NCBI GenBank assembly: GCA_018221285.1
Contig: JAAOYJ010000003.1
Coordinates: forward strand, 14,768-78,767
Direction of reading: 5' to 3'
Length of the DNA stretch: 64,000 nt
Origin: Candidatus Pacearchaeota archaeon
GTDB taxonomy: Archaea > Nanobdellota > Nanobdellia > Pacearchaeales > GW2011-AR1
Part shown: positions 1-64,000 of the stretch, piece by piece
How positions within the stretch are numbered: the first letter of the stretch is position 1
Layout of the letters: each line of letters begins with the position of its first letter
The notes under the pieces: model-generated
What the model was told of the DNA's origin: nothing
The model's input: only the letters and a program-made list of their open reading frames with translations
Database searches by the model: none
Translations under genes and position numbers: made by a program

Positions 1-442
1 TGATGCAGTATATATTGGGGGAGGAAACACCTTCAAATTACTAAATGCAATAAAAATAAATAACTTTGATAAAAAACTGGTAGATTATTATAATTCTCAT
101 GGAACAATTTATGGAGGTTCAGCAGGAGCAATTATCTTTGGATATGATATTTATCTTGCCTTACTATGCAAAGATAAAGATGTAAACAAAATTGGGTTAA
201 AAAATTTATCTGGGATCAATCTGGTAAACGGCTATGATATTCAATGTCATTTTGAAGAAAACCAGGTACAAGAACATCAAAAATATATTAAAAAATCAGG
301 GAGAAACATTGTAGCAATCCCAGAAGAATCAGCACTTATGATTGATAATGGTAAACTAACTGTAATTGGAACTAAACCAATAACTGTAATTTCTAAAAAC
401 AAATCAAAAAATTATTCTCCAAACCAAAAAGTAATAATCTAA
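1..442 (+). CDS. Peptidase E / S51 family (type 1 glutamine amidotransferase-like), 5'-truncated by the window edge
   Basis: Frame from nt 2 reads DAVYIGGGNTFKLL...IYGGSAGA...CHF...AIPEES, stop TAA 440-442; GGGNT and GxSAGA are S51 motifs. Not in ORF track. Confidence 0.85.
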   Translation, partial: DAVYIGGGNTFKLLNAIKINNFDKKLVDYYNSHGTIYGGSAGAIIFGYDIYLALLCKDKDVNKIGLKNLSGINLVNGYDIQCHFEENQVQEHQKYIKKSGRNIVAIPEESALMIDNGKLTVIGTKPITVISKNKSKNYSPNQKVII

Positions 443-443
443 A

Positions 444-1196
444 ATGAAAACAATAGCTCAAGGAGCAGAAGCAATCATCTTCAAAGAAGGGAATAAAGTA
501 ACCAAAGACAGAATCAAAAAATCCTACAGAATCCCTGAGATTGATAATAAAATCCGTACTCGAAGAACAAAATCAGAAACCAAACTTCTAATCAAAGCCT
601 CTCAAATTATTAACTGCCCAAAACCAATAATAGAAACTCAAGCCCACCAAATAAAAATGCCCTTCATCGACGGCAAAAAACTCTCAGAACACCTAGATAA
701 ATTCCCCCTCACCAAACAAAAACAAATATGCAAACAAATCGGAGAATCAATCGCTAAACTCCACGACAACAATATAATCCACGGAGACCTCACAACAAGC
801 AATATGATTTACGTCCCAACCAAGAGTTCCCTATTTAAAAAAGGGGGTGATGAAAACCTATCAATTAAAACTAAAACCCCAAGTACAAAAAAATCCTTTC
901 CTCTTAACAAATCTCAAGCGAAGAAATCTGGCAAAGCCGATTTCGAAGCAATCAATCCGCGAGACAACGGCGAGCGCATTTTCTTCATAGACTTTGGATT
1001 AGGTTTCATAAGCCAAAGATACGAGGATAAAGCAGTTGATCTACATCTCCTTAAACAAGCTCTTGAAGCAAAACATTTCAAACATTGGGAAGTTCTCTTC
1101 AAAGTAATAATCAAGAGATACAAAAATTCAAAAGATGCTGATAAAATTCTAAAACAGTTGGAGAAGGTTGAGAAGAGAGGGAGATATAAAAAATAA
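444..1196 (+). CDS. bud32: KEOPS complex kinase/ATPase Bud32 with a ~50-aa insertion
   Basis: QGAEA, KxRxxKxYR, HGDLTTSN, FIDFGL, EDKAVDL and C-terminal KRGRY motifs. Confidence 0.93.
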   Translation: MKTIAQGAEAIIFKEGNKVTKDRIKKSYRIPEIDNKIRTRRTKSETKLLIKASQIINCPKPIIETQAHQIKMPFIDGKKLSEHLDKFPLTKQKQICKQIGESIAKLHDNNIIHGDLTTSNMIYVPTKSSLFKKGGDENLSIKTKTPSTKKSFPLNKSQAKKSGKADFEAINPRDNGERIFFIDFGLGFISQRYEDKAVDLHLLKQALEAKHFKHWEVLFKVIIKRYKNSKDADKILKQLEKVEKRGRYKK

Positions 1197-1197
1197 A

Positions 1198-2007
1198 TTA
1201 TTTTAGATTAATTGTGGCCTTGATTCCATAGGTTGAAATATCTTCAATTGCAGGACTATCATTTAAAGATTTTTGAGCTTCAATAAAAGGTGCTATACAA
1301 ATTCCTTTATAATTAATTGGAAATTCGGCTTTAACTACTGCATGACTTAATCCACTATTTTCATCCCCTATCCAGTATCCTCTATTATACGCAACTCTTC
1401 CAGATAATTCTGCTCCTAATTCTAATTTTCCTAATCTAACTGGATCAGAAGAATAACTTCCTGAAAGTTGAAAATAAGTTCCTTCTCCTTTATCAAAATC
1501 ATGTGCTATTGTTAGTGTGGGATTTAATGGCAGAGAATTTGCACTAATTCCTCCAAAAAATTCTTGAGATTTCTCAAACCAGTCTGTAGGAGAGTAATAA
1601 AGTCCGTAACCTCCAAAAGCAGAAAAAGATTTTCCAAGAGGCATAGTTCCAACAATAAGACCATCTGTTTCATTTATCTCTTCCTGATCAGTACTATAAT
1701 TAACAAAATTCTGTAAACTTAAGCTATCAAGAGGCCTTATCTTATCGCCAAGATAAGTGAGGGTTGTAGTATTTTGGGCTACAGGTTTTTTATCATATGT
1801 TAATCCATAAAAAACATAATTATTCAACCAACTAAAATCTGTGCTTAATGCAAAATCACCTAAAATCTGGCTTTGTTCTTGAACAGAGGATAAAGACTCG
1901 TCTTTATGTCCAAATTCTTCTGCTCTAACATTACCAGACACAGCATTCGCGAAGATTATTGTTGCTGCAACTAGATTTGCCAACTTTGAAATTTTTTTGA
2001 ATCTCAT
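1198..2007 (-). CDS. Secreted protein resembling bacterial outer-membrane beta-barrel proteins (Gcw_chp/TIGR02001-like)
   Basis: Signal peptide, NYVFYG...P.AQ N-terminal motif, alternating aromatic/Gly amphipathic strands, C-terminal YGIKATINLK strand. Confidence 0.6.
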   Translation of the reverse strand: MRFKKISKLANLVAATIIFANAVSGNVRAEEFGHKDESLSSVQEQSQILGDFALSTDFSWLNNYVFYGLTYDKKPVAQNTTTLTYLGDKIRPLDSLSLQNFVNYSTDQEEINETDGLIVGTMPLGKSFSAFGGYGLYYSPTDWFEKSQEFFGGISANSLPLNPTLTIAHDFDKGEGTYFQLSGSYSSDPVRLGKLELGAELSGRVAYNRGYWIGDENSGLSHAVVKAEFPINYKGICIAPFIEAQKSLNDSPAIEDISTYGIKATINLK

Positions 2008-2063
2008 TTTTATTTTTCCTTATTGTTATCACTAAAGAAACGTATCACTATTTAAATACTAGT

Positions 2064-2079
2064 TGTCGGATTTACGACA
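2064..2079. promoter_or_regulatory. Palindromic operator candidate TGTCG-N6-CGACA between divergent TATA boxes
   Basis: tgtcggatttacgaca lies between tatttaaa (2049-2056) and tttataaa (2086-2093), upstream of a TrmB-family gene. Confidence 0.55.
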
Positions 2080-2113
2080 GCAACCTTTATAAAATCTTTT
2101 TCGTTGTAAAGAT

Positions 2114-2848
2114 ATGAAAATCTACGAGACACTAGAAGAAACAGGGCTCAAAAAAGGGGAAATAAAAGTTTATCTTGCTTTATTAAAATTAGGCTCCTCT
2201 CCGATTAGTAAATTAAAAGAGAGCACTGGTTTACATAGGACCACAATATATGATTTTGTTGAAAAGCTATTAAACAGAGCCTTAGTGAGTTATAACACCC
2301 AGAAAGGAGTTCGTTATTACAAAGCTACAGAACCAAGAAGACTTTTAGAAGAATTGAAGGAAAAAGAAGAAAAAATAAAGGCAATTCTTCCAGAAATTGA
2401 AAAAATAACAAAAGATTCTCCTAAAGACATAAGTGTAGAAACATATAGGGGAAGAGAGGGAAATATAATTCTAATGAATGATATTCTAGAAACAGGAGGA
2501 GAATATCTTGTATTAAGTGCTGAAGAGCAGAGATTTGAAGAGATATTTTCAATTCATATTGCCCAACATTTTAAAAAAGAAAAGATGTTAGGGATTACTT
2601 CACGTGCCCTAACAAGAGAGGATACTGATTTTTATTTTAAAGCGCCAACCACAACATATAGATTCCTTCCTAAGAATTTCTTTGGACCTACAGCAATTGC
2701 AATATATGGGGACAAAGTGGGCTTTTTTATCTGGGAACCCCTTTCAACAATCATTATAAAAAATAAAGAATTAGCAGAAGGCTATAAGAAGCATTTTGAA
2801 TTATTATGGAAAACAGCAAAGAAAAAACCTCTCTCTAAGAAAAAATAA
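2114..2848 (+). CDS. TrmB-family transcriptional regulator
   Basis: N-terminal winged HTH (GLKKGEIKVYLALLKLG...HRTTIYD), C-terminal effector domain (IYGDKV, F.LLW). Confidence 0.9.
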   Translation: MKIYETLEETGLKKGEIKVYLALLKLGSSPISKLKESTGLHRTTIYDFVEKLLNRALVSYNTQKGVRYYKATEPRRLLEELKEKEEKIKAILPEIEKITKDSPKDISVETYRGREGNIILMNDILETGGEYLVLSAEEQRFEEIFSIHIAQHFKKEKMLGITSRALTREDTDFYFKAPTTTYRFLPKNFFGPTAIAIYGDKVGFFIWEPLSTIIIKNKELAEGYKKHFELLWKTAKKKPLSKKK

Positions 2849-2915
2849 TTCTATTCAAATCCAAATTAAAAAAATATGTTCTTATCCCACGTATGAATAA
2901 CAAACATATCTCGAA

Positions 2916-3043
2916 TAGCCCCACCAGGATTCGAACCTGGGTCCCAGGCTTTCTTCTTTCTCTCCTGAAAAAGGAGGAAATGAAAAGTGCAAAGCACTTT
3001 ACTTTTCAAAGGCCTGTATACTTGACCACTGTACTATGGGGCT
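2916..3043 (-). tRNA. tRNA-Gln(UUG) with a 55-nt intron at canonical position 37/38 (intron 2951-3005)
   Basis: Minus strand AGCCCCATAGTACAGTGGTCAAGTATACAGGC-CT-TTG-A[intron]AGCCTGGGACCCAGGTTCGAATCCTGGTGGGGCTA; A1-U72 pair typical of archaeal tRNA-Gln; CCA not encoded. Confidence 0.93.
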
Positions 3044-3077
3044 GATACAAAGAAAACCATAACTTCATTTATAAAAT

Positions 3078-3175
3078 TTGCTCACTCGTAAAACTCGCTC
3101 GATTGATATAAGTAATTAACAAAAATAACTAAATAGTTACCCAACATATTATGCGAAGCTATCCTATTAACAACT
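3078..3175. repeat. Dispersed ~100-bp structured intergenic element, copy 1 (family A)
   Basis: Colinear with 9308-9410: ttgctca...aagta.ytaac.aaaaataac...agttac.caa...ttatgcgaagyta..ctattaac.act. Confidence 0.65.
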
Positions 3176-3239
3176 TCTTTCTAACCAAAAACACTCTCTC
3201 GTTTGACTGACTGCGTTCGAGGCAAGCGAATGGAAGTTT

Positions 3240-4034
3240 TCATCCAAAAACACTTTTGTAAAAAATCATTCGATTAATATCCTGCTTCTTAGGGTTAATC
3301 CACCTAAAAAATCTCTTCAAACTCGGATATTGATATTTCCTTCCAACCAATGTTGCTGCTAATCTTCTATATTCCTTACTTGCTTCTGAATTTGGTTTAT
3401 GAGTTGTCGAAGGAGTAAACTCAGACAATGCCTTTAGAATATTAATGTCATGAGGGATAACCGCCATCACAGGAATCCCTGTTGTATTTTCAATATCATC
3501 AACAGACAATTCAAAATTCTTATTATGAACTTTATTCAAAATCAATCCATCAATAGGAGTCCCTCTTTGCTTTGCTAATTTCATAGCCTTAATTGTTGTG
3601 CTAAGTGTCGGATGGTCTGGAGTCGAAACAACAAAAATACTGTCAGAGGCCAACATTGTAGCAAGAGTCTCCTCATTCAAGGCAGGTGAAGAATCAATAA
3701 GCGTGAAATCATATTTCTTCTTAAGGAACTTAATCTTATCTCTCAACTTCAAGGGATTAATTTGATTATTATTAAAAATAGATGCTGGAATCACGTCGAC
3801 GTTTCCAATATTATATACTGCTTCTCGAGCATGAGATTTGCCCATCAAAACATGGTGGAGTGTTTTCTCAGGATCTATGATATTTAGATGCAACCCTAAA
3901 TTCGGTGCTGAAAGATTACCGTCGACCAATAGGACACTTTTACCTAAATCAGCTATCGCAGCCCCCAAAGCAACAACAGTTGAAGTCTTACCAACACCCC
4001 CTTTAAGGGATACAACTCCGATTGTCTTTCCCAT
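3240..4034 (-). CDS. minD: MinD/ParA-family ATPase
   Basis: Deviant Walker A KGGVGKT, LLVDGN, IDSSP, ILNKV. Confidence 0.85.
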   Translation of the reverse strand: MGKTIGVVSLKGGVGKTSTVVALGAAIADLGKSVLLVDGNLSAPNLGLHLNIIDPEKTLHHVLMGKSHAREAVYNIGNVDVIPASIFNNNQINPLKLRDKIKFLKKKYDFTLIDSSPALNEETLATMLASDSIFVVSTPDHPTLSTTIKAMKLAKQRGTPIDGLILNKVHNKNFELSVDDIENTTGIPVMAVIPHDINILKALSEFTPSTTHKPNSEASKEYRRLAATLVGRKYQYPSLKRFFRWINPKKQDINRMIFYKSVFG

Positions 4035-4107
4035 AATTTAACCAAGAGAAATTAGTTTAAATAGATTTCAGTTAACTAAATAATAGATACTCAGCAGACT
4101 TTAAAAA

Positions 4108-4941
4108 TCATTTCTTATTAAAAATCTCAACAATATAAGCCAAATAATTATACAAAATTTCAGTTATAGAATAAAGTATTCCTTCCAAAAAAGTTTTCTG
4201 CCCATGCTTTGACTCATCCAAAAGTAATTTATTCAAACCCTTAAAATCATTCTTCTGCAAGAGTTTAACATAATTAATAATATAATATTCAACAGATTTT
4301 GCCAACTTAACATCTTTCTTAATCTTTTTGGCAATCTCTCCCATCAAATCACTAACAATATCAAAAGAAGAACAAATCAAGAACAAAGCATGCCCTTCAG
4401 CATCCTGCTTATACTTATTTAAAAAACGAACAGCATAAAGATTATTATAATCCATCAAAGATTCCTCTGCTAAAGATGTCTCCAACTTAATTTTTCCCTC
4501 TGCTAACTGAACCAATGTCTTTGCCTGCTCTTCTAAAATAAAAACAGTCTTCATAATAATATTTCTAATATTATCGTCCGCAGAATTAACAATAGATTTC
4601 AAAACACAATAATCCTTCTTATAATCTTCAATAACCATTCCCATAAGACCTTGGGAAATCTCACGAATCAATGGAAGATTATCATGATTAATTCTAATTT
4701 CATCGTAACCCTGAATATACTTAGACTCAATTTTAAGCATTGCTTCAAGACGAGTATTTCCTGAAACATTCACTTCAATAGATTCTGATTTAGCTTTTAA
4801 CTTAGACGAAACCACTAACTTATCTCCTTCTTCCACTATCTGAACTGCATCCTTCGGACTTAAATCATGTTTTCTAATCCAAGAAATCGGCAAAGCCACA
4901 GTATAAGCCTGCTTTCCCTGTAAAATCAATTTTCTTTCCAT
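4108..4941 (-). CDS. AbrB-domain / PhoU-like phosphate uptake regulator family protein
   Basis: N-terminal RKLILQG...TVALP.SW AbrB domain, YIQGYDEI motif, helical C-terminus. Confidence 0.8.
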   Translation of the reverse strand: MERKLILQGKQAYTVALPISWIRKHDLSPKDAVQIVEEGDKLVVSSKLKAKSESIEVNVSGNTRLEAMLKIESKYIQGYDEIRINHDNLPLIREISQGLMGMVIEDYKKDYCVLKSIVNSADDNIRNIIMKTVFILEEQAKTLVQLAEGKIKLETSLAEESLMDYNNLYAVRFLNKYKQDAEGHALFLICSSFDIVSDLMGEIAKKIKKDVKLAKSVEYYIINYVKLLQKNDFKGLNKLLLDESKHGQKTFLEGILYSITEILYNYLAYIVEIFNKK

Positions 4942-5048
4942 TTTAATGATTTATATTATTTATATAAATTATATAAAGAGGATATATAAATCTTTCTAAT
5001 TATATAATATCGCCTTATATTCATAGAAATGTAAGGAGGAAAAATAAA

Positions 5049-5537
5049 ATGGACACAAAATACAGAAAGGGAAGAAAGCATCGTGATTTAGATGGCATTG
5101 GATTAGAAAGCATAAAAACACATATAGAACACATATATGATCGTGCCGTAAATCTAGATATAAAATTAACCAGCGTATACCAGAATCTCGACCATATAAC
5201 TGAAATATTAAGTGAAAGAAATAGTGAAATAATTTGGCCAATTCTCAAGTTTATGGCAAAAGGCACAACCATTCTAACTGCTTTAGCAATACTTGGCTAT
5301 AGTTCCCAAGAAAATATGTCAAGAGAAAAAGATATCTACCATTCAGCCCTAGCAATCCATGCAGACGTCAACAAAGATAACATAGTATCAAAACTCGAAG
5401 AAAAAACTTTTAAAACTAATCTCTTAAAAGGTAAAAATGCCGTATTCGTAAAAGACTTGCCTTTCTACAAAACAGGGGAACAAGTTGATGAAAATACTGT
5501 TAAAGAATGGATTCAAAATTATGGGAACTCTAAATAA
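5049..5537 (+). CDS. Hypothetical protein with a central hydrophobic segment
   Basis: 162-aa ORF preceded by SD-like aggagg. Confidence 0.55.
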   Translation: MDTKYRKGRKHRDLDGIGLESIKTHIEHIYDRAVNLDIKLTSVYQNLDHITEILSERNSEIIWPILKFMAKGTTILTALAILGYSSQENMSREKDIYHSALAIHADVNKDNIVSKLEEKTFKTNLLKGKNAVFVKDLPFYKTGEQVDENTVKEWIQNYGNSK

Positions 5538-5601
5538 ACCTATTTTTATTTTACTTTTTTATTTCCCAAACTATTTTAAATCTAATTCCACTATTATCAA
5601 A

Positions 5602-6300
5602 ATGATAAAAGAAAGATTAAACATTCTAAACAAAATCGATGAGCTCTCAAAGGACATCTCAAAAACCGAGCTAATCTTAGATGAAACCTCCAAAATCTTA
5701 GCATTAGAAATCAACCCAAATCAAAAAGAAACAATTCTAATGACTGCGGGATGCCATGGAAATGAGCCAGCCCCAGTTTATGCTATGGGAAAATTCCTAG
5801 AAGAGAAAAACTTTCCAAAAGATAAAAGAATCATCTTAATTCCGTGCATAAACCCAATAGGATTTGTTTCAGATTCAGAATTTACTCCTGAAAAAATAAA
5901 TGTGAATAGAGACTTCAAGGAAAATTCAAACTCTAAAGAGGCAAACTTCTTAAGAAAGATTGTCAAAAAATACAATCCTGAATTCGTAGTAAACCTACAC
6001 GAAGATCCAGATGAAACGGATTTTTATATTTGGGTTGAGGACAATGCTTACAAGAGTAAAGCAGAAAAGCTAATTGCAGAATTAAATGTGTCTTATTTTA
6101 AAGATAAAGATATTCATGGGAATCAGGTAAAAGATGGTATAATCCTAGACTCAAAAGAGCATGATTCTTTTGAAGATTATTTAATAAAGAACCATATTCC
6201 TACTTTTTGCACAGAAACTCCTGGAGAATGGAGTATAGAAAAAAGAATAAAGGTTAATTTGGATATTCTTAATAAAATTGTTAACGAAGTAAGTAAGTAA
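5602..6300 (+). CDS. M14-like zinc carboxypeptidase / succinylglutamate desuccinylase-aspartoacylase family
   Basis: HGNE, NPIG, NRDF, NLHED, TETP motifs; start moved to ATG 5602 after TATA-like ttttaaa. Confidence 0.85.
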   Translation: MIKERLNILNKIDELSKDISKTELILDETSKILALEINPNQKETILMTAGCHGNEPAPVYAMGKFLEEKNFPKDKRIILIPCINPIGFVSDSEFTPEKINVNRDFKENSNSKEANFLRKIVKKYNPEFVVNLHEDPDETDFYIWVEDNAYKSKAEKLIAELNVSYFKDKDIHGNQVKDGIILDSKEHDSFEDYLIKNHIPTFCTETPGEWSIEKRIKVNLDILNKIVNEVSK

Positions 6301-6371
6301 TCTCTTTAACCCCCAATAACTCCTCCCAAGTACACAGCAAACTTTAAAAATCAATTTCTCAATCATATAAG

Positions 6372-6734
6372 ATGGTAAAGAAAAAAGTAGAGAAAACTGA
6401 AGAAAAACCCAAAAAAGTAAAAAAGCTTTCAGAGGCTGAATTCGAAAAGAAAGTTATAGACTTGGCTAAAAAGGGTCTAACAAGCGAGAAAATTGGAGAA
6501 GAACTAAGACAGCAAGGAATTCATCCTAAAAATTATGATAAAAAAATATCAAAGATACTAAAAGAAAAAGATGTTTATATTAACCCTGATTTAAAGAACG
6601 TCGAAGGAAAATTGGAACGGGTTAAAAAACACTTTGAAAAAAACAAACAAGATAAAAGAGCGAAGAGAGAGAAGGACAGGATATTTGCGCAAGTAAGAAA
6701 ATTAAAGAAGTATCACAAAATTCCAGTCAAATAG
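6372..6734 (+). CDS. rps15: 30S ribosomal protein uS15 (archaeal type, divergent N-terminus)
   Basis: LAKKG..SEKIG..LR..G and HFEKNKQDKRAKR motifs; conserved uS15-DHH gene order. Confidence 0.85.
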   Translation: MVKKKVEKTEEKPKKVKKLSEAEFEKKVIDLAKKGLTSEKIGEELRQQGIHPKNYDKKISKILKEKDVYINPDLKNVEGKLERVKKHFEKNKQDKRAKREKDRIFAQVRKLKKYHKIPVK

Positions 6735-6759
6735 TTGCTTTTGTCTTATAGGGGATTAA

Positions 6760-8100
6760 ATGAAAAAAGAGGAAATTTCTTTAGAAGCGAAAATTAAATA
6801 TGTTGCAGAAAGATTTGTAGAAGAAATCCAAGACAAAGAAATACAAGTGATAAGCCACTTTGATACAGACGGCATAACTTCTGCTGCAATAATGATAAAA
6901 GCCTTGAAAAAACTTGATAAAAAATTCTCAGTTAAAATTATGAAAAGTTTAGAAAAAGAATTCATCGAAACTTTGGATAAAGACAAACTAACAATCTTTT
7001 TGGACTTGGCATCAAGCAGCCTGGAGATTATTGAAAAGCATTTTACAAAAGAGGTCTTCGTAATTGACCACCACGAAATTATTCAAGAAGTTCCAGAAAG
7101 AATAAACATAATAAACCCCCAACTTCATAGTAAACAAAAGATAAGTAGCTCATGTCTTACTTACTTATTCTGCAAACAATTGGATCCTGAAAACAAAGAT
7201 CTAGCAAAGCTAGCAATCCTAGGGATGATTGGGGATATGTTTGGTGATGAAATCGATAAATTAGATAACGGAATTCTAGAAGACGGAGATATAAAAAGAA
7301 AAAGAGGTTTGCTTATTTATCCGTCGACAAGACCTCTAAATCGAACCCTTGAATTTTGTTCCAACCCATATATCCCTGGAGTCACAGGAGACATTAAAGG
7401 AGTCTTAGAATTATTACGAGAAGTTAATCTAGCCCCACCAAAAGGAGGGAAATATAAAAGCCTAATGGAATTGGACGAAGAAGAAATGGAAAGATTAGTC
7501 ACAGGAATAATGTTGAGAAACCCCAGAACAACAAATAGAGAAATGCTCGGAGATATATTTCTAATAAAATTATTCAATAAGCTAGAAGATGCAAGAGAAT
7601 TAAGTGCAATGGTAAACGCTTGTTCAAGATTAGGGGAGAGCGGAACTGCTATCCAACTTTGTATGGAGATTCCAAAAGCAAAGAAAAAAGCACAGACGAT
7701 CCACGCACGATACAGACAATTTATTATTTCAGGCTTAAAATTTGTTGAAGAAACAGAAAAAATTCAAGGCAAGGATTTCATAATAATCAATGCCAAAGAT
7801 AACATAAAAGATACCATGGCTGGCACAATCGCAAGCATACTTTCAAAATCATCTCTTTATGAAGAAGGAACAATCATAATTAATATGGCTTATTACGACG
7901 ACAAAATAAAAGTTTCGGGGAGGATGGTCGGAGAAAACGGAAGAAGCGTCAGAGAAATCTTAGCAAAAGTAGTAGACGAAATCGGAGGAGAAGTCGGAGG
8001 ACATCGTTTCGCAGCTGGCGCAATAATCTCTCGAACAAAAGAACAAGAATTTATTGATTTACTAAAAAAGAATTTGGAGTTGGAGATTGTTAAAATATAA
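6760..8100 (+). CDS. DHH-family phosphoesterase (archaeal RecJ-like)
   Basis: HFDTDG, DHH and DHHA1 GGH..AAG motifs. Confidence 0.92.
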   Translation: MKKEEISLEAKIKYVAERFVEEIQDKEIQVISHFDTDGITSAAIMIKALKKLDKKFSVKIMKSLEKEFIETLDKDKLTIFLDLASSSLEIIEKHFTKEVFVIDHHEIIQEVPERINIINPQLHSKQKISSSCLTYLFCKQLDPENKDLAKLAILGMIGDMFGDEIDKLDNGILEDGDIKRKRGLLIYPSTRPLNRTLEFCSNPYIPGVTGDIKGVLELLREVNLAPPKGGKYKSLMELDEEEMERLVTGIMLRNPRTTNREMLGDIFLIKLFNKLEDARELSAMVNACSRLGESGTAIQLCMEIPKAKKKAQTIHARYRQFIISGLKFVEETEKIQGKDFIIINAKDNIKDTMAGTIASILSKSSLYEEGTIIINMAYYDDKIKVSGRMVGENGRSVREILAKVVDEIGGEVGGHRFAAGAIISRTKEQEFIDLLKKNLELEIVKI

Positions 8101-8138
8101 CCCAAAACTCTTAAAAACCACTTACTTATTCTAATTAT

Positions 8139-8843
8139 ATGGAACTTGAAGTAGGAGACATATTATTATGTACTGTTGAAAGGATAGCAGGGACAATGGT
8201 CTTTGTAAGAATAGATGATACAGGACAGCAAGGGAGTATTATTTTAAGTGAGATTGCTCCAGGAAGAATAAGGAATTTAAGAGACTATGTTGTACCAAAG
8301 AAAAAGATCATTTGTAAGATTCTAAGAATATCGCCGAATGGAAATATAGATTTATCTTTGAGAAGGGTTACAAAAAAAGAGCAACAAGAGATAAGAGATT
8401 CAAACAAACAAGAAAAAAGTTCTAAAAGTATTTTAAAAAGTGTCTTAGGAGATAAATCAAAAGATGTTGTTAATGAAATATTGGAACAAGACAAAGTAAG
8501 TAATTTTCTTCAAGAAGCAAAAGAAAATTCTAAAAATTTAGAAAAGATCGTAGGCAAGGATGATGCAAAAAAAATTTTAGATATCCTAAACACTCAAAAA
8601 CAAAAGAAGGCGGTTGTTAAAAAAACAATTTCTTTGACAACAAGCAAACCCAATGGACTTGAATTAATTAAGAAAATTTTAGGAAAGATAAAGGAAGCAG
8701 AAATCAGATACATCTCTGCAGGAAAATACTCTGTTAAAACAGAAGCTTCAGACATAAAAACTGCAGATAACATGTTAAAAGAAGTTTTATCCAAGATTGA
8801 AAAAACTGCGAAAAAAGAACACGTCGAATTTGGAATCAAGTGA
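8139..8843 (+). CDS. eif2a: Translation initiation factor 2 subunit alpha
   Basis: S1 domain SEIAPGRIRN, IDLSLRRV, C-terminal YISAGKY. Confidence 0.88.
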   Translation: MELEVGDILLCTVERIAGTMVFVRIDDTGQQGSIILSEIAPGRIRNLRDYVVPKKKIICKILRISPNGNIDLSLRRVTKKEQQEIRDSNKQEKSSKSILKSVLGDKSKDVVNEILEQDKVSNFLQEAKENSKNLEKIVGKDDAKKILDILNTQKQKKAVVKKTISLTTSKPNGLELIKKILGKIKEAEIRYISAGKYSVKTEASDIKTADNMLKEVLSKIEKTAKKEHVEFGIK

Positions 8844-8901
8844 TTCTTTAGTTATAACACGTCAACAAAAAGCTTAAATACTTACAAAAAGGCAAAGAAT
8901 T

Positions 8902-9300
8902 ATGGACAAAGAAAACTTTAATGTTATCATTCTAGGAATAATCTTCAATCCCAAAGAAAAGAAAATCTTGATCGGAAAAAGGGAAAATGGTTCTGAAGGA
9001 AGTTGGGAATTCCCAGGCGGAAAAGCAATCCACAGAGAGGATGTTGACAAAACTCTAAAAAGACATTCTAAAGCCAAAACAGGTTATGTTGTAAAAAACC
9101 TTGGAACTTTCTTTTCAGAAAACTCTTCTGAAAAAGACGATTTAATATTAATTTATTTTCTGACAGAAGTATTTGAAGGTGAAGAAAAACCAGGTGATGA
9201 TTTTGTCGAACTAAAATGGATTCATCCAAAAGAGTTAGGAGATTATTTGACAACTTCAGCCCACAAAAAACTAAAAGAATATTTAACAGATTTAGTTTAA
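8902..9300 (+). CDS. NUDIX-fold protein with a degenerate Nudix box
   Basis: ILIGKR, WEFPGGK, ELKW; catalytic REUXEE is replaced by RHSKAK. Confidence 0.75.
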   Translation: MDKENFNVIILGIIFNPKEKKILIGKRENGSEGSWEFPGGKAIHREDVDKTLKRHSKAKTGYVVKNLGTFFSENSSEKDDLILIYFLTEVFEGEEKPGDDFVELKWIHPKELGDYLTTSAHKKLKEYLTDLV

Positions 9301-9307
9301 TTCTGAA

Positions 9308-9410
9308 TTGCTCATTCTCTTCGAGAATTCGGGATAAAAAGTAGCTAACTAAAAAATAACAATTTAAGAGTTACTCAATTGTGTTATGCGAAGTTAATCT
9401 ATTAACTACT
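9308..9410. repeat. Dispersed ~100-bp structured intergenic element, copy 2 (family A)
   Basis: Colinear similarity to 3078-3175; followed by a GC hairpin gcgcgtcagcgc and gggagggtgggaggg. Confidence 0.65.
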
Positions 9411-9491
9411 CCGCGCGTCAGCGCGTACGGGAGGGTGGGAGGGACAAAGTTGAGCAGGTAAATTTTTATATTGTTCTTTTCTTTGAATTTC

Positions 9492-9728
9492 ATGAAACTA
9501 AAAAAATGGAAATTGCCTATTCAGATAATACTCCTTCTCACAATATTGATGTTATGGGCAAGTGCAAGTTGGGATATAATATACCTTACCCTAAATGGAA
9601 AAGTAAATAAAATAATTATGGGCATTATCCATATTGTCTTAATCTTTATTATTATAGAAATTTTACTTAGAAAAACAGAACCTGGAATGTACATTGATAA
9701 TAAAATTTTCAAAAGAAACGGAAACTAA
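9492..9728 (+). CDS. Small two-TM membrane protein
   Basis: Two hydrophobic helices; ATG 9492 preferred over the TTG start. Confidence 0.55.
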   Translation: MKLKKWKLPIQIILLLTILMLWASASWDIIYLTLNGKVNKIIMGIIHIVLIFIIIEILLRKTEPGMYIDNKIFKRNGN

Positions 9729-9730
9729 AG

Positions 9731-9865
9731 ATGCCAAAAAAACTCAAAAAGTGTAAGGACTGCAAAACATATACTCTAAAAGACATTTGTAAAAAATGCG
9801 AATCTCAGACAACGAATGCCCATTATAAATTTGTTAGAATTCGGGATGTTCAGAAATCAAAATGA
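9731..9865 (+). CDS. nop10: Nop10-like zinc-ribbon protein (H/ACA RNP)
   Basis: MPKKLKKCKDCKTYTLKDICKKCESQTTNAHYKF...; CxxC-YTLK-CxxC-H, near aIF-2alpha as usual in archaea. Not in ORF track (44 aa). Confidence 0.8.
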   Translation: MPKKLKKCKDCKTYTLKDICKKCESQTTNAHYKFVRIRDVQKSK

Positions 9866-9898
9866 CTTTTCTGGAACAATAATTAATTTAAAGTATTA

Positions 9899-10216
9899 AT
9901 GTTAGATAATAAAATGGTCACAGAATACACAGGAACAATTCACTGGATTTATGGGGAGAAGAAATGGCATGAAAAAAAAGGAAACTATAAAATTCATGGA
10001 CACAAAGATGAAGAAATAAAATTTTTTGCAGAATCAGATAAAGAAGCATTAAAAACAGTACTAGGAAGGGCAAGAGAAAAAATTAATAATTCTAAACTAC
10101 CAGGGAGACCAATATTCGGAACAATCGAACTTTTTTTGAAAAAATTAGAATCTGCAAAGAGAGAGGTTTCATTAGAAAACATTAAAACTGACATGTCAAA
10201 ACCTGTCTTCAATTAA
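9899..10216 (+). CDS. Hypothetical protein
   Basis: ORF fills the gap; start may be ATG 9914. Confidence 0.5.
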   Translation: MLDNKMVTEYTGTIHWIYGEKKWHEKKGNYKIHGHKDEEIKFFAESDKEALKTVLGRAREKINNSKLPGRPIFGTIELFLKKLESAKREVSLENIKTDMSKPVFN

Positions 10217-11451
10217 AATAAAGTCTCCTGCCCATCTCCAACCTGTGCAACACCATATTCTCCATCAAATCCTGGCTTAACAGTTACGTTCCCTTTTCTA
10301 TTCTTCAGAATCAAAGCAATCAATTTACAGTCGACATCTGCCTTAACAAAATCATCTCTTGAAACATCCAACAAAATATTAAACTCATTGCCAAACTCCC
10401 TAATCAAATTATTATAGACATCCCAAACTTTCTTACTCTGCATACCAAAACCTAAATTCAATGTAATTAATTCATGCAACGGAAGAAGTGTATAAAAAGG
10501 TTTTTTGATCTGATGATTGCTCTCTTCGTTTGTAAGTTCTTCAACCCGATATTCGACACCAATAACTAATGGCTTTCCACACTTCGGACAATTTCCATCT
10601 AACTCTCTTGTCTTCTTAGGATCACAAGAAAAATCGCAATTCCTATGCCCATCCCAATGATACTTGCCATAAGCAGGGTCAGTCTCAATCGTTGCTATAA
10701 AATCATTTTCACGAATCTGCCTAATTACTTCTTTATACGAATCACATTTTTGAAAAATAGTTGCCTCTCTTCCCATTCTAAAAGGCCAAAAACTATGCGC
10801 ATCTGAAAAACTAACAATAGACTTATTCTCCAAATCCTTTATCTTCCAATTCATTTCAGGGTCAGACGACATCCCAGTTTCAATCGCATGCACATTATCA
10901 AACTGATCTCCAAAAGCCTCTTTCATAGAATCAAAACCAGATTTACTCCCAAACAAACTAAACCATGGGGTCCAAATATGCGCAGGAATAACTTCAATCT
11001 CTTTCGAAATCTTCATCATATCCTCAACAAATTCTCCAGCAGGAATTTTAAAAATCGGCCGACCATCATAATCCCGACGACCTTTTGTATCCAAATATCC
11101 ATTAATCTTTTCAGCAACCTCAATCGACGGAACCAAAATAACTAAATGCATTCTTCTTCCTCTTCCTTGTGTATAAATCAAACTTATCTCTCCAGAAATT
11201 ATAAATGGGAAATCATCAAGATAGTAAAATCCTTTTCCCCTATCCTCCAACTTCTCTTTAATCTCCTCGATCCAAACTGGATGTGTAAAATCTCCAGTCC
11301 CCAAAAGATGCAATCCTTTGATCTTCGCCCATTTCACTAAATTCTCAAAAGTAATATTCCGACTACACGCCTGAGAAAACCGTGAGTGAATATGCAAATC
11401 GCTAATCATCCAATTTTCTTTTTGAATCATTCTATTAATTAAAAAACACAT
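10213..11451 (-). CDS. PHP-domain endonuclease Q family protein (TIGR00375-like)
   Basis: DLHIHSRFS, GTGDFTHP, PAHIWTPW, SDAHS, GKYHWDGHR, zinc finger, PGFDGEYG; true start probably at MISDLH. Confidence 0.88.
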   Translation of the reverse strand: MCFLINRMIQKENWMISDLHIHSRFSQACSRNITFENLVKWAKIKGLHLLGTGDFTHPVWIEEIKEKLEDRGKGFYYLDDFPFIISGEISLIYTQGRGRRMHLVILVPSIEVAEKINGYLDTKGRRDYDGRPIFKIPAGEFVEDMMKISKEIEVIPAHIWTPWFSLFGSKSGFDSMKEAFGDQFDNVHAIETGMSSDPEMNWKIKDLENKSIVSFSDAHSFWPFRMGREATIFQKCDSYKEVIRQIRENDFIATIETDPAYGKYHWDGHRNCDFSCDPKKTRELDGNCPKCGKPLVIGVEYRVEELTNEESNHQIKKPFYTLLPLHELITLNLGFGMQSKKVWDVYNNLIREFGNEFNILLDVSRDDFVKADVDCKLIALILKNRKGNVTVKPGFDGEYGVAQVGDGQETLF

Positions 11452-11480
11452 TTTATAAATCTTAACAATTAGTTATCTTT

Positions 11481-12389
11481 ATGCTTAAAAAATTCAAACA
11501 CTATTTTCTCAACCTAATTTTAATTTGGCTTGCAATATTATTCTACAAAACAAATGACTACTATCTTAACTTCCTAAGAAGTGAAACTCAAACGATAATA
11601 TTATTCCTTGCTTTAATATATACTATTTTTGGATTTCTATATTATCTCTTAACACCATCGAGAAAAACAAAAAAATCAGTGGCAACTTCAATTTTATTTA
11701 TGTTAGTAAAAATCTTCTTCCTTCCTTTAATGCTAAACTTCACACTCAATAACCTCGGAGCATTCAAACATCAATTCGCATCTCTCACAATTAATTCCTT
11801 TCTAACAATCAACAGTTTCAACACAATCTTATTCCCCTTTCTTCTAACAACAATTTTCTTAATCGACACTTTATGGTTCTCGTTTGGCTACGCATTTGAA
11901 GCAGGTTTCCTAAAAAACACAATCCGCTCAGTAGAACCAACAATCCTCGGATGGGCAGTCGCACTAATCTGCTACCCTCCTTTCAATTCCTTTGCTGTAA
12001 AATACATTGATTGGTACGCGAATGACACAGTCTTCTTTTTCAACAACCCCATAACTTTCGCCATAAGAATAATAATTATCTTATCACTAATAGTTTATGT
12101 CAGTGCAACACTTGCTCTTGGAACAAAATGCTCTAACCTAACAAACCGAGGAATTGTCTCCAGAGGACCTTACGCAATCATACGTCATCCAGCATACATC
12201 TCAAAAAACCTCGCATGGTGGCTTACAATCATCCCAATAGCATCTCCATTCGCAATCCTAAGCATGGGAGCATGGTCTTTCATATACCATCTAAGAACAA
12301 TCACTGAAGAACGCCACCTCTCAAAAGACCCTGATTACATAGAATACAAAAAGAAAGTAAAATATAGATATATCCCAGGAATTTATTGA
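11481..12389 (+). CDS. ICMT/PEMT-family membrane methyltransferase
   Basis: Multiple TM helices; GPY..IRHP.Y and R..TEE.HL...Y..Y...V.YR.IP motifs. Confidence 0.8.
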   Translation: MLKKFKHYFLNLILIWLAILFYKTNDYYLNFLRSETQTIILFLALIYTIFGFLYYLLTPSRKTKKSVATSILFMLVKIFFLPLMLNFTLNNLGAFKHQFASLTINSFLTINSFNTILFPFLLTTIFLIDTLWFSFGYAFEAGFLKNTIRSVEPTILGWAVALICYPPFNSFAVKYIDWYANDTVFFFNNPITFAIRIIIILSLIVYVSATLALGTKCSNLTNRGIVSRGPYAIIRHPAYISKNLAWWLTIIPIASPFAILSMGAWSFIYHLRTITEERHLSKDPDYIEYKKKVKYRYIPGIY

Positions 12390-12401
12390 GAGATAATAAT
12401 T

Positions 12402-14354
12402 TTATTTTGTATAAGTTTTGCTTCTTTTCTTCACAATAACCACACCAACAATCACTGCCAAAATAATCGCTAGCAAAATTATTCCTATTAGAACATACAC
12501 TTTAGTTAAATTTTTTTCTGGTTCTGGCTCTGGTTCTGGCGCTGGTTCAGGTTCTGGAGGAGTTACATCTTCAGCAGTACTTTCAACAACTACCTCTTCT
12601 GGAATAAGTTCATTCAAATATTTGATTGTAAGATTTGCTTTTCCACTAACTATCTCATTCAACTTAACATAAATATCATAATAACCATCTTCATCAAAAT
12701 CCATTTTGACATCTTCTCCTCCTTCTAAATTAACTTGAACAGGATCGCTTGCAATTTCTATTTTTGCAGAAGTCTCTGTTAATTCTCTTACTCCAATAAA
12801 ATGTTCCTCATCATTAAATTTAATTTTAACTCTTTCTTTTACTCTCAAACCTCCTCCACTAAAACTAGATGTCTCAATTTTCTCAATCTCTTTAAACTCT
12901 TGTCCTGTTTGAGGAATTGTTTTTGAATAAGTGAATGTTGAAGTTGTTGCTCCCCCTCCTGAAGAACTACTAGAACTACTATCACTATCTTGACCTTGGA
13001 GAGTATAATAGACAGTTGTACCCGCAAAATTTCCAGCATAATCTGTAACACTACATGAATATGAAAATGTTCCTGAAAGAGCCGTCGACGGCGTTGAAGT
13101 TGCAGAGGTGAGAGCACCATTAATCCCAGAAACTGAATCAGAACCTCCACAAGTACATGTAACAACATCTCCTGTCACAGCCGTGGAAGGAGTGCATGAA
13201 GCAGAAGGTGTTGGCGCAGTTGTATCAACCCTCAAAGTTCTGTTTACAATTGACCAATTACCATTGCTAGCGGTATCATTACAATAAACTCCCCAAATAT
13301 AAATTCCGTCTACAATTCCTGAAACAGTTATATTCCAAAAAGAATCATTTAAAATAGATGCATTGGTTTGATTTGCCTGCCATCCTGAAGACCAGTTTCC
13401 ATAAAGAACTCCTTTACTAAGACTATAAACATCTACACATTTTAAATCAAAAACAACATCAGCACTTGAACTATTAGAATCATTCACAGGATTTGTGCCC
13501 ATAGAAGCTGTTGGTGATGTAATGTCATATTTAATTGTGATATATTCAGATTTATTAACATTTCCTGCACTATCGTTTGCAGAAACAGTAATATTATATA
13601 TTCCCCCTTCAGCTAATACTAAATCATTTAGAGTTGCATTCCAATAATCTCCTGCGAAGTTTGTTGCTTGCAGCCAAGAGACTTGCGTTCCATTTGAAAC
13701 ATTAAAGAAAACCGTACTTACACCAACAGTATCACTAATTGTAACATTTATCACTTGGGCTAAAGAGATATTAGCATTATTAGGAGGTGTATTAAATGCG
13801 GTTACGGCTGGCTCAGTTGTATCATTGACTTCAAAAGAAAGGTTAGATTCATAACTAGCAGTTACATTTGTTGTTCTAACCGTAATGTTATATGTTCCTG
13901 GAGCTGTACAAGTTGTGTTAAACCAGAAAAATTTCGACTCACTTGCATTAATAACATAACCAGTTGCATTTGTCCAACTTAGAATATTACTATTATTAAG
14001 AAAATCGTCTACAGCAGAAGAATTAACAGAACCAGCACTTGAACCATCAGTAGCTAAAACAAACGTACATGATGCCGCAGATGGTAAAGTAATATTAACT
14101 GAAGTTATATTAGCTGTTTGCAGTGTATCTGTATTATTAACAGTTATATTAAATAAATTGCTAACATCTTCATCAACTGAAAAAGAAGTTCCTCCAGATG
14201 ATGTTGTAATGGTATGCGCTGCAAAAACAAAATACATTGACAAAATCACAATTGAAAATATAAATGTCCCAATAACTAAGATATCTCTTTTATCAACCAT
14301 CTTTTTATTACTCTTCATCAGAGAAATCTCGTTTATAAAACTTTTCAACAACAA
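12402..14354 (-). CDS. Membrane-anchored Ig-like surface glycoprotein
   Basis: Signal peptide, many N-x-S/T sequons, D.T.P Ig repeats, Ser/Gly linker, PE repeat, C-terminal TM plus basic tail; true start probably MVDKRD. Confidence 0.8.
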   Translation of the reverse strand: MLLKSFINEISLMKSNKKMVDKRDILVIGTFIFSIVILSMYFVFAAHTITTSSGGTSFSVDEDVSNLFNITVNNTDTLQTANITSVNITLPSAASCTFVLATDGSSAGSVNSSAVDDFLNNSNILSWTNATGYVINASESKFFWFNTTCTAPGTYNITVRTTNVTASYESNLSFEVNDTTEPAVTAFNTPPNNANISLAQVINVTISDTVGVSTVFFNVSNGTQVSWLQATNFAGDYWNATLNDLVLAEGGIYNITVSANDSAGNVNKSEYITIKYDITSPTASMGTNPVNDSNSSSADVVFDLKCVDVYSLSKGVLYGNWSSGWQANQTNASILNDSFWNITVSGIVDGIYIWGVYCNDTASNGNWSIVNRTLRVDTTAPTPSASCTPSTAVTGDVVTCTCGGSDSVSGINGALTSATSTPSTALSGTFSYSCSVTDYAGNFAGTTVYYTLQGQDSDSSSSSSSGGGATTSTFTYSKTIPQTGQEFKEIEKIETSSFSGGGLRVKERVKIKFNDEEHFIGVRELTETSAKIEIASDPVQVNLEGGEDVKMDFDEDGYYDIYVKLNEIVSGKANLTIKYLNELIPEEVVVESTAEDVTPPEPEPAPEPEPEPEKNLTKVYVLIGIILLAIILAVIVGVVIVKKRSKTYTK

Positions 14355-14384
14355 ATTTTATAAACTCCTCAACAAAATAATACT

Positions 14385-14897
14385 ATGGAAAAACAAAGGA
14401 CATTGGTTTTGATCAAACCTGATGGAGTAGTTAGAAGTCTTATTGGAAAAATTATCATGCGTTTTGAAGATGCTGGTTTGAAAATTGTAGGGATGAAAAT
14501 GGTCTGGATAAATGAAAAATTCGCAAGAAAACATTATCGAGCAGACTTGGATGAAAGATACAAAGAGGTTGAAGAAAAATATGGCAGAAATGTAAGAAAT
14601 GAATTAGTAAGATATATTAAAGAAGGCCCAGTAATAGCATTTGTATTAGAAGGTATTGATGTAATAAAAGTCGTGAGAAAAATCACAGGATCAACTTACC
14701 CTAATGAATCTCCTTCAGGAACAATACGAGGAGATTTTGCACATATATCAAAAGATTTTGCAAACGCAAATAATGTAATGGTCAAAAACCTAATCCACGC
14801 ATCAGAAGATCCTGAAGGCGCAAAGATAGAAATTGAATTATGGTTCTCTCCTGAAGAACTCCATTCTTACAAAACAGTTCATGATATTTTAATGTAA
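14385..14897 (+). CDS. ndk: Nucleoside diphosphate kinase
   Basis: RTLVLIKPDG, GTIRGDF, NLIHAS. Confidence 0.95.
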   Translation: MEKQRTLVLIKPDGVVRSLIGKIIMRFEDAGLKIVGMKMVWINEKFARKHYRADLDERYKEVEEKYGRNVRNELVRYIKEGPVIAFVLEGIDVIKVVRKITGSTYPNESPSGTIRGDFAHISKDFANANNVMVKNLIHASEDPEGAKIEIELWFSPEELHSYKTVHDILM

Positions 14898-15152
14898 TTA
14901 CTTCAAACCTACTTGTTTCGCTAAATTATCTAATTGGGAACTAACATCAACTACTTCATCAGAATATTGTGAATTATCACTATAAAATAAATGGTCTGGA
15001 ACTCTTTCATTATCTCCTGGGAAACGCTGCCCATAATCAGCCCTAAATTTTTCTGTTTTTAAAATATCTCTTAAAATTAACACCATCTTATTATTACTAA
15101 CCCTCTTATTTATATAAACTTTTATGTGATTTAATAAGAACGAACATTCCAC
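14898..15152 (-). CDS. Small hypothetical protein
   Basis: ORF only; start may be MVLILR. Confidence 0.4.
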   Translation of the reverse strand: MECSFLLNHIKVYINKRVSNNKMVLILRDILKTEKFRADYGQRFPGDNERVPDHLFYSDNSQYSDEVVDVSSQLDNLAKQVGLK

Positions 15153-15658
15153 AACATATCAAAAAAAGCTTTTTCTGCTTTATCTCTTAAACCTTCAACA
15201 ACACATTGCTTTCCAGCAATCCTCTCAAAATGTTTTCTAACTACTTTGGCAGGCACTCTATCAGGAGTTATATCTATATGTTCCATATCAACATTTTCTA
15301 ATAAACGTTTTTTCTTTTCATCCCAAGCTTCCACAACAACAGGACCATTATATAAATAAGCTTGATAAGTAGTCATTAATTGTTTTTCTTCAGCAAAAGA
15401 GTAACATATAAATTTCTTAAATGGGGGAGAGCCATCAGTTGTACCTCTTCCATCAACAGCCCAAATTAAAGCAATCTCTGGAATTGCTGGAACGATATCT
15501 AATGAAACTTTATCATCAGGATAACCCCATTCAGAATTAATAGCTCTTAATAGCCTTTTATCAGAATCTTTATCATACTTTGTAAGAGCAAATCCCTGCA
15601 CTTCTGTATCTCCATTAATTTTCCAATATGTCATCTTATTCATCAACAACCCCTGCAT
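15131..15658 (-). CDS. Hypothetical protein downstream of radA
   Basis: ORF with normal composition; start probably MTYWK just after the radA stop. Confidence 0.6.
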   Translation of the reverse strand: MQGLLMNKMTYWKINGDTEVQGFALTKYDKDSDKRLLRAINSEWGYPDDKVSLDIVPAIPEIALIWAVDGRGTTDGSPPFKKFICYSFAEEKQLMTTYQAYLYNGPVVVEAWDEKKKRLLENVDMEHIDITPDRVPAKVVRKHFERIAGKQCVVEGLRDKAEKAFFDMLWNVRSY

Positions 15659-16643
15659 TGGTTATAAAAAATATTGTTTCATTATCTGGCAAATTTGGAC
15701 TATCTATTAATTTAGCTACCCTTGAACCTTTCTTTCCTCGTCTAAGATAAATCCTATATGTTGAAGCATGTCCTACTATATGCCCTCCAATTGCTGTTGT
15801 CGGATCCCCAAACATCTGAGCAGGATTTGCCATCACCTGATTAGTAACATAAACAGCTATATTATGCGTCTCTGCCAACTTCATCATATCATGCATATAT
15901 CTATTCAATTTCTGCTGCCTATCTGCTAACATTCCTCTTCCCGCATATTCTGCCCTGAAGTGCGCTGTCAGCGAATCAATAATTAACAACTTAATCGGCT
16001 CTCCTTCCTTGATCATCTCTCCAACTCTTTCCAAAAGCAAAACCTGATGGTCTGAATTAAACGCACGCGCAACAAAAATGTTCTTCAAAACTTTTTCAGG
16101 ATTTGCCCCAATACCTTCGGCAATCTGCTTAATCCTTCCTGGTCTAAAGGTTCCCTCTGTATCTATGAAAACACACTTTCCATTTGCCCCGCCTTTATCC
16201 ACAGGCAATTGTACATTAACAGCCAATGTCGAACCAACCTGTGTCTTTCCAGAACCATAGGCACCAAACGCCTCTGTAATCGACCGGCTCTCAACCCCTT
16301 TTCCCCCAAGAAGCTCATCGAAGTTTTTACTTCCAGTTGTAATATAAGAAACATTTGCTCTTTTTTTAGCATACTCAACACCATCTGTAAATCCCAAATC
16401 CAACATATTCCTCGCAGCCTGAATTGCTTTCCGCGCAACAGCAGCTCCAACACCTGCAGCATCACCAAGAACAGCAGGACTCATCACAGCCAAACTCATC
16501 ATATCATAAATACCTGCAGCCTCTAACTTCGCTGCAACAGCAGGCCCAATACCAGGCAAATCAGTCAACTGCGGCTCTTTCTCTACTTCATCGTCCTTAG
16601 AAATTGCCTTCTTAATCTTCTCAACTTCTTTTTTCGAGGCCAT
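15636..16643 (-). CDS. radA: DNA repair and recombination protein RadA
   Basis: HhH N-domain, GAYGSGKTQ, IDTEGTFRP, IIDSL, TNQV, DSPNLP; no intein. Confidence 0.97.
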   Translation of the reverse strand: MASKKEVEKIKKAISKDDEVEKEPQLTDLPGIGPAVAAKLEAAGIYDMMSLAVMSPAVLGDAAGVGAAVARKAIQAARNMLDLGFTDGVEYAKKRANVSYITTGSKNFDELLGGKGVESRSITEAFGAYGSGKTQVGSTLAVNVQLPVDKGGANGKCVFIDTEGTFRPGRIKQIAEGIGANPEKVLKNIFVARAFNSDHQVLLLERVGEMIKEGEPIKLLIIDSLTAHFRAEYAGRGMLADRQQKLNRYMHDMMKLAETHNIAVYVTNQVMANPAQMFGDPTTAIGGHIVGHASTYRIYLRRGKKGSRVAKLIDSPNLPDNETIFFITNAGVVDE

Positions 16644-16703
16644 CTTCTATTTACCTCTCCATAAAAGATGGTCACTTAAAATTTTTAATTTTGTTGTCAT
16701 TTT

Positions 16704-16967
16704 TTAATCTTTAGTTTTAATTACTAAATTTAATAATTCTTCGCCAATTTTTCTATCTATTCCAAAAAAATGTTTTCCAGCTTCATGATACTTTGCCCTA
16801 GCCTTATTAAGAGATTGAATATCATCTCTAAGATTTTTTATTTCAAAAATATCAAGATGTTCATTTAAAAAATCCTTTACCTCAGAATAAGGAACCTTCC
16901 CATTTCGATAACTAATTACAATCTCTCTAGACTTTCTTATAATTTCCTTTTGTGCATCAAAATACAT
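16704..16967 (-). CDS. Hypothetical protein
   Basis: 87-aa ORF with an upstream TATA-like element. Confidence 0.5.
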   Translation of the reverse strand: MYFDAQKEIIRKSREIVISYRNGKVPYSEVKDFLNEHLDIFEIKNLRDDIQSLNKARAKYHEAGKHFFGIDRKIGEELLNLVIKTKD

Positions 16968-17057
16968 AACCTACCAAACCCCTTCCTATTTATAAGGATT
17001 TATAGAATCAAATATATATTAAAAAAGGGCACAATAGATTTTTAAACACGATAGAGA

Positions 17058-17618
17058 TTGAAGTTTATGCAAAAAACATCAAATCTCTTGGATATTGGTC
17101 CCAGACCTCAACCAGCCTATTGGATTTCAAAAGATGTAAAGAAAAGGCTTCAAAATGGTTGGAATTATTTTGGGATGGATATTGGAATAGAAGATTTAGA
17201 AAGAGCGGCAAATGAAAACCCTGGTTATGCTCTTCAAGGAAATTTAATAAAACTCCCTATTAAAAATAATTGTGTTGATGAGATATGGTTAATGAATGTA
17301 TTCGGAGGTTTTGTTAATCCTCCTAAAAAAAGAAATGGAAGCACAACCTATACAATAGGGTTTAATTTTGGGGAAATCCTTAAAGATTTAGGAAAAATTC
17401 TAAAAACAGGTGGAAAGATACTCATGGGAGAGTATTATCGCGGCCCTGACTTATCAAAATATGATTTCAGTGATACAGGCTTTGAAGCAGAAATATTTAA
17501 TAATGGGGATGCTGAAAAATTTTTGGAAAGATATAGATTTAGTATGGCTCACAGTGAAACTATTAAAAAGTGGTCAGAAAACCCTGTATTCGTGGAATTA
17601 AGAAAAAAAGATAATTAA
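17058..17618 (+). CDS. Class I SAM-dependent methyltransferase-like protein
   Basis: LLDIG, GMDI, LP....VD, ILK.GG motifs. Confidence 0.65.
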   Translation: MKFMQKTSNLLDIGPRPQPAYWISKDVKKRLQNGWNYFGMDIGIEDLERAANENPGYALQGNLIKLPIKNNCVDEIWLMNVFGGFVNPPKKRNGSTTYTIGFNFGEILKDLGKILKTGGKILMGEYYRGPDLSKYDFSDTGFEAEIFNNGDAEKFLERYRFSMAHSETIKKWSENPVFVELRKKDN

Positions 17619-18067
17619 TTCTTTTCAATTTCTTCTTCCTTTTTTCCTGTCACATCCTCAGGAATCCGATACTCTTCCCATCTTACTCTTTTCCCCTCAA
17701 TCGCTTCCTTCAACTTCTTCTCACTAGAACTCAACTTCGACTTCCCACTCTTAACCTCAACAAAAACAACTTCATTAATATCTTTCTCATCCATTCCCTT
17801 AAAACAAATCAAATCAATCGGCTTTCCAAGAAACCTACACTCTGTTGGCAAATAAGGAAAGTCAGGAAGATAAGGAGCCAACTGCTCTGAGAACTGCCCT
17901 CCTAAAACCGCCCTCGATCTCATAATCGCATCCTTTCTCTGGCTTGGTATTTCAGCTTCCCATTCTTTATGTTTTCTGAAACTTCCAACACTAATCCCAA
18001 CCCAAAAAGCAATAGCTAAACCAATCAAAAAAACTAACATTAAAATAACTGTTGCTGTTAAATCCAT
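17615..18067 (-). CDS. Membrane-anchored Holliday junction resolvase-like endonuclease (Endonuc_Holl)
   Basis: N-terminal TM, R.DA..RSR....G...EQL.P, FLG.PID, FVEVKSG. Confidence 0.88.
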   Translation of the reverse strand: MDLTATVILMLVFLIGLAIAFWVGISVGSFRKHKEWEAEIPSQRKDAIMRSRAVLGGQFSEQLAPYLPDFPYLPTECRFLGKPIDLICFKGMDEKDINEVVFVEVKSGKSKLSSSEKKLKEAIEGKRVRWEEYRIPEDVTGKKEEEIEKN

Positions 18068-18108
18068 TTTAAGATAAAAAGAAATCAGTTAATAAAATTA
18101 CTCTTCAT

Positions 18109-18270
18109 CTAAAAAATTGCTAAAATCAGTAATCCTATACACATTAAAATAACAAATAAAACCATTACCCAGTACCACCATCTTTCTTCCAAAGGTTTTC
18201 TTTGTTCTCGAATTGGTTGTTTGAGAGGTTGAATTCCATTCATTTGTGAGGGTTGTTGAGTTTCATTCAT
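18109..18270 (-). CDS. Small tail-anchored protein (53 aa)
   Basis: MNETQQPSQMNGIQPLKQPIREQRKPLEERWWYWVMVLFVILMCIGLLILAIF; resembles 48036-48239. Not in ORF track. Confidence 0.65.
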   Translation of the reverse strand: MNETQQPSQMNGIQPLKQPIREQRKPLEERWWYWVMVLFVILMCIGLLILAIF

Positions 18271-18271
18271 C

Positions 18272-20038
18272 TTAAATCCCTACCGCGAAAAACCTCCACC
18301 AAGGCAATTCAGTTGACATTAATCTCCCATCTTCAACACTAATCTTTTGTACTATTTCGGCCTTTTTTGGAATAATAAAAAATAATCTTGTCTTTTTTGT
18401 TCCATAAACAGAGTAAACTGCAATTGTCTTATACTCTTCTATTTCAACTTTTTCAAGTTCATCTATTTTACTCGCTTTCATAATCGCATCTTTTGCAGTA
18501 ATCTCTATCTTTTGCCTACCCATGCTTGTCATTAGATAAGCCCCCAATTCATCTTTAATTAAATCCAACGAGCTCTCAATATCAATAATGTCTCCATCTC
18601 CAAAATCAACTGAAAGCTTTCCATCTTCACTTCTTTTTACAGTTACCTCCTTTCCATTTAAGGTAAATGTTCCTTGGTCTGGAATCTCTTCTAACAAACC
18701 CCCTTCTTCCTGATTTTCAGTACAATCTTTAGATATTGAAGGTTTATTGATTATAGTCTCACAACTATTTTTATCCGTGCAGGTTCTTATTTGTGTCTCC
18801 CCCATACAAGGCCCCCAATTGATGCAATCCCAATCTTCTGAGCATTCTCCCACAACACAACTCTGAGAAGTGGAAGGTTTATCTTCAGTAGTTCCACAAT
18901 CATTTTTATCTGTGCATGTTTTTGTTTTCAAATCATTTACGCAATCACTCCAAGAAGTGCAATCCCAATCTTCTTCACATTCTTCATCAGAATCTAAAGT
19001 GCACAAACCATCATCGCAGGTATAACCTCCAGGACATTCTGAATCTTGAACGCAAATGCAATGACACTTACTTGCTCCAGAAGAGGAATCATACCGAGCA
19101 TTATTTGGACAAGTATAATCTTCATAACCTGCAAGATATCCATTTTCACAATACCAGTCTCTAACTGTATAATAAGCAGTCCCATCCCCATCTGTACAAT
19201 AATCTACGGCAAATGTCGTGGGGCTCCCTGCATAAGTTATCCATCCACCAGTGGTATTACCCGGAACATAAAAATTTACGCCGCCATCAGAATCTTCACA
19301 TTCGTAAATATTAGTCGTCTCATCATTCCCCGAAGGCTTTCTACATGCTCCTGTAGAACATCCATAAGCACAAGGAATTAAAACAGACTCACTTTGTCCT
19401 TCTTCTGAACAATATTTCTCCAAAAGATTATCTGCAATTGTCTCCCCTCCTTCACAAACATCGTTTGAAGCTAAAGCATACTCCCCTTGAACAACTCCCC
19501 CTTGAACAAATTCCTCAATTCCTCCATCAGAATCATTACATGCTACAGATGCTTCACAACCTTCAAAAACCATTTTATCATCCCCAGAAGTTTGGAGAAA
19601 ATCAACAACCACATAATCGCACCCTTCACAAGGTTTATCAGAATATTCAACAGAATAAACTTGTCCAAAAACAATCAAATCCCCTTTCCCCTCTTCAATA
19701 ACATACACTTGATACAAATCATCTTTATTCAAAGCGTCTCTAAAAACAATATCATCATCATGGGTATCAGTATCATTACTAAACTCATAAAATTCTAATA
19801 TAATCCCTTCTTCAGGATCAGGCGTAGGTAAAACGACATAATCTCCATTGTATACATTATCCCCTTCTTTCAATCTCACCGGATTCTTCCATTCATACTC
19901 CTGTGCTATTTCTTGCAATTCATCTATCTTCTCAATTACTTCATTACTCAAATAACTACAACCATCTATTTCTACAGCATTTACAAAACTAACCAACAAA
20001 ACAAACATCAACCCAAAAATCAAAAAACTCTTTCCCAT
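18272..20038 (-). CDS. Cysteine-rich secreted surface protein
   Basis: Signal peptide, S-layer-like module shared with 38599-43026, CxDSDGG repeats, two C.E.W.C..W..C repeats, C-terminal PWW.F domain. Confidence 0.8.
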   Translation of the reverse strand: MGKSFLIFGLMFVLLVSFVNAVEIDGCSYLSNEVIEKIDELQEIAQEYEWKNPVRLKEGDNVYNGDYVVLPTPDPEEGIILEFYEFSNDTDTHDDDIVFRDALNKDDLYQVYVIEEGKGDLIVFGQVYSVEYSDKPCEGCDYVVVDFLQTSGDDKMVFEGCEASVACNDSDGGIEEFVQGGVVQGEYALASNDVCEGGETIADNLLEKYCSEEGQSESVLIPCAYGCSTGACRKPSGNDETTNIYECEDSDGGVNFYVPGNTTGGWITYAGSPTTFAVDYCTDGDGTAYYTVRDWYCENGYLAGYEDYTCPNNARYDSSSGASKCHCICVQDSECPGGYTCDDGLCTLDSDEECEEDWDCTSWSDCVNDLKTKTCTDKNDCGTTEDKPSTSQSCVVGECSEDWDCINWGPCMGETQIRTCTDKNSCETIINKPSISKDCTENQEEGGLLEEIPDQGTFTLNGKEVTVKRSEDGKLSVDFGDGDIIDIESSLDLIKDELGAYLMTSMGRQKIEITAKDAIMKASKIDELEKVEIEEYKTIAVYSVYGTKKTRLFFIIPKKAEIVQKISVEDGRLMSTELPWWRFFAVGI

Positions 20039-20072
20039 ATTATCTCCAACAAATCTTCATTTATTAATTTTC

Positions 20073-21020
20073 CTACTTAGCTTCCAATCCTGCAATCAAT
20101 TCATCCAAATTAACTTCATTCGCATCATTAACTATAAACTCTGGATTGTTAAAGAATTTATTATTCCGAACATCGCCTGAAAAAACCATCTCTTTACCCA
20201 GAAGATCCTCTCTCTGACTAATCAGCATCTCTGCATTTTCCAATTCTGTTATCCCTAGTGACGGAAGTGCCTCGTGAAACAAAACAGAACGAATTGATTC
20301 TGTTCCATCGTCAATTACAATATTTATCAGTGCTCTTTTTTCAGCAGCTACTTTACCATGTTCAGCACATGAAAATCCCTCCCCTTCCTGAACAGCCTTC
20401 TTACTACATTCAGGACAAACATAAAAAAACCTCGGCTCAAAAGTCTGAACAATAAACGCCCGCACACTTGAACCATCTCCAATTCTAAAATCAACTATGC
20501 TCTTTTCCTTGACAATCTTCTCTGTCCTAACATTTTCCAAAACCTCGCTACTCAATTTCAACTCTGAAAAACTCCCCAAATGAATCTCATTGTCTCTCAT
20601 ACTTCCATTAGAAATCTCAACAACACTATCTGCCTTTATCTGTCCATCCTCAATTAATCCTATATGATTAGTATCCCACAGAACAACCTTCGTATTCGAC
20701 GTATCATCTGCAATAAAAAAATTCGCAACCTTTCCTTCATCCCCCTTCTTTGTTGTAAAAGTTCTAACAGGAAACAAATTAATAACCTTCCCGACCACAT
20801 TCACCTTCCTCATCCCAGAAAGCAACTCATTTATTTTCAACTTTTCATTATCAAAGGAAATCCCCAACTCAGCAGCAATCACCTGCGCAGCACCCTCCTT
20901 ACTTATCAGCCCAGACAACTTCGCTCTCTTAGCCTCAACTCGCCTTTCCAACTCATCCTCTTCCAAACCTGCAGACTTAGCAATCTTCCCAAGTATCCTC
21001 TTATAATTTTGATCAGACAT
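20073..21020 (-). CDS. rpa: Replication protein A (OB folds plus zinc finger)
   Basis: GKVANFFIADDT...VVLWD OB fold, CPEC...CAEH zinc finger, IDDGT. Confidence 0.85.
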   Translation of the reverse strand: MSDQNYKRILGKIAKSAGLEEDELERRVEAKRAKLSGLISKEGAAQVIAAELGISFDNEKLKINELLSGMRKVNVVGKVINLFPVRTFTTKKGDEGKVANFFIADDTSNTKVVLWDTNHIGLIEDGQIKADSVVEISNGSMRDNEIHLGSFSELKLSSEVLENVRTEKIVKEKSIVDFRIGDGSSVRAFIVQTFEPRFFYVCPECSKKAVQEGEGFSCAEHGKVAAEKRALINIVIDDGTESIRSVLFHEALPSLGITELENAEMLISQREDLLGKEMVFSGDVRNNKFFNNPEFIVNDANEVNLDELIAGLEAK

Positions 21021-21095
21021 CTATTGAAAAAATCTTGATAGTTTAAAAGTATTGTTGTTCAAAAAACTTAAAAACCATCATCCTTACAATAATAT

Positions 21096-21368
21096 ATGGG
21101 AATCGCATTAATCAAAATAAAACTCATGCCAACAGCAGTAGATACAAATCTCGATGAGATAAAAGAAAAGGCAAAAGTCGCAATTGAAAGCAATAAAGGA
21201 AAACACCCCATGTTCGAAGAAGAACCAATTGCCTTCGGCCTAAAAGCAGTAATTGCAGGTTTTGAACTCGACGAAGAAGACGAACTAGATCCAATCGAAG
21301 AAGCCCTAAGAAAAATCGAAACAGTCAACTCTGCAGAAGTCGTGGATATGCGTAGGGCTTTTGGATGA
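21096..21368 (+). CDS. ef1b: Elongation factor 1-beta
   Basis: EEPIAFGLKA signature. Confidence 0.93.
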   Translation: MGIALIKIKLMPTAVDTNLDEIKEKAKVAIESNKGKHPMFEEEPIAFGLKAVIAGFELDEEDELDPIEEALRKIETVNSAEVVDMRRAFG

Positions 21369-21369
21369 T

Positions 21370-21609
21370 TTATCTAAAATCAAATTCTTCTAAACTTTTA
21401 TTAGATTTTCCTTCAGCAAGCTCCCTCATTACCTGATAACCTACCTCATGAGATTTAAGAAGCTCTTCCGAACTAAGAATTTTAGGGGGTTTTACAAATT
21501 GGCGCTTAATATCAACTCCTTCACCTTGTAACGCCATCATCTTCACGTCATCTGTCCCATCAACCAACCCATTATCAATATAAAATTCTTTTACATAATC
21601 CCTACCCAT
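21370..21609 (-). CDS. Hypothetical protein
   Basis: ORF with an upstream TATA-like element. Confidence 0.5.
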   Translation of the reverse strand: MGRDYVKEFYIDNGLVDGTDDVKMMALQGEGVDIKRQFVKPPKILSSEELLKSHEVGYQVMRELAEGKSNKSLEEFDFR

Positions 21610-21683
21610 ATCTAAAACACCAAAAATTACTTTATAAAAATTTAGATAGTTAAATATATTAATCCAATTTATCTAATTCTATT

Positions 21684-22334
21684 ATGCTACCAGAAGAACA
21701 AGTTCCCCAAATTAAAAAACAACTTCTTGAACAATTAGATGCCACAAATCTTCCGAATAAAGAGGAAGTTAAAAAATCTGTTGAAGGAATGAATGCTGTT
21801 CAGTTAGAAGAGTTCTTAGTACAAAACAAACTAATAAAATCTCCAGAAGGAGAACCTCAATCCGCTCCACAAGGTTCTGCCCAACCTCAACAATGCATCT
21901 TCTGTTCAATTGTCTTCGGAGATGTTCCTTCACACAAAATCGACGAGAACAAAGACTCAATTGCCGTACTTGAATTAAATCCAATCTCAAAAGGCCATGT
22001 TATAATAATCCCAAAAGAACATCTTCCAGATAGCGGAAAACTTCCTTCAACAGCCTTCACACTTGCAAAGAAAATAGCCAAAAAACTAAAATCAAAACTA
22101 AAATCAAAGGACGTCGAGATTCATACTTCAAATATCTTCGGCCATGAGATAATAAATGTCATTCCAATGTATGAAGGGGAAACCCCAAATTCAGAAAGGC
22201 AACAAGCAAAACCAGAAGAACTTTCAAAACTTCAAAAACTTCTAGAAGTGAAAAAGAAAGCCCCAATATTAAAGAAACCTAAAAGGAAAAAGCTCAAAGA
22301 TAAAAAGTTGTGGCTTCCTAAAAGAATCCCATAA
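21684..22334 (+). CDS. HIT-family protein lacking the histidine triad
   Basis: CIFC.I, NPISKGHVIIIPKEH; HxHxH is replaced by HEIIN. Confidence 0.8.
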   Translation: MLPEEQVPQIKKQLLEQLDATNLPNKEEVKKSVEGMNAVQLEEFLVQNKLIKSPEGEPQSAPQGSAQPQQCIFCSIVFGDVPSHKIDENKDSIAVLELNPISKGHVIIIPKEHLPDSGKLPSTAFTLAKKIAKKLKSKLKSKDVEIHTSNIFGHEIINVIPMYEGETPNSERQQAKPEELSKLQKLLEVKKKAPILKKPKRKKLKDKKLWLPKRIP

Positions 22335-22394
22335 AATTAGAAGTTCTCGCCTGCTTACAGGTTCTCGTGACCATTGGTTACACTCTTTTAGGTG

Positions 22395-23234
22395 CTACCA
22401 AAGAGGATACTTTAAATCCAAAAACCAAACTCCTAACAAAAGAACATAACTAATCAAGAAAACAGGCACAAACGGAATTCCCTGTCGTATAACAACTTGT
22501 TTTTTACTCTTCTGAATCAACCTAATATCGCCTTTGCTCAATCCTCCCCAACTTTTCTTAATCAATTTCTTTCCAACTTTAACATCCTCATAAAGCCAAT
22601 CTCCTTCTGTTAACTTACTTGCATTAATCTTCTTTACCATACAAACCTCGTCAACTGATTTCGCAAAAAGATAAAAATAAGGTAATACAAAAAACAAAAC
22701 TCCAAAATAAAAAGCAAAAGCCTCAACAAATCCAAGAGCCATCAAAACCAACCCAAAAGCCATTGGAAAATAAATTCGATTCTTATTCTTATTAAATTGT
22801 TTACCAAACTCTTTCTTAAATTTCTCAAAATTCCTCGCTGCCAACCAAATACTCCAAATCAACCCATAAAGCGCTCCTACAAAAAAGAATAACAGCAAGA
22901 ACCAAAGAAAAATATTTAGATTCTCCAAAAAACTATAAGAGAATGGAAGCACTGCCCCCATTGCAATCATCAACTTAGCATCTCCTCCAGCAAACATCCG
23001 TCCATAATACAACAAATTCCCAATAACAAAAAATATTCCAAGCCCAATTAAACCTTGGTAAAAAAACACAAAGTCACCTCGAGAAAACAAACTATAAAAA
23101 AACCTAAACCCCAATGCAAAAATTATTAAAGAAAAATTAAGCCAGTTCGCAACTTCCCTACTTTTCAAATCTTGCATACTTGCAAACACAATCCAAACCA
23201 ATGCAAGCACAATTAAAAATATCACCTCATACAT
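22395..23234 (-). CDS. Prepilin peptidase (A24, PibD/EppA-like)
   Basis: QDLK.REV.N and GGDAKL catalytic Asp motifs, C-terminal IPFVP, multiple TM. Confidence 0.9.
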   Translation of the reverse strand: MYEVIFLIVLALVWIVFASMQDLKSREVANWLNFSLIIFALGFRFFYSLFSRGDFVFFYQGLIGLGIFFVIGNLLYYGRMFAGGDAKLMIAMGAVLPFSYSFLENLNIFLWFLLLFFFVGALYGLIWSIWLAARNFEKFKKEFGKQFNKNKNRIYFPMAFGLVLMALGFVEAFAFYFGVLFFVLPYFYLFAKSVDEVCMVKKINASKLTEGDWLYEDVKVGKKLIKKSWGGLSKGDIRLIQKSKKQVVIRQGIPFVPVFLISYVLLLGVWFLDLKYPLW

Positions 23235-23260
23235 AGTTTGGAAAAAAGACTATCATTTAA

Positions 23261-23395
23261 TTACTTTTTCTTCTTCGGAGGAACCTTAGAAACATTCATG
23301 CTTCTTCCCCTCCCCCCTTTCTTATAAGGATATTTCTTTTTATCCCTTTTCTTATCTTTCCGTTTATTCCGCCTTTCAGTGTTTCCTTGTGCCAT
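23261..23395 (-). CDS. Small, very basic protein (44 aa)
   Basis: MAQGNTERRNKRKDKKRDKKKYPYKKRGRGRSMNVSKVPPKKKK; SD-like GGAGGAG upstream. Not in ORF track. Confidence 0.6.
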   Translation of the reverse strand: MAQGNTERRNKRKDKKRDKKKYPYKKGGRGRSMNVSKVPPKKKK

Positions 23396-23515
23396 CTTAT
23401 AAATCTCCTCCGAGCAACGTACGCGAGCATTAATAGCAAAGCCAAACTTGACGCGAGCGTGCTTGGGAGTTAGCCATAATTAAATTAAAGAATTATGTTT
23501 TAAATAATTTTGGAG

Positions 23516-24103
23516 TTATTGAGGGATTATACAGAAGTTTGTAACTCTACTAAGAACTGTGATATCTGTAACATCATAAAAAGCTCCTTCTTCTAAACCA
23601 GAACCCATATATTTTCTAAGGCATTTGCTATCGTATTCTTGCCAGATACATCCATCTCCTTTATCATTTTTTGCATCACAAGCAGATTTATCTCCATCAA
23701 AATCAGAACAATCTTTTTCTACAATACTTGGTGTGGGGCTTCCTCCAACCCCATTAATTTTTACTTCAGTACAATCTAATCTACATCCTAAGGAACAACT
23801 ATCAACTCCATATTTATTAAACTCTTGAACAGATGATAACACAGCACAACTTGTTTTGATTTCGTTTCCTTTATCATCTTTTAAATCTCTCTCCATGGAA
23901 CAAAAATCATAAATGCTATTTGTTGTGCAAGCAGTTGAACATGCTTTTGCAATTGTATCGACATTGTTTGATTTAAGAAATGGAAAAATCGTTCCCCAGC
24001 CCATTGAGAATCCTGCAATAAGAAGAACCAAAACAGCCACACCTAATACAATCATGATAATAGCATTAACACTCAACCCTTGACCTTTTTTATCACCTAA
24101 CAT
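23516..24103 (-). CDS. Type IV pilin-like protein, Cys-rich
   Basis: Class III signal KKG|QGLS plus hydrophobic helix. Confidence 0.8.
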   Translation of the reverse strand: MLGDKKGQGLSVNAIIMIVLGVAVLVLLIAGFSMGWGTIFPFLKSNNVDTIAKACSTACTTNSIYDFCSMERDLKDDKGNEIKTSCAVLSSVQEFNKYGVDSCSLGCRLDCTEVKINGVGGSPTPSIVEKDCSDFDGDKSACDAKNDKGDGCIWQEYDSKCLRKYMGSGLEEGAFYDVTDITVLSRVTNFCIIPQ

Positions 24104-24137
24104 AACAACTCTAAGATTATTTTGTTTATAAAAGTTT

Positions 24138-24449
24138 TTATTTCAAGGGAACTACATACTTAATAGAAACCAACTTCCCTTTCTTCTCAATAATCACATC
24201 ATTATTCATTTTATCGAATGTTAAATCAAATATCTTATCTGCTGCCACACTATTGCCATCAAACTGTTGATAAAACTGAAACTTCTCTAAATCAGCATGT
24301 GCATCTTCAAACACCCCAACTTCAAAATCACTATCTGATTCAAATGGTTTCACAAAACTTAAAATCGCAAGTCCGCAAATCACCACAACCCCTATTACCA
24401 AAATAACTATTGGAATATCTCCTCGTTTATTCATTCGCTTCCCAAACAT
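24138..24449 (-). CDS. Type IV pilin-like protein
   Basis: KRG|DIP plus hydrophobic helix. Confidence 0.7.
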   Translation of the reverse strand: MFGKRMNKRGDIPIVILVIGVVVICGLAILSFVKPFESDSDFEVGVFEDAHADLEKFQFYQQFDGNSVAADKIFDLTFDKMNNDVIIEKKGKLVSIKYVVPLK

Positions 24450-24850
24450 AATAAAACCTCCTTTCCATCATCTAAATCAATTTTAACATCAACATCACAT
24501 CCAACCCCAAGCACCTCATTTTCTCCAGAAGGACCAAACTTCTCTTCAACCTCAATTTGAGAACTTCCTACATAATCTTTTTCATAATACTCAACTATTT
24601 TTTCACCAGATTCATTTAACTTTCCGCTTTCTTTCAATTTCTCATATACCTCACTTTCCATCAAATAATTAACCAAAGACTTTGTCGCAAGCAAATCAGC
24701 ATCCCGATTCCACTTAAACTTCTTTGAATTTTTAATGCCAGTAATATCCAATGTTACAGCAAAAATAGAAATTGACAAAATCACAACGATAACTAACGTG
24801 GCAACTACCCATGTCATAGTCTCTCCGATTTGCCCTCGACGATTTTTCAT
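24431..24850 (-). CDS. Type IV pilin-like protein
   Basis: RRG|QIGE plus hydrophobic helix. Confidence 0.78.
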   Translation of the reverse strand: MKNRRGQIGETMTWVVATLVIVVILSISIFAVTLDITGIKNSKKFKWNRDADLLATKSLVNYLMESEVYEKLKESGKLNESGEKIVEYYEKDYVGSSQIEVEEKFGPSGENEVLGVGCDVDVKIDLDDGKEVLLCLGSE

Positions 24851-25260
24851 TTTACCTTATTCACAACAACTTTAATTTCTACAACCTCTCCTCCTAAAAT
24901 ATACAACTTCCTATCAACACACTTTGGAAGCTTATCCCCTTTCTTATCACAAAACTCTTTCAGATTAACATTCCCTTTTTCAACATCAGGGTTACTAACT
25001 TTCACATAATATTCATCATTCTCTTCTCCAAAATTCAAATGGCATGCATCCATGAATGTCTCCTGTGATACATTCTTCAATGAATTCCCCTCTGTTATAC
25101 AATCTGCAATTTGATTTATCATCGCACTTGCCTCTGCTCCCCGAATATCATAGGGCGTCCCATAAAAAACCGCTGCCATGTAAACTACTGCTGCAGCCAC
25201 TATAAACAAAATCGCAAACCAATACACAGAAATTATCTTATCTGTTCCACGTTTATTCAT
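24847..25260 (-). CDS. Type IV pilin-like protein
   Basis: KRG|TDK plus hydrophobic helix. Confidence 0.72.
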   Translation of the reverse strand: MNKRGTDKIISVYWFAILFIVAAAVVYMAAVFYGTPYDIRGAEASAMINQIADCITEGNSLKNVSQETFMDACHLNFGEENDEYYVKVSNPDVEKGNVNLKEFCDKKGDKLPKCVDRKLYILGGEVVEIKVVVNKVK

Positions 25261-25655
25261 TTGTAACCTACCACTTTAAATTTAAATTCATCTTTATCAG
25301 GATAAAAATAAAGCACATCCAAATCAACATCATTAAAAAATGCATAGGAATTCCCTCCTTCTTCATGAAGTTTGACTGTCACCACATTATCCCTAATATC
25401 AACAATCTTCTTACCAACCCAACCTTTCTTCTTAGCCTGCTCAATAGCCCCAGACATCTCAAGAGAAATTTCCATCTCTGGCTTAGCAGAATCAATCATC
25501 AATGCAATCTGTTTGGCATATTTCTCCTCTATAAACGAAACATCACTCATCCTAGAAAACAAAAACAAAATAAGAATCACAAGAAAAACCAAATTAAGAA
25601 CAATGAAGATAATATTCTCTGTCAAGATGTTTGCCTTCTTACCTCTTTTAATCAT
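25257..25655 (-). CDS. Type IV pilin-like protein
   Basis: KKA|NILTE plus hydrophobic helix. Confidence 0.75.
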   Translation of the reverse strand: MIKRGKKANILTENIIFIVLNLVFLVILILFLFSRMSDVSFIEEKYAKQIALMIDSAKPEMEISLEMSGAIEQAKKKGWVGKKIVDIRDNVVTVKLHEEGGNSYAFFNDVDLDVLYFYPDKDEFKFKVVGYK

Positions 25656-25689
25656 AAATGTTAAAAAGAAAACGTGTTAATAAAATTAT

Positions 25690-26430
25690 CTAAGCCTTAG
25701 TAATATCAAATACCTTACACTCTGTTTGGTTAGTTATCTCATTTGATTTAACAAAATAAGGATTAATATAATAGCCTTGCTTCATTCCAGTTACAATTGC
25801 ATATTTCTCCTTTGTTGAAATAACTCCCCCAACAAGATCTAACTCTGTACGAGCTATTTTGGCTTCAACATAAGTCATATTAGGAGCATCATAAAGATAA
25901 TCTAAATAAGTTTGCGTTTTATCTTTTTTAGTCTCAAGAAGATATTCATAAAATTCCTTATAAGTTATTTTATCTATTTCCATATCGTCGCCAAACTTAA
26001 CTATTGAACAAACAGCACAATGATAATTATTCCACAGAGTACGTTCCTTATATTTATCTAAAACTCCTCCATAATTAACTTTCCCCTCCCCAAACATCCA
26101 CCAACATTCTACCATCTCATCTGCGATCGCCTTCATTGTCCTATTCTTTATTTCTTCTTTTGTTCCTCCCAAATCAATTTCTACTTCTGCTGTGGGATTA
26201 ATCCCTTGACAATCTCCTCCTCCAGAAATACACACATAATTTGTTCTGCAATCTATCTCTCCCCCAACAGAACTCCTACTCTTCAAAATAACAGAGTTGT
26301 GACAAATTTCTTTATTAGTTGTCTCTCCCAAATCCAATCTAAAAATTAAAAGAAGTATGACAGAAAAACTTACAATTAAAACAATCAATCCTACAATTTG
26401 CTGCGTTGTTAATTCTCCTTTATTATCCAT
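25690..26430 (-). CDS. Type IV pilin-like protein, Cys-rich
   Basis: Start re-set to ATG 26430: MDNKG|ELTTQQIVGLIVLIV. Confidence 0.75.
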   Translation of the reverse strand: MDNKGELTTQQIVGLIVLIVSFSVILLLIFRLDLGETTNKEICHNSVILKSRSSVGGEIDCRTNYVCISGGGDCQGINPTAEVEIDLGGTKEEIKNRTMKAIADEMVECWWMFGEGKVNYGGVLDKYKERTLWNNYHCAVCSIVKFGDDMEIDKITYKEFYEYLLETKKDKTQTYLDYLYDAPNMTYVEAKIARTELDLVGGVISTKEKYAIVTGMKQGYYINPYFVKSNEITNQTECKVFDITKA

Positions 26431-26531
26431 CACATTACTCCCAGTTTTTTGAGTAAAACATAAATTCCTGCCAAGGCCACTCCAAAAAAGATAATCCATA
26501 CTAAATACTTTATCAAAACATCAAGCCTCAT
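26430..26531 (-). CDS. Small single-TM protein in the pilin array (33 aa)
   Basis: MRLDVLIKYLVWIIFFGVALAGIYVLLKKLGVM; TGATG overlap with the next gene. Not in ORF track. Confidence 0.6.
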   Translation of the reverse strand: MRLDVLIKYLVWIIFFGVALAGIYVLLKKLGVM

Positions 26532-26970
26532 TTTTTGATAGCACCTTCCCTTCAATTTTTAATTTTAATGGGTTTCCTTTTATTTCAATCCCATCTGTAA
26601 TAACCTCTAAATTACTCTTTAAACAATAACCATGTTTGTCGCATTCTTCAATTTCGCCTTTTCTCCATTTTTCAGGACAAATACATAGACAATTCTCCCA
26701 CCCAAGATTAGTGCAGGAATTTGGAAGATTTCCAAAAGACCATGAAGATATCTTCCACCCATAAGGATTATAAATGTCAACTTCTGTTACGCCTTCTTCA
26801 TGTTTGGCAATCATATGAACCAAAGACGCTTTTGCGAATTCTAAATTTTTATTTGTACTATAGGAAAGATAAAGTGAAATTAAAAAATAAATAAGAACCC
26901 CTATTGCAATAAGCGCGATAACTAATTTCAAAGCTTCTTCAGCCAGCAAAAACCCTTTTCTCGATTTCAT
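26521..26970 (-). CDS. Type IV pilin-like protein, Cys-rich
   Basis: RKG|FLLAE plus hydrophobic helix. Confidence 0.78.
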   Translation of the reverse strand: MKSRKGFLLAEEALKLVIALIAIGVLIYFLISLYLSYSTNKNLEFAKASLVHMIAKHEEGVTEVDIYNPYGWKISSWSFGNLPNSCTNLGWENCLCICPEKWRKGEIEECDKHGYCLKSNLEVITDGIEIKGNPLKLKIEGKVLSKNEA

Positions 26971-27122
26971 ATTAACCCCAAAACCAATTTACCTGTTCCA
27001 ATATTCTTAAAAAAATCTATAACATAATCTTTAAAGAAAAACCCAAGCCCTCCAACCACAACCACAACTACAAGAACTCCGAGGATAATTTTTATTAATT
27101 GAGATATTTGTAGTTCTGGCAT
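26967..27122 (-). CDS. Small pilin-like protein without a basic leader (51 aa)
   Basis: MPELQISQLIKIILGVLVVVVVVGGLGFFFKDYVIDFFKNIGTGKLVLGLI; ATGA overlap with the next gene. Not in ORF track. Confidence 0.68.
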   Translation of the reverse strand: MPELQISQLIKIILGVLVVVVVVGGLGFFFKDYVIDFFKNIGTGKLVLGLI

Positions 27123-27192
27123 GTTCAAACTCCTTTCCAAACTTCATATCGCAAGAGTTTGGATGCTTTAAATTTATTTATGAATTTCATTG

Positions 27193-27351
27193 CTATGATT
27201 TAAACAAACCTTTAATTTGATCAACTAGTGAAAATCCTTTATCCTTCAGCACAAAAATCGCAATCATTAAAATCACAAGAACTGCAACTGCAATCAAAAT
27301 CCACGGAAGATATTCTGAAATAATACCTCTTTTATCCAACCTCTTTTTCAT
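27193..27351 (-). CDS. Small type IV (Flp-sized) pilin (52 aa)
   Basis: MKKRLDKRG|IISEYLPWILIAVAVLVILMIAIFVLKDKGFSLVDQIKGLFKS. Not in ORF track. Confidence 0.75.
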   Translation of the reverse strand: MKKRLDKRGIISEYLPWILIAVAVLVILMIAIFVLKDKGFSLVDQIKGLFKS

Positions 27352-27388
27352 AATGTAAAATAAGAATCGGAATTAATAAATGTTGAGG

Positions 27389-27676
27389 TTATGCTCCCAT
27401 CAAAGCCATAAACTCATCCGCTAACACTTCAATTTTATCCCATTCGTTTCCTGTAAAAGAATATAAACCATATCCTGGTTTAAATCGGGTATTTGGATAA
27501 ATCCTTTTCACCCTTTGTTGCCTAATGTATTCAACAGTTACCTCTTCAGGCTTAACACCATCAATCTTAGCAATTTCATTTATAAAAAAAGTTTCTAAAT
27601 CTTTTATGTTCGATCCTTTAGAACGTTTCATACAACTTTTAAAGAAACAGTATTTATTAACTTTATTCTTCTTCAT
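27389..27676 (-). CDS. Hypothetical protein
   Basis: ORF only. Confidence 0.45.
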   Translation of the reverse strand: MKKNKVNKYCFFKSCMKRSKGSNIKDLETFFINEIAKIDGVKPEEVTVEYIRQQRVKRIYPNTRFKPGYGLYSFTGNEWDKIEVLADEFMALMGA

Positions 27677-27712
27677 TAACTACTACTTCCTCTCGAGCGA
27701 AGCGAGCCAATC

Positions 27713-29875
27713 CTAACCCCCCAATCCACCCAACACAATCGTACTCAAGATAAACAAAGATATTGTAGACAATAAGGCGGTTCCAATGTATAATAAAATC
27801 CCTCTCTTCAGATTCTTTCCTGTCTTGTTTGTCTTCTCAAGTTTGTCTTCTCCTGAATCTATTGCAACCAATGTTCCTGTCAATATAAAAATTATCTGAA
27901 CCAAATAAATTCCAATTATTATTTGCAAGTAATATGGAGGAATCATTTTTACTAAATCAAATATCTTCATAATATCTCCCATTCCTCCCATCCCTGCAGC
28001 CCCTGCCTCTCCTAAACCAGAAATATTCAACTTCTTTAAAATAGCTGTAATCATTGCTGCCAAACCAACAACAATTCCTGAAAGTAGAGGAGCCAAGAAA
28101 GTCATATTGCTCTTCATATCAGACACAATCTCTGCAAGCATATCTCTCAACCTATTAGTTATCTTCTGTATATTCTTAACATACTCTGAAATACTCATCA
28201 AACTAATCGCTGCAATCTTCAACCCCTTCTTCGAAGACTCAATAAGAACCCTCATACTTGTAGCAATTAAATCAGAAGGATAATAAATAATCGCCCCACG
28301 ATTCGGATCAAAAATCGCCTTCTCAACACCCATGCCCATCTGTCGAATATTATAATTAACTCTCTTAAAAAAATCCTGCGTCATCAAACCCTTCGACGAT
28401 TCAGCAACCTTTGCAAAAATCAACTCAGGCGGAACACCGTTTCCCATACGATTCCCTAATTGAAACAATGAATTATTAAACTCATTCTCGAGCTTCCGCG
28501 TCTTCTCCCTTTCAAGAATCAATTCTTTAGTTTTATTCTTATATGCCATCGAGAAAAACAAAGCAATCCCAAAAGGAATACACATCCCAAAAATCAGTGC
28601 ACCAATTCCAAAAGGTCCTGCCAAACCATTTCCTGCTTCCACAAACCCAAAAAACTGTTCATCCCCAAACATTCCCAAACCAAGTTCTGTAAAAGTATAA
28701 TCTTGCTGCAAGCCAATCATTCCAGGAATAGGAGTATATTGAAACACCAAAGGCAGCAAACCAATTATAAAAAATGGGAGGCAAATCAAAAACGCACGAA
28801 AATAAGGTTTATTACTTACATACTTAGGGTAAAGAGGATTCCTTTCCAACAGAGTCGACTCCCCATAACCTCCTGGCCTCAAAATCATAATCTTATCTGT
28901 AAGATAAAAAACAAAAAACGGAACAACCAGGTTAAACAAAATCATAACATGAATCCATCTAATATAATCTCCAATCATCGCAGAAGCTAAAGGCAATAAA
29001 GCCAGCCCAAGAGTGGGAAGCACAACTCCAAGCATATAAACATTTGTCAGCGGGCTTCGAACATTATGCGTAAACTTCAACATCTTATCATAAACACCAT
29101 CAAGAACAACCTGCAAACTCTTTTCTAAAATCAAAATTCTACGACTATTGTCCGGCTCAAACAAGCTACTCTCAATCAAATGAAAAGACTCTATAAACTC
29201 TGTAGAATAATCTCTCCAAACTTCAAGATAATTATCAAGGCTTTCCTTTATCGTCGAGAACTTACCAACTGAAACATCATAAAAAACTTTTCTAAAATCA
29301 AGCGAGAGAGGATATTGAAGATGCTCTGAAGCAAAAGCGATCGCTTTCTCAAGATTAGGAGTATGCCTCATATAGACTACAATATACAAAATAGCAGGAA
29401 CCATCTGACTCGACGCTTTGAGTCTCCATTTATTCGCCAGCCGAGCAGGATATCCATTAACAAAATAAAATAAAAACAAAGCAAGAACAACCACTAAAAA
29501 GAAAAACAAAATTGGAAAAGCCCCAAAACTTCCTTTAATCAACGCAACTGCAACAGAAATCAACAATCCAATAACAAATACTCCAAGAAAAGTCATAACA
29601 CTCAAGGTCAACGCCTGCCATGGTTCAATATCAAGATGCGCAACTTCAAGATGCCTCTGAATCTTATCCGCATCTTTTTTAGAAACCTTCAGCTTCACCA
29701 AACTTCCCAAACTCTTACACCATCTCTCAAACCTCGACAACTCTGGCGCCATCTCATCTCGAAACGTCCGATATTCCCTACTATAATTAACACTCTCAAC
29801 AGGACTCGTCTTAATCTGGCTCTCAATCCGAGCCCCATGCTTATCAAGAATCTCTCTTACATTCTTTGGTGGCAT
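27713..29875 (-). CDS. Type IV pilus membrane platform protein (TadC/PilC-like, T2SSF)
   Basis: Multi-TM protein with two T2SSF-like cytoplasmic domains; context between pilins and ATPase. Confidence 0.82.
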   Translation of the reverse strand: MPPKNVREILDKHGARIESQIKTSPVESVNYSREYRTFRDEMAPELSRFERWCKSLGSLVKLKVSKKDADKIQRHLEVAHLDIEPWQALTLSVMTFLGVFVIGLLISVAVALIKGSFGAFPILFFFLVVVLALFLFYFVNGYPARLANKWRLKASSQMVPAILYIVVYMRHTPNLEKAIAFASEHLQYPLSLDFRKVFYDVSVGKFSTIKESLDNYLEVWRDYSTEFIESFHLIESSLFEPDNSRRILILEKSLQVVLDGVYDKMLKFTHNVRSPLTNVYMLGVVLPTLGLALLPLASAMIGDYIRWIHVMILFNLVVPFFVFYLTDKIMILRPGGYGESTLLERNPLYPKYVSNKPYFRAFLICLPFFIIGLLPLVFQYTPIPGMIGLQQDYTFTELGLGMFGDEQFFGFVEAGNGLAGPFGIGALIFGMCIPFGIALFFSMAYKNKTKELILEREKTRKLENEFNNSLFQLGNRMGNGVPPELIFAKVAESSKGLMTQDFFKRVNYNIRQMGMGVEKAIFDPNRGAIIYYPSDLIATSMRVLIESSKKGLKIAAISLMSISEYVKNIQKITNRLRDMLAEIVSDMKSNMTFLAPLLSGIVVGLAAMITAILKKLNISGLGEAGAAGMGGMGDIMKIFDLVKMIPPYYLQIIIGIYLVQIIFILTGTLVAIDSGEDKLEKTNKTGKNLKRGILLYIGTALLSTISLFILSTIVLGGLGG

Positions 29876-29990
29876 TTTATCAACTCTTTTAGTTATTAAT
29901 TAGAAGTAATGAAATATTGTTAATAAATGTTTGCGGGGAGAAAGCTAATTTGATGGCGAAGTTTTTTATATTCCTTAATATTAGTATTGT

Positions 29991-30320
29991 ATGTTTAATG
30001 GAACAAAAATTGAAAAGAAAGTGGATATTGCAAACTTTTTGGAATTTCTCAAAGATTATAAAAAAGAACAAATTGAATGTACTCACCATACATTCTTCAG
30101 GTTAAGTGAAAAACAGAGGAAAATATTTACTTGTAAACAATTAAGAGAAATTATTACTACAAAAAGACCATTTTTAGTAGGTATTCAATATAATCAAAAT
30201 TATGCAATATTTTACAAACATCAGAATAAAAACTTAAAGATAATAGTAAATTTTAATAATCGAAAGGTTAAAATAGTTACGTTCTATTTTATAGAAGAAT
30301 GGCAAATACCAAAAATATAA
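29991..30320 (+). CDS. DUF4258-like putative RelE-fold toxin
   Basis: T.H...RL..R and C-terminal IVT.Y pattern; overlaps a DUF2283 gene; start may be GTG 30021. Confidence 0.55.
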   Translation: MFNGTKIEKKVDIANFLEFLKDYKKEQIECTHHTFFRLSEKQRKIFTCKQLREIITTKRPFLVGIQYNQNYAIFYKHQNKNLKIIVNFNNRKVKIVTFYFIEEWQIPKI

Positions 30321-30688
30321 AACCAAGAAATTTAGAAGCCAAAGGAGAAATGGGCTATGATTATGTAAATGATATTCTATTTTTTAAGGTGAAAAACAGA
30401 GAGTATGATTATTCTATAGAATTTCAAAACATGGTGATAGATATTGACGCTGAGAAATTTGTAGTTGGAATACAGATCTTTGAAGCATCCAAATTTCTGA
30501 GAATGTCCAAGATAAATTTAAGGGAAATTCCTAAATGGCAATTTAAGGCAAAAATTGAAGGAAATGTTATAGAACTTCGCCTTAATTATGAATTACAAAT
30601 AAGAAATAAGATTTATGAAAAAAGCCCAATAATAATTCAGGAAAACAAATCAGGTCTTCCAAGCTCTCAAATGGTCACAACGATTTAG
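30299..30688 (+). CDS. DUF2283-domain putative antitoxin
   Basis: YDY.NDILFF...VIDID....VVGIQIFEASK. Confidence 0.75.
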   Translation: MANTKNIKPRNLEAKGEMGYDYVNDILFFKVKNREYDYSIEFQNMVIDIDAEKFVVGIQIFEASKFLRMSKINLREIPKWQFKAKIEGNVIELRLNYELQIRNKIYEKSPIIIQENKSGLPSSQMVTTI

Positions 30689-30829
30689 AATTTTTTGGAA
30701 GAATCATTTAAATCTCTTAAATTCTTATCCTAATACTCTATAGAACAAAAGTATTCTAAAGAAGTAACAAGTGGTTTGGGATTAAAGATTGTCAGTTAAA
30801 ATTTTAAAGATGCAAATATTTGAAAATAG

Positions 30830-32557
30830 ATGAAAATCTTATTAAAAAAATATTTTGGATATGATAATTTCAGACCAATGCAAGAAGAGATTATAAATAA
30901 GGTTCTCCAAAAGAAAGATACATTTGTTCTTATGCCAACGGGGGGAGGAAAATCTCTTTGTTATCAACTTCCTGCACTAAAATTTGAGGGAATTACCATT
31001 GTAATCTCTCCCCTTATTTCTCTTATGAAAGACCAAGTAGATAATCTAAAAGCAAATGGAATTAGCGCCGAATATATTAATTCATCACTCTCATTTGAAG
31101 AGATTATTGAAATTCAGAGAAAAATCAGAGAAAAAGAAACACAAATCCTCTACATCGCTCCTGAAAGATTAGCATCAGAAGAATTTAAATCATTTTTAAC
31201 AGCATTACAAATAAGTTTAATTGCTATTGATGAAGCCCATTGCATTTCTGAATGGGGGCATGATTTCCGACAAGAATACAGAAATTTAAAATTCCTAAAA
31301 ATAGCTTTTCCAAGAGTCCCAATAATTGCTCTGACAGCAACAGCTACAGAAAAAGTAAAAGAAGATATCTTAAAACAATTATCTCTAAAAGAGCCACAAG
31401 TATTTGTCTCAAGTTTTGACAGAAAAAACCTTAACTTAATTGTTATTGAAAAAAAGAGGGCTCTTAATAAAATTCTAGCAATATTAAAAAAATATAAAAA
31501 AGAGTCAGTAATTATTTACTGCTTTTCCCGTAAAGATTCTGAAAACATTGCCCAAAGATTAAGAGAAAATGGATTTAATGCTCTTCCTTATCATGCAGGA
31601 CTTAACAATGAAATAAGAAAACATAATCAAGAATTATTTATTAAAGATGAAGTAAACATAATCGTGGCGACAATTGCATTCGGCATGGGGATTGACAAAC
31701 CAGATGTTAGGTTAATAATACACCACACATTTCCAAAAACACTTGAAGGTTATTATCAAGAAATTGGGAGGGCCGGACGTGATGGGATTCCAAGCGATTG
31801 TATTCTATTCTATTCCTGGGGGGACAAAAGAAAACACGAATTTTTTATTAATCAACTTACAGATGAATTTACTCAAGAGAAAGAAAGAGTTAAATTAAGA
31901 AAAGTAATGAATTATTGTGAATGTGTTTCTTGTAGAAGAAAGCATGTACTAAGATACTTTGGTGAAAATTTTCCAAGAGATAATTGTAATGGTTGCGATA
32001 TTTGTTTGGAATTTCCTGAAATAAAAGAAAGTGTTCTAAAAGATAAAGTAAGACTCAAAAAAGAAAGGAAAATATTAGATTACAACAAAAATCTATTTGA
32101 AAAATTACGAACCTTAAGGAAGCAAATTGCTAATGAAAGGAATGTTCCTCCTTTTGTTATATTTGGTGATTTTTCTTTACAGGAAATGGCATATTATCTC
32201 CCCAACAATAAAGAAGGATTATTAGAGATTAACGGTGTTGGAGAACATAAATTAAAAGATTTTGGATATTTATTCTTAGAGGCCATCAATGAATACCTCA
32301 AAGAAAACAATCTTGATTCTGTGACAATTCCTCAAAAGGATGAAACAAAGGTTGATTCAAAAACAGATTATCATAAACGATTAGAAGAAATCAAAGAAAA
32401 GTTCCCAAATGCGTATGAGCCATGGGAAGAAGAGGAAGATAATAAACTAAAAGATTTATATTCTAAAAATATTCTTATTGATGAAATTGCACAAATTCTA
32501 AAAAGACAACCAAGTGCGATTCGATCTCGGTTGAAGAAAGTTGGGCTTTTGGAGTAG
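30830..32557 (+). CDS. recQ: RecQ DNA helicase (bacterial type) with HRDC and an extra C-terminal HTH domain
   Basis: FG...FR..Q, MPTGGGKSLCYQ, DEAHCISEWGHDFR, ATIAFGMGIDK, QEIGRAGRDG, zinc site, HRDC. Confidence 0.95.
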   Translation: MKILLKKYFGYDNFRPMQEEIINKVLQKKDTFVLMPTGGGKSLCYQLPALKFEGITIVISPLISLMKDQVDNLKANGISAEYINSSLSFEEIIEIQRKIREKETQILYIAPERLASEEFKSFLTALQISLIAIDEAHCISEWGHDFRQEYRNLKFLKIAFPRVPIIALTATATEKVKEDILKQLSLKEPQVFVSSFDRKNLNLIVIEKKRALNKILAILKKYKKESVIIYCFSRKDSENIAQRLRENGFNALPYHAGLNNEIRKHNQELFIKDEVNIIVATIAFGMGIDKPDVRLIIHHTFPKTLEGYYQEIGRAGRDGIPSDCILFYSWGDKRKHEFFINQLTDEFTQEKERVKLRKVMNYCECVSCRRKHVLRYFGENFPRDNCNGCDICLEFPEIKESVLKDKVRLKKERKILDYNKNLFEKLRTLRKQIANERNVPPFVIFGDFSLQEMAYYLPNNKEGLLEINGVGEHKLKDFGYLFLEAINEYLKENNLDSVTIPQKDETKVDSKTDYHKRLEEIKEKFPNAYEPWEEEEDNKLKDLYSKNILIDEIAQILKRQPSAIRSRLKKVGLLE

Positions 32558-32612
32558 ATTGGTTTGGCCCATTATTCTTCATTTCAAACCCCCTCTCCAT
32601 TCAACCATACGA

Positions 32613-32631
32613 CAAATGACTATGTCATTTG
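32613..32631. repeat. Perfect 8-bp hairpin CAAATGAC-tat-GTCATTTG between convergent genes
   Basis: Exact inverted repeat; a related sequence is at 48324-48343. Confidence 0.5.
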
Positions 32632-32639
32632 AAGATGGA

Positions 32640-34925
32640 TTAAATTCTTAATTTCTTAATCTCCTGATTCAACCATTTCTGCCATTCTGGGAAAACTCTT
32701 TCCCCTAAAGGAAGTCCAATCTCTTGATGAATCTCGTCAGAAATCTTATGGAACATATGATTCGATAGAGTGTTGAACTTTGATTCAAGAATATCTGCGT
32801 TTCCTGTTTTCTCCGCAACTTCTACAATCTCTTTCTTCATCTTTGCCCTCAATAAAATATTATCATAAACAGCATCCCAGTTTCCAGCCCAGCCCTTTAC
32901 ATTCGACGCAATACTCTTAATTATCTCACTATCACCATTAATCAAATCCTCTGTAGGCTCAAGCTCATCCTTCTCAACATTATACTTCATCAAATCAACA
33001 AACCCCTTCTCCTCCATAGGATCTTTAGTCCAATGCTTCCTAACCTCTGTAATCTGTAGAACTCTTCTCCATGAATGCATTCCATCAGGGGACTTTATCG
33101 GATTACAAACAGTAATTATATCTGTTGCCTTGAAACTCGTAGCAGGAACTCCCAAGTCATTCACAACCCTATCAAAAACCCCGTAAGGAGACGCGCCATG
33201 GATAGTACCCGCAACAACATTCGCCAGCGCACCAACCCTCATCGCCTCATAAAGCGCCTTCGCCTCAACACTTCTAACCTCTCCCATAATCAGACAACTA
33301 TCTCCCAACCTCAAACTTGTCCTAATCCCATCATCTGCAGAAACTTCTGTCGTTGTCTTCAATAAAGCAGACCGAACCTTCATCCTCAAAATATCATACT
33401 TCAACTTTCTCAAAGATTCAACAGGCAACTCCAAAGAATCCTCTATCACAATCACCCTATGTTTAGGAATAATTTCTAACATCAAACTCCCAAGCAGAGA
33501 AGTCTTACCAGAACTCCTTGTCCCAGCAACCAAAAGCGTCCTTGAACCATCAATCATAAAACTGAGCAAACCAGCACCAAAAGGATTAAGCATTTTATTT
33601 TTTATAAACAACGGCAATGTCCATGGAGCTTCTCTATGTCTTCTGATAGCATAAGCCAACCCGTCAGGAGACAACGGCTTTTGAATGATCGCGATCCTCG
33701 CCCGAATCTTTCCAATCTCCAACTGAGTATCCAAAATCGGATTCGCCTCATCCAAGGGCCTCCCAGAAATCATTCTAAACTTCGCAGCCCATGAATCAAC
33801 ATCCTCCTGACTCGGCAAAATATTCGTCGAACATTCATCATACTCCTGATGCCTCAAAAAAATATTCGTCTGCGGAATCGGCGCATTCAAAACAATGTCC
33901 TGCAAATTCCTATCTTGAAGTAAAACTTCAATAAGCCCAAAACCAATCGTGTGCCTAACAAGAATCGTCGACAATTTATTCAAATCAGTATAACTCAACT
34001 TAATCCCTTTATTCTGCGCAAGGTCCTGCAACAAATCCTTTGCAATATTAAAGAAAACCTGTCGCGTCCTCTCTGTATCTGTAAACTCTTCTGCCTTGGG
34101 CTGGTGCTCAATCAAAACCCCTCGCGCCAGATTCAAAAGCAAATTCTGCTCTTCACTTAAAGTATTCTCAGGAGGGATCAGATGGTATATCAACTTCGCC
34201 TCATCCTTTTTCCTAAGAATATTCACAAGTGAAACATCAAAGTCCTCCCCAATTTCATACTGATCAACAATCTCTGCATCACTCGGCAAATCCGAAACAA
34301 GCCGAGTAAAAGTAAAATTAGGAATCACGTCTGGTTTGAAGATCTTATGATAAATCTCTCTATCCCCTCTTTTATAATTATCAAGCGAGGGAATCGCAGA
34401 CCGTATCATCCGCGTCTTCTCCAACAACAAAAAAATCCTCTCCAACAAATTAAGATAATTCTGCTGGTCTGTCTTATATTGAATTGGCGCCTTCTCCAAA
34501 AAAATCCTCGCATTAATAATCAACTTCTTCAACTCTGCATAAGCTGCAATAGGATCCTGCTTTAACCAGAAAAGAAAAGAAAAAACCTCATTATATCTTG
34601 GTGTAAAAAACTGCGCCTGATTCGTAATAAGATTCTTCTGAGACAAAATACTCTCATGCTTAACAAGATAAACATAAAGCTGCGCAATCTCCAAAAGAGC
34701 AGATGTCTCCTCAAAATCATAATTATAATTTTTCTGTTGAACAAGAATCACTCTCGAAACATTCTGGTTCTCCACTAAAAAATCAACCACCTTTTCCATA
34801 ACTTTCGGATAATCAGAAATACTCGGAACATAAGGCGCCCCAATATAATTAATATAAAGTATGTCCTCTCCTCCTTCTCTCTGAACTTCAGACGAATATA
34901 ACTTAGCCCCTTTTTGAAATTGCAT
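32640..34925 (-). CDS. Type II/IV secretion ATPase (VirB11/PilB-like)
   Basis: GTRSSGKT, IEDSLEL, LRLGD...MGEVR, GTIHG. Confidence 0.93.
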   Translation of the reverse strand: MQFQKGAKLYSSEVQREGGEDILYINYIGAPYVPSISDYPKVMEKVVDFLVENQNVSRVILVQQKNYNYDFEETSALLEIAQLYVYLVKHESILSQKNLITNQAQFFTPRYNEVFSFLFWLKQDPIAAYAELKKLIINARIFLEKAPIQYKTDQQNYLNLLERIFLLLEKTRMIRSAIPSLDNYKRGDREIYHKIFKPDVIPNFTFTRLVSDLPSDAEIVDQYEIGEDFDVSLVNILRKKDEAKLIYHLIPPENTLSEEQNLLLNLARGVLIEHQPKAEEFTDTERTRQVFFNIAKDLLQDLAQNKGIKLSYTDLNKLSTILVRHTIGFGLIEVLLQDRNLQDIVLNAPIPQTNIFLRHQEYDECSTNILPSQEDVDSWAAKFRMISGRPLDEANPILDTQLEIGKIRARIAIIQKPLSPDGLAYAIRRHREAPWTLPLFIKNKMLNPFGAGLLSFMIDGSRTLLVAGTRSSGKTSLLGSLMLEIIPKHRVIVIEDSLELPVESLRKLKYDILRMKVRSALLKTTTEVSADDGIRTSLRLGDSCLIMGEVRSVEAKALYEAMRVGALANVVAGTIHGASPYGVFDRVVNDLGVPATSFKATDIITVCNPIKSPDGMHSWRRVLQITEVRKHWTKDPMEEKGFVDLMKYNVEKDELEPTEDLINGDSEIIKSIASNVKGWAGNWDAVYDNILLRAKMKKEIVEVAEKTGNADILESKFNTLSNHMFHKISDEIHQEIGLPLGERVFPEWQKWLNQEIKKLRI

Positions 34926-35003
34926 GGATAAGGAAAGAAGTTTAAGTTTTTAATTTTTTGTATAAACAAAAACAAATTTAAACCCTCTTAACTTAAATCT
35001 TGT

Positions 35004-35321
35004 ATGGAGAGTGAAGAGGCTGAATATGGTGGACCCATGATGGGTGATGCCAGTATGAAAATAAGAGATCTTGAAGAAAAGCAGAGGATTCTCAAAGACC
35101 GACTTCTTTTAATAGGCCAAAATCTTATAGAAACTAAAGAAAAAACAAATAGTGATATTTTAGAAATTAAAAAAAATATAGAAATAATCAATCAAAATAT
35201 GGAGAGGTTAATCGCATTTTTGGAAACTGCTTCAAGCGAATTTCCAAAGTTTGCAAAAAAAGAAGATTTGGAAATCCTGTCAAAACAGGCAAAAATGTTT
35301 CAACCTCTAAAATTAAAATAA
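35004..35321 (+). CDS. Coiled-coil hypothetical protein
   Basis: Heptad-rich ORF, operonic with the next gene. Confidence 0.65.
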   Translation: MESEEAEYGGPMMGDASMKIRDLEEKQRILKDRLLLIGQNLIETKEKTNSDILEIKKNIEIINQNMERLIAFLETASSEFPKFAKKEDLEILSKQAKMFQPLKLK

Positions 35322-35322
35322 A

Positions 35323-36033
35323 ATGGGAACATTGGAACAAGTAACACAATTGAAAGCACAAGGAAGTTCTGACGAGGACATAATCAATAAATTGCAACAA
35401 CAAGGAGTTTCTCCAAAAGAGATAAATGATGCTCTTGGCCAATCTCAAATTAAAAGTGCAGTTTCTGATTCAGCAACCCCAGAAGGAATGGAACCTTCTG
35501 TAATGCAACAAGGAAGCGGAGCCCCACAAATACAAGAAATGTCAGGCCAAGACCTATATACTCCCCAACCCATGCAAGCAGCGCCTCCACAACAAGGGTA
35601 TGCCGCCCCTCAACAAGAATATTATCAGGAAGGCGGAGGCTATGGTGCAGAATATGCTCCAGAAGGAATTGACACAGGAACCATGATTGAAATTGCTGAA
35701 CAAGTTTTTTCAGAAAAAATCAAGAAACTCCATAAACAAGTCGGAGAGATTAACGAATTCAAAACTTTGGCCCAAACAAAATTAGATAATTTATCTGAAA
35801 GAGTAAAAAAGATAGAGACAACAATGGACAAGCTTCAAATTGCAATTCTTGATAAAGTTGGATCTTATGGGAAAAACTTAGAAGGAATAAAAAAAGAAAT
35901 GTCAATGATGCAAGATTCTTTTGGGAAGATGGTTAAACATTCAACACGACATGTTGCCCATCCTGTAAAACACATAACTACATCTACTCCAGAAAAAACT
36001 ATTTCTAAAAAGAAAGTTGCTAAGAAAAAATAA
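35323..36033 (+). CDS. Hypothetical protein (helical N-domain, P/Q linker, coiled coil)
   Basis: ORF composition. Confidence 0.7.
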   Translation: MGTLEQVTQLKAQGSSDEDIINKLQQQGVSPKEINDALGQSQIKSAVSDSATPEGMEPSVMQQGSGAPQIQEMSGQDLYTPQPMQAAPPQQGYAAPQQEYYQEGGGYGAEYAPEGIDTGTMIEIAEQVFSEKIKKLHKQVGEINEFKTLAQTKLDNLSERVKKIETTMDKLQIAILDKVGSYGKNLEGIKKEMSMMQDSFGKMVKHSTRHVAHPVKHITTSTPEKTISKKKVAKKK

Positions 36034-36041
36034 TTAAATGT

Positions 36042-36611
36042 TTAAGATTCTCCCCTAAGTGCTCTTGCTAAAGGAGATTTATCTGGTGAAGTTGATATGC
36101 TTCCAGAACCAACAATAATCGCAAGTGCAAGAAGAATTACAACAACACCTGCAATCATTGGCCAATTATTACTCCACCACCCTGCAGAAGACCACCCAAC
36201 TACTCCCGCAGTTTGAACCAATATTACTACTACCACTATTGCCGAGATTCCCATCAAAGTATAAGTTATACCTTTAGAATCAGGGTCTGCGAATAAACCT
36301 ACCACAATCAAAATAATTAAAATAATCGCCAAACCAACTCCCAACCTAGGAAAAACTTCTGAAAAAAATTGCGGAACAATATCAAATTGTAATGCCATCA
36401 GACCAACCACAAAAGCAATTATTCCACTTATAGATTTATTATCATCAAAGATTTTTGTTCTTTGTAAAATCCCAAAAATTATTGAAAAAATTAACAAGAA
36501 CGGGAGAAGGTAACTAAAGAACCCATATTGTTCCCAATAATTTAGCATAGTTCCAATTGCTCCATCTCCAGCATAAGAACCATAAGAAGCTAACATTAAC
36601 TTGCCAATCAT
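36042..36611 (-). CDS. Multi-TM membrane protein, paralog of the neighbour
   Basis: LLPFLLIF.I.FGIL..TKI motif shared with 36654-37151. Confidence 0.75.
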   Translation of the reverse strand: MIGKLMLASYGSYAGDGAIGTMLNYWEQYGFFSYLLPFLLIFSIIFGILQRTKIFDDNKSISGIIAFVVGLMALQFDIVPQFFSEVFPRLGVGLAIILIILIVVGLFADPDSKGITYTLMGISAIVVVVILVQTAGVVGWSSAGWWSNNWPMIAGVVVILLALAIIVGSGSISTSPDKSPLARALRGES

Positions 36612-36653
36612 ATAAGAATTTATGAAATAAGATTTAAATATGTTTCTAAAAAA

Positions 36654-37151
36654 CTAATCTCCCCCACCACGAAGAACCAAGGCCAATGCTGCAGCAACCA
36701 CTACAATAAATGCCGCATTCGTCCAAAAAGTTCCACTCCAACTTTGTTGAAATAATAATGATATTAAGGCGTTATCTATTCCCGCAGAATAAACTAATGC
36801 GATGATAACTGCCACAACAATAACAATCCCTGCAACCCATTTGGCCCAATTCGCACTTAAAATGTCACTCCCCATACTTTTCCCTGAAACAAATCCCCAA
36901 AGCAATAATCCTACGAACATTACAATAAGAGCAACTGTCAGAAACAAAACCATATTACTAACAATTTCTTTAGGTTGTAAAACACTAATGAAAATAAAAC
37001 CAATAACAAACGCAACAAGGGAATCAACCTGTTGGTTCTCTCCAAGAATTTTTGTTTTTCGAAGGATAGCAAAAACAATCGTCCAAATTAATATAAATGG
37101 TAAAACAAATTGTGTTACAATCCAATGTTGAAATATTGTTTCTCCTGCCAT
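36654..37151 (-). CDS. Multi-TM membrane protein, paralog of the neighbour
   Basis: VLPFILIW.IVFAIL.KTKI motif. Confidence 0.75.
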   Translation of the reverse strand: MAGETIFQHWIVTQFVLPFILIWTIVFAILRKTKILGENQQVDSLVAFVIGFIFISVLQPKEIVSNMVLFLTVALIVMFVGLLLWGFVSGKSMGSDILSANWAKWVAGIVIVVAVIIALVYSAGIDNALISLLFQQSWSGTFWTNAAFIVVVAAALALVLRGGGD

Positions 37152-37185
37152 GTATATATTACCTCTTTTTAATTTTTAAATCTTA

Positions 37186-37476
37186 CTAAATCAAATCTTC
37201 AGGAAGATCTTCCATCTCAGATTCCTGACTTGGTAAAGCAGATTTGTTTATTATAAAAACATCACTAATAGCCTTAACAAACTGGTGTGGGATTATGACT
37301 CCTCTTGCTCCTCCAATCAAAGAAATAACACTTCCTCCAACTTTAATCCTCCAACCTTCAATTTTATTTTCTTGGAGGTTCGCCTCTTCGACTTCTCCGA
37401 AAAAATCTCCTGAATCAGTATAAACCTTGGTTCCAATAACCTCTGATACCTTTTTTATTCTCATGATAAAATTCAA
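37186..37476 (-). CDS. Single PRC-barrel protein (CdpB-like)
   Basis: G.KVYT..G...GEV...IP...VKAI.DV.II pattern. Confidence 0.85.
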   Translation of the reverse strand: MNFIMRIKKVSEVIGTKVYTDSGDFFGEVEEANLQENKIEGWRIKVGGSVISLIGGARGVIIPHQFVKAISDVFIINKSALPSQESEMEDLPEDLI

Positions 37477-37608
37477 TCAATCTTCTTTAAATAGTTTTCC
37501 TTTGTCGAATGGATATTTTGGAGTATATAGCTAATCTGATTAAAGGATTAGTGTATAAATGAAATCAATAACAAATAACTTTATAAAAAATCATTCACTT
37601 CCCAATAC

Positions 37609-38292
37609 ATGCTAAATAAAACAGAAATCATTGCCATACTCCTTTCTACACTTGTCCTCGGATTTGTTATAAGTCTCATATCATCCCTAAACGCATTTTT
37701 TACAATCTCTCTAACAGTTTTTATTATTATCATGATAAATATAATCTCAAAAAAAGTTATGAGTTATTATTTTGATTCTGAAACAGAAGTAAGCTTATGG
37801 AGCATCAAAAGATCTGGGCTTTCCTATTTCTTCGGCGCAATTATCCCTTTTGCAAGCCCACATCCTTCAAAAAAATTCAAGAAGCCATTTCCTTCAGGAT
37901 TATTTTTCCCAATAATTACAACTGCGTTTTCATTTGGATACATAAACTGGATGTCTACACTTGTATTCGATGTGAAAGCAAAAACCTACAAAGCAGCAAA
38001 AAGACACGGACTATACACATTCTCAGAAATGGCTGAAAATCAAATCGGATTAATCGCAGCAGCAGGGATCGTTGCTAATTTAGCATTTGCAATAGTAGGT
38101 TACTTAATAGGGTACAACGACTTCTCACGCCTAAGCATCTACTACGCCCTCTATAACATGATTCCAATCTCTGATCTCGACGGAAACAAGATATACTTCG
38201 GTAGCTCGACTTTTGTTGGATTTCCTTTAATGTGGGGTACGCTCGCACTAATCACCCTCATCGGAGTTGGCTATGCATTATTTTTAATATAA
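37609..38292 (+). CDS. Site-2 protease (M50)-like membrane protein lacking HExxH
   Basis: IAAAG..ANL and NMIP...LDG.K motifs; no HExxH. Confidence 0.65.
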   Translation: MLNKTEIIAILLSTLVLGFVISLISSLNAFFTISLTVFIIIMINIISKKVMSYYFDSETEVSLWSIKRSGLSYFFGAIIPFASPHPSKKFKKPFPSGLFFPIITTAFSFGYINWMSTLVFDVKAKTYKAAKRHGLYTFSEMAENQIGLIAAAGIVANLAFAIVGYLIGYNDFSRLSIYYALYNMIPISDLDGNKIYFGSSTFVGFPLMWGTLALITLIGVGYALFLI

Positions 38293-38337
38293 CTACATTA
38301 TAATAAAACATTTAAACATACTTCTCCAATAACTATC

Positions 38338-38547
38338 ATGAATAAATTAGATTGGTTTGAAACAAAAAAAGCAACAACATCATTTGCTTTAGTTGCATTG
38401 GCTGGAGGATTTATATTCTTAAATCGCGGAATCACTGGAAACGTAATCCTCGACAGCAAATACTCATTTAATATGCTCTCAATAATAGGCCTTCTACTAA
38501 TTGTATGTGCAGTTGTATTAGGAGCCCATACTATTTGGAAGAAATAA
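38338..38547 (+). CDS. Small two-TM protein with an ITGNVI loop
   Basis: Two hydrophobic helices flanking ITGNVI. Confidence 0.65.
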   Translation: MNKLDWFETKKATTSFALVALAGGFIFLNRGITGNVILDSKYSFNMLSIIGLLLIVCAVVLGAHTIWKK

Positions 38548-38598
38548 ATTAGAATCGTTCTCAAAAAAAAAACCACCTTAATTATATTTAAAAATTAA

Positions 38599-41500
38599 TT
38601 AAAGTGCGAGGCAGCCAATCTCTGTGGTAATTTCACTTCTAAAATTTTCCTCAAGACCATAAACCAAAGATAATCTTTCGCATCTTTTTTCTGTTACGAA
38701 TTGCGCCCCGTCCCCTAAGACACAACAACCTTTTTTACAATAAGAAACACTGCAGCCAACATCTTCTGTCCAAACCCCATTATCATCTTCACAAATATTC
38801 TTTGGAGCACTTTTAATACAATCCCCTTCATTATTATCATAACAACAACCAAGTTCTAGATAAGAACCAATATTAGTTCTCGTCGATAAATATACTTCAG
38901 CATAAACCTGCTCACCAGGATAACTAATTTCAGCACCATATTGGTCTGAATCACTTTTATCTGTTGTTACAATTGTGCCCCAGTAATCAACATCTTTGTA
39001 AAGATCATCATTACTTTCAACCTGAATATTATCGAATACATTATCCTCTCTCCATGTTGTTTCAACATCCTTAACTCCAACCCCGTCAATAGAATTCCCT
39101 TCTCCTTCCATTTTAACAATTAATGCCTCATAATTTCCCCTATCATCCTGCTCTTCAAATATAACCATTGCTGGAAGTTCAATCGCCAAGCCAGAAACAT
39201 CAAGAAGATATATTCTTGTCGGATTGTTCTCTCCACCATTCATGATACTATATCTTAAGGGCCCAACATTTGCAGTTACAGAAACACCACTTGCAGGCGA
39301 AGGAATCGGTACATCCATATACCCACCCCCATCAGGGAATTTCAATGTGGCCAAATCATTTCCATTGTCATCCCAATTAACTAAATCTATTGTTAGGGGT
39401 TCATAAAAAGCTACTCTTGCTCCTTTAGATGTCTGTATTGAGGGATAGATTATTGCTTCCCCCACACCACTATCCGGATAATCTAAAGTAACATAATCAC
39501 ACCCTTCACAAGATTCATCATGGTATCTAACATTATACACTTTTCCTCCAACAACCATCTCACCAAAACCTTCTTTATTAACCCCTCCAGTAATAACTTC
39601 GTATGTATCTTCTTTATTGAAAACATCTCTAAACACTATGTCATCGTCGGTACTATCAGAATCATTACTAAACTGATAAAATTCAAGTAAGAAACCTTCG
39701 TCCTCATTACCTACTACAACATATTGAGATACGTTAATCTTTTCTCCTTCAATTACATGAATTATGTCGTCTATTCTTCCATCCGCAAGTCTTGCAGGCG
39801 TTGCATCAGCATTATACCATGTTATGCTTTCTAAATCGCCAGTATGAGTAGTCATTTCAAGCGTGGCCGTATTATCTCCTGAAGAATCAATCTTAATCAA
39901 TTCCCGATTATTATTATAATAAACTGATGAAAAATCTATTCCAAAAGTCCCAAAAACAGGGTCCACAAATGCTTCTCCGACAAGAATAACATCAACATCA
40001 GAATCTTCTGCAACAACATCAATATAAAACCCTGTTAAACTATCTACTCCTCCATTAAACCGAACTAATGTCCCATCAATACTATCTTCATCAGAACCAA
40101 TTTTTACCTTATTTCCATTTTGAAGAAGTATTTTGTTTGCCCCAACAGTAATCTCTGCAGTTAATCTGTTTGTAGCAGTATCTTCATCTGCCCAATTAAC
40201 AGCAATTTCAATTCCTTGGACATTTTCATAAGAACCTTCACTAATCTCTTTGCTTTGGGATGCTCCAATACTATTAGTAACCTTAATAATTGCAGAGGTA
40301 TCTGAAGATCCTAGGATTTCAATAGTATATGAAATACTATTAATAATGACCGTTTTTGAAGCAGGGTCTGTACCTCCAACAGATAACTTTACTGTTTCAA
40401 AAGATTCATACAAGTAAAGTTTTGAACTTGTAGTTCCGGCCCCAACAGCATATTCTTTACCGAAGAGGGTTATTGGATTCCCAATCAAATCAAAACTTGT
40501 AAAATCTGTTGCCCTATCAAATGTAATCTGGGACGTATAAACAGGTTCACTTACAAAGGTACTCATTGCGATTGTAAATGCAGGATCATCATCCGAAGTA
40601 GGTGCTTGAGCATAAACAAACTCTGCCCCAGAACCAATATTTATTGTCTGAATATAATCAACATACTGGCCATCCAATTCAATATTCTCTCCATCTTTCA
40701 ACAAACTAGGCAAGTCATTATCTGTTAAAGTTTGTCTAACATTATTAATAGAATCTCCTAAATAAATCTTAGATGAAGAAGTAAACAATCCAAAAGACTC
40801 TCCTTCGGAAGAAACAAGAACTTCTATTGCCAAACTTAATTCCTCTTGAGCTCCACTCCCATAAATCATCGTACAAATAGCATCATCTCTTGCACAATAA
40901 AGAGCTACTTGAAAATCATAGATTCCTGCTTCTTCTGGATAATTTCCTTCTATACGCCATCTCCCCTCTCCAATATATTCAGCATTACCTCCAAATACTG
41001 TAGGCTCACCAGGAATTCTTGAAGAAATATAAACTTGAACATTAAATCCTTCAGAAGGTTCAGGATAAGTTCCATCTGATTCAGAAGTCTCTATCTCAAC
41101 CATAAATTCTTCGCCAGCATTTATAATTCCACCAAAATTATCTAAATCAACAATTTCAAAAGATCTCTCATCATCATCTCCTAAAAATTTGAACAAACAT
41201 TCATTATAACCCTCATCACTAAAGGGATTAAAAACTTTACACAAAAACTGGAAAAGATTCCTCCTAAACGCACTTGTCTCATCTAAAACATTCTTAATCT
41301 CAATACATTCCCCACTTGAACAAACATTGCTCTCACACTCATAATTGTTCTGGCATGTTGCCGAATTCCCTCGAGAGTCTGCTTTTTTTTGCTCTTCTAA
41401 CTCTCCATTAATCTCACAATACATATCCAACAAAGCATTACCTCCAGTTTCATCTTCTCTAAGCTGCACTCTAAATCCATAGGGAATGCACGCCCCATCA

Positions 41501-43026
41501 AACTCGCACCCACTACACTCTCCAGGATTACAGCTCACTTCTTCATCATAATCCCCAGAATTACAATCAACATCTTGGCATTCTTTTATTTGTATCCCGC
41601 TACTCGGACAAATATCAGGTTCTACCTGACACAAATATCTTGGAGTGCAAATACTATTATCTACACATCTTCCATATTCACAAACCTTTCCTTCTAAGGA
41701 ACAATCATAATTCTCTACTTGAGTAATATCTCCTTCACAATAATATTCTCCAACAACATTTACCTTAGCACCGTCTCCACAAAAATCTTTTTTTATCCCT
41801 CCTCCGCCCGAACTACTACTCCCTGAACTTGAAGAATAAGTAGAACTAGAATAAAAAGAACAAGAACCAGCCTCATAATAATTCAATCCATCAGGAAAAG
41901 CACTAGTTACATCACTATCATTACAAGATCTTATTGTTGTTTGGTTACAATCAATAGTGCATCTATCTGCCTCATGTGCTTCACAAATCCCATTTCCACA
42001 TGAATTTTCTGTACAACATTGAGCACTAGTAGGATCTACACTACAACTTAAATCAACTTCATTTCCAGGAGCACAAACGTCAGGATGAACACAAACATTT
42101 CCTGAACTTTGACAAAGATTAGTTGCATTTGAAATTACACACTTCCCCCCATCACAAACCTTTCCTTCAGTTGAACAATCATAAGGATAACTTCCTGAAA
42201 CCCTCGCATCATCTTCACATTTGAACTCAAATAATTGATTAGTATTTACACAAATATCTGTAGTACTAGTCCCCTCAAAATTAATAACGTCTCCTTTAAC
42301 GTCATAATTCAATCCACCATCACTATCATTACACCATTCTTCTGCAGAAGGACCATACAACTCCTGAACTTCTTGTGCACTTAATGCCTTATTATAAACT
42401 CTTAAATCATCTATTCTTCCATTAAAAAAGTATTTTGACTGAAAAGGCTCTCTTCCAATAGCAGAGGATCCAGTAGTAGGAGCCAAGGATTTACTTGTAC
42501 CCATGGCCCTATCTAATTCTCCATTAACATAAGTTTTGATAGAATTTGATGACTTATCATAAACTCCAACAACATGGTACCAGTTATTAGTCTGCAAGGA
42601 TGTTCCTCCAGACACCCACCTAATTAAACCAATATTATTGTTTTCGTCTCTTATCTCAAACTCTAATTTATTATTTGTGAACATACCCAACTTAAATCCT
42701 CCGGCTCTTCCATCCTGTGTTCCAAATATTTTTTGATCTTTTCCACCAGAAGTTAAGTAAATCCATGCTGCAACAGTAACTCCATCAACCAATTCATTTA
42801 ACGAAGGATCCACTGCAATCCCAACAAATCCATTACCATTAAAATTCATTCCATTACCAAATTTACCATCGACAAATGTTGCACCATAAATATCTCCATC
42901 ATTACTCCCGGCAGAATCTTTCACATTCCCTTCAAATTCATAATGGGCAACCAAATTATCCTCTGCAACAACCCCACTAACCAATAAAATAAACATCAAC
43001 CCGAATATCAAAAAACTTCTTCTCAT
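38599..43026 (-). CDS. Large surface protein: LamG domain, Cys-rich repeats, S-layer-like domain
   Basis: Signal peptide from ATG 43026; LamG (AHYEFEG...WYHVVGVY...FNGRIDDLRVYNKALS), CNDSD repeats, S-layer-like C-terminal half. Confidence 0.85.
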   Translation of the reverse strand: MRRSFLIFGLMFILLVSGVVAEDNLVAHYEFEGNVKDSAGSNDGDIYGATFVDGKFGNGMNFNGNGFVGIAVDPSLNELVDGVTVAAWIYLTSGGKDQKIFGTQDGRAGGFKLGMFTNNKLEFEIRDENNNIGLIRWVSGGTSLQTNNWYHVVGVYDKSSNSIKTYVNGELDRAMGTSKSLAPTTGSSAIGREPFQSKYFFNGRIDDLRVYNKALSAQEVQELYGPSAEEWCNDSDGGLNYDVKGDVINFEGTSTTDICVNTNQLFEFKCEDDARVSGSYPYDCSTEGKVCDGGKCVISNATNLCQSSGNVCVHPDVCAPGNEVDLSCSVDPTSAQCCTENSCGNGICEAHEADRCTIDCNQTTIRSCNDSDVTSAFPDGLNYYEAGSCSFYSSSTYSSSSGSSSSGGGGIKKDFCGDGAKVNVVGEYYCEGDITQVENYDCSLEGKVCEYGRCVDNSICTPRYLCQVEPDICPSSGIQIKECQDVDCNSGDYDEEVSCNPGECSGCEFDGACIPYGFRVQLREDETGGNALLDMYCEINGELEEQKKADSRGNSATCQNNYECESNVCSSGECIEIKNVLDETSAFRRNLFQFLCKVFNPFSDEGYNECLFKFLGDDDERSFEIVDLDNFGGIINAGEEFMVEIETSESDGTYPEPSEGFNVQVYISSRIPGEPTVFGGNAEYIGEGRWRIEGNYPEEAGIYDFQVALYCARDDAICTMIYGSGAQEELSLAIEVLVSSEGESFGLFTSSSKIYLGDSINNVRQTLTDNDLPSLLKDGENIELDGQYVDYIQTINIGSGAEFVYAQAPTSDDDPAFTIAMSTFVSEPVYTSQITFDRATDFTSFDLIGNPITLFGKEYAVGAGTTSSKLYLYESFETVKLSVGGTDPASKTVIINSISYTIEILGSSDTSAIIKVTNSIGASQSKEISEGSYENVQGIEIAVNWADEDTATNRLTAEITVGANKILLQNGNKVKIGSDEDSIDGTLVRFNGGVDSLTGFYIDVVAEDSDVDVILVGEAFVDPVFGTFGIDFSSVYYNNNRELIKIDSSGDNTATLEMTTHTGDLESITWYNADATPARLADGRIDDIIHVIEGEKINVSQYVVVGNEDEGFLLEFYQFSNDSDSTDDDIVFRDVFNKEDTYEVITGGVNKEGFGEMVVGGKVYNVRYHDESCEGCDYVTLDYPDSGVGEAIIYPSIQTSKGARVAFYEPLTIDLVNWDDNGNDLATLKFPDGGGYMDVPIPSPASGVSVTANVGPLRYSIMNGGENNPTRIYLLDVSGLAIELPAMVIFEEQDDRGNYEALIVKMEGEGNSIDGVGVKDVETTWREDNVFDNIQVESNDDLYKDVDYWGTIVTTDKSDSDQYGAEISYPGEQVYAEVYLSTRTNIGSYLELGCCYDNNEGDCIKSAPKNICEDDNGVWTEDVGCSVSYCKKGCCVLGDGAQFVTEKRCERLSLVYGLEENFRSEITTEIGCLAL

Positions 43027-43100
43027 ATTATTAGGAACAAAAGTCCATTTAAATAAATTTCTACACAAACCTATTTATAGCCATTCTCTTTTTCCAAATC

Positions 43101-44654
43101 ATGCCTGATAAATTTCTACAAAATATAAAACCAAGAGAATATCAACAAAAGATTTTCGAAAGTTGTATTAAAAATAACTGCTTGGTTGTGCTTCCAACAG
43201 GATTAGGTAAAACATTAATCGCATTAATGCTAACCATCGAAAGAATGAAACAACATCTTGGAGAAAAAGTCGTTATGTTAGCTCCTACAAAACCCTTGGC
43301 AGAACAACACCTAAACTATTTTAAAAAATATCTTCCTGAACTCTTCGCTGACATGCAGTTATTCACTGGTATGGTCAAGGCAGAAAAGCGGCAAGAGATC
43401 TGGAAAACCGCTGACATAATTTTCTCAACTCCGCAGTGCGTTGCAAATGACCTCAAAAAGAATCTCTACTCTCTAGAAAATGTCTGCCTATTAATAGAAG
43501 ATGAAGCGCACAGATGCGTTAAAAATTATGATTATAATTTCATAGCAAAAAAATACCAATCACAGGCCGCCAATCCAAGAATATTAGGGCTTACAGCCTC
43601 TCCAGGAAGTGATGAAAAAAGAATCAAACAAATTTGTAGAAACCTTTTCATAAAAGATGTTGAATTGAGGACAAGGGAAAGCGACGACGTGAAAGACTAT
43701 CTCCAAGAGTTAGAATTCGAAAAAATCGTTGTAGACTTTCCTCCAGAATTTGAAGAGATACGACAAGTACTCAAAAAATTATTCGATGGCTATGTTGAAG
43801 AATTAAAACGTAGAAGAGTTCTCTACACTTACCCTTCTAAAACCGGATTAATACTTCTTCAAAAAAAGATGGGCGCAACTCTTGCAAGAGGTGGAAAGAA
43901 TTTCAATTATATGTTAGGTTTAAGTGCCTGCGCACAAGCTATTAAACTTCAACACGCGCTTGAACTTTTGGAAACCCAAACCCTAACAAGTTTTAACAAG
44001 TATCTAAAAAACTTATTTAACCAAGCAGCAAAAAAGCAAAGCAAAGGAGTTGTCAAACTTGTTGCAAAACCAGAATTCAATTTTATCTACACCTCTACAA
44101 ACGAACTCCTTGCTAAAGAAGTTGAACATCCAAAACTTGAGAGGTTGATTGAAATAATAAAAGATGAAAAAAGGAAAAATGATAATGTTAAAATGATTGT
44201 TTTTACACAATTCAGAGATACAGCGACGACAATTCATAAAAAACTTAAAGAACTAAAAAATATAAAATCAAAGGTTTTTGTGGGGCAAGCAAAAAAAGCA
44301 GACACCGGGCTAAGCCAAAAAGAACAAAAGAAAATTCTACAGGAATTCTCAGACGGAGAAATCGACATAATCCTTTCAACTTCAATAGGAGAAGAAGGAC
44401 TAGATATCCCAGAAGTAAATTCTGTAATCTTCTACGAGCCAATTCCATCAGCAATAAGATCTATTCAAAGAGCTGGAAGAACTGCAAGATTAATGAAAGG
44501 TAAACTCATAATTCTTATAACTAAAAAAACACGTGACGAAACATTTTTCTATGTCTCAAAAGCAAGAGAAAAAAGCATGCACAAAGCAATAGGTTCAATC
44601 AAGGATGAACTCACAAGAAATAATCTGTTGGAATTCCAGGATGAATTAAAATGA
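43101..44654 (+). CDS. hef: Hef/FANCM-like SF2 helicase (helicase part of a split Hef)
   Basis: PREYQ, PTGLGKT, DEAH, LTASPG, EEGLDIP, QRAGRTAR. Confidence 0.92.
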   Translation: MPDKFLQNIKPREYQQKIFESCIKNNCLVVLPTGLGKTLIALMLTIERMKQHLGEKVVMLAPTKPLAEQHLNYFKKYLPELFADMQLFTGMVKAEKRQEIWKTADIIFSTPQCVANDLKKNLYSLENVCLLIEDEAHRCVKNYDYNFIAKKYQSQAANPRILGLTASPGSDEKRIKQICRNLFIKDVELRTRESDDVKDYLQELEFEKIVVDFPPEFEEIRQVLKKLFDGYVEELKRRRVLYTYPSKTGLILLQKKMGATLARGGKNFNYMLGLSACAQAIKLQHALELLETQTLTSFNKYLKNLFNQAAKKQSKGVVKLVAKPEFNFIYTSTNELLAKEVEHPKLERLIEIIKDEKRKNDNVKMIVFTQFRDTATTIHKKLKELKNIKSKVFVGQAKKADTGLSQKEQKKILQEFSDGEIDIILSTSIGEEGLDIPEVNSVIFYEPIPSAIRSIQRAGRTARLMKGKLIILITKKTRDETFFYVSKAREKSMHKAIGSIKDELTRNNLLEFQDELK

Positions 44655-45061
44655 ATGTATGGGGGATGAAAGACGTAGCATTATTTGATCCTTGGACATT
44701 CATCCACATTCTCGGAGGAATCGTATTGGGAACTATTTTATTTTCAATATTAAAAAATCATGAAAAAACAGATAGAATAAAGATAAGTATATTAGTTATT
44801 TTAATTATGGCATATTCCTGGGAAGCCACTGAAATGCTTATAGAAATTGGTTTTCTTGGAGAAACATTAAAACATTGGTTTTGGGGAGTTGAATATCTTC
44901 CTAATAGAATCATAATTGATCCTTTAGCAACTATGGGAGGATTTTTCTTATTCTTAAAAAAACCAAATTTAGGAAAGATTTCTTTATTTCTTTATCTAAT
45001 ATGGTGGATAGTACATATTTTTATATTCCCAAATGCAGTTTATCTACAACAAATAATTTAA
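44651..45061 (+). CDS. Membrane protein with FDPWT..H...WE..E motif (DUF2585/DUF2238-like)
   Basis: Four TM helices with H, WE and D residues; overlaps the hef stop. Confidence 0.6.
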   Translation: MNVWGMKDVALFDPWTFIHILGGIVLGTILFSILKNHEKTDRIKISILVILIMAYSWEATEMLIEIGFLGETLKHWFWGVEYLPNRIIIDPLATMGGFFLFLKKPNLGKISLFLYLIWWIVHIFIFPNAVYLQQII

Positions 45062-45062
45062 A

Positions 45063-45827
45063 ATGACTCTCCTACATGACATCTTCCAAAAGAAACAATC
45101 AAAACCCAAAAAAGATATTCCAAAACAAAAAATCATCGTCGACTATCGAGAGAAAAGCTGTTTAGTTCCATCAGAACTAGTCAGCCTCGGATTTGAAGTT
45201 GAATTTAAAGAACTAAAAGTTGGAGATTATATTGTCAAAGAAACTGCAATTGAAAGAAAAACTGTCTCCGATTTTATCTCATCCATGATAAACAAACGTC
45301 TTCTAAACCAACTTGAAGAACTTCAACAATATGAAAATCGATTATTAATCATCGAGGGAATTGCTGAACAAGATTTATACAATGATAACCAAAAAATGAT
45401 TTCGCGAGACTATCTAATGTCTGTGCCGAAGGCGCTGACGGGTGGGAGGGCACGGGCCCCGAGCGAAAATGGCAATGGTGTAAACGCAAATGCAATAAGA
45501 GGTTTTCTATTATCAATACTTCTCAAACACAAAGTCCCAATCATATTCACAAAAGATTACAAAGATACTGCAAAGTTTATCTCAATACTTTCAAAAAAAC
45601 AAGATAAAGAAGTTTCACTAAATGCGAAAAAGAAATCTCTAAATAAAAAAGAGCAACTCCAATTCATCATCGAAGGTTTTCCAGGAATCGGCCCAACAAC
45701 TGCAAAAAAACTTTTAGAAGAATTCAAATCAATCAAAAACATAACCAACGCCTCCGAAGAAGATTTAACAAAAGTTCTTGGAAAAAAAGCAGAGATAATC
45801 AAAAGGTTAGTTGAAGAGAAATACTAA
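45063..45827 (+). CDS. ERCC4/XPF nuclease with HhH (nuclease part of a split Hef), carrying an in-frame 72-bp repeat insertion
   Basis: VDYRE, GDY, ERKT..DF, FPGIG HhH. Confidence 0.92.
   Translation: MTLLHDIFQKKQSKPKKDIPKQKIIVDYREKSCLVPSELVSLGFEVEFKELKVGDYIVKETAIERKTVSDFISSMINKRLLNQLEELQQYENRLLIIEGIAEQDLYNDNQKMISRDYLMSVPKALTGGRARAPSENGNGVNANAIRGFLLSILLKHKVPIIFTKDYKDTAKFISILSKKQDKEVSLNAKKKSLNKKEQLQFIIEGFPGIGPTTAKKLLEEFKSIKNITNASEEDLTKVLGKKAEIIKRLVEEKY
45399..45470 (+). mobile_element. MITE/REP-like 72-bp element, intragenic in-frame copy (family B)
   Basis: 61/72 nt ungapped identity (manual count) to 55296-55367; ends atttcgc...gcgaaaat. Confidence 0.8.
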
Positions 45828-45863
45828 CCTATATACTACAATATATACTTTACAACATATATA

Positions 45864-46664
45864 TTAAATCAACTCAGACAAAATCTTAGCGCCCAAATTC
45901 ACAGTTTTCCCACCTTCATCTTTATCAGGATTTATTTCAACAATATCTACCGCCTTCAAAGTTTTAATTTTATTTATCCTTTGAATCAAATAAATTAATT
46001 GCCTGCTAGATAATCCTCCTGAAACAGGATACCCTGTGGCCGGAGCAAAGGCCGGATCAACCACATCTATATCTATGGAAACATAGAGCTCTTTACCCAA
46101 CGCAAACTCCATAATTGTATCACAAGTGTCCTGATAATTATTTTCAAACCTATTCAACGAAATCGTTCTAATTCCTTTTTCTTTTATAAAATTCAACTCT
46201 TCTTTCCATGAATTTCTTAAACCGACAATCAAAACATTTTTGGGAGGAAAACCATCTTCTATTAACTTGCTTAACCATTCCTCATGCGTCGGCTCTTTCA
46301 TCGGTTTCATACAATCTGGATGAGCATCAAATACAATCAAACAAGGTTCTTTCCCTTTATTCTGAACACTATCAAAAAAAGCACGTGTCAAAGAATAACT
46401 AATAGAATGGTCTCCCCCCAAGAAAACCACGCGAGGCTTCTCCTCAAAAGCCTCAAACGCATTTTTATAAATTAATTTATTTGCTTCTTCAAGATTACTA
46501 TTATCAACATGAATCTCTTCTAAATCCAATTTATCAACATCAATAATTTTTCCCCCCTCATTTGTATGGATTGTTCTAAGAACTTTCAAGAGCTCATTTC
46601 CTGCATTCTCACACCCAAGTGTTTTGCCTAAGCCATTGATGCATGGCACTTTTACTATAAACAT
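45864..46664 (-). CDS. Arginase/agmatinase family ureohydrolase
   Basis: GGDHS, DAHPD, SIDIDVVDP..AP.TG, DIVEINP; start re-set to ATG 46664. Confidence 0.9.
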   Translation of the reverse strand: MFIVKVPCINGLGKTLGCENAGNELLKVLRTIHTNEGGKIIDVDKLDLEEIHVDNSNLEEANKLIYKNAFEAFEEKPRVVFLGGDHSISYSLTRAFFDSVQNKGKEPCLIVFDAHPDCMKPMKEPTHEEWLSKLIEDGFPPKNVLIVGLRNSWKEELNFIKEKGIRTISLNRFENNYQDTCDTIMEFALGKELYVSIDIDVVDPAFAPATGYPVSGGLSSRQLIYLIQRINKIKTLKAVDIVEINPDKDEGGKTVNLGAKILSELI

Positions 46665-46679
46665 TTTATCTTTCCCAGA

Positions 46680-46717
46680 CCATTGTGTTGTTTTTCGTAA
46701 GAAAAACAATGCAGTGG
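46680..46717. other. Long intergenic hairpin
   Basis: ccattgtgttgtttttc-gtaa-gaaaaacaatgcagtgg, 17-bp imperfect stem. Confidence 0.55.
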
Positions 46718-46792
46718 AAATCTTTGATTTGCTCTAATCCCTGGAACCTTTATTACTTGCATAGAAAAAAGATAGGACATGGGTTTTTAAGA

Positions 46793-48001
46793 TTAATCCT
46801 CTGGAACAAGAGCAAAAAAACTATACTTCTCTCCAACCTTCTTCGCCAACTCCTTAACATCTTCTAATTTAACAGCCTTAATATTTTTTTCAAACTCATA
46901 ATACTCTTTAGCATCCCCATCAATTTCATGAAAGAGAAGCCTGACCATTTGATTCTGAGAATCTTCCATTCCGATCTTATATTGTCCAACCATCTGTTTC
47001 TTAATTTGATCCAATTCTTCTTCATCCAATCCATCTGCTACCTTTTCAAATTCCTTAAGGATTAGTTCTTTAACCTTTTCAACATTCTCCTTCATTGTCC
47101 CCACATAAACAAAATTATATCCAAAATCCTTAGTTATATCCGAACCTCCACTGACAGCATAGGCTAAATTCCTTTTTTCTCTTATTTCGGCGAACAACCT
47201 CGAAGACAATCCTTCTGCCATTAAAGGGCTAAGAATGCTCGCAGGATAAGATTTTTTATCTCCTGCCAAAGGAACATGATATGCAAAAACTAAATTCGCT
47301 TGGTCCAATCCTTTTCTCTTTTCTATTTTAGTTTCATTCTTTAAATCAAATTTTTGTGTAGGAACCAATCCTTTTTTATCTCCAAAATTCTTCTCCACAA
47401 ATTTAACAACTTCTTCAAAATCCACATCACCAATAACACATAAAATCATATTATTCGGATGATAAATTTCTTCAAACTTTGCAACCATTTTTTTCCTATC
47501 AATAGCTTTCATTGTCTCATGAGTTCCTATTAAATCTACGCTTAAGGCTCCATCATAAAGTGCTTTTTGGATTTCATCAAAAACATGTATATTCGGCCTA
47601 TCCCTCCTCATCTTAATCTCTTCAAAAATAACTTTTCTCTCTTTCTCTAATTCTTTCTCATCAAACAAGGGGTTTTTAATCATATCTCCCAAAACATCTA
47701 AAGCAACTCCTAATTGTTCTGAAGGCATTTTACACCAATAAGCAGTAATTAAATCACTTGTGAATCCATTTAAAACTCCTCCATTTTTCTCAATCTCTCC
47801 TGTAAGTTGTTTTGAATTTCTCGTCGGAGTTCCTTTGTAAAGCATATGCTCTATAAAATGAGAAATACCCTTCTCTTCCATGCTCTCATTAATCCCTCCT
47901 GCACGCACAGCAAACGCCACACTCACCACAGGAACATCTCTTTTCTCAAAAATAATTGTCATTCCATTACTAAGAACTTTTCTCTTAAAATCAAATTTCA
48001 T
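46793..48001 (-). CDS. M16 (pitrilysin-like) zinc peptidase
   Basis: HFIEH motif, E..VI.EE, SRLF.EIREK..LAY. Confidence 0.93.
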   Translation of the reverse strand: MKFDFKRKVLSNGMTIIFEKRDVPVVSVAFAVRAGGINESMEEKGISHFIEHMLYKGTPTRNSKQLTGEIEKNGGVLNGFTSDLITAYWCKMPSEQLGVALDVLGDMIKNPLFDEKELEKERKVIFEEIKMRRDRPNIHVFDEIQKALYDGALSVDLIGTHETMKAIDRKKMVAKFEEIYHPNNMILCVIGDVDFEEVVKFVEKNFGDKKGLVPTQKFDLKNETKIEKRKGLDQANLVFAYHVPLAGDKKSYPASILSPLMAEGLSSRLFAEIREKRNLAYAVSGGSDITKDFGYNFVYVGTMKENVEKVKELILKEFEKVADGLDEEELDQIKKQMVGQYKIGMEDSQNQMVRLLFHEIDGDAKEYYEFEKNIKAVKLEDVKELAKKVGEKYSFFALVPED

Positions 48002-48035
48002 AAACTAAAAGAATTATCTGAGTATATAAAATTAA

Positions 48036-48239
48036 TTATCCAGAAAACAAAGAATACATTCCATATCCCACTGCAATAATTACCACTGCTACAATTAACC
48101 AAAACCACCATCTCTTATAGAATGGTTTCCCTTCAAGCGGAGATGTTGGCGGGCTTGCCGCAGGAGTAGCTACAGGTTGCACTGGTGTAGCAGCCGCAGG
48201 CGCTACAAGTGGTGCTGTGGGTTGAACTTGTTGTGCCAT
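48036..48239 (-). CDS. Small Pro/Ala-rich tail-anchored protein
   Basis: KPFYKRWWFW plus C-terminal TM; SD aggaggt. Confidence 0.7.
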   Translation of the reverse strand: MAQQVQPTAPLVAPAAATPVQPVATPAASPPTSPLEGKPFYKRWWFWLIVAVVIIAVGYGMYSLFSG

Positions 48240-48345
48240 ATCATTAACCTCCTTTAGTTACCTAACAAACAAACTCTCTTTTATAAATATTTATCTTTTA
48301 CAGAAACAGATATATCGTTAGGTAAAATGACTGTGTCGATTTTGA

Positions 48346-49185
48346 CTAGGTGGATGCTTGTCTGAAAGATAAGTATCTCTCACTACCCAATTCAAAATCA
48401 TCCAACATATCAAAATTCTCCTCGATGAAATTAACAATCCAATTTCTCTTTACCTTGAACTTAGTTCTCTTAACCAAACTCCTCGTCGCAAAACTCACAA
48501 CAACCAGATCAACAAGTGGAACAAGTTCTCTAAGCAACTCTTTAGAATAATTTCTCCTTAACATTTCCAATGAATCCAACGTCTTAAACAAAAATATGAC
48601 TTTAGCTCCTTTTACTTGTTTAACATATTTCTTAATTTTAACAATTTCAAATAAACTCTCATGAATAGCTTTACCATTAATCTTTTCTTGTTTGAAATGA
48701 TAATTCATCAGATCAACTAACTGCTTCATAGCTTCAATACCAATATAAGAAAAATTCTTTACAACATTTCCAAGATACTTATAACTAAATCCATTAACAC
48801 CCGCACCTAAATCAAAAATAGTAACACTTTTCTTAAAATCCTTAAGCAACTTACTATAAAGTTCTTCATAATAAGGAAGTCTCTCCTTCGTCGACAAATG
48901 CTTCTTCAAAATCCATTCGTTCGAATTAAATTTTGGATTTAACTTCGGACGACGTAAAATCCTTTTAGATTTTGCATCTTCATCCCTATCTTTGATATTC
49001 AAAATCTTCTGACTTGTAAAAACACTAAAAACCTTTCTCAACAAATCACGAGTTAACTTAACTTTCTCTTCATCGCCATATTGATCTTTATCAAACTTTT
49101 CAAAAGCCAATTCAACATCTTTCTTAGGCAACTGAGAGAATTCTTTCTTTTGAGTTATCTTTTGGAAGAGTTCGGCATGATTCAT
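48346..49185 (-). CDS. FmrO/ArmA-like 16S rRNA methyltransferase family protein
   Basis: HLSTKERL (cf. H.ST.ERL), DLGAGVN, FLFK.L..LE, VVSF.TRSL, E..Y motifs. Confidence 0.75.
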   Translation of the reverse strand: MNHAELFQKITQKKEFSQLPKKDVELAFEKFDKDQYGDEEKVKLTRDLLRKVFSVFTSQKILNIKDRDEDAKSKRILRRPKLNPKFNSNEWILKKHLSTKERLPYYEELYSKLLKDFKKSVTIFDLGAGVNGFSYKYLGNVVKNFSYIGIEAMKQLVDLMNYHFKQEKINGKAIHESLFEIVKIKKYVKQVKGAKVIFLFKTLDSLEMLRRNYSKELLRELVPLVDLVVVSFATRSLVKRTKFKVKRNWIVNFIEENFDMLDDFELGSERYLSFRQAST

Positions 49186-49222
49186 GATTTAGAAAAATGG
49201 AAAGGGCTTTTAAGATATTCTA

Positions 49223-49555
49223 TTAAACAAAAGAACTTTCAATAGTATCCTTTAGTCTTCTTAATAAAAATCTTTCAGGATTATCAACTAATCTCTCTTC
49301 ACAAACTATTGATTTTAACTCATCCAAAATATCTTCCGTGAGGTCATTCTTATAAGCCTTCAATGAAGCTTCTTTAAACCAACGATAATGGACACTATCA
49401 CTCTCAATTCCATGCATAATTGCTAAATCCAGATCTAAAATTGGGAGCCTTGCCATATAAGCTAAATAATCTTTACCATCTTTCTTAAAATTAATCGGAT
49501 CCCATATGCTAAACCCTTCCCTGGTTTTAATATCTAGATAGTCTAATACATTCAT
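49223..49555 (-). CDS. Hypothetical protein
   Basis: ORF only. Confidence 0.5.
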   Translation of the reverse strand: MNVLDYLDIKTREGFSIWDPINFKKDGKDYLAYMARLPILDLDLAIMHGIESDSVHYRWFKEASLKAYKNDLTEDILDELKSIVCEERLVDNPERFLLRRLKDTIESSFV

Positions 49556-49616
49556 TATCTAAAGCATCATAACTATTTTAAAAACATTTATAGCATACAA
49601 AGCATATATTAAAAAC

Positions 49617-50510
49617 ATGGCATCAACAAATCAATCCCCTGCATACCTAAGAGCACACGGAGAATATCTAAACGCAGAAACAACAGAGCAGAAAATCCGT
49701 TGTCTTAAGAAAATGCTTTCTCTCTCTCCAAAACACAAGGGTGCAGAAAACATGAATGCTCAACTGAAACGAAGGCTTGCAAAACTTAAGTATACAAAAA
49801 TAAAAGAAGACAAATCTGGCAAGTCGTCTTTCAAAGGAATCAAAAAAGAAGAGATGCAAGCAGTTATAGTCGGTAATACAAATGTTGGAAAATCTTCCCT
49901 ACTTTCTGCAATGACCAACGCACAACCAAAAATCTCTGAGCACAAATTCACAACAACACAACCAATTATCGGAATGACCCCCTTCTCTGGAACACACATT
50001 CAACTAATTGAAAATCCCGCAATAGAATCTGAATATTACGATAGAGGTTTAACAAACACTGCAGACGTAATTCTAATCCTCGTTAACACCATCGAACAAA
50101 TTGCAGAGATTGAAAAAGCTCTCGGCAAGTCCTATGGTAAAAGGATTATCGTCTTCAACAACAAAGACAAGTTAGATGAAAGAAAAGTAAAAGAAACATT
50201 AAAGAGTAAGAAATACAATTTCATCATTTTATCAAAAGATAATTTGGAGGAACTAAAAGAAAAAATATTCAAAGGCTTTGGCAAGATTCGTGTTTTCACA
50301 AAAGAACCTCATAAAGGAAAAACTACTCGGCCAATGATTCTAAAGCCCAATTCAACTGTTGAGGATATTGCTGAAAAAATACTTAAAGGATTTTCAAAGA
50401 AAGTCAAAACCTCAAAAATCTGGGGCCCCTCTTCAAAATTCTCTGGGCAACAAGTTGGAATGAAACATAAGTTAAAGGATTTGGATGTTGTTGAGTTTAA
50501 GACTGGGTGA
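49617..50510 (+). CDS. OBG/DRG-family GTPase with TGS domain
   Basis: PKHKG, GNTNVGKS, FTT, TGS WG.S.KF.GQ.VG..H.L.D.DVVE. Confidence 0.88.
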   Translation: MASTNQSPAYLRAHGEYLNAETTEQKIRCLKKMLSLSPKHKGAENMNAQLKRRLAKLKYTKIKEDKSGKSSFKGIKKEEMQAVIVGNTNVGKSSLLSAMTNAQPKISEHKFTTTQPIIGMTPFSGTHIQLIENPAIESEYYDRGLTNTADVILILVNTIEQIAEIEKALGKSYGKRIIVFNNKDKLDERKVKETLKSKKYNFIILSKDNLEELKEKIFKGFGKIRVFTKEPHKGKTTRPMILKPNSTVEDIAEKILKGFSKKVKTSKIWGPSSKFSGQQVGMKHKLKDLDVVEFKTG

Positions 50511-50561
50511 AAGTATATTTCTCGTCGCAATAATTGATTTAAAGGAAGATGAATTCCTCCT

Positions 50562-50840
50562 ATGATGAATAAAAAAGAAATATTTAAGATAATTAGCTCT
50601 TCAATCTTGCCTTTTGTATTAGTTATCTTAGGAGGTTTAATACTCGAAGAGAAAAAGATTATAGGAATAATCTCCATACTTACAGGGTTTCTATTTCTAT
50701 ATTTTACTTATTACGTTCACTTAATAAAAATTAATGAAGATAAAATAAATGAATTAGAAAAATCAATAAAGGCAAAAGAGGAAATATTAAATACTTTAAA
50801 AGAAATAGTTATATTAAAGAAGGTTGGTAAAATAAAATGA
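50562..50840 (+). CDS. Small membrane protein with a coiled-coil tail
   Basis: Two TM helices. Confidence 0.55.
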   Translation: MMNKKEIFKIISSSILPFVLVILGGLILEEKKIIGIISILTGFLFLYFTYYVHLIKINEDKINELEKSIKAKEEILNTLKEIVILKKVGKIK

Positions 50841-50947
50841 ATAAACGGGCAAATTTTTCAAGTTCTGATATGTTAGAAATAATAAAAATAATAATCATTG
50901 GAATCATAGGATACATCATAATCAAAGCACTTTTAGGAGTTGCTTAA
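50837..50947 (+). CDS. Small single-TM peptide with a class III-like leader (36 aa)
   Basis: MNKRA|NFSSSDMLEIIKIIIIGIIGYIIIKALLGVA; ATGA overlap. Not in ORF track. Confidence 0.45.
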   Translation: MNKRANFSSSDMLEIIKIIIIGIIGYIIIKALLGVA

Positions 50948-50987
50948 TTAAATAAATTCAAATAATAATTGAAAGGAGGTTAAAAAT

Positions 50988-51341
50988 ATGAAAAAATTAA
51001 GTCAAATTGCAATGACTGGTGGAAGGATAATTGCCAAAACAGCTATTGTTTATGGATTAATTATTACTCCTTACGCTGTTTCTGACACTTATGCAGGATG
51101 GAGGGGGACTGGTTCTTCTGGAACAGAAAGCTATCACGACAAAAAACAAAGAAAACAGCCTAGCAAAAGATTCAGAAAATTTCAAAGACACGTACAAGAG
51201 AATCCTCTAACAGTTATTAAACCAATGATAAATATAGGAGATCCAACAGGAGTAACGAATAAACTTCTAGATGCTTGGGATAAAGGAAAATTTAAAGGAC
51301 GAATGCCACAAATGTTGAGAAAGGGGAGAAGAAAACAATAA
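50988..51341 (+). CDS. Hypothetical basic protein with an N-terminal hydrophobic segment
   Basis: Strong SD aaggaggt upstream. Confidence 0.6.
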   Translation: MKKLSQIAMTGGRIIAKTAIVYGLIITPYAVSDTYAGWRGTGSSGTESYHDKKQRKQPSKRFRKFQRHVQENPLTVIKPMINIGDPTGVTNKLLDAWDKGKFKGRMPQMLRKGRRKQ

Positions 51342-51428
51342 TCACTTCCAACCTTTCCGAATCGGCGCAATAATCTTCTCAAGATAATCAGCAACTGCTT
51401 TCTTTAAATCAGAAGGATGCAATTTTCC
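51342..51428 (-). pseudogene. 3' remnant of a second archaeal tyrosyl-tRNA synthetase gene
   Basis: Reads GKLHPSDLKKAVADYLEKIIAPIRKGWK*, matching the TyrRS C-terminal LHP.DLK motif; no in-frame ATG. Confidence 0.75.
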
Positions 51429-51433
51429 TAGCT

Positions 51434-51610
51434 TTATCCAGCAACCACAGTATTCCTCAACCCTAAATTTTTCGCAAGCCCTTTAATCTCGACAGGAACC
51501 ATTTCTCCTTTATTAATTTTATATCCTTCTCGAAAATAATGCTCTAATACAAATTCCTTTTCTTCACGCGACAACCTTTCATACTCTTGGGGTGAAATTT
51601 CTTTATACAT
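51434..51610 (-). CDS. Small hypothetical protein (58 aa)
   Basis: MYKEISPQEYERLSREEKEFVLEHYFREG...; ATG directly after the tyrS stop. Not in ORF track. Confidence 0.5.
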   Translation of the reverse strand: MYKEISPQEYERLSREEKEFVLEHYFREGYKINKGEMVPVEIKGLAKNLGLRNTVVAG

Positions 51611-51611
51611 T

Positions 51612-52691
51612 TTATCTCGTTATCTTCAAATCCTTAACAACATTATAGAGTTCTCTAGCTTTCTTATTTTTATCAAAGTATTTTCTTGTTGGAGAGATTA
51701 ATTTATCTAACTCTGCTGCACAGCTATTCTTCAAATCAAGAGGGTGTAATTTTTTCTGTATAAAAGATTTTTCCATTTCATTATAATTCTCAAAAGAAAC
51801 ATCTCCTCCAAATTTTTTGCTTCTTTCAATATTTACTGATTTAGTGTTTTTGAAAATTATGTATCTAAAATATTCCAGAAGAGGATTTCCTTCTACTTGT
51901 CCTTCAGGACAAAAAGCTTTGCTTAATTTATCTTTCAATTCTTTTGTTGTGTCATGCATATAGATACAGGTCCTAGGATCTGACTTAGACATTTTAGAAG
52001 CCATCAGAGTTTCTTCAGTACTTGCTTTTTTCTGCAAACCCTGTAACCCTAAAAGTATATGATGGTGGACCGCAACTGGTTTTTTCCATTTTAATTTATC
52101 TGCGACATCTCTCGCAAGCATATTTGCTCTTCTCTGATCCATCCCCAATTGGCAGATACCAATATTCATATGAAATATATCTGCAACCTGCATACTTGGA
52201 TAAAACAATTGTGCTGTAGTTATACTCTCTGTAGAACTTCTTCCTGCAATAGTTAATGATTTTCTAGTCCGATTAAAGCTAGTCTCTCTTGCTATTCTCA
52301 AAACCTTATCCCAATAAGAAAGGTCGTTCATAATTTCACTCGCCCATACTATCTCAACCTTTTTCAAATCAACTCCACAAGATTTCCAAACTTCAATAAA
52401 ATACTTTCCCGCAGTCTGAATATTGTCCAAATCTCCTCCTAACTTATTATTAATAAATCCAAAATAATCTGCCATATATAATTTAAACTTAACTCCTGCC
52501 TTAATCATATTCCGAAGGTTGGTTGCTCTCAATAATCCAAAATGGATGGGTGCAACCCCTGAAGGTTCAAAACCATCATAAGCTACAGGATTCTTATTTA
52601 TCTCAAACATATTTCGAAGCTCATTTTCAGTAACTATCTCCTCTGCAAAATCCTTAATCAATTCGACCTTCTTTTTAACATCCATATTCAA
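51612..52691 (-). CDS. tyrS: Tyrosine--tRNA ligase
   Basis: YDGFEPSG, YPSMQVADI, GMDQR, KMSKS, LHPLDLK; HIGH equivalent is HFGL. Confidence 0.95.
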   Translation of the reverse strand: MNMDVKKKVELIKDFAEEIVTENELRNMFEINKNPVAYDGFEPSGVAPIHFGLLRATNLRNMIKAGVKFKLYMADYFGFINNKLGGDLDNIQTAGKYFIEVWKSCGVDLKKVEIVWASEIMNDLSYWDKVLRIARETSFNRTRKSLTIAGRSSTESITTAQLFYPSMQVADIFHMNIGICQLGMDQRRANMLARDVADKLKWKKPVAVHHHILLGLQGLQKKASTEETLMASKMSKSDPRTCIYMHDTTKELKDKLSKAFCPEGQVEGNPLLEYFRYIIFKNTKSVNIERSKKFGGDVSFENYNEMEKSFIQKKLHPLDLKNSCAAELDKLISPTRKYFDKNKKARELYNVVKDLKITR

Positions 52692-52735
52692 ATAATCATT
52701 ATATATTTTATAAATCTATTCCAAAGAAAAAAGAA

Positions 52736-55213
52736 TTATCTATTATAATAATCTAAAAAAGCATTCCCAGTTATCTCTGCCCCTTCACTTGAACTTGATT
52801 CCGAAGTTTCTGTTGTTGTCTCAACCACATTATCAGAACTCCCTCCATCAGAAGTCCCATCAGTTTCTACAACATTATTTTCTGTTCCTCCAGAATCACC
52901 TTCTGTATTTTCTACAACATTATTATCATAATCTTCCTCATAATGTTCTGGTTCCTTATCTTCATAAAAACATTCACACCTTGTTCCACCATCTACACAA
53001 TCTGTTCTTGAAGCTCCAGGACAATCATCACTACACCCATCTTTACATTCACTCTCATCGTAAAATCCTTTCTCGGGGCCCCCATAATATTGTCCAGGTT
53101 CTCCACACAGACAATCTCCTCCTTCAAAAGTCCAAGGTCTTCCTTGATTCTCACAATTTTGAATACACGCCTTTTCCATCACTCTCCAATCTCCTTCTTG
53201 CTCTCTTCTCATCTCCCCTTCTTCCATCTTCCTCCTCTTCTGCTCAGGCCACTCTTCCCTCATAAAAATTTCACAATCAGGAGGCCAGTGTATTCTATTC
53301 TCCTTACATTGCCATGTTATCTCTCCTTGACCTTCTCCAGGCCCAGGACCATAATGGTCATCAAATTCATTTCCTTTATTATCATAACAATCTAATCTTT
53401 CCATAGAGTCTTCAATACTCATACAATCAGGACCTCTTCCTTGTCCAGAGAGTTCATACTTTCCAGGCCCTCCCCATGCATCAATAATCATTTTTCTACA
53501 TTGTCTTCCATCTAGGCCTTTACATTGTTTAGGTGTTCCTACATTTTCCATTATCCATTCTATGCATTCTTCATTAGAGAATTCAGCCGCATTACATTGG
53601 GAAGGCCTATCTTCTTTTCTTCCACTAGGGCCTCTAAAACTATCCATAAACCTCTTACATTCATCAGGGTCTGTTATTCCTTTTTTAGCGCATTGCGGAG
53701 CATGTTGCTCCATCATTATTTCATCACAAGCTCTTTCAAAAACTCTCTTATCAACCTCTCCTTCTTCTGCAAGTTTTACTAATGTTGCCCTACATTCTAA
53801 AGGAGCATTATTTTTAACCATCACAACCGCGCATTTATTACGTGTTGTAGCTCCTACCTCAACACATTCCCTTGGCATATGCATATCATATTGAGCCCCA
53901 TCCATATCATCTTCTAAATCTTCCCAAATTGGTTGTAGCCAATCAGGCAATTCAGGCATCTTTAAATTTTCTAAATCATCACAAGCTGTTTCATCTCCTT
54001 CAACATCACAAGCAGTAGCTAACGGAGCCGCCTTAGAACAAGCAATTGAAAAATCATAAAAAGGAATCGCTTCACAATTACAATCTTGCCCAGAAGTCTT
54101 AAAACATTTTTTCATAATATTTACAAATTCCCTAGCTGTTTTTTCTTGCCCTGCACTTAAATCCTTATGAAGTTTTTTTTGCCATTGAGGAGCGTCTTCT
54201 CCTGCCCTACACATTTTATCATATTCCATTGGATCTAATTCAGCTAATTGTTCACATAAAGCTTTAATCTTGCTAGAAATTTCAGCAGCAGTAGCAATTG
54301 AATGTTCTTTACTCATAACTTCCCTAACAAATTTTCCTCTTTCTCCTTCAGGAAGTTTATCTCTAATATCTTTCATAGTCGCTCTAATTGCAGCAGCACT
54401 TCTTTTTGCTTCTTCTTTTCTTTCAGGATCTATTTCATGCTCAAGTTCTTCTGCTAATTTCATATAGTCTTCCAAAGCAACTTTAGCACCTTCGATATCT
54501 CCTGCTTCAACCATTGCTTTAATTTCTGCAATTCTCTCTTCCTTAACATCTAATTGATCACCAAATTTATCAAAAAATTTATCTATAAAATAAAAAGTAT
54601 CTCCAGGGGTAGTTCCAGCTTCTTGTTTAAGTTCCTCGCCTTTATATTCTTCAAAAAACTCATCACCTTCATACCTACAACCTTCCCAAAAAACTACTGT
54701 AGGGCAAACCTCTCCACTTGTGCCCCCCAGGGTATCACAATCAGGGCCTCTAAAAATACTTTCGCAAGCATCTATTAATTCACATTGGTCTTGAGCCATA
54801 TCCTCACATCTATAATCTTTATCCTCATCAAAATCATCACTTATGCCCGCAAGAGTATCAAAACCTTTAACAATACATTTGCCATTTTCAACACCACACA
54901 TCGGTTTTCCGTTAGTCGGAGGTTGACACATCATTGCTGCAACTTTCTCTGCAGGAAAACATCCATCCCCACAATCTAAACATTTCAAATCTTCTTTCCT
55001 TTTCTCTTCAAAACCATAAAGTTCTTTACACTCAATAATACAAGGGCTTCTATCCACCTCTTCTGCGATATTCGCCTTACATTTAGTTACGCAATTATCC
55101 AAATCCATTGTCCTCTTACTAATAGTCTCAGCATTTGGAGCAGGAACAAGAGGCATAGATAAAAAACTAATTAAAAATACACAAACTAGTAAAAATTCCC
55201 AACCCCTTTTCAT
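52736..55213 (-). CDS. Secreted Cys-rich protein with a DUF5667-like helical domain
   Basis: Signal peptide, AGTTPGDTFYFID...EERIAE, many Cys-helical repeats, acidic tail ending ITGNAFLDYY. Confidence 0.75.
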   Translation of the reverse strand: MKRGWEFLLVCVFLISFLSMPLVPAPNAETISKRTMDLDNCVTKCKANIAEEVDRSPCIIECKELYGFEEKRKEDLKCLDCGDGCFPAEKVAAMMCQPPTNGKPMCGVENGKCIVKGFDTLAGISDDFDEDKDYRCEDMAQDQCELIDACESIFRGPDCDTLGGTSGEVCPTVVFWEGCRYEGDEFFEEYKGEELKQEAGTTPGDTFYFIDKFFDKFGDQLDVKEERIAEIKAMVEAGDIEGAKVALEDYMKLAEELEHEIDPERKEEAKRSAAAIRATMKDIRDKLPEGERGKFVREVMSKEHSIATAAEISSKIKALCEQLAELDPMEYDKMCRAGEDAPQWQKKLHKDLSAGQEKTAREFVNIMKKCFKTSGQDCNCEAIPFYDFSIACSKAAPLATACDVEGDETACDDLENLKMPELPDWLQPIWEDLEDDMDGAQYDMHMPRECVEVGATTRNKCAVVMVKNNAPLECRATLVKLAEEGEVDKRVFERACDEIMMEQHAPQCAKKGITDPDECKRFMDSFRGPSGRKEDRPSQCNAAEFSNEECIEWIMENVGTPKQCKGLDGRQCRKMIIDAWGGPGKYELSGQGRGPDCMSIEDSMERLDCYDNKGNEFDDHYGPGPGEGQGEITWQCKENRIHWPPDCEIFMREEWPEQKRRKMEEGEMRREQEGDWRVMEKACIQNCENQGRPWTFEGGDCLCGEPGQYYGGPEKGFYDESECKDGCSDDCPGASRTDCVDGGTRCECFYEDKEPEHYEEDYDNNVVENTEGDSGGTENNVVETDGTSDGGSSDNVVETTTETSESSSSEGAEITGNAFLDYYNR

Positions 55214-55292
55214 TACTCAATTAGGATAACTAAGTTTATAAAATTATTTATTAAATGTTTCTCAAATATGATTATTGTTCTCTTTTGTCCAA

Positions 55293-55369
55293 ACAATTTC
55301 GCGAGACTAACTATTGTCTGCGCCGAAGGCGCTGACGGGCGGGAGGGTAAGGGATTCGGGCGAAATTGT
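55293..55369 (+). mobile_element. MITE/REP-like element with perfect 10-bp terminal inverted repeats, intergenic copy (family B)
   Basis: acaatttcgc...gcgaaattgt; internal hairpins agac-N8-gtct and gcgcc-gaa-ggcgc. Confidence 0.8.
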
Positions 55370-55390
55370 AAAAATCCTCCAATTTACTAA

Positions 55391-55442
55391 TACATACATA
55401 GTAAGTAACGTTTATAAGGAGAATTACATAAATAGTAAGTAA
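55391..55442 (+). promoter_or_regulatory. Promoter with two 18-bp palindromic operator-like repeats flanking the TATA box
   Basis: tacatacatagtaagtaa (55391-55408) and tacataaatagtaagtaa (55425-55442), 17/18 identical; tttataag at 55411-55418. Confidence 0.65.
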
Positions 55443-58400
55443 TGGGAAGGACTCGATTAGCCAAAGCTACAGCCGTAGAACTATCAAGGATAATACATGA
55501 AGCAAAACAAAGGAAAGACGTTCTTGTTAGGTATTTGGAGAGATTGAACAAGCATCATTCTGAAGGGAAAATTTCTTATGATAGATATGTTGAGATACTC
55601 CACAAACATACAGATGGCAGAACCATTTCTGAATGGATTGAACACTATGAAGACTACATAAGAGACTTTGAAAAAAAATTAAGAAAAGAAAAGAAAACTA
55701 CCCTCATAAAACAATTAACATTAGGGTTATTTTTTATTTCTTTGATTTTTATTATTCTCAACTTAAACCTAGATATTACCCCTAAATTTGTGGGGTTCAC
55801 AATCCAAGAGCAAGAATTTTCACAAAACTTAGATTTAACCTTTGAAGAATCCGCCGAGTATGAATGGCAATTAGAAAACTTAGGGGAATTAACTTCAGTT
55901 AAATTATCAGGAATTATTGAAGGAGAAGGTAAAGTAAAAATTTACCTCGACGATTTACTAATTATTGATAGTTCAAAAATCAAAAAATCAAAGATAACTG
56001 GCGAAGTAATTAGTGATGATGAATCCAAACCAGTTGAATCATATTCAGAAGAAGTAAACGAGGCTCTTGAAGAAGATTCGAGTCCTTCCCAGGAGCCTCC
56101 ACCTTCTGAAACAAATGAAATTATTGAAGAAGATAGCACAGAAAATATTAATCAAACCGAAGAGGAAGAAGAAATTATTGGAACACCTTCACAAAATGAA
56201 TCATATTCAGAAACAGAAGAGGAGGTCATTGAAGAAGATTCGAGTCCTTCCCCAGATCAAGGTGACATCCTTGATCGCCCAAGCGATGAGCTTGGTGAAG
56301 AGGAGTCTCTACCTTCTGAAACCAAGAAAGAAAAAATAACAACAAGAACATTCAAAGATTCTTGCGAAGAAACTTGTGAATTAAACAACCTGAACAAAAC
56401 TTCATACACTCTAAAAATAGAAATCTCAAATGCAAAATTAAAAATCAGCGATATAAAATATACCATCCTTGGACAAATCCCTGCTGAAACCTCTGAAGAG
56501 AATATAACAGAACCAACCCCTAAAGAAAACGTCACAGAGATTCCTCTTCCTGAAAACGTCACAGAAAGAAACATAACTACCTCTAAAACCAATGTCTCCA
56601 CATTACAATACAAAGCAATAATCAACAAACCTACTAAATGGATTAAAACAATTAAGCGTAAGGAATCAGATCAACCCAACATCTCAATAGAACTTCCAAA
56701 AGAAGCTGAGAACATTTCAGTAAAAACTGGTGACGAAGTTCAACAAGCATTAGACGAACTCGAAGAATTCGATGAAACAATTGAACAAACTGACAGACAA
56801 AATTTTCTTTCAGGATCAATCACTGGAAATGTTGCTCTCGACATTAAACAAGAAAGGAGCATATTAACAAAACTATGGAACTGGCTAAAAAGCTTTACGA
56901 TCACAGGGAATGTTATTGGAGAGCAAGAATTGCAAAACGACATTACAGAAACTATTGACAAAAAAATAATTGATTTGGAAGAAATCATCAACCAAACTCA
57001 AACAACAGAGATCGCAGTCGAGTATTACACAGGGGGCCCAACAGCTATAGAGGAAAACATCAGCAACGGTAAAAGAGTTATTGTTTCAGGAGATGATGAA
57101 TTAAATTACACCGAGGTGCTAGCTTTCACAGAGATAGAAGAAAAATTTGAAGTGGGGCAAGAATCGAAAATTAAGGTTTATTGGAGAGAAGAAAACACAT
57201 ACATAAATTTCACAGCATATGATACCGACGACAACAACAAAATAGATTATGTAGAATGGATTGCTCCACATTTGAGCAACCAAACATTTGATATAATTAT
57301 TGAGATTATTAAAGCCGAGCATTTAGACAAAGACAAAGAATTTATCTCGGACATCTACAACGAAACATACCAATTAGATGATACTTGGAGTGAAGAAATT
57401 TCAAACAAACAGTATGTGAGAATAACTTTTGAGGTTCCACTAGACTCTTCAAGAGATATCACAATCTATCCAAGAATTACTAAAGGAAACCCAACAATAG
57501 AAGTTTATGAGGTTAATGGGACAGAACTAATCGCTGAATTCACAGATATCTTTTCAAATGAATACAATGAAGTTTTATTGACAAATCTAAATGGAACGCA
57601 AGATGTTTTTGATTTGAAAATTGTCGGAGGAAGTGTGGAGTTTGACCATATTGTTGATCCGGATGAATGGTCTGATACAGATTGGCCCTATCGAAAACAA
57701 ATAAATGTTTCAAACACTTATGGAGAAGATCTAATAGAATATCAAATAGAATTAATAATTGATACGGCAGCCCTTATTACTGCAGGAAAGCTGAATTCTA
57801 ATTGTAGTGATTTGAGATTCACTAATGCATCTGGAGGATTAATTTCCCATTATGTGGATGAAAATACTCGTATAGATTGTAATGAGAACGATACTCTAAT
57901 TTGGATACAAACAGACGTCTTAGTAAATAATGCCAACACGTCTTTTTACATGTATTACGGAAACTCTGGAGCGAGTTCGACTAGTAATGAGTTGGATGTT
58001 TTCAATTATACTACACCTACTCCTGTAATGGTGCCTGTAGGTACAAATAATGATGATGCAATAGAAGTAGTGAGTTATGCAGATGGAAACACAATTGAAA
58101 TGGGGGGATATTCTAATACACTTAGTGAAGGGGAAGTTGATACCGGTGTAGGTAGTCACTCTCAAAATACCTTATTAAATGTAACCCAACCCGTTGCAGC
58201 AATTTCTGATAGTACAGGAGATGCATTAGTGCCATTAAGCTTTGCTGGAACATTATTCTTACAGTATGGTGACAGAGCAGCAGGCACTACCACTTATGCC
58301 GCATATTCATTTGAAGATAATAACAAGGTTGCCGTACATACTGGGGGGTGGACTGAAGCAAGTAGTGTAATTGTGAACAAAGGTTCTGTTGGAACATTAA

Positions 58401-61400
58401 CAACTACTACTAGTGATGCCTTTATGATTAATTCAACTTATCCTGTAGTGATATTTAGACAAGAAGGAGGAAATGATAATATGGTATTTTATCCTGCTCA
58501 AACAGAATATTATGGCTGGGGAGGTAGGCGTATATATATGACAGCCTTAGAAGCTGATACTGGCATTACTTGTTATGACAGTCAAAACACCATGCCAGTA
58601 AGTATAAATATTGGTGCTGGTGGTCAGGGATCCTACACTAGTTGGGGTAGGGATAGTGCTGGAGAAGCGGCCTTCTGTAATAGTACTAAGATCTTTGGTG
58701 TTAACCAAGAAGCAGATGCAGATGGTAATGAGCAGACAGAATTCATAAATGAAAAAGAACTTGATAGAATCCACTTTTTACCTCAAGCTACAGGGACTAG
58801 TACAGATTTTTATGTATCTGTTATAGCTCCCACCCCAAGTACTAATTGTACTGTGACTCGTTCTGGAGCATTTGTTACAGATGCTGTTAGTGCAGCTTAT
58901 ACTTTTCCAAACCCTAACTTAATCTCGTTTACTTCTGGTTTGCAGGCAGGAGATAAAATAGATTGTAGTGCACCGGTTACAATAGCTTATGATGATGTTG
59001 ATGATGCTGGTGACGAGCATAATCTTTTCGGAATGAAAGCAAATAGGCGGTTTGTTTACCCAACACCGACTTACACAATTGCAGCAGAAGAAGAACCTCC
59101 AGCAGAAGACACAACCTACCCTCAATTCTCAAATTACTGGGACAACAACGCAACACTAGAAGAAAGTGGAACTGGTTTATTCAATGTAACAGTACTGAAT
59201 ACTAACGGAACTGTCTTGTTAGAAATTAACGGAACAAACATCACAGCAACAAATTATGCGGGAGACAATTATAATGCAAGCCATGCTTTTACAACTAACG
59301 ACACTTATCCTTACAAATGGCATTCATGGGGAAACGGTACAGATGAAAACTATAATATTTCTGTGACCAGAAGCTATACTGTTAATGGGACTGTCCCTGA
59401 CACAACTTATCCTTCAGTTACAATAATCTCTCCAACCGCTCAGAATTATGCGACAATATCAATAATATTCAATATAACAGCAACAGACGAAACTGGAATG
59501 GATACTTGTCTTTACTCCTTAGATGCAGGGGCAACCAATACAACAATGGGCAATTCATCAGCGACGTCATTCAATGCAACAAACTCCTCAATGGCTCAAG
59601 GCCTACATACAGTTAATTTCTATTGTAATGATACTTCAAATAATATAAACGACACAGAAAATGTGACTTTCCTTATTGATTCAATTTATCCATCATGGGA
59701 GAACAACAAAACAAATCTAACAACAACTACTACTCAAGGATCTTCAATTTATTTTAATATGACCTTAAACGAAACCAATCCAGCGAACTATACATTCAGC
59801 TGGTACAATGGAACAGCATGGGAGAACACAACAGGAAGCTACACTGATGGGGAGGAAGTTGAAGTGATTAAAACAATTAATATCAATGGGGGGCAGATTA
59901 ATTGGACTTGGTATTTCAATGATACTTCTGGAAATTCAAATCAAACAGATGTGTGGAGTATGACATTAGTGACTGTAGACACAACACCTCCTCAAATTCA
60001 ATTCGAAGATCCAACAAGAGCAGACGGAAACACAACAGCAGACACTTCAATTGAAATCAATGTCTCAATTACAGAATCTAATCTCGGCGAAGTAGTCTAC
60101 AATTGGAACGGAACAAACTTCACATTAATGAATAATAACTTAGTTCTCTTCATGAACTTTGATAATGTATCTGCTCTTGGAGAAAATGATACCTTAGTTG
60201 TTGATGCAAGCGCTTATGAAAACAATGGAATAGTAAACGGTGCTGTTGTAAACACAACTGGCAAATATAATGGCTGTTATTCTTTTAACGAAAACGATGC
60301 AATCAACGTAGGAAGTGATTCAAGTCTAGACATCACAAACGAAATCACAATTAGTGTCTGGATTAACTCTTTATCTCAAAATCAAGTAGCTGGAAATGTC
60401 AAAAGCTATGCAAAAATAGACAGCACTGACCTAGCCGGAGAGTTGGAGGCTTCAGATCATCTTGGTGTTGGTGTAGCAAATATTGGTGATTTGGATGATG
60501 ATGGAATAGTGGATATTGTTATTACAGCTAATCTAGATGATGATGGGGGCGACAAAAATGGGGCAGCATATATTGTATTTATGAATATAGATGGAACTGT
60601 AAAGGATTATCAAAAAATAAGTGAGACCTACGGAGGATTTACAGGAGATCTAGCAGGAGGTCGGGCTGGTTATGGTGTTGCAGGTATTGGAGATTTAGAC
60701 GAGGATGGTGTAGAAGATATTGCAGTTGGAGCTTTTGCAGATACTTCTCTTACAGGAGCTGTTTGGGTGCTATTTCTAAATACAAATGGAACGGTGAAAT
60801 CTTATAATAAAATTGATGATGCAAGTGTAGGTGGAGAGTTGGACGTAGGAGATATATTTGGTGGAGGTGTCATATATCTTGGAGATTTGGATGGGGATGG
60901 TGTGGGAGATATTGCTGTTGGAACTTTAAAAGATCATGATGGAGGCTCTGATAGAGGGGCTGTTTATATACTTTTCATGGATACGGATGGAACTGTAAAA
61001 GATTATCAAAAAATAAGTGATACCCGAGGAAATTTTACAGGAGGCTTAACTGACTTAGATGAGTTTGGTAGTGGGGGAAATAGTATTGGAGACTTGAATA
61101 ATGATGGTGTAGAAGATATCGCAATCGGGGCTAGGAAAGCTGACGATGGAGGAGCTAGTGCAGGAGAGGTTTGGGTACTATTTATGGATACAGACGGAAC
61201 TGTCAAGTCTGAAGCTAAAATTAATGATACAAGTGTGGGAGGGGGGTTGGACGCAGGTGATCAATTTGGTAATAGAGTAGGAGGTATTGGAGATTTGGAT
61301 GGGGATGGTATAGAAGATATTATTGTTGGGGCTAGTTTCGGTGATGATGTGAAAGATGATGCTGGAGAGATTTGGGTATTATTTCTGGATACAGACGGAA

Positions 61401-63682
61401 GTGTGAAATCATTTTCTAAGATAAATGATACTAGTATGGGGGGAGGACTAGATACAGGGGGTTTGTTTGGAACATCAGTCGCAAATATAGGAGATTTAGA
61501 TGGGGATGGGGTAACAGATTTTATTGCTGGAGCCATGAAAGATGATACAGGATTCACTCAAGCGGGAGCCGCTTGGATAGTTTTTTTGGAGGATGGTTTC
61601 GCATCCATCCTAAATAAACAAAATGCGTATGAAATTCGAGCAAACGAAACTGCTGTAAAAGGAATGACTAATGGAAGTTCTATAATCGCCCAAATTAATG
61701 CAGGGTGGAACCACGTTGTGCTCACGTCCAATAGTACAAACAAATCACTCTATGTTAACGGGGTTTTATCTTCTACAGGACCAAGTGGTGCAATCGCTTC
61801 AAACACATACGACCTTCTTATCGGAAATGACTACAACGGAAGCATAGATGAATTAATGATTTACAACACTTCGCTAAACTCCGCCGAAGCCTATCAATTA
61901 TATATTTCCAATCTAAAAAAATACGACACTGACAAATGGACTTTATATGTTAACCAATCTAAGAACGCGACAACTGGTTTAGAAAATGGGAAATATACTT
62001 ATCAGACATTTGTAGCAGATACTTCAAGTAATTGGAATCAAACAGAAGAGAGGACAGTTACAATAGGTGATGGAGCAGCAGGAGACACAGCCCCACAAAT
62101 AACTTCTGTATTCAACGACTCAATGACTGATGTATCAAGCGGACCAAATGAAGGACCTTCTCCAACTTATGTAATTATTAATTTCACGGCTTATGATGCA
62201 AACGGAGCCTCAGACTTAAATGACAGCACAGCGAGAATAAACTTTACAAGAACAGGGGAAACAACAAGAGAAAACTTAAGTTGTTCGAGATACGCAACAG
62301 GAGGAAATTATGCAAACTATACTTGTAATGTAACAATGTGGTGGTTCGACGGTGCAGGGATTTGGAACATCACAGCCCACATTAAAGACAACCAAAGCAA
62401 CTCAGCCACAAATGCGTCCCAAACTTTCTCTGTTGGTTCAAGGACAGCATTTGTCATGGGCCCGTCTTCCTTAACTTGGGCTGGACTAAGCCCTGGAGCA
62501 ACAAACCAAACTTCAAACAATGATCCTCTTACTCTAAACAATACAGGAAATGATATTATCACTGCTTCCAATATAGAAATTAATGCTACAAATCTCCTCG
62601 GTGAAGAAAACAGCAGTTATGGTTTATGGGCTGGGAATTTTTCAGTTAGTTATACAGACGCTGGCGCTTGTGCAGGAACCGCCATGAGCTCTTCAGAATA
62701 CACAAACATAACTGCTGCAAATCTAACAATAGGAAACTACACAGTCGGGGACGGAACAGCACAGGAAGAATTATATTTTTGTATAAAGGTTATCGGAAGC
62801 GAACTTACAGACCAAGCTTACTCAACATCTGGACAAGGAGCATGGACAATAAGAATCTTACTCGTTGCTTTAACCACAAGAAGAAGAAAGAAAACTAAAC
62901 ACAAAAACCAAACAGAGCTTTTCATCCCTTCAACAATCTTCACAAAAGAACTTGGAGCCTTGGAAGCAATCAGCAAATATATGAAAGAAAATTTGGAAAT
63001 GAGTTATCATGAAATTGGTGAATTGTTGGAAAGGGATGAAAGAACTATCTGGACATCATATAACAAAGCTGTTGAGAAACAAAAAGCAAAATTAAAGGTA
63101 AAGGATACAGAGTTCTTCCTACCAATCTCAATCTTTAGTGATAAACTAACAATCCTCGAGGCTGTTATTGTTTATCTAAAACAAAAAGGTTTAAGGTATG
63201 CTGAGATTGCCGAACTAGTTGATAGAGACCAAAGAAATGTTTGGGCAACTTATTCTAAGGCAAAGACAAAACTAGAAGAAAAAGAGATTACAAAAGTAGT
63301 TGAAATAAAATTAGAGATAAAGATTCCTCAAACAATCTTCTCCAAACAACTTGGAGCATTGGAAGCGATTAGTAAATATATGAAGGAAAACTTGGAAATG
63401 AGTTATCATGAAATTGGTGAATTACTAAAAAGAGATGAAAGAACAATCTGGACTTCATATAACAAAGCTATTGAAAAACAAAAAGCAAAGATAAAAATTA
63501 AGGATGTTGAGGTTTTCCTTCCAATCTCAATCTTCAACAAAGAGCTAACAGTTCTAGAAGCAGTTGTGGTTTATCTAAAACAAGCAGGATTGAAATACAG
63601 TAAAATAGCTGAGCTAGTTGATAGAGATCAGAGAAATGTTTGGGCAACTTATTCAAAAGCTAAAGAAAAGGCAATTACATAA
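55442..63682 (+). CDS. Giant surface protein (2746 aa): N-terminal TM, DUF2341, Ig-like domains, LamG split by FG-GAP repeats, C-terminal tandem HTH domains
   Basis: W.YRK.I...DLRFT...YMYYGN (DUF2341), GDLDGDG..D..VGA (FG-GAP), GSIDELMIYNTSL (LamG), four LEA...Y.K....Y.EI.EL..RD.R..W..Y.KA units. Confidence 0.88.
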   Translation: MGRTRLAKATAVELSRIIHEAKQRKDVLVRYLERLNKHHSEGKISYDRYVEILHKHTDGRTISEWIEHYEDYIRDFEKKLRKEKKTTLIKQLTLGLFFISLIFIILNLNLDITPKFVGFTIQEQEFSQNLDLTFEESAEYEWQLENLGELTSVKLSGIIEGEGKVKIYLDDLLIIDSSKIKKSKITGEVISDDESKPVESYSEEVNEALEEDSSPSQEPPPSETNEIIEEDSTENINQTEEEEEIIGTPSQNESYSETEEEVIEEDSSPSPDQGDILDRPSDELGEEESLPSETKKEKITTRTFKDSCEETCELNNLNKTSYTLKIEISNAKLKISDIKYTILGQIPAETSEENITEPTPKENVTEIPLPENVTERNITTSKTNVSTLQYKAIINKPTKWIKTIKRKESDQPNISIELPKEAENISVKTGDEVQQALDELEEFDETIEQTDRQNFLSGSITGNVALDIKQERSILTKLWNWLKSFTITGNVIGEQELQNDITETIDKKIIDLEEIINQTQTTEIAVEYYTGGPTAIEENISNGKRVIVSGDDELNYTEVLAFTEIEEKFEVGQESKIKVYWREENTYINFTAYDTDDNNKIDYVEWIAPHLSNQTFDIIIEIIKAEHLDKDKEFISDIYNETYQLDDTWSEEISNKQYVRITFEVPLDSSRDITIYPRITKGNPTIEVYEVNGTELIAEFTDIFSNEYNEVLLTNLNGTQDVFDLKIVGGSVEFDHIVDPDEWSDTDWPYRKQINVSNTYGEDLIEYQIELIIDTAALITAGKLNSNCSDLRFTNASGGLISHYVDENTRIDCNENDTLIWIQTDVLVNNANTSFYMYYGNSGASSTSNELDVFNYTTPTPVMVPVGTNNDDAIEVVSYADGNTIEMGGYSNTLSEGEVDTGVGSHSQNTLLNVTQPVAAISDSTGDALVPLSFAGTLFLQYGDRAAGTTTYAAYSFEDNNKVAVHTGGWTEASSVIVNKGSVGTLTTTTSDAFMINSTYPVVIFRQEGGNDNMVFYPAQTEYYGWGGRRIYMTALEADTGITCYDSQNTMPVSINIGAGGQGSYTSWGRDSAGEAAFCNSTKIFGVNQEADADGNEQTEFINEKELDRIHFLPQATGTSTDFYVSVIAPTPSTNCTVTRSGAFVTDAVSAAYTFPNPNLISFTSGLQAGDKIDCSAPVTIAYDDVDDAGDEHNLFGMKANRRFVYPTPTYTIAAEEEPPAEDTTYPQFSNYWDNNATLEESGTGLFNVTVLNTNGTVLLEINGTNITATNYAGDNYNASHAFTTNDTYPYKWHSWGNGTDENYNISVTRSYTVNGTVPDTTYPSVTIISPTAQNYATISIIFNITATDETGMDTCLYSLDAGATNTTMGNSSATSFNATNSSMAQGLHTVNFYCNDTSNNINDTENVTFLIDSIYPSWENNKTNLTTTTTQGSSIYFNMTLNETNPANYTFSWYNGTAWENTTGSYTDGEEVEVIKTININGGQINWTWYFNDTSGNSNQTDVWSMTLVTVDTTPPQIQFEDPTRADGNTTADTSIEINVSITESNLGEVVYNWNGTNFTLMNNNLVLFMNFDNVSALGENDTLVVDASAYENNGIVNGAVVNTTGKYNGCYSFNENDAINVGSDSSLDITNEITISVWINSLSQNQVAGNVKSYAKIDSTDLAGELEASDHLGVGVANIGDLDDDGIVDIVITANLDDDGGDKNGAAYIVFMNIDGTVKDYQKISETYGGFTGDLAGGRAGYGVAGIGDLDEDGVEDIAVGAFADTSLTGAVWVLFLNTNGTVKSYNKIDDASVGGELDVGDIFGGGVIYLGDLDGDGVGDIAVGTLKDHDGGSDRGAVYILFMDTDGTVKDYQKISDTRGNFTGGLTDLDEFGSGGNSIGDLNNDGVEDIAIGARKADDGGASAGEVWVLFMDTDGTVKSEAKINDTSVGGGLDAGDQFGNRVGGIGDLDGDGIEDIIVGASFGDDVKDDAGEIWVLFLDTDGSVKSFSKINDTSMGGGLDTGGLFGTSVANIGDLDGDGVTDFIAGAMKDDTGFTQAGAAWIVFLEDGFASILNKQNAYEIRANETAVKGMTNGSSIIAQINAGWNHVVLTSNSTNKSLYVNGVLSSTGPSGAIASNTYDLLIGNDYNGSIDELMIYNTSLNSAEAYQLYISNLKKYDTDKWTLYVNQSKNATTGLENGKYTYQTFVADTSSNWNQTEERTVTIGDGAAGDTAPQITSVFNDSMTDVSSGPNEGPSPTYVIINFTAYDANGASDLNDSTARINFTRTGETTRENLSCSRYATGGNYANYTCNVTMWWFDGAGIWNITAHIKDNQSNSATNASQTFSVGSRTAFVMGPSSLTWAGLSPGATNQTSNNDPLTLNNTGNDIITASNIEINATNLLGEENSSYGLWAGNFSVSYTDAGACAGTAMSSSEYTNITAANLTIGNYTVGDGTAQEELYFCIKVIGSELTDQAYSTSGQGAWTIRILLVALTTRRRKKTKHKNQTELFIPSTIFTKELGALEAISKYMKENLEMSYHEIGELLERDERTIWTSYNKAVEKQKAKLKVKDTEFFLPISIFSDKLTILEAVIVYLKQKGLRYAEIAELVDRDQRNVWATYSKAKTKLEEKEITKVVEIKLEIKIPQTIFSKQLGALEAISKYMKENLEMSYHEIGELLKRDERTIWTSYNKAIEKQKAKIKIKDVEVFLPISIFNKELTVLEAVVVYLKQAGLKYSKIAELVDRDQRNVWATYSKAKEKAIT
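62096..62194 (+). repeat. Domain-encoding segment duplicated in the downstream gene (63892-63990)
   Basis: 86/99 nt identical (manual count); second copy is cut by the window end. Confidence 0.85.
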
Positions 63683-63720
63683 AAATTTATATATCACAAT
63701 CTATTATTTACACTATTAAA

Positions 63721-64000
63721 ATGAGAGAAGATATTAATAAAAAAAGGCGAATGATCTTGATCCTATTCATTTCAATATTTCTTTTATTATCTATTTCTAC
63801 TATTTCCGCAGGATGGTTAAAAGACATTAAAAATAAAATAACTGGTGAGGCAACTCAAACAGTGGGGATAAACATTACAGTAGGGGGTCCTCAAATAACT
63901 GCAGTATTCAACGACTCAATCACAGATGTATCAAGCGGACCAAACGAAGCTCCTTCCCAAACTGATGTAATTATAAATTTCACAGCTTACACTGCTGCAG
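63721..64000 (+). CDS. Secreted protein sharing a domain with the giant protein, 3'-truncated by the window edge
   Basis: MREDINKKRRMILILFISIFLLLSISTISAGWLKDIKNKITGEATQTVGINITVGGPQITAVFNDSITDVSSGPNE... Confidence 0.8.
   Translation, partial: MREDINKKRRMILILFISIFLLLSISTISAGWLKDIKNKITGEATQTVGINITVGGPQITAVFNDSITDVSSGPNEAPSQTDVIINFTAYTAA

What the first reader, a model, noticed from the sequence alone, without database searches (positions are those of the whole stretch)
45399..45470. Small mobile palindromic element inserted in frame into the XPF nuclease gene
Seen: a GC-rich 72-bp segment (24 codons, ISRDYLMSVPKALTGGRARAPSEN) is 61/72 identical to an intergenic element at 55296-55367 that has perfect 10-bp terminal inverted repeats. 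The intergenic copy has TAA at codon 5 where the coding copy has TAT. Known: Rickettsia palindromic elements create peptide inserts this way. Inference: a DPANN element family that colonises protein loops; alternatively the terminal stem could be removed as an archaeal mRNA intron.
Basis: partly seen in the sequence, partly recalled or inferred. Interest (0 to 1): 0.82.

Follow-up and report, generated by a model that had tools for sequence, protein, structure and literature searches.

The report
Small structured repeat inside archaeal XPF gene
A 72-base GC-rich repeat with a closing stem, a hairpin and a run of G-triplets sits in frame inside the XPF DNA-repair nuclease gene of a tiny DPANN archaeon and, like the palindromic elements of Rickettsia, seems to be selfish DNA that is read through as an extra protein loop.

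Summary
Window 45399-45470 and 55296-55367 are 61 of 72 identical. The first lies in frame in an ERCC4/XPF gene, and 17 of 18 family orthologs lack any insert there.

It belongs to a sparse repeat family: 4 copies in this genome, and matches in 8 of 151 genomes of the taxonomic family. Copies lie in intergenic DNA and in frame in unrelated housekeeping genes (XPF, GatA-like amidase, a SAM methyltransferase, an ELP3-like radical-SAM protein, Trm5/TYW2, PheRS beta). They occur in both orientations and in three reading frames.

The family is defined by structure rather than sequence:
- a closing stem whose sequence changes completely between lineages but stays complementary
- a covarying hairpin
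- a run of four G-triplets, kept in 15 of 18 copies

Best reading: an RPE-like, non-autonomous mobile or selfish DNA element that is kept in the mRNA and translated. Every coding copy is stop-free in the host frame. The XPF copy alone has TAT where five sister copies have TAA.

Not supported:
- splicing as an archaeal intron: no bulge-helix-bulge motif, and both orientations occur
- an IS200/IS605 parent

How it moves is unknown. RNA and protein evidence could not be obtained.

Verdict: a new variant of a known kind, of moderate to high interest.

The parts
45399..45470 (+). Element copy A: 72 nt, 24 codons, in frame and in sense inside the XPF gene. The closing stem is partly degraded. The host frame is kept open by TAT where the sister copies have TAA.
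   Evidence: Covariance-model hit at 45393-45477, 92.2 bits, E 2.8e-25.
45419..45439 (+). Hairpin P2 of copy A (GTCTGTGCCGAAGGCGCTGAC; one U-G wobble on this strand).
45440..45456 (+). G-triplet run of copy A (GGGTGGGAGGGCACGGG), a canonical G-quadruplex-type motif.
   Evidence: G000:C42:60207.
45063..45827 (+). Host gene: stand-alone XPF/Hef-type nuclease (ERCC4 plus two helix-hairpin-helix motifs). Residues of the ERCC4 nuclease motif, as I recall it, can be read in the translation (VGDYIV...IERKTVSDF).
55293..55370 (+). Element copy B: intergenic, best preserved. 10-bp perfect closing stem (55293-55302 / 55361-55370), hairpin 55316-55336, G-run 55337-55353. It lies between the divergent genes 52736-55213 (-) and 55442-63682 (+).
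   Evidence: Covariance-model hit of 104.7 bits.

Best explanation
The segment is one copy of a small (about 72-85 nt), GC-rich, non-autonomous repeat element that has spread at the DNA level in a few lineages of Pacearchaeota-like DPANN archaea.

Anatomy, 5' to 3' on the G-rich strand:
1. A closing-stem arm (7-15 nt).
2. An A/T-rich spacer.
3. An optional GC hairpin.
4. Four G-triplets separated by 1-3 bases.
5. The other closing-stem arm.

Shown: copies lie both between genes and inside unrelated housekeeping genes. Wherever one lies in a gene it adds a whole number of codons and has no stop in the host frame.

Inferred: insertions land anywhere, and only those in permissive surface loops, in an open frame, survive. 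The XPF copy is therefore kept in the mRNA and translated as a 24-residue loop between the last strand of the nuclease core and the following helix. XPF remains functional.

Inferred, weaker: mobility depends on a folded single strand (stem plus hairpin plus G-tract) that is recognised by shape. It does not depend on sequence-specific terminal repeats bound by a DDE transposase. The enzyme is unidentified.
For: Insertion, not a conserved loop:
- XPF: 17 of 18 family orthologs have no insert at the site. One (G015) has an unrelated one.
- GatA-like amidase: 12 of 13 relatives lack the insert.
- SAM methyltransferase: G210 and G412 carry exactly 24 extra residues that 9 of 9 aligned orthologs lack.
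- ELP3-like protein: 2 of 2 aligned orthologs lack it.
- Trm5: present in L145 and G351, absent in G000.

DNA-level family:
- Copies occur in both orientations. The G-rich strand is sense in XPF, the methyltransferase and PheRS beta, and antisense in GatA, ELP3 and Trm5.
- Three different reading registers are used.
- 4 copies in G000 and 6 hits in G001.
- 8 of 151 family genomes have a hit at E<=0.001.
- 2 of 401 genomes of the order match the strict core pattern.
- 2 metagenome contigs and 0 viral contigs match.

Translation rather than removal:
- All coding copies are open in the host frame, while a typical copy is open in only 2-3 of 6 frames.
- In the XPF register the five other copies of the same subtype have TAA at codon 5, and only the XPF copy has TAT.
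- A relative's XPF (P0002) carries a colinear but diverged version of the same insert. It is 3 residues shorter, has lost the G-run, and is still in frame.

Structure-defined:
- On 18 copies, 91.0% of pair cells are paired, against 69.7% in shuffles (0 of 500 shuffles reach it) and 34-50% when the partner column is slid.
- 16 of 18 pairs change on both sides.
- Closing stems in different lineages are unrelated in sequence but perfectly complementary over 9-15 bp.
- 15 of 18 copies keep four G-triplets while the loops between them vary (read by eye).
- The whole genome has only 13 such motifs against 0.55 expected, and 4 of them are in this family.
Against: - There is no RNA or protein evidence. 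The only holder runs are probably DNA.
- No target-site duplication could be defined. The flanks are A-rich and ambiguous: AAAATG lies on both sides of the XPF copy and AAAAT at the methyltransferase copy, but nothing comparable flanks copy B.
- No autonomous parent or cognate enzyme was found.
- Copy number is low and copies are 85-92% alike, so recent activity is not shown.
- The pair counts come from an alignment fitted to the model's structure, and copies are related. Both inflate the statistics (tool caveat).
- The FtsY-linker copy in G000 cannot be shown to be an insertion.
- The GC-rich insert at the same GatA site in G001 is not demonstrably homologous (score 10 against shuffles 12.3 +/- 3.9).
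- In the XPF tree the window's protein is sister to one without the insert (96/93). One gain therefore needs a later precise loss, or there were two gains.
Confidence: 0.72

Rival explanations
1. The hairpin plus G-triplet module is a functional host signal (for example a DNA or RNA structure bound by a cellular factor, or acting in regulation or replication). It is spread by recombination. The copies in genes are tolerated by-products, not selfish insertions.
For: - The G-run is the best conserved part, with variable loops, which suggests selection on a structure.
- A similar GC hairpin plus short-loop G-run also occurs in copies of a 40-locus intergenic repeat family of the same genome. Examples are window 9429-9443 and C9:73627.
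- Copy B lies between two divergent genes.
- G-T pairs outnumber A-C mismatches 20 to 8 on the G-rich strand, a weak hint that one strand folds.
Against: - The element is sparse and patchy: 8 of 151 family genomes.
- It occurs in both orientations inside genes.
- In the old coding copy of P0002 the G-run has decayed and the gene is still in frame.
- No known RNA family matches.
- A host signal would be expected at conserved positions, not in XPF or GatA loops.
Confidence: 0.15
2. The element is an intron removed from the mRNA, as an archaeal bulge-helix-bulge intron cut by the tRNA splicing endonuclease or by self-cleavage. The protein then lacks the 24 residues.
For: - A closing stem brings the two exon ends together.
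- Stem pairing is maintained by compensatory changes.
- DPANN archaea are known, from recall, to have splicing endonucleases of relaxed specificity.
Against: - A scan for helix / 3-nt bulge / 4-bp helix / 3-nt bulge / helix at the ends of five coding copies found nothing above shuffle level. XPF gave one relaxed hit, which removes 67 nt and is out of frame. Shuffles gave 0.5-1.8 such hits.
- Three host genes carry the element in antisense, where the RNA would be C-rich.
- All coding copies are stop-free and a multiple of three, which an intron does not need.
- The XPF copy has lost most of its closing stem.
- P0002's decayed copy is still in frame.
- No Rfam ribozyme or intron family matches.
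Confidence: 0.04
3. It is a classical miniature inverted-repeat transposable element (MITE). A DDE transposase recognising the terminal inverted repeats mobilises it in trans, or an IS200/IS605 Y1 transposase moves it as a palindrome-associated element.
For: - It has terminal inverted repeats, is dispersed and non-coding, and is small.
- A different repeat family ('family X') in the same genome shares the same terminal motif, as families of MITEs served by one transposase do.
- G000 has an rve-type IS on contig C5.
- G001 has two Y1_Tnp genes.
Against: - The terminal repeats are the least conserved part across lineages and the core the most. This is the reverse of a transposase-bound TIR.
- No clear target duplication was found.
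- The IS on C5 has unrelated terminal repeats. The element's terminus occurs there no more often than chance: 2 matches against 1.56 expected.
- The element is not similar to the flanks of the Y1 transposase genes.
- Y1_Tnp is found in 47 of 151 family genomes but in only 2 of the 8 element-positive ones, and not in G000, assuming both calls drew the same sample.
- No IS110 family transposase was found in 4 of 4 genomes.
Confidence: 0.08

Closest known systems
Rickettsia palindromic elements (RPEs)
   Same: - Interspersed repeats found both in intergenic DNA and inside protein-coding genes.
- Inserted in frame in unrelated housekeeping or metabolic genes, so that the host protein gains a peptide.
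- Palindromic ends.
- No transposase of their own.
- Lineage-specific proliferation in a reduced genome.
- Even a PheT insert has a parallel.
Source: passages read in PMC10969869 and PMC1779305. Ogata et al. 2000 was seen only as a citation there.
   Different: - Domain Archaea rather than Alphaproteobacteria.
- 72-85 nt rather than 100-150 bp.
- Very low copy number (3-6 per genome against tens to hundreds).
- A covarying closing stem and a conserved G-triplet run, which I do not know from RPEs (recall).
- No sequence comparison with RPEs was made.
Prokaryotic MITEs (including the archaeal ones of Sulfolobus and haloarchaea)
   Same: Small, non-coding, dispersed, with terminal inverted repeats. 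Intragenic MITEs can make in-frame fusions (review PMC10969869, passages).
   Different: - No parent IS.
- No demonstrable target duplication.
- Terminal repeats are not conserved in sequence between lineages, while the core is nearly invariant.
REP / IS200-IS605-derived palindrome elements handled by Y1 (HUH) transposases
   Same: - Hairpin-centred.
- Apparently strand-specific structure.
- No obvious target duplication.
- Y1 transposases are common in this archaeal family: 47 of 151 genomes.
   Different: - No Y1 transposase in G000 (82% complete).
- No association across genomes.
- No similarity to the flanks of the transposase genes.
- REPs are extragenic by definition (recall).
Archaeal bulge-helix-bulge introns in protein genes (such as cbf5 of Crenarchaeota; recall)
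   Same: A short structured insert in an archaeal protein gene whose ends can pair.
   Different: No bulge-helix-bulge motif. It is in frame and stop-free, occurs in both orientations, and also occurs in intergenic DNA.

Membership tests
RPE-like in-frame palindromic repeats (functional class) | Dispersed repeat present both in intergenic and in protein-coding DNA | tested here: met
   Coding: XPF, GatA-like amidase, methyltransferase, ELP3-like, Trm5, PheRS beta. Intergenic: copy B, several G001 and G412 copies, L146, G148, G250, G016.
RPE-like in-frame palindromic repeats (functional class) | Insertion preserves the host reading frame and is absent from orthologs | tested here: met
   XPF: 17 of 18 lack it. 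GatA: 12 of 13. Methyltransferase: 9 of 9, with exactly 24 codons added. ELP3: 2 of 2.
RPE-like in-frame palindromic repeats (functional class) | Insert is retained in the mRNA and translated | not testable with these tools
   No RNA holder was found and the laid runs are probably DNA. Only indirect support: stop-free copies, the TAA-to-TAT difference, and P0002's decayed in-frame copy.
Rickettsia palindromic elements proper (RPE-1 to RPE-10) | Sequence homology to an RPE family; 100-150 bp | tested here: not met
   Length is 72-85 nt against the 100-150 bp stated in PMC1779305. Homology was not tested, as no RPE sequence was at hand. It is not filed as a member.
Classical MITE | Terminal inverted repeats | tested here: met
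   7-15 bp closing stems in nearly all full copies.
Classical MITE | Target-site duplication of fixed length | tested here: inconclusive
   A-rich flanks allow AAAATG (XPF) or AAAAT (methyltransferase). Copies B and C98 show none.
Classical MITE | Autonomous IS with the same termini in the genome or in relatives | tested here: not met
   The only IS-like contig (C5: rve above its cut-off, DDE_Tnp_1 below it) has unrelated repeats. No IS110 family match. Only the 3 known copies have both termini. G000 is only 81.8% complete.
IS200/IS605-derived or REP/RAYT-type element | Cognate Y1 (HUH) transposase whose gene is flanked by the same hairpins | tested here: not met
   PF01797: 0 in G000, 2 in G001, a fragment in G210. 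The element shows no significant similarity to their flanks. Only 2 of 8 element-positive genomes have the family, against 47 of 151 overall.
Archaeal bulge-helix-bulge intron | Two 3-nt bulges separated by a 4-bp helix at the exon-intron junctions | tested here: not met
   My own scan of 5 coding copies found no strict motif at the ends. Relaxed hits were at shuffle level.
Any described RNA family (Rfam 15) or tRNA | Match to a covariance model or a tRNA fold | tested here: not met
   No match overlaps either copy even at E<=10. ARAGORN finds no tRNA in the window.

The most novel reading that the evidence does not exclude
These are a new class of archaeal mobile element that is recognised by shape: a stem-closed hairpin plus G-quadruplex formed on one strand of single-stranded DNA (or RNA). 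An as yet unknown enzyme moves them, and cassettes with shared termini can replace each other at the same protein loops. That would explain three things: why the closing stem covaries freely while the G-triplets are fixed, why no transposase or target duplication is seen, and why different families occupy the identical site in XPF, GatA and Trm5.
Probability: 0.2. Interest if true: 0.8.

Novelty: new variant of a known kind. Interest (0 to 1): 0.6.

Why it matters
In-frame colonisation of essential genes by selfish repeats is best known from Rickettsia. Finding the same behaviour in reduced DPANN archaeal genomes would suggest that this is a recurrent outcome of genome reduction under weak selection. 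It would also be a route by which new protein loops arise in archaea.

It matters for annotation and phylogenomics of DPANN genomes. GC-rich 20-50 residue inserts in marker proteins are repeat DNA, not lineage signatures, and they break assemblies.

The architecture is unusual: a freely covarying closing stem around a fixed G-triplet run. It offers a concrete, testable case for a G-quadruplex having a role in the life of a prokaryotic repeat element.

My full-text searches found no paper joining DPANN lineage names with 'miniature inverted-repeat'. One search returned 543 papers holding at least 2 of the 5 terms, and the 12 listed all had 0 occurrences of 'miniature inverted-repeat'. One search listed no paper describing a G-quadruplex-bearing mobile element in archaea, and one search found no occurrence of 'mobile' in the main text of PMC7565180. 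These searches cover only the held library.

Tried and rejected
- **RNA evidence.** One search listed no holder on record as RNA. The two runs laid are probably DNA contigs and show neither a joint nor an indel at either copy.
- **Structure prediction of XPF with its insert.** The only structural placement is therefore the sequence alignment to Aeropyrum XPF 2bgw: query residues 22-107 and 149-250 align, and the insert falls in between.
- **Rfam and ARAGORN.** Nothing at the element.
- **Single-sequence folding.** Not significant.
- **Bulge-helix-bulge scan.** Negative.
- **Genome-collection pattern scan.** The 17-base pattern gave 86 stretches, 80 of them listed. I looked at the 7 archaeal ones. 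Three are real (L063, L130, L083) and four are chance hits in GC-rich genomes. The 73 bacterial ones were not examined.
- **Homology of the G001 GatA insert to the element.** Not significant.
- **FtsY-linker copy as an insertion.** Not demonstrable.
- **tRNA-like, C/D-box, H/ACA, K-turn, hammerhead and integron attC readings.** Considered by eye against recalled consensus features and dropped, because the defining boxes are missing. These were not formal tests.
- **Strand asymmetry of wobble pairs (20 G-T against 8 A-C).** Treated only as a weak hint, because the covariance-model alignment favours G-U pairs.
- **Target duplication.** Left undecided.

Full report
**1. The observation**

The two segments are in the window as described.
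- Ungapped, 61 of 72 bases agree.
- The coding copy (45399-45470) reads ISRDYLMSVPKALTGGRARAPSEN. The intergenic copy (55296-55367) has TAA at codon 5 of that register.
- An 18-base core occurs twice in the window and never in 100 shuffles.
- The host ORF 45063-45827 (254 aa) is an ERCC4 nuclease with helix-hairpin-helix motifs.
- The genome held for this window (G000: 863 kb, 43 contigs, 81.8% complete) has 34.6% G+C. The element has 52-58%.
- The perfect 10-bp inverted repeat of the intergenic copy is at 55293-55302 / 55361-55370, slightly wider than the coordinates given.

**2. It is an insertion**

*XPF in genome relatives.* In 40 of 41 related genomes XPF is found. In most of them the match breaks into query residues ~4-110 and ~134-254. 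An alignment of G000 with 18 orthologs of the same family shows no insert in 17 and an unrelated, AT-rich one in G015. Against Aeropyrum XPF (2bgw) the protein aligns as residues 22-107 and 149-250, so the insert lies between two conserved blocks.

*XPF in the large protein collection* (2725 hits, 120 listed). I aligned the query with 26 of these hits. They were the 22 that are 249 aa or longer plus four short close ones; the other 93 listed hits were not aligned. Results:
- P0002 carries a colinear, diverged version of the same insert.
- P0003, P0004, P0006 and P0007 have none.
- P0030 has a few residues.
- 20 others have different inserts at exactly this loop.

*Tree.* A tree built without the insert columns groups (P0004,(P0002,(P0001,P0003))) with support 99/93. 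The window's protein is sister to the insert-free P0003 (96/93). So the insert was either gained once and later lost precisely, or gained twice. This is a single short gene, so I hold the conclusion loosely.

**3. It is a family**

- BLAST in G000 finds a third copy on contig C9, in the opposite orientation. It lies in frame inside a GatA-like amidase (Pfam Amidase 5.8e-109).
- 12 of 13 relatives lack that insert. The same-genus G001 has a different GC-rich 15-residue insert at the same site, whose homology to the element is not demonstrable.
- DNA and pattern searches found clear copies only in G000 and G001 among 41 relatives, in 2 of 401 genomes of the order, in one further genome record and two metagenome contigs, and in no viral contig.
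- A covariance model built from six copies then found diverged members: a fourth copy in G000 (C42:12012-12090, outside the window), more in G001 and G412, and hits in 8 of 151 genomes sampled from the family.

**4. Where the copies lie**

In frame inside ORFs with clear Pfam identity:

| Host gene | Genome or locus | Orientation of G-rich strand | Empty-site check |
|---|---|---|---|
| XPF | G000 | sense | 17 of 18 orthologs lack it |
| GatA-like amidase | G000 | antisense | 12 of 13 lack it |
| class I SAM methyltransferase | G210, G412 (orthologous) | sense | exactly 24 codons; 9 of 9 aligned orthologs lack it |
| ELP3-like radical-SAM protein | G001 | antisense | 2 of 2 aligned orthologs lack it |
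| Trm5/TYW2 | L145, G351 | antisense | G000 lacks it |
| PheRS beta | G412 | sense | orthologs not checked |

Uncertain cases:
- FtsY linker in G000 and G250, where insertion is not demonstrable.
- A weak hit (E 0.96) in the tail of a PEP-utilising enzyme.

Intergenic or in no long ORF: copy B, three copies in G001, two in G412, and L146, G148, G250 C29 and G016.

**5. Read through, not removed**

- A typical copy is open in only two or three of its six frames, yet every coding copy is open in its host's frame.
- In the register used by XPF, the five other copies of the same subtype all have TAA at codon 5. Only the XPF copy has TAT.
- P0002's version has lost three residues and the G-run but is still in frame.
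- Three hosts carry the element in antisense, which no RNA-level excision signal would survive.
- A scan for bulge-helix-bulge motifs at the ends of five coding copies gave nothing above shuffles. The one relaxed hit in XPF would remove 67 nt.

Direct RNA or protein evidence could not be had.

**6. Anatomy**

*Closing stem.* It differs completely between lineages but stays complementary. Examples:
- 8-10 bp in G000.
- A doubly compensated variant in G001.
- 9 bp in L083.
- 11 bp in L146.
- 14 bp in G148.
- 15 bp in G016.

*Hairpin.* It also covaries. The GC stem is replaced by other complementary pairs in G001 C27:1502, G412 C23, G351, G148 and G250. In G250 the loop changes from GAA to TTC.

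*Pair statistics on 18 copies*:
- 91.0% of cells pair, against 69.7% in shuffles (0 of 500 shuffles reach it) and 34-50% after sliding the partner.
- 16 of 18 pairs change on both sides.
- The alignment was fitted to the model and the copies are related, so these figures are generous.

*G-run.* Four G-triplets with 1-3 base loops are kept in 15 of 18 copies while the loop letters vary (counted by eye). Some copies lack the hairpin but keep the stem and the G-run. G000 as a whole has 13 such motifs against 0.55 expected. Four belong to this family. Five more, with 1-base loops, lie in or beside copies of a 40-locus intergenic repeat, two of them with a GC hairpin directly upstream.

*Strand.* G-T pairs outnumber A-C mismatches 20 to 8 on the G-rich strand, a weak hint that this strand is the one that folds.

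**7. How it moves is open**

- No IS200/IS605 TnpA or TnpB in G000. G001 has two TnpA genes, but their flanks do not resemble the element.
- Across the family sample, TnpA is in 47 of 151 genomes but in only 2 of the 8 with the element, if both calls drew the same sample.
- G000 has one IS-like 3-kb contig with an rve integrase. Its terminal repeats are unrelated.
- No IS110 family match. Tyrosine recombinases are present in all four genomes, as expected for XerA-like genes.
- A target duplication cannot be decided, because the flanks are A-rich.
- The core is invariant while the termini are free but paired. This is the opposite of a transposase-bound inverted repeat, which is why I favour recognition of a folded single strand. 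That is inference.

**8. Context**

The genome holds 72 families of short dispersed repeats. Most are intergenic, but several GC-rich ones lie inside ORFs.

Different families occupy the same protein sites in different lineages:
- XPF: this element, 'family X', and G015's insert.
- GatA: this element and G001's insert.
- Trm5: this element in L145 and G351, and a fam4-like insert in G001.

Family X has a copy in G000 with the same terminal motif as this element. Two explanations are possible. Selection may leave only permissive loops, or elements with shared termini may replace one another. I cannot tell which.

**9. Comparison with what is known**

The behaviour matches Rickettsia palindromic elements as described in the passages I read:
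- Review PMC10969869.
- PMC1779305, which gives 100-150 bp, both intergenic and coding locations, and a PheT insert.

It is not a member of those families. The size differs, the domain differs, and no homology test was made. Archaeal MITEs are listed in that review for Sulfolobus, haloarchaea and Desulfurococcus, without in-frame cases.

My searches found no paper on such elements in DPANN, and none on G-quadruplex-bearing mobile elements in archaea. They cover only the held library, and supplements were not consulted.

**10. Verdict**

The intron and IS200/IS605 readings are not supported. It is a new variant of a known kind (RPE-like in-frame repeats). The unusual part is its structure-defined architecture, with a conserved G-triplet run and an unknown mobilisation mechanism.

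Noticed in passing
G000 contigs C27:6723-6773, C30:21370-21436, C36:16975-17035, C36:20366-20413, C42:150966-151033, C42:159589-159633, C42:272887-272932 (outside the window): A second GC-rich hairpin repeat ('fam4'), 45-68 nt and 50% G+C. 5 of its 7 copies lie inside ORFs of 150 aa or more; in four of these the repeat is read in one of two registers, giving peptides such as RRSAYPKLRNEGAK. A similar peptide sits in G001's Trm5 at the site where L145 and G351 carry the element studied here.
   Followed up: partly
G000:C42:226948-227095, C9:94020-94074 and 6 more loci; L063 and L145: A third repeat family ('fam3'), about 100-150 nt. It encodes a roughly 45-50 residue insert (GSKLT.SSFSLKK...) in Trm5 of G000, G001 and L145, and in the ELP3-like protein of G001. 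That ELP3-like protein carries three separate inserts relative to G003 and G006.
   Followed up: partly
XPF homologs P0005, P0012, P0022 and 17 others; G000:C9 about 100707-100887: 'Family X': a different insert at the same XPF loop in 20 of the 26 homologs I aligned. It is read in two frames (peptides containing GKSKKT). One copy lies at the 3' end of a G000 gene and has the same terminal motif as the element studied here.
   Followed up: partly
window 3102-3184 and 9307-9450; G-run at window 9429-9443: Two copies of a 40-locus, about 91-nt intergenic repeat ('fam1'). The second is followed by a GC hairpin and the run GGGAGGGTGGGAGGG, the same hairpin-plus-G-run module as in the element.
   Followed up: partly
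window 43101-45827: The Hef-type helicase (43101-44654) and the XPF nuclease (45063-45827) are separate genes. A 136-aa ORF (44651-45061) with no Pfam match lies between them; its sequence looks hydrophobic, judged by eye.
   Followed up: no
window 45574-45698: One contig of run X1 (depth 3.6, 31 letters on the shorter side) joins 45574 to 45698. This skips 123 nt (41 codons) of the XPF linker and helix-hairpin-helix region. It may be a strain variant or an assembly artefact.
   Followed up: no
G000 contig C5 (3010 bp; L193): An IS-like contig: an rve-type integrase ORF (128-1021) flanked by 20-nt imperfect inverted repeats, plus a 409-aa ORF with a weak DDE_Tnp_1 match. It is unrelated to the element.
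   Followed up: yes
G000 contigs C40 vs C42:125307-132940, C19 vs C34 and C24, C7 vs C16 and C37: Kilobase-scale matches at 66-83% identity between contigs of the same bin. These are either paralogous regions or a second related strain in the bin (contamination is given as 5.77%).
   Followed up: no

Follow-up and report, generated by a model that had tools for sequence, protein, structure and literature searches.

The window analyzed here, a 64,000-nt stretch from a Candidatus Pacearchaeota archaeon, carries toward its end a gene for a giant surface protein with its promoter region and a following smaller gene, all on the forward strand:

55391..55407, +, candidate operator copy 1 (TACATACATAGTAAGTA), just 5' of the TATA-like box
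55411..55418, +, TATA-like box (TTTATAAG), ~24-31 nt 5' of the ATG
55425..55441, +, candidate operator copy 2 (TACATAAATAGTAAGTA), directly adjoining the start codon
55442..63682, +, giant surface-protein gene, a single ORF of 2746 aa without internal stop
55442..55702, +, N-terminal basic helical domain (aa 1-87, pI 9.7, zero sequons)
55703..55771, +, TM helix 1 or signal anchor (aa 88-110)
55772..62842, +, ectodomain (aa 111-2467, ~2350 aa, pI 4.1, 94 sequons)
57800-58006, +, DUF2341 in the ectodomain (aa 787-855; Pfam 42.6 bits versus a gathering score of 23.4)
60884-61381, +, FG-GAP repeats in the ectodomain (Pfam 72.1 bits versus a gathering score of 22.1)
61589-61888, +, LamG in the ectodomain (Laminin_G_3, aa 2050-2149; Pfam 43.5 versus 27.6 bits)
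62114..62857, +, conserved membrane-proximal stalk of two Ig-like domains, the last strand being W-T-I-R-I
62843..62893, +, short hydrophobic stretch (WTIRILLVALTT) and RRRKK patch, together a candidate stop-transfer anchor
62915..63316, +, HTH pair 1, units A1 and B1 (aa 2492-2625)
63317..63679, +, HTH pair 2, units A2 and B2 (aa 2626-2746), a duplicate of pair 1
63721..64000, +, downstream gene for a 322-aa product, running past the window end

As proposed in the initial annotation, the reading frame is unbroken from the surface modules into the HTH tail. The N-terminal domain is conserved across the family and probably cytoplasmic, and the segment at aa 88-110 is the top hydrophobic window of the whole giant protein (Kyte-Doolittle 2.34). 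The DUF2341, Laminin_G_3, and FG-GAP matches all exceed their gathering scores and all lie C-terminal of this helix; the Ig-like modules that had been named alongside them do not register in Pfam, but are supported by the all-β AlphaFold2 model of the last domain. The protein has 95 N-x-S/T sequons, every one within aa 237-2489, in agreement with the ectodomain having been described as sequon-rich. The two-domain unit of the stalk recurs both at the C-terminal end of the giants from two-gene loci (see below) and as the bulk of the paralog encoded downstream.

The tail comprises four HTH-like units of the sigma-region-4/LuxR-type (first residues aa 2492, 2557, 2626, and 2690). Sigma70_r4_2 (PF08281) matches the whole protein at aa 2568-2611 with 45.5 bits versus a gathering score of 25.7; taken unit by unit, B1 exceeds this cut-off (26.6 bits) and A1 (16.4), A2 (14.4), and B2 (19.3) lie below it. 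AlphaFold2 models each of the four as one strand and three helices (pLDDT >90), and the A+B pair with a pLDDT of 95.3 and a pTM of 0.86. A single unit superposes on region 4 of sigma-28 (Z 5.7, rmsd 0.9 Å over 50 residues) and on the archaeal transcription factor 8hno (Z 5.5, rmsd 0.7 Å over 48 residues), Z-scores below 8 being modest for small helical domains, with further structural matches to region 4 of SigR (rmsd 0.8 Å over 45 columns) and the DNA-binding domain of EsrB (rmsd 1.6 Å over 55 columns). By these models the tail is a true HTH module with a confidently predicted fold, and all four units that had been called HTH-like are predicted to be so, B1 alone passing the Pfam cut-off. The 399-nt tandem duplication is likewise real: 62924-63223 and 63323-63622 are 80% identical at a spacing of 399 nt, even though Tandem Repeats Finder did not pick it up. 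The same cassette is found behind very different ectodomains, and its recognition helices are nearly invariant among paralogs whose ectodomains differ widely. No second copy of the HTH pair was found in the organism's own 863-kb assembly (81.8% complete, so that more HTH genes could be missing), and this single locus fits a closed, one-gene loop. Pfam yields no Sigma70_r2 match in the giant, its tail units, or six stand-alone homologs, and the matches of NCBIfam sigma models are restricted to the region-4 end and far below their cut-offs. Lacking sigma region 2, the protein is not a bacterial ECF sigma factor.

The short hydrophobic stretch occupies aa 2468-2479 (62843-62878) and RRRKK begins at aa 2480 (62879), positions that bear out the initial annotation, as does its caveat that this second stretch is short for a TM helix: the hydrophobic run is 10-12 aa, it scores <1.05 on a 19-residue Kyte-Doolittle window, and AlphaFold2 places no helix there, making TIRI the final stalk strand and predicting the linker at aa 2476-2489 to be disordered (pLDDT <50). 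Among the homologs, the distance from the W to the basic cluster has a median of 11 residues (range 5-29), with conserved R/K inside. The basic patch is followed by 262 residues in the window protein and the family tails span 107-386 aa. A C-terminal sorting signal of the PGF-CTERM/archaeosortase or LPXTG type does not fit these 262 residues, which set the patch away from the extreme C-terminus; the NCBIfam sorting-signal models have zero matches in the giant protein. Pooled over 108 homologs, the ectodomains contain 9851 sequons versus 4450 expected from composition (2.2-fold), and the tails 122 versus 138.5 expected. The pI is 4.1 for the ectodomain, 9.4 for the HTH tail, and 9.7 for the N-terminal domain. 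This contrast in sequence properties would fit a tail in the cytoplasm, on the opposite side from the ectodomain, and we place it there, a location less than established given the very short crossing stretch and the lack of a modeled helix.

A search with the tail recovered 2026 protein clusters (at 50% identity) with E≤1e-3, and 1544 with E≤1e-10. Among the best 150 matches, the long proteins (up to 5919 aa) have the matching region at their extreme C-terminus, and 83 fused proteins of 1510-4806 aa come from contigs of up to 933 kb. The same junction, scored as W-x-I-x-I plus a short hydrophobic stretch and a basic cluster within the last 450 aa, occurs in 107 of the 112 homologs of at least 1000 aa (108 scored positive, one falsely), related genomes in such counts not being independent observations. 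The named homologs are MAG proteins of Pacearchaeota and Nanoarchaeota, in keeping with a DPANN origin. Contigs from a public run, which may be the source sample, are identical to the window at 62741-62895 and 63189-63423. The fusion asserted at the outset is conserved, with hundreds of fused homologs, and the possibility then raised that the homologs are always two genes fails for the same reason. We assign the ORF to a very large Nanoarchaeota/Pacearchaeota family of N-terminally anchored giant surface glycoproteins, of which it is a genuine member in the form fused to its own putative transcription factor.

Across the phylum, a two-gene form is commoner than the fusion: the HTH pair is present in 104 of 201 sampled genomes, mostly as open frames of 160-200 aa, and the stand-alone proteins (usually ~180 aa) have neither TM helices nor signal peptides. 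We inspected 30 loci of such stand-alone genes from the top of a score-ranked list, i.e., a non-random sample. At 21 of these the HTH gene lies directly upstream of a giant ORF (N-anchored, with a length of ≥500 aa unless truncated by the end of the contig), overlapping it or within 13 nt; the other nine HTH genes have no adjoining giant gene. Seventeen of the 21 downstream ORFs match aa 1-760 of the window protein (P0001; E≤1e-3) and three match the stalk, which ends 2-4 residues from their C-terminus, where the anchor of the window protein starts; the tail has no match in any of the 21. Wherever the system occurs, the N-terminal cytoplasmic domain is there as well. The gene order of the split form, with the HTH gene upstream of the giant, is the opposite of that in the window fusion with its C-terminal HTH. 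By Rosetta-stone logic, the two-gene form strengthens rather than weakens the functional link between the HTH pair and the giant.

Two perfect copies of a 17-nt motif (TACATAMATAGTAAGTA) flank the TATA box of the giant gene, whose distance from the ATG suggests a leaderless or near-leaderless mRNA. The same TATA arrangement is seen in relatives, where a motif copy abuts or overlaps the ATG. Allowing up to 3 mismatches, the window has no further copy, and the 863-kb genome has the two perfect copies and one further match with 2 mismatches, versus 2 matches of a reversed control pattern; at 81.8% completeness further operators could be missing from it. Across 41 genomes, 18 of the 23 matches of a degenerate motif lie in at least two copies directly upstream of giant genes (G000, G001, G006, G013, G020 [two genes], G022, and G040), the remaining five being single, 1-mismatch matches; the reversed control pattern has 8 matches in these genomes. 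At up to 1 mismatch, the motif was not found at the giant gene of G012 or the third giant gene of G020. The fused giants of another taxonomic family have 2-4 related copies around the TATA box, and a repeated 16-mer (at least 14/16 identity) is present in 14 of 28 target promoters versus 3 of 71 upstream regions used as controls. The motif is specific to giant-gene promoters and conserved. Its co-occurrence with the HTH pair suggests that the latter binds it, though another factor could do so.

The best explanation, which we consider probable though well short of certain, is a membrane-tethered transcription factor that controls its own giant adhesin gene. The basic 87-aa N-terminal domain would lie inside, TM helix 1 would cross the membrane, and the ~2350-aa acidic, glycosylated ectodomain would be outside, with the short hydrophobic stretch and polybasic stop-transfer patch bringing the chain back to the cytoplasm and positioning two compact double-HTH modules (sigma-region-4/LuxR type) on that side. 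Each module would bind a 17-bp operator, two copies of which flank the TATA box of its own promoter and one of which would cover the likely transcription start, such that the finished, membrane-inserted protein would act back on the transcription of the very costly gene that encodes it. Since one site overlaps the start, this feedback is most likely negative, and since its own promoter is the sole candidate DNA target found, the system would be a self-regulating loop rather than a receptor for other genes. Of the receptor originally suggested, the membrane-tethered DNA-binding role stands as the best reading.

The same architecture is shared by a contact-sensing one-component receptor, wherein host binding triggers cleavage near the polybasic linker and the freed HTH tail regulates genes elsewhere in the genome. 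Such a linker, being predicted as disordered, would be protease-accessible, and proteolytically released membrane-tethered factors are well known from bacteria and eukaryotes, offering a precedent. However, we regard this as unlikely: no regulon was found, with close copies of the motif lacking elsewhere in the 863-kb assembly, the multi-copy motif of the relatives occurs only at giant-gene promoters in the 41 genomes, and near-invariant recognition helices behind differing ectodomains argue against signal-specific outputs. The double HTH could also be a cytoplasmic docking or sorting module, for a partner protein or its own N-terminal domain, with the motif read by another factor. One cassette behind very different ectodomains is indeed what sorting and anchoring modules display, sigma region 4 makes protein contacts too, and the N-terminal cytoplasmic domain is always present with the system. 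This reading is distinctly unlikely, in that, unlike sorting signals, the module also comes as a soluble protein of its own, from genes upstream of the giant ones, and a specific conserved motif needs a dedicated binder, the HTH pair being the sole DNA-binding domain consistent at these loci. The tail might be extracellular or, as the initial annotation entertained, an effector delivered into a host cell to bind host DNA, given that a canonical TM helix would need a longer hydrophobic stretch, with the result that the chain might not re-cross the membrane, and that DPANN archaea depend on host contact. We hold this to be very improbable, as the tails lack the sequon enrichment of the ectodomains, a basic tail contrasts with an acidic ectodomain, the soluble homologs lack a signal peptide and are co-transcribed with giant genes, and the matching motif, the candidate operator, is in the organism's own promoter. 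A misassembly or strain-specific lost stop codon that fused two genes, to which the existing two-gene forms might point, is refuted by the conservation of the junction in hundreds of independent fused homologs, by the upstream HTH gene of the two-gene form, from which stop loss cannot yield the fused order, and by the identical contigs of the public run, even if that run may be the source sample.

Returning to a tethered factor acting on its own gene, a speculative elaboration, which we consider a long shot, is that the short, marginal anchor is a force sensor in a proteolysis-free, force-operated transcription switch. The tail would sit on the operator, with the gene held at the membrane as the giant is inserted during synthesis; once the adhesin had taken hold of a host and came under tension, the 10-12-residue anchor and polybasic linker would be drawn into or through the membrane, thereby stripping the HTH pairs from DNA and derepressing the gene. 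In the split form, the N-terminal cytoplasmic domain might bring about the same outcome, acting like an anti-sigma factor. If true, a cell with a sub-megabase genome would restrict the making of additional adhesin to the place and time of contact.

The combination of a membrane-tethered DNA-binding domain and an extracytoplasmic domain in one polypeptide is reminiscent of the bacterial one-component regulators ToxR, CadC, and TcpP, which can act on promoters while membrane-bound. However, those have an N-terminal OmpR-type winged HTH, absent from the N-terminus of the giant, a single canonical TM helix, and a small sensor in the periplasm, whereas the giant would cross the membrane twice (the second time by a very short segment) and has a tandem HTH of the sigma-r4/LuxR type at its C-terminus, an adhesin-like ectodomain of 2350 aa, an archaeal host, and its own gene as the sole candidate target. 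The split form resembles ECF sigma/anti-sigma operons (sigmaE-RseA, sigmaI-RsgI) in that a small region-4-like HTH gene overlaps a downstream gene, whose product, like an anti-sigma, has an ~85-100 aa N-terminal cytoplasmic domain, a single TM helix, and a large domain on the outside; the giant promoter also looks autoregulated, and sigma region 4 is a structural match for the unit fold (Z 5.2-5.7, again modest values). In contrast to ECF sigma factors, the HTH module lacks sigma region 2; archaea do not use sigma factors. The anti-sigma-like gene order, with the giant immediately downstream, is confined to the split form (21 of 30 loci), and aa 1-103 have only chance-level matches in Pfam and NCBIfam (E 0.014 or worse), none of them to an anti-sigma family. 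Archaeal Tfx-like/LuxR-type regulators share the HTH class of the tail, with profile scores far below the family thresholds for 8hno ("archaeal transcription regulator", E 0.029) and for a weak match to NCBIfam tfx (E 0.005); these are soluble, single-HTH proteins unattached to a surface protein, unlike the fused A+B pair with its preceding IP-x-S-I-F strand. Notch, SREBP, and ATF6, for which cleavage is the defining step, similarly combine, within a single polypeptide, a cytoplasmic transcription factor with a large portion that is extracellular or lumenal, but are eukaryotic and differ in their folds. Giant DPANN surface proteins with LamG, β-helix, and Ig domains come from the same organisms and share the ectodomain repertoire and heavy sequon use; they are annotated merely as hypothetical, LamG, or DUF2341 proteins, and full-text searches turned up no paper in which they are tied to a promoter motif or to an HTH, be it a tail or the product of an upstream gene.

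The lifestyle of DPANN archaea is one of attachment to other cells, with the giant surface proteins as prime candidates for mediating it; to our knowledge, almost nothing is known of how these are controlled. Here, a very large family (2026 clusters) couples a giant with a dedicated double-HTH factor as one chain or an overlapping gene pair, giving a concrete regulatory circuit for uncultivated organisms that is testable at the bench with one protein fragment and one 17-bp DNA site. Were the loop true, it would have no earlier archaeal counterpart, i.e., a membrane-tethered transcription factor coupled to an adhesin, that full-text searches brought up; it would pose the membrane puzzle of how an ~11-residue anchor and a polybasic patch keep a 270-aa domain cytoplasmic; and "sigma-24 family" labels would be wrong for these giants.

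The product of the downstream gene has neither anchor nor HTH and consists of a hydrophobic N-terminal leader (a signal peptide by eye) and a paralog of the giant's two stalk domains; the 38-nt gap between the two genes suggests that it is probably co-transcribed with the giant gene.

The giant surface protein, whose C-terminal tail comprises four HTH units (the pairs A1+B1 and A2+B2), is encoded in a single frame, and the initial annotation had described its ORF, modules, junction and tail accurately, as judged by Pfam, hydropathy, sequon and repeat analysis. The features are:

55442-63682, + strand: giant surface-protein ORF, 2746 aa, uninterrupted
aa 88-110 of the giant: TM helix (top hydrophobic window aa 88-106, Kyte-Doolittle 2.34)
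aa 787-855: DUF2341 (Pfam, above gathering score)
about aa 1815-1980: FG-GAP repeats (Pfam, above gathering score)
aa 2050-2149: Laminin_G_3 (Pfam, above gathering score)
aa 2468-2479: short hydrophobic stretch WTIRILLVALTT, with RRRKK coming next
aa 2568-2611: Sigma70_r4_2 (Pfam, above gathering score)

The 95 N-x-S/T sequons are confined to aa 237-2489. The 399-nt tandem duplication of HTH units noted earlier was recovered in a repeat search as a 300-nt direct repeat (62924-63223 and 63323-63622, spacing 399 nt, 80% identity) corresponding to two copies of the A+B pair, and Tandem Repeats Finder reported no array in 55000-64000. Of the four units, only B1 passes the Pfam cut-off when scored singly, and the gap from the basic patch to unit A1 is seven residues. 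The caveat that the second hydrophobic stretch is short holds, with WTIRILLVALTT falling outside the ranking Kyte-Doolittle windows of the protein. Other accounts of this segment were dropped, viz., ribosome sliding on lysine codons, as AAGAAGAAGAAAGAAAAC is not a homopolymeric A run; a C-terminal sorting signal, as the hydrophobic/basic segment is not at the C-terminus; and a separate tail protein from an internal start, as no plausible start codon occurs between the basic patch and unit A1.

A search with the tail (aa 2468-2746) against 1.84 billion representative proteins recovered 2026 clusters (E ≤ 1e-3), of which 1544 reach E ≤ 1e-10. The best 150 matches include 55 proteins of at least 1000 aa (the longest 5919 aa), in which the match lies at the extreme C-terminus, and several homologs (e.g., P0003, P0005) possess four HTH units as in the window protein. 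A second, size-restricted search yielded 83 tail-bearing proteins of 1510-4806 aa, including the query, on contigs of up to 933 kb; where named, these are hypothetical, LamG, DUF2341 or 'sigma24 family' proteins from Pacearchaeota and Nanoarchaeota MAGs, the last label being wrongly applied to these fused giants. Using as the junction criterion a W-x-I-x-I strand with a short run of hydrophobic residues and a cluster of basic ones within the last 450 residues, 108 of the 112 homologs of at least 1000 aa were positive (one of the 108 being a false detection), with a median of 11 residues (range 5-29) from the W to the basic cluster. By length, the tails group into single-pair tails of ~135-145 aa, tails of 180-198 aa in which a ~55-aa helical insert accompanies a single pair, and two-pair tails of 250-285 aa. 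Most fused tails (~180-198 aa; e.g., P0057, P0087, P0108) have this insert, which follows the basic patch and precedes the HTH pair; it shows repeats of an L-x-x-E-L-K-K-K-Y-x-L motif and is similar to the N-terminal region of free HTH proteins (P0075, P0094, P0131); the window protein has no such insert. Among 40 related genomes, the tail is present in nine, mostly ending open frames of 950-4533 aa with a conserved junction sequence, and the N-terminal 115 aa of the giant in seven; in one of these genomes (G020) the latter was located in exactly three giant ORFs, the same three that bear the tail. No RNA run is listed for this sequence; the contigs of the one public run listed (X1), which may be the source sample, include four that match 62512-62895 and 62995-63423 with no differences, none of them spanning the whole stretch. 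The possibility that the fusion originated in a misassembly or a private stop-codon loss is, on this comparative evidence, excluded by its family-wide occurrence.

The same HTH pair also occurs as a free protein. In an even sample of the phylum, 104 of 201 genomes had it (E ≤ 1e-5), in most cases within 160-200-aa open frames with a helical N-terminal part of ~50-70 aa followed by the A+B pair; these proteins are soluble, with no TM segment or signal peptide. We inspected 30 loci from the top of the score-ranked list, hence not a random sample; at 21 of them a downstream same-strand ORF (at least 500 aa or cut by the contig end) with an N-terminal TM segment overlaps the HTH gene or is at most 13 nt from it. 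By local blastp, 17 of these 21 ORFs match the window protein within aa 1-760 (E ≤ 1e-3), and three complete ones match its stalk, i.e., the two Ig-like domains preceding the junction; none of the 21 matches the tail. As the stalk match ends 2-4 residues ahead of the stop codon, the split giant stops where the hydrophobic stretch, basic patch and HTH pairs of the window protein begin. Finding two components sometimes in one chain and sometimes encoded by overlapping genes is a classic sign of functional partnership. The remaining nine loci comprise three with a secreted protein of ~240-265 aa, one with a 116-aa protein, one with a giant ORF at a distance of 442 nt, and four lacking such a neighbor. 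The secreted proteins (L042:6566-7351, L062:1853-2569, L067:1894-2688), which follow the HTH-pair gene with no giant, share RWKAY-x-GNV-(S/T)-G and may represent a second kind of client gene. The 116-aa protein (L038:7425-7772), likewise following the HTH-pair gene, consists of only the N-terminal cytoplasmic domain and TM helix of the giants and seems to be a pared-down form of the partner.

Three lines of evidence favor a predicted arrangement with the N-terminus inside, the ectodomain outside and the tail inside. First, sequons pooled from the 108 homologs number 9851 in the ectodomains against 4450 expected from composition, and 122 in the tails against 138.5 expected. Second, in the window protein the pI is 4.1 for the ectodomain, 9.4 for the tail and 9.7 for the N-terminal domain. 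Third, the free HTH partner is cytoplasmic, and the fused tail is therefore expected to work in the cytoplasm as well. Counting against an internal tail, the crossing segment is only ~10-12 residues long, contains a conserved R/K and is not modeled as a helix. The putative stop-transfer signal would be made up of this marginally hydrophobic stretch and the five to nine K/R after it.

An AlphaFold2 model of aa 2331-2746 (416 aa, 50-row alignment; mean pLDDT 88.8) presents each of the four tail units as a short strand and three helices (pLDDT >90), with TIRI forming the final strand of the Ig-like stalk domain, no helix in the hydrophobic stretch thereafter, and a low-confidence linker (aa 2476-2489, pLDDT <50). 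A single HTH pair is predicted as one compact body (pLDDT 95.3, pTM 0.86). Foldseek returned no match at E ≤ 1e-3 for the 416-aa junction-plus-tail model and no solved structure at that threshold for the whole pair, with single units alone matching. These superpose on region 4 of SigR (0.8 Å, 45 columns) and of sigma-28 (Z 5.7), EsrB (1.6 Å, 55 columns) and the archaeal factor 8hno (Z 5.5, 0.7 Å over 48), pointing to a sigma region 4/LuxR-type fold; sequence profiles match the same proteins weakly (E 0.03). Profile scans of the giant, the tail units and six stand-alone homologs detected no sigma region 2, and the tail is therefore not a sigma factor. For HTH pair 1 and the N-terminal domain (aa 1-87, 10-row alignment), complex prediction gave scores of 0.05 and 0.02, the mark being 0.32; these speak neither way on binding.

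The promoter of the giant gene contains a repeated motif around a TATA-like box, in an intergenic region shared with a divergent gene:

52736-55213, - strand: divergent neighbor, 825-aa protein with a DUF5667 domain (31.7 bits)
55391-55407, + strand: candidate operator copy 1, TACATACATAGTAAGTA, within 130 nt before the start codon of the giant
55411-55418, + strand: TATA-like box TTTATAAG, between the motif copies
55425-55441, + strand: candidate operator copy 2, TACATAAATAGTAAGTA, abutting the ATG

With up to 3 mismatches allowed, the 64-kb window yields no match besides these two copies; at up to 2, the 863-kb assembly has one extra match (2 mismatches) and a reversed control pattern has two. 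Allowing one mismatch, a degenerate form, TACAYAHATARTAAGTA, has 23 matches in 41 genomes against eight for the reversed control. Eighteen of the 23 lie, in 2-4 copies, directly upstream of giant genes located independently by the N-terminal 115-aa search (genomes G000, G001, G006, G013, G020 [two genes], G022 and G040); the other five are single, with one mismatch each. At this threshold the motif is absent from the giant gene of G012 and the third one of G020. Fused giants of another taxonomic family (G038, G033) have 2-4 related copies around the TATA box, and split-form loci show related repeats (e.g., TACTTACA...ACGTAA) correspondingly placed ahead of the HTH gene. A repeated 16-mer (at least 14/16 identity) was found in 14 of 28 target promoters; among 71 upstream regions taken from those loci as controls, 3 had one. 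The motif can be read as an imperfect inverted repeat, TACATAC-ATA-GTAAGTA, which would suit a pseudo-dimeric A+B module. Across loci the copies are spaced 21 to 84 nt apart, and one giant gene (G006:C25:4244-4458) is preceded by four copies rather than two. Further upstream, a G+C-rich island with a short hairpin (55320-55365, gcgccgaaggcgc... gggcgggagggtaaggg) is set in the otherwise A+T-rich intergenic region; a search of 55100-55500 against Rfam yielded nothing beyond a RAGATH-18 hit at chance level (18.7 vs 44.9 bits), and no match for the island.

We lean towards the proposal that the tail of the finished giant binds both candidate operators of its own promoter, with the amount, or the state, of that protein setting transcription of its own 8.2-kb gene. 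Repression is the better guess for the sign of this putative loop, because one of the two sites covers the point where a leaderless mRNA would probably begin. As the genome itself (863-kb assembly, 81.8% complete) has neither a second HTH pair nor a second operator locus, the loop looks closed. The initial annotation had instead offered a released tail that controls other genes, for which no regulon was found in support, or an effector delivered to a host, which is at odds with the location of the motif at the organism's own giant promoter, the soluble homologs of the HTH pair and the sequon pattern of tails and ectodomains.

By class, the giant would be a membrane-tethered transcription factor, a known kind. 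It would resemble ToxR/CadC in working as a membrane-bound one-component regulator but lacks their OmpR-type domain, and the gene layout of the split form resembles ECF sigma/anti-sigma operons but features neither a sigma region 2 nor a known anti-sigma domain; unlike both, its host is an archaeon. What is unusual is the welding of a transcription factor to a giant adhesin-like protein, its predicted aim at its own promoter, its very wide spread within one archaeal phylum, and the puzzlingly short anchor. Full-text searches of the openly accessible literature returned no paper on the fusion, on the HTH gene upstream of split giants or on the promoter motif.

The stalk has a paralog in the adjacent gene:

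63721-64000, + strand, onward to L027:489-1457: downstream gene, 322 aa, 38 nt after the giant gene

Its product combines a hydrophobic N-terminal leader (a signal peptide by eye) with a paralog of the last two Ig-like stalk domains, ending at a W-x-W-I-I strand with no anchor or HTH. A stalk-paralog gene follows the giant gene in all nine loci compared (alignment A2, 17 invariant columns), and its product may co-assemble with the stalk of the giant. For the last stalk domain (window 62432-62857; residues 1-142 of the model), Foldseek ranks chaperone-usher pilin subunits (Caf1, CsuA/B, CfaB, PapE) and a TasA fiber highest, with probabilities of up to 0.98 but E ~0.01 and TM-scores of 0.4-0.5, a weak hint that the stalk might polymerize by strand exchange.

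Follow-up and report, generated by a model that had tools for sequence, protein, structure and literature searches.

ECF sigma/anti-sigma operons place a small regulator gene ahead of a gene for a membrane protein, and their promoter is the regulator's own target. Monomers of the MarA/Rob type carry two non-identical HTH motifs that occupy adjacent major grooves of an asymmetric site of ~17–20 bp, the orientation of which matters. Archaea use TBP/TFB, and those of the DPANN group depend on contact with host cells; to our knowledge, almost nothing is known about how DPANN archaea sense contact or control their huge surface proteins. A census of transmembrane transcription regulators (TTRs) has been published, among which ToxR, TcpP and CadC are bacterial (Demey et al. 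2023; PMC10269533); its main text mentions neither DPANN, Woesearchaeota and Nanoarchaeota nor sigma. In Sulfolobus, ArnR and ArnR1 are transmembrane transcription regulators (PMC6396743). The archaeal repressor EnfR is a soluble homodimer whose pseudo-palindromic site of 36 bp overlaps the TATA region (PMC10570040).

Here we describe a promoter in a 64,000-nt stretch of DNA from a Candidatus Pacearchaeota archaeon, hereafter the window, in which two copies of an operator-like site bracket the TATA box of a gene encoding a 2746-aa surface protein with a C-terminal HTH tail (Table 1). The window belongs to an assembly (G000) of 863,066 bp in 43 contigs, with a GC content of 34.6% and a completeness of 81.8%. 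No RNA run is listed as containing the stretch; the one sequencing run that does contain it is probably of DNA, and its contigs break at the repeats.

Table 1. Features of the giant-gene locus, in window coordinates.
Feature	Position	Strand	Remarks
Distal operator site O1 (putative), TACATACATAGTAAGTA	55391..55407	+	0 mismatches to the family consensus TACAYAYATARTAAGTA
TATA box TTTATAAG	55411..55418	+	Flanked by O1 and O2
Proximal operator site O2 (putative), TACATAAATAGTAAGTA	55425..55441	+	1 mismatch to the consensus TACAYAYATARTAAGTA
Predicted transcription start	55440..55442	+	TATA start plus 29-31 nt, from the genome-wide rule
2746-aa surface protein gene	55442..63682	+	N-domain, TM1, large ectodomain, short hydrophobic anchor, HTH tail
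Conserved N-terminal domain, cytoplasmic (aa 1-88), helical hairpin running into TM1	55442..55705	+	Homologue search, AF2
TM1 (aa 92-108)	55715..55765	+	Kyte-Doolittle maximum 2.58, 17-residue window
Putative second membrane anchor AWTIRILLVALTT (aa 2467-2479), then RRRKK	62840..62878	+	Kyte-Doolittle <1.5, 17-residue window
HTH module 1, unit A (RTIW helix) + unit B (RNVW helix)	62900..63274	+	Profile match aa 2487-2611
HTH module 2, units A' + B' (78% identity with module 1)	63260..63676	+	aa 2607-2745
First of three downstream genes (322, 211 and 555 aa; extending past the window)	63721..64000 (start)	+	Syntenic with the G065 operon

The two sites are direct repeats, 55391–55408 (TACATACATAGTAAGTAA) and 55425–55442 (TACATAAATAGTAAGTAA), identical at 17 of 18 positions with a start-to-start spacing of 34, which agrees in coordinates and letters with a preliminary description made from the window alone. 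The promoter reads O1, ACG, TTTATAAG, GAGAAT, O2 and the ATG at 55442. The TATA box begins 3 nt past the end of O1, so that O1 overlaps the BRE position as that description had proposed, and O2 starts 14 nt after the start of the TATA box and occupies the 17 nt up to the ATG. Across the assembly, the distance of TATA-like hexamers from the ATG has a sharp maximum at -29 (104 of 565 crude genes) and a smaller one at -27 (41), and Shine-Dalgarno-like motifs are comparatively few; the peak at -29 indicates that leaderless mRNAs probably dominate in this genome. From the position of its TATA box, the giant-gene mRNA is predicted to be leaderless or to carry a leader of 1-2 nt. With transcripts probably leaderless, O2 would lie at about -17 to -1, and the 18-mer 55425–55442 does extend over the likely start, as placed by the -29 rule, into the ATG, again as proposed. 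In position, O1 and O2 thus resemble an archaeal operator overlapping the core promoter, with the transcription start taken from the -29 rule.

The preliminary description had called the site an imperfect palindrome, TACWTAC-N3-GTAWGTA. The pattern itself (TACWTACNNNGTAWGTA) holds, with 0 mismatches in the first site and 1 in the second, but the symmetry is weaker than this notation implies. The W of both arms conceals an A/A mismatch, which leaves the arms complementary at only 6 of 7 positions; the site is better described as a pseudo-palindrome, and this asymmetry of the arms is shared by the family. At up to 2 mismatches, TACWTACNNNGTAWGTA matched 4 times in the window, compared with 0.42 expected, and 4 matches were reached in none of 100 shuffles. 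Rfam gave no match at gathering score in or near the promoter, the sole weak row being STnc490 (E 0.54), and a scan for sigma-70-type promoters and terminators, irrelevant for an archaeon, returned 0 sites.

Just upstream of O1 lies a GC-rich element of ~75 nt (55296-55369) with terminal inverted repeats ATTTCGC...GCGAAAT. Two more copies (45399-45450 in the window and G000:C9:17943-18015) share ~92% identity and have unrelated flanks, and the element is absent from the orthologous promoter of a genome of the same genus (G001). It had no Rfam match and its folding was not distinctive (z-scores -1.07 and -0.82). Elsewhere in the window, at 2916-3043 on the - strand, the Rfam tRNA model matched across 128 nt with 54.5 bits where ARAGORN made no call; this is probably an intron-containing archaeal tRNA.

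Within the assembly, the site pair is unique. At up to 2 mismatches, the first 18-mer has only these two sites in all 863,066 bp on both strands. A relaxed skeleton of the site matched without mismatch at two places, O1 and O2, as against 19 scattered singletons with one mismatch. Local pairs of 18-mers of any sequence (at least 17 of 18 identical, offset 18-60) are themselves infrequent, numbering only 19 genome-wide, and the offsets of 13 of these 19 are multiples of 3.

We searched for relatives of the giant gene with the N-terminal 153 aa of its product as query and found homologues in 14 of 61 related genomes, including the window's own. Thirteen loci were examined; two weak matches outside the family were omitted, as were two places for which no locus was then available and which were fetched later. 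At the 12 loci other than our own, all found by protein alone, the 17-mer TACAYAYATARTAAGTA with up to 3 mismatches was present in at least one copy at 10 and in at least two copies at 9, and every copy lay upstream of the gene and in the same orientation. Absence of the motif upstream of orthologs, which the preliminary description had named, together with a lack of binding by the tail, as the mark of a chance duplication, was thus not what we observed. At one locus (L008), a shortened variant abuts the ATG, and another (L009) has a degenerate site. A further gene (G020:C14) was provisionally taken as a family member without the motif, an assignment dropped once additional upstream sequence revealed a pair of shortened variants around the TATA box, followed by a leader of ~120 nt. 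The N-domains of the homologues share 22-64% identity, mostly 22-42%, and the site, which keeps a fixed position relative to the TATA box, is far better conserved than the proteins. Retention of the site between proteins only 22-64% identical indicates that the DNA site is under selection of its own.

Searches that started from the DNA led back to the same genes. Among the 61 related genomes, 27 of 30 motif matches at up to 1 mismatch were clustered before family genes, in 11 genomes; the other 3 were singletons elsewhere, and a reversed-pattern control gave 4 singletons. We then scanned 185,579 species genomes, one per species, with a two-site DNA pattern, which returned 55 loci. Eight, all in bacterial records, had no family gene and are compatible with chance matches; of the 47 other loci, 45 had a family gene downstream and 2 could not be assigned. 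Thirty-six site-pair loci preceded a gene with a type-1 N-domain, 29 of them at a profile E<=1e-30. The remaining 7, assigned by inspection or from weak matches, comprise 4 arrays with the gene further downstream, 1 locus cut by a contig end, 1 match at E 6e-5 and 1 gene that resembles the N-domain type and follows a leader of 262 nt. Site pairs also preceded 1 type-2 N-terminus, 3 type-3 genes and 5 genes for small soluble proteins (176-189 aa) that consist of the A-B HTH pair alone. For these loci (L059-L113), which were found through the motif, the conservation of the site and the 34-64 range of the matched pairs are partly a product of construction. A more distant family (G050, G055) consists of giants with another N-terminus and the same tail, and has a variant of the site between the TATA box and a Shine-Dalgarno leader.

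Two of the loci carry unexpected taxonomic labels. One labelled Patescibacteria (L063) has a typical family promoter and N-domain gene, near-identical to those of a Nanoarchaeota single-cell record (L088), and one labelled Methanosarcinales (L084) has two sites. In either case the contig looks like DPANN DNA that ended up in the bin of another genome.

The geometry of the promoter is tightly constrained across the family. In 33 of 50 family promoters, a TTTATAAG-like TATA box precedes the proximal site by exactly 14 nt, start to start, and allowing 14-16 nt brings the number to 42. The end of the proximal site lies 0 or -1 nt from the ATG in 37 of these promoters, and it is invariably the copy over -17 to -1 that is conserved best. 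Sites occur in arrays of up to 8 co-oriented copies. Among 75 site-to-site spacings, 21 fall at 32-35, 9 at 41-45 and 28 at 51-55, which corresponds to a periodicity of 10-10.25 bp (Rayleigh R 0.64); this larger set is partly motif-found, which limits the range of spacings and does not create the periodicity. The 15 spacings from protein-found loci gave a Rayleigh R of 0.58 with a nominal p of ~0.007. Both the same-face spacing and the long arrays suggest that proteins bind the sites cooperatively. Some family members depart from the leaderless arrangement: in L079 and L080 a leader of 200-260 nt, rich in GC and with internal repeats, separates the proximal site from the family gene, and the ~120-nt leader of G020:C14 (L046 440-560) contains an inverted repeat, so that long structured 5' leaders exist in the family.

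The product of the giant gene combines a helical N-domain with a very large outer part and an HTH tail. The AF2 model of the N-domain (pLDDT 83.8) comprises helices 2-40, 46-54 and 62-110, and neither Pfam nor NCBIfam holds a family for it. The ectodomain contains DUF2341, FG-GAP and LamG domains together with 95 N-X-S/T sequons. Because the second membrane anchor is weakly hydrophobic, the topology, including tethering of the tail, is a prediction. The tail consists of four sigma-region-4-like HTH units in the order A-B-A'-B'; module 1 matches Pfam Sigma70_r4_2 with 45.5 bits (cut-off 25.7). Between relatives, the tail units are 42-61% identical and hence more conserved than the N-domain. The AF2 model of the module (pLDDT 91.4, pTM 0.84) shows two copies of a strand plus three helices. 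In a structure search, single HTH units matched EnfR as well as domains of the LuxR type or of sigma region 4; the HTH pair as a whole had no counterpart among solved chains, and the module profile had no match among PDB sequences at E<=0.01.

For the tail, only region-4-type matches were found, not the region 2 together with region 4 that characterizes a sigma-70 sigma factor, and TIGR02937 scored 40 bits, below its cut-off of 42.9, covering only the last 48 profile positions. The NCBIfam scores for Tfx (16.6, cut-off 60.25) and EnfR (20.1, cut-off 260) place the tail outside the Tfx/EnfR family. With a Sigma70_r4_2 match and the clear TM1 in one polypeptide, the protein has the composition of a TTR, namely a DNA-binding domain plus at least one transmembrane region. 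A profile search of the six-frame translation of the assembly, which is 81.8% complete, found the module at E<=10 only in this tail.

The HTH pair also occurs as a separate protein. It is present in all forms of motif-bearing genes, either as a fused cytoplasmic tail, as in the window, or as a small soluble protein encoded by the first gene of the same operon, which makes the pair, rather than the N-domain or the ectodomain, the shared feature of these genes. Five complete relatives encode the HTH pair and the N-domain in one ORF, and 2 of 3 type-3 giants end in the pair, the third being cut by a contig end. In genome G065, six sites precede a gene for a 180-aa soluble HTH-pair protein that overlaps a gene for a 1080-aa surface protein; the latter has the N-domain, parts of the ectodomain of the window's protein and a C-terminal anchor and is devoid of the HTH tail. 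After the 1080-aa gene come homologues of the three genes that lie downstream of the giant gene. This synteny and the split HTH gene indicate that the giant gene belongs to the same operon, except that here regulator and surface protein form one polypeptide. The 322-aa downstream gene starts 38 nt past the stop of the giant gene, with TTTATA at 63686, 35 nt before its ATG, and may have its own promoter, despite a gene order conserved with G065.

The module is widespread. Its profile retrieved 2192 clusters at 50% identity, 850 of them at E<=1e-30. Among the best 150 of the 2192, protein lengths run from 144 to 5919 aa, and in those of at least 450 aa the best-matching stretch always lies within ~260 residues of the C-terminus. 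Relatives of the soluble form among the matches listed were all named 'hypothetical protein' at their source.

We collected 80 metagenome loci through the soluble protein alone; after removal of 7 duplicates and 11 loci with too little upstream DNA, 62 remained. Within 220 nt upstream, 47 of the 62 had at least one forward site, 35 at least two and 12 exactly one; at the threshold used, 15 had no site, and reverse-strand sites occurred at only 3. This collection revealed covariation between single residues of the HTH units and single bases of the site. Counted over few clades (about one large division between Asn and Thr and three small lineages, and thus few independent covariation events), base 4 was A in 60 of 63 sites where unit B reads R-N-(I/V/M)-W and T in 78 of 84 where it reads R-T-(I/V)-W, like unit A; the arms are asymmetric (TACATA...TAAGTA) in the former and symmetric (TACTTA...TAAGTA) in the latter. 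With Thr in unit A, base 14 was A or G in 142 of 145 sites, and with Asn, Gly or Val there, found in three lineages, it was T in 4 of 4, giving a right arm of the TACAT type. In one of these three lineages (L197) the two residues are swapped between the units, and the arms are swapped too. The protein in the window obeys the same rule, having RTIW in unit A, RNVW in unit B and sites of the form TACATA...TAAGTA.

The covariation argues for direct binding, with the 5' arm predicted to be contacted by unit B and the 3' arm by unit A, and fits a selection of T at half-site position 4 by Thr. The clear signal comes from the soluble forms; among the giants (G050, G055, G012, G020:C14), the link between helix and motif is suggestive but mixed. 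In G055, the only module found has RNIS in unit B and the family promoter motif is near-canonical; module and promoter are on different contigs and so may not belong to one gene.

Taken together, we consider it probable that O1 and O2 are operators bound by the HTH modules of the giant protein itself, resulting in negative autoregulation. Since the assembly encodes the HTH pair only in the tail, autoregulation by the tail is the best reading, and the position of the sites suggests repression. The preliminary description had proposed that the HTH tail may regulate its own gene, and the co-occurrence of site and HTH pair in fused and split forms, the residue-base covariation and the status of the tail as sole module in the assembly all support this proposal at the level of sequence; the receptor model to which it was tied is a hypothesis. 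Each 17-bp pseudo-palindrome would be the target of a single tandem HTH module (sigma-region-4/Tfx type), with unit B reading the 5' arm TACATA and unit A the 3' arm TAAGTA (TACTTA on the other strand), and the two tail modules of the 2746-aa protein would occupy O1 and O2 of its own promoter. Binding at O2, at about -17 to -1, would block recruitment of TFB and RNA polymerase. O1, adjoining the BRE and TATA box, could add cooperativity, which the location of the sites on the same DNA face would allow, or activation at low occupancy. The tail might act while anchored in the membrane, in the manner of ToxR and CadC, or once it has been released.

That the pair is a neutral local duplication without function has practically no probability left, as nothing beyond the closeness of the two copies speaks for it and the comparative data refute it, the motif having been retained throughout a group of order rank in which the coding sequence has diverged to 22-45% identity. 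Chance local duplication was ruled out on the grounds that the motif is kept upstream of homologues and has only 2 sites in the assembly. The motif might instead be a family-specific core-promoter element, initiator or proximal, serving the basal machinery, with the upstream copies as remnants of promoter duplication. The rigid distance of the proximal copy from the TATA box and the start would suit such an element, as would a motif that is AT-rich and partly TATA-like. We nevertheless judge this very unlikely, given that the motif is absent from other promoters of the assembly, forms co-oriented arrays of up to 8 copies with a spacing periodicity of ~10 bp, and has one base per arm that changes together with one HTH residue, which an element for a basal factor would not do.

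Real operators could also be bound by another factor, either a soluble paralogue missing from the assembly or an unrelated regulator, while the tail does something else, for example sequestration at the membrane. Soluble HTH-pair proteins with the same motif do head the same operon in other genomes, the assembly is 81.8% complete, so that a soluble paralogue could be unassembled, and the membrane anchor ahead of the tail is weak. Against these points, no second module was detected in the assembly even at a profile E<=10, the recognition helices of the tail obey the residue-base rule of the soluble proteins, and the identity of the tail units (42-61%) exceeds that of the N-domain (22-64%, mostly 22-42%), which is what one would expect of units that read an unchanging site; we therefore hold binding by another factor to be unlikely. 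The sign of regulation is a separate matter. The module may be an activator acting in positive autoregulation, as at ECF sigma promoters, with O1 as the activating site, a reading otherwise compatible with autoregulation by the tail. The HTH units have the sigma-region-4 fold, the split form resembles a sigma/anti-sigma operon in which the regulator gene is followed by that of a membrane protein with a cytoplasmic N-domain, O1 is the better consensus match in the window, and a position upstream of the TATA box would suit an activating site just as well. The best-conserved copy, however, always lies over -17 to -1, where occupancy usually blocks formation of the pre-initiation complex in archaea (PMC10570040), and we regard activation as rather unlikely.

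Beyond negative autoregulation by the tail, a wider reading, in which giant DPANN adhesin-like proteins are single-polypeptide receptors wired to their own promoter through a code where Thr or Asn in each recognition helix selects T or A in the half-site, is a tentative possibility. Host contact at the ectodomain would then change the access of the tail to DNA, through release or through sequestration by the N-domain. If true, archaea would have an equivalent of signalling by ECF sigma/anti-sigma pairs or of the Notch type, with fused and split forms across >2000 protein clusters.

We found no published description of this HTH family or of its operator motif in the literature. The locus offers a concrete, testable regulatory circuit, consisting of an operator, a promoter geometry, a DNA-binding module (2192 clusters) and a predicted recognition rule, and the site could serve as a marker motif for locating regulated surface-protein operons in metagenomes. 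If the proposed circuit is correct, membrane-tethered transcription factors would extend to giant archaeal surface proteins.

The closest structural match of a single HTH unit is EnfR (PDB 8hno; Z 9.9, rmsd 0.8 Å, 50 residues, 30% identity). EnfR has one HTH per chain and a 36-bp site, whereas the module described here has two different HTH units per chain and a predicted site of 17 bp. In this respect it resembles MarA/Rob, in which a single chain with two non-identical HTH units also meets an asymmetric site, here of 17 bp, although the fold is of the sigma-r4 type rather than the AraC type. Likeness to ECF operons lies in the sigma-region-4 HTH fold and in the split form, where the regulator gene overlaps the gene for a protein with the N-domain, one TM segment and an outside sensor; unlike an ECF sigma, the tail and its module are without sigma region 2. 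As in transmembrane regulators, a DNA-binding domain, membrane segments and an extracytoplasmic part are joined in one polypeptide, with action on the promoter predicted from the cytoplasmic face. Unlike ToxR, TcpP, CadC and ArnR, the protein in the window carries two C-terminal tandem pairs of sigma-r4-like HTH units behind a glycoprotein-like ectodomain of ~2350 aa, and the predicted target of this 2746-aa protein is its own promoter.
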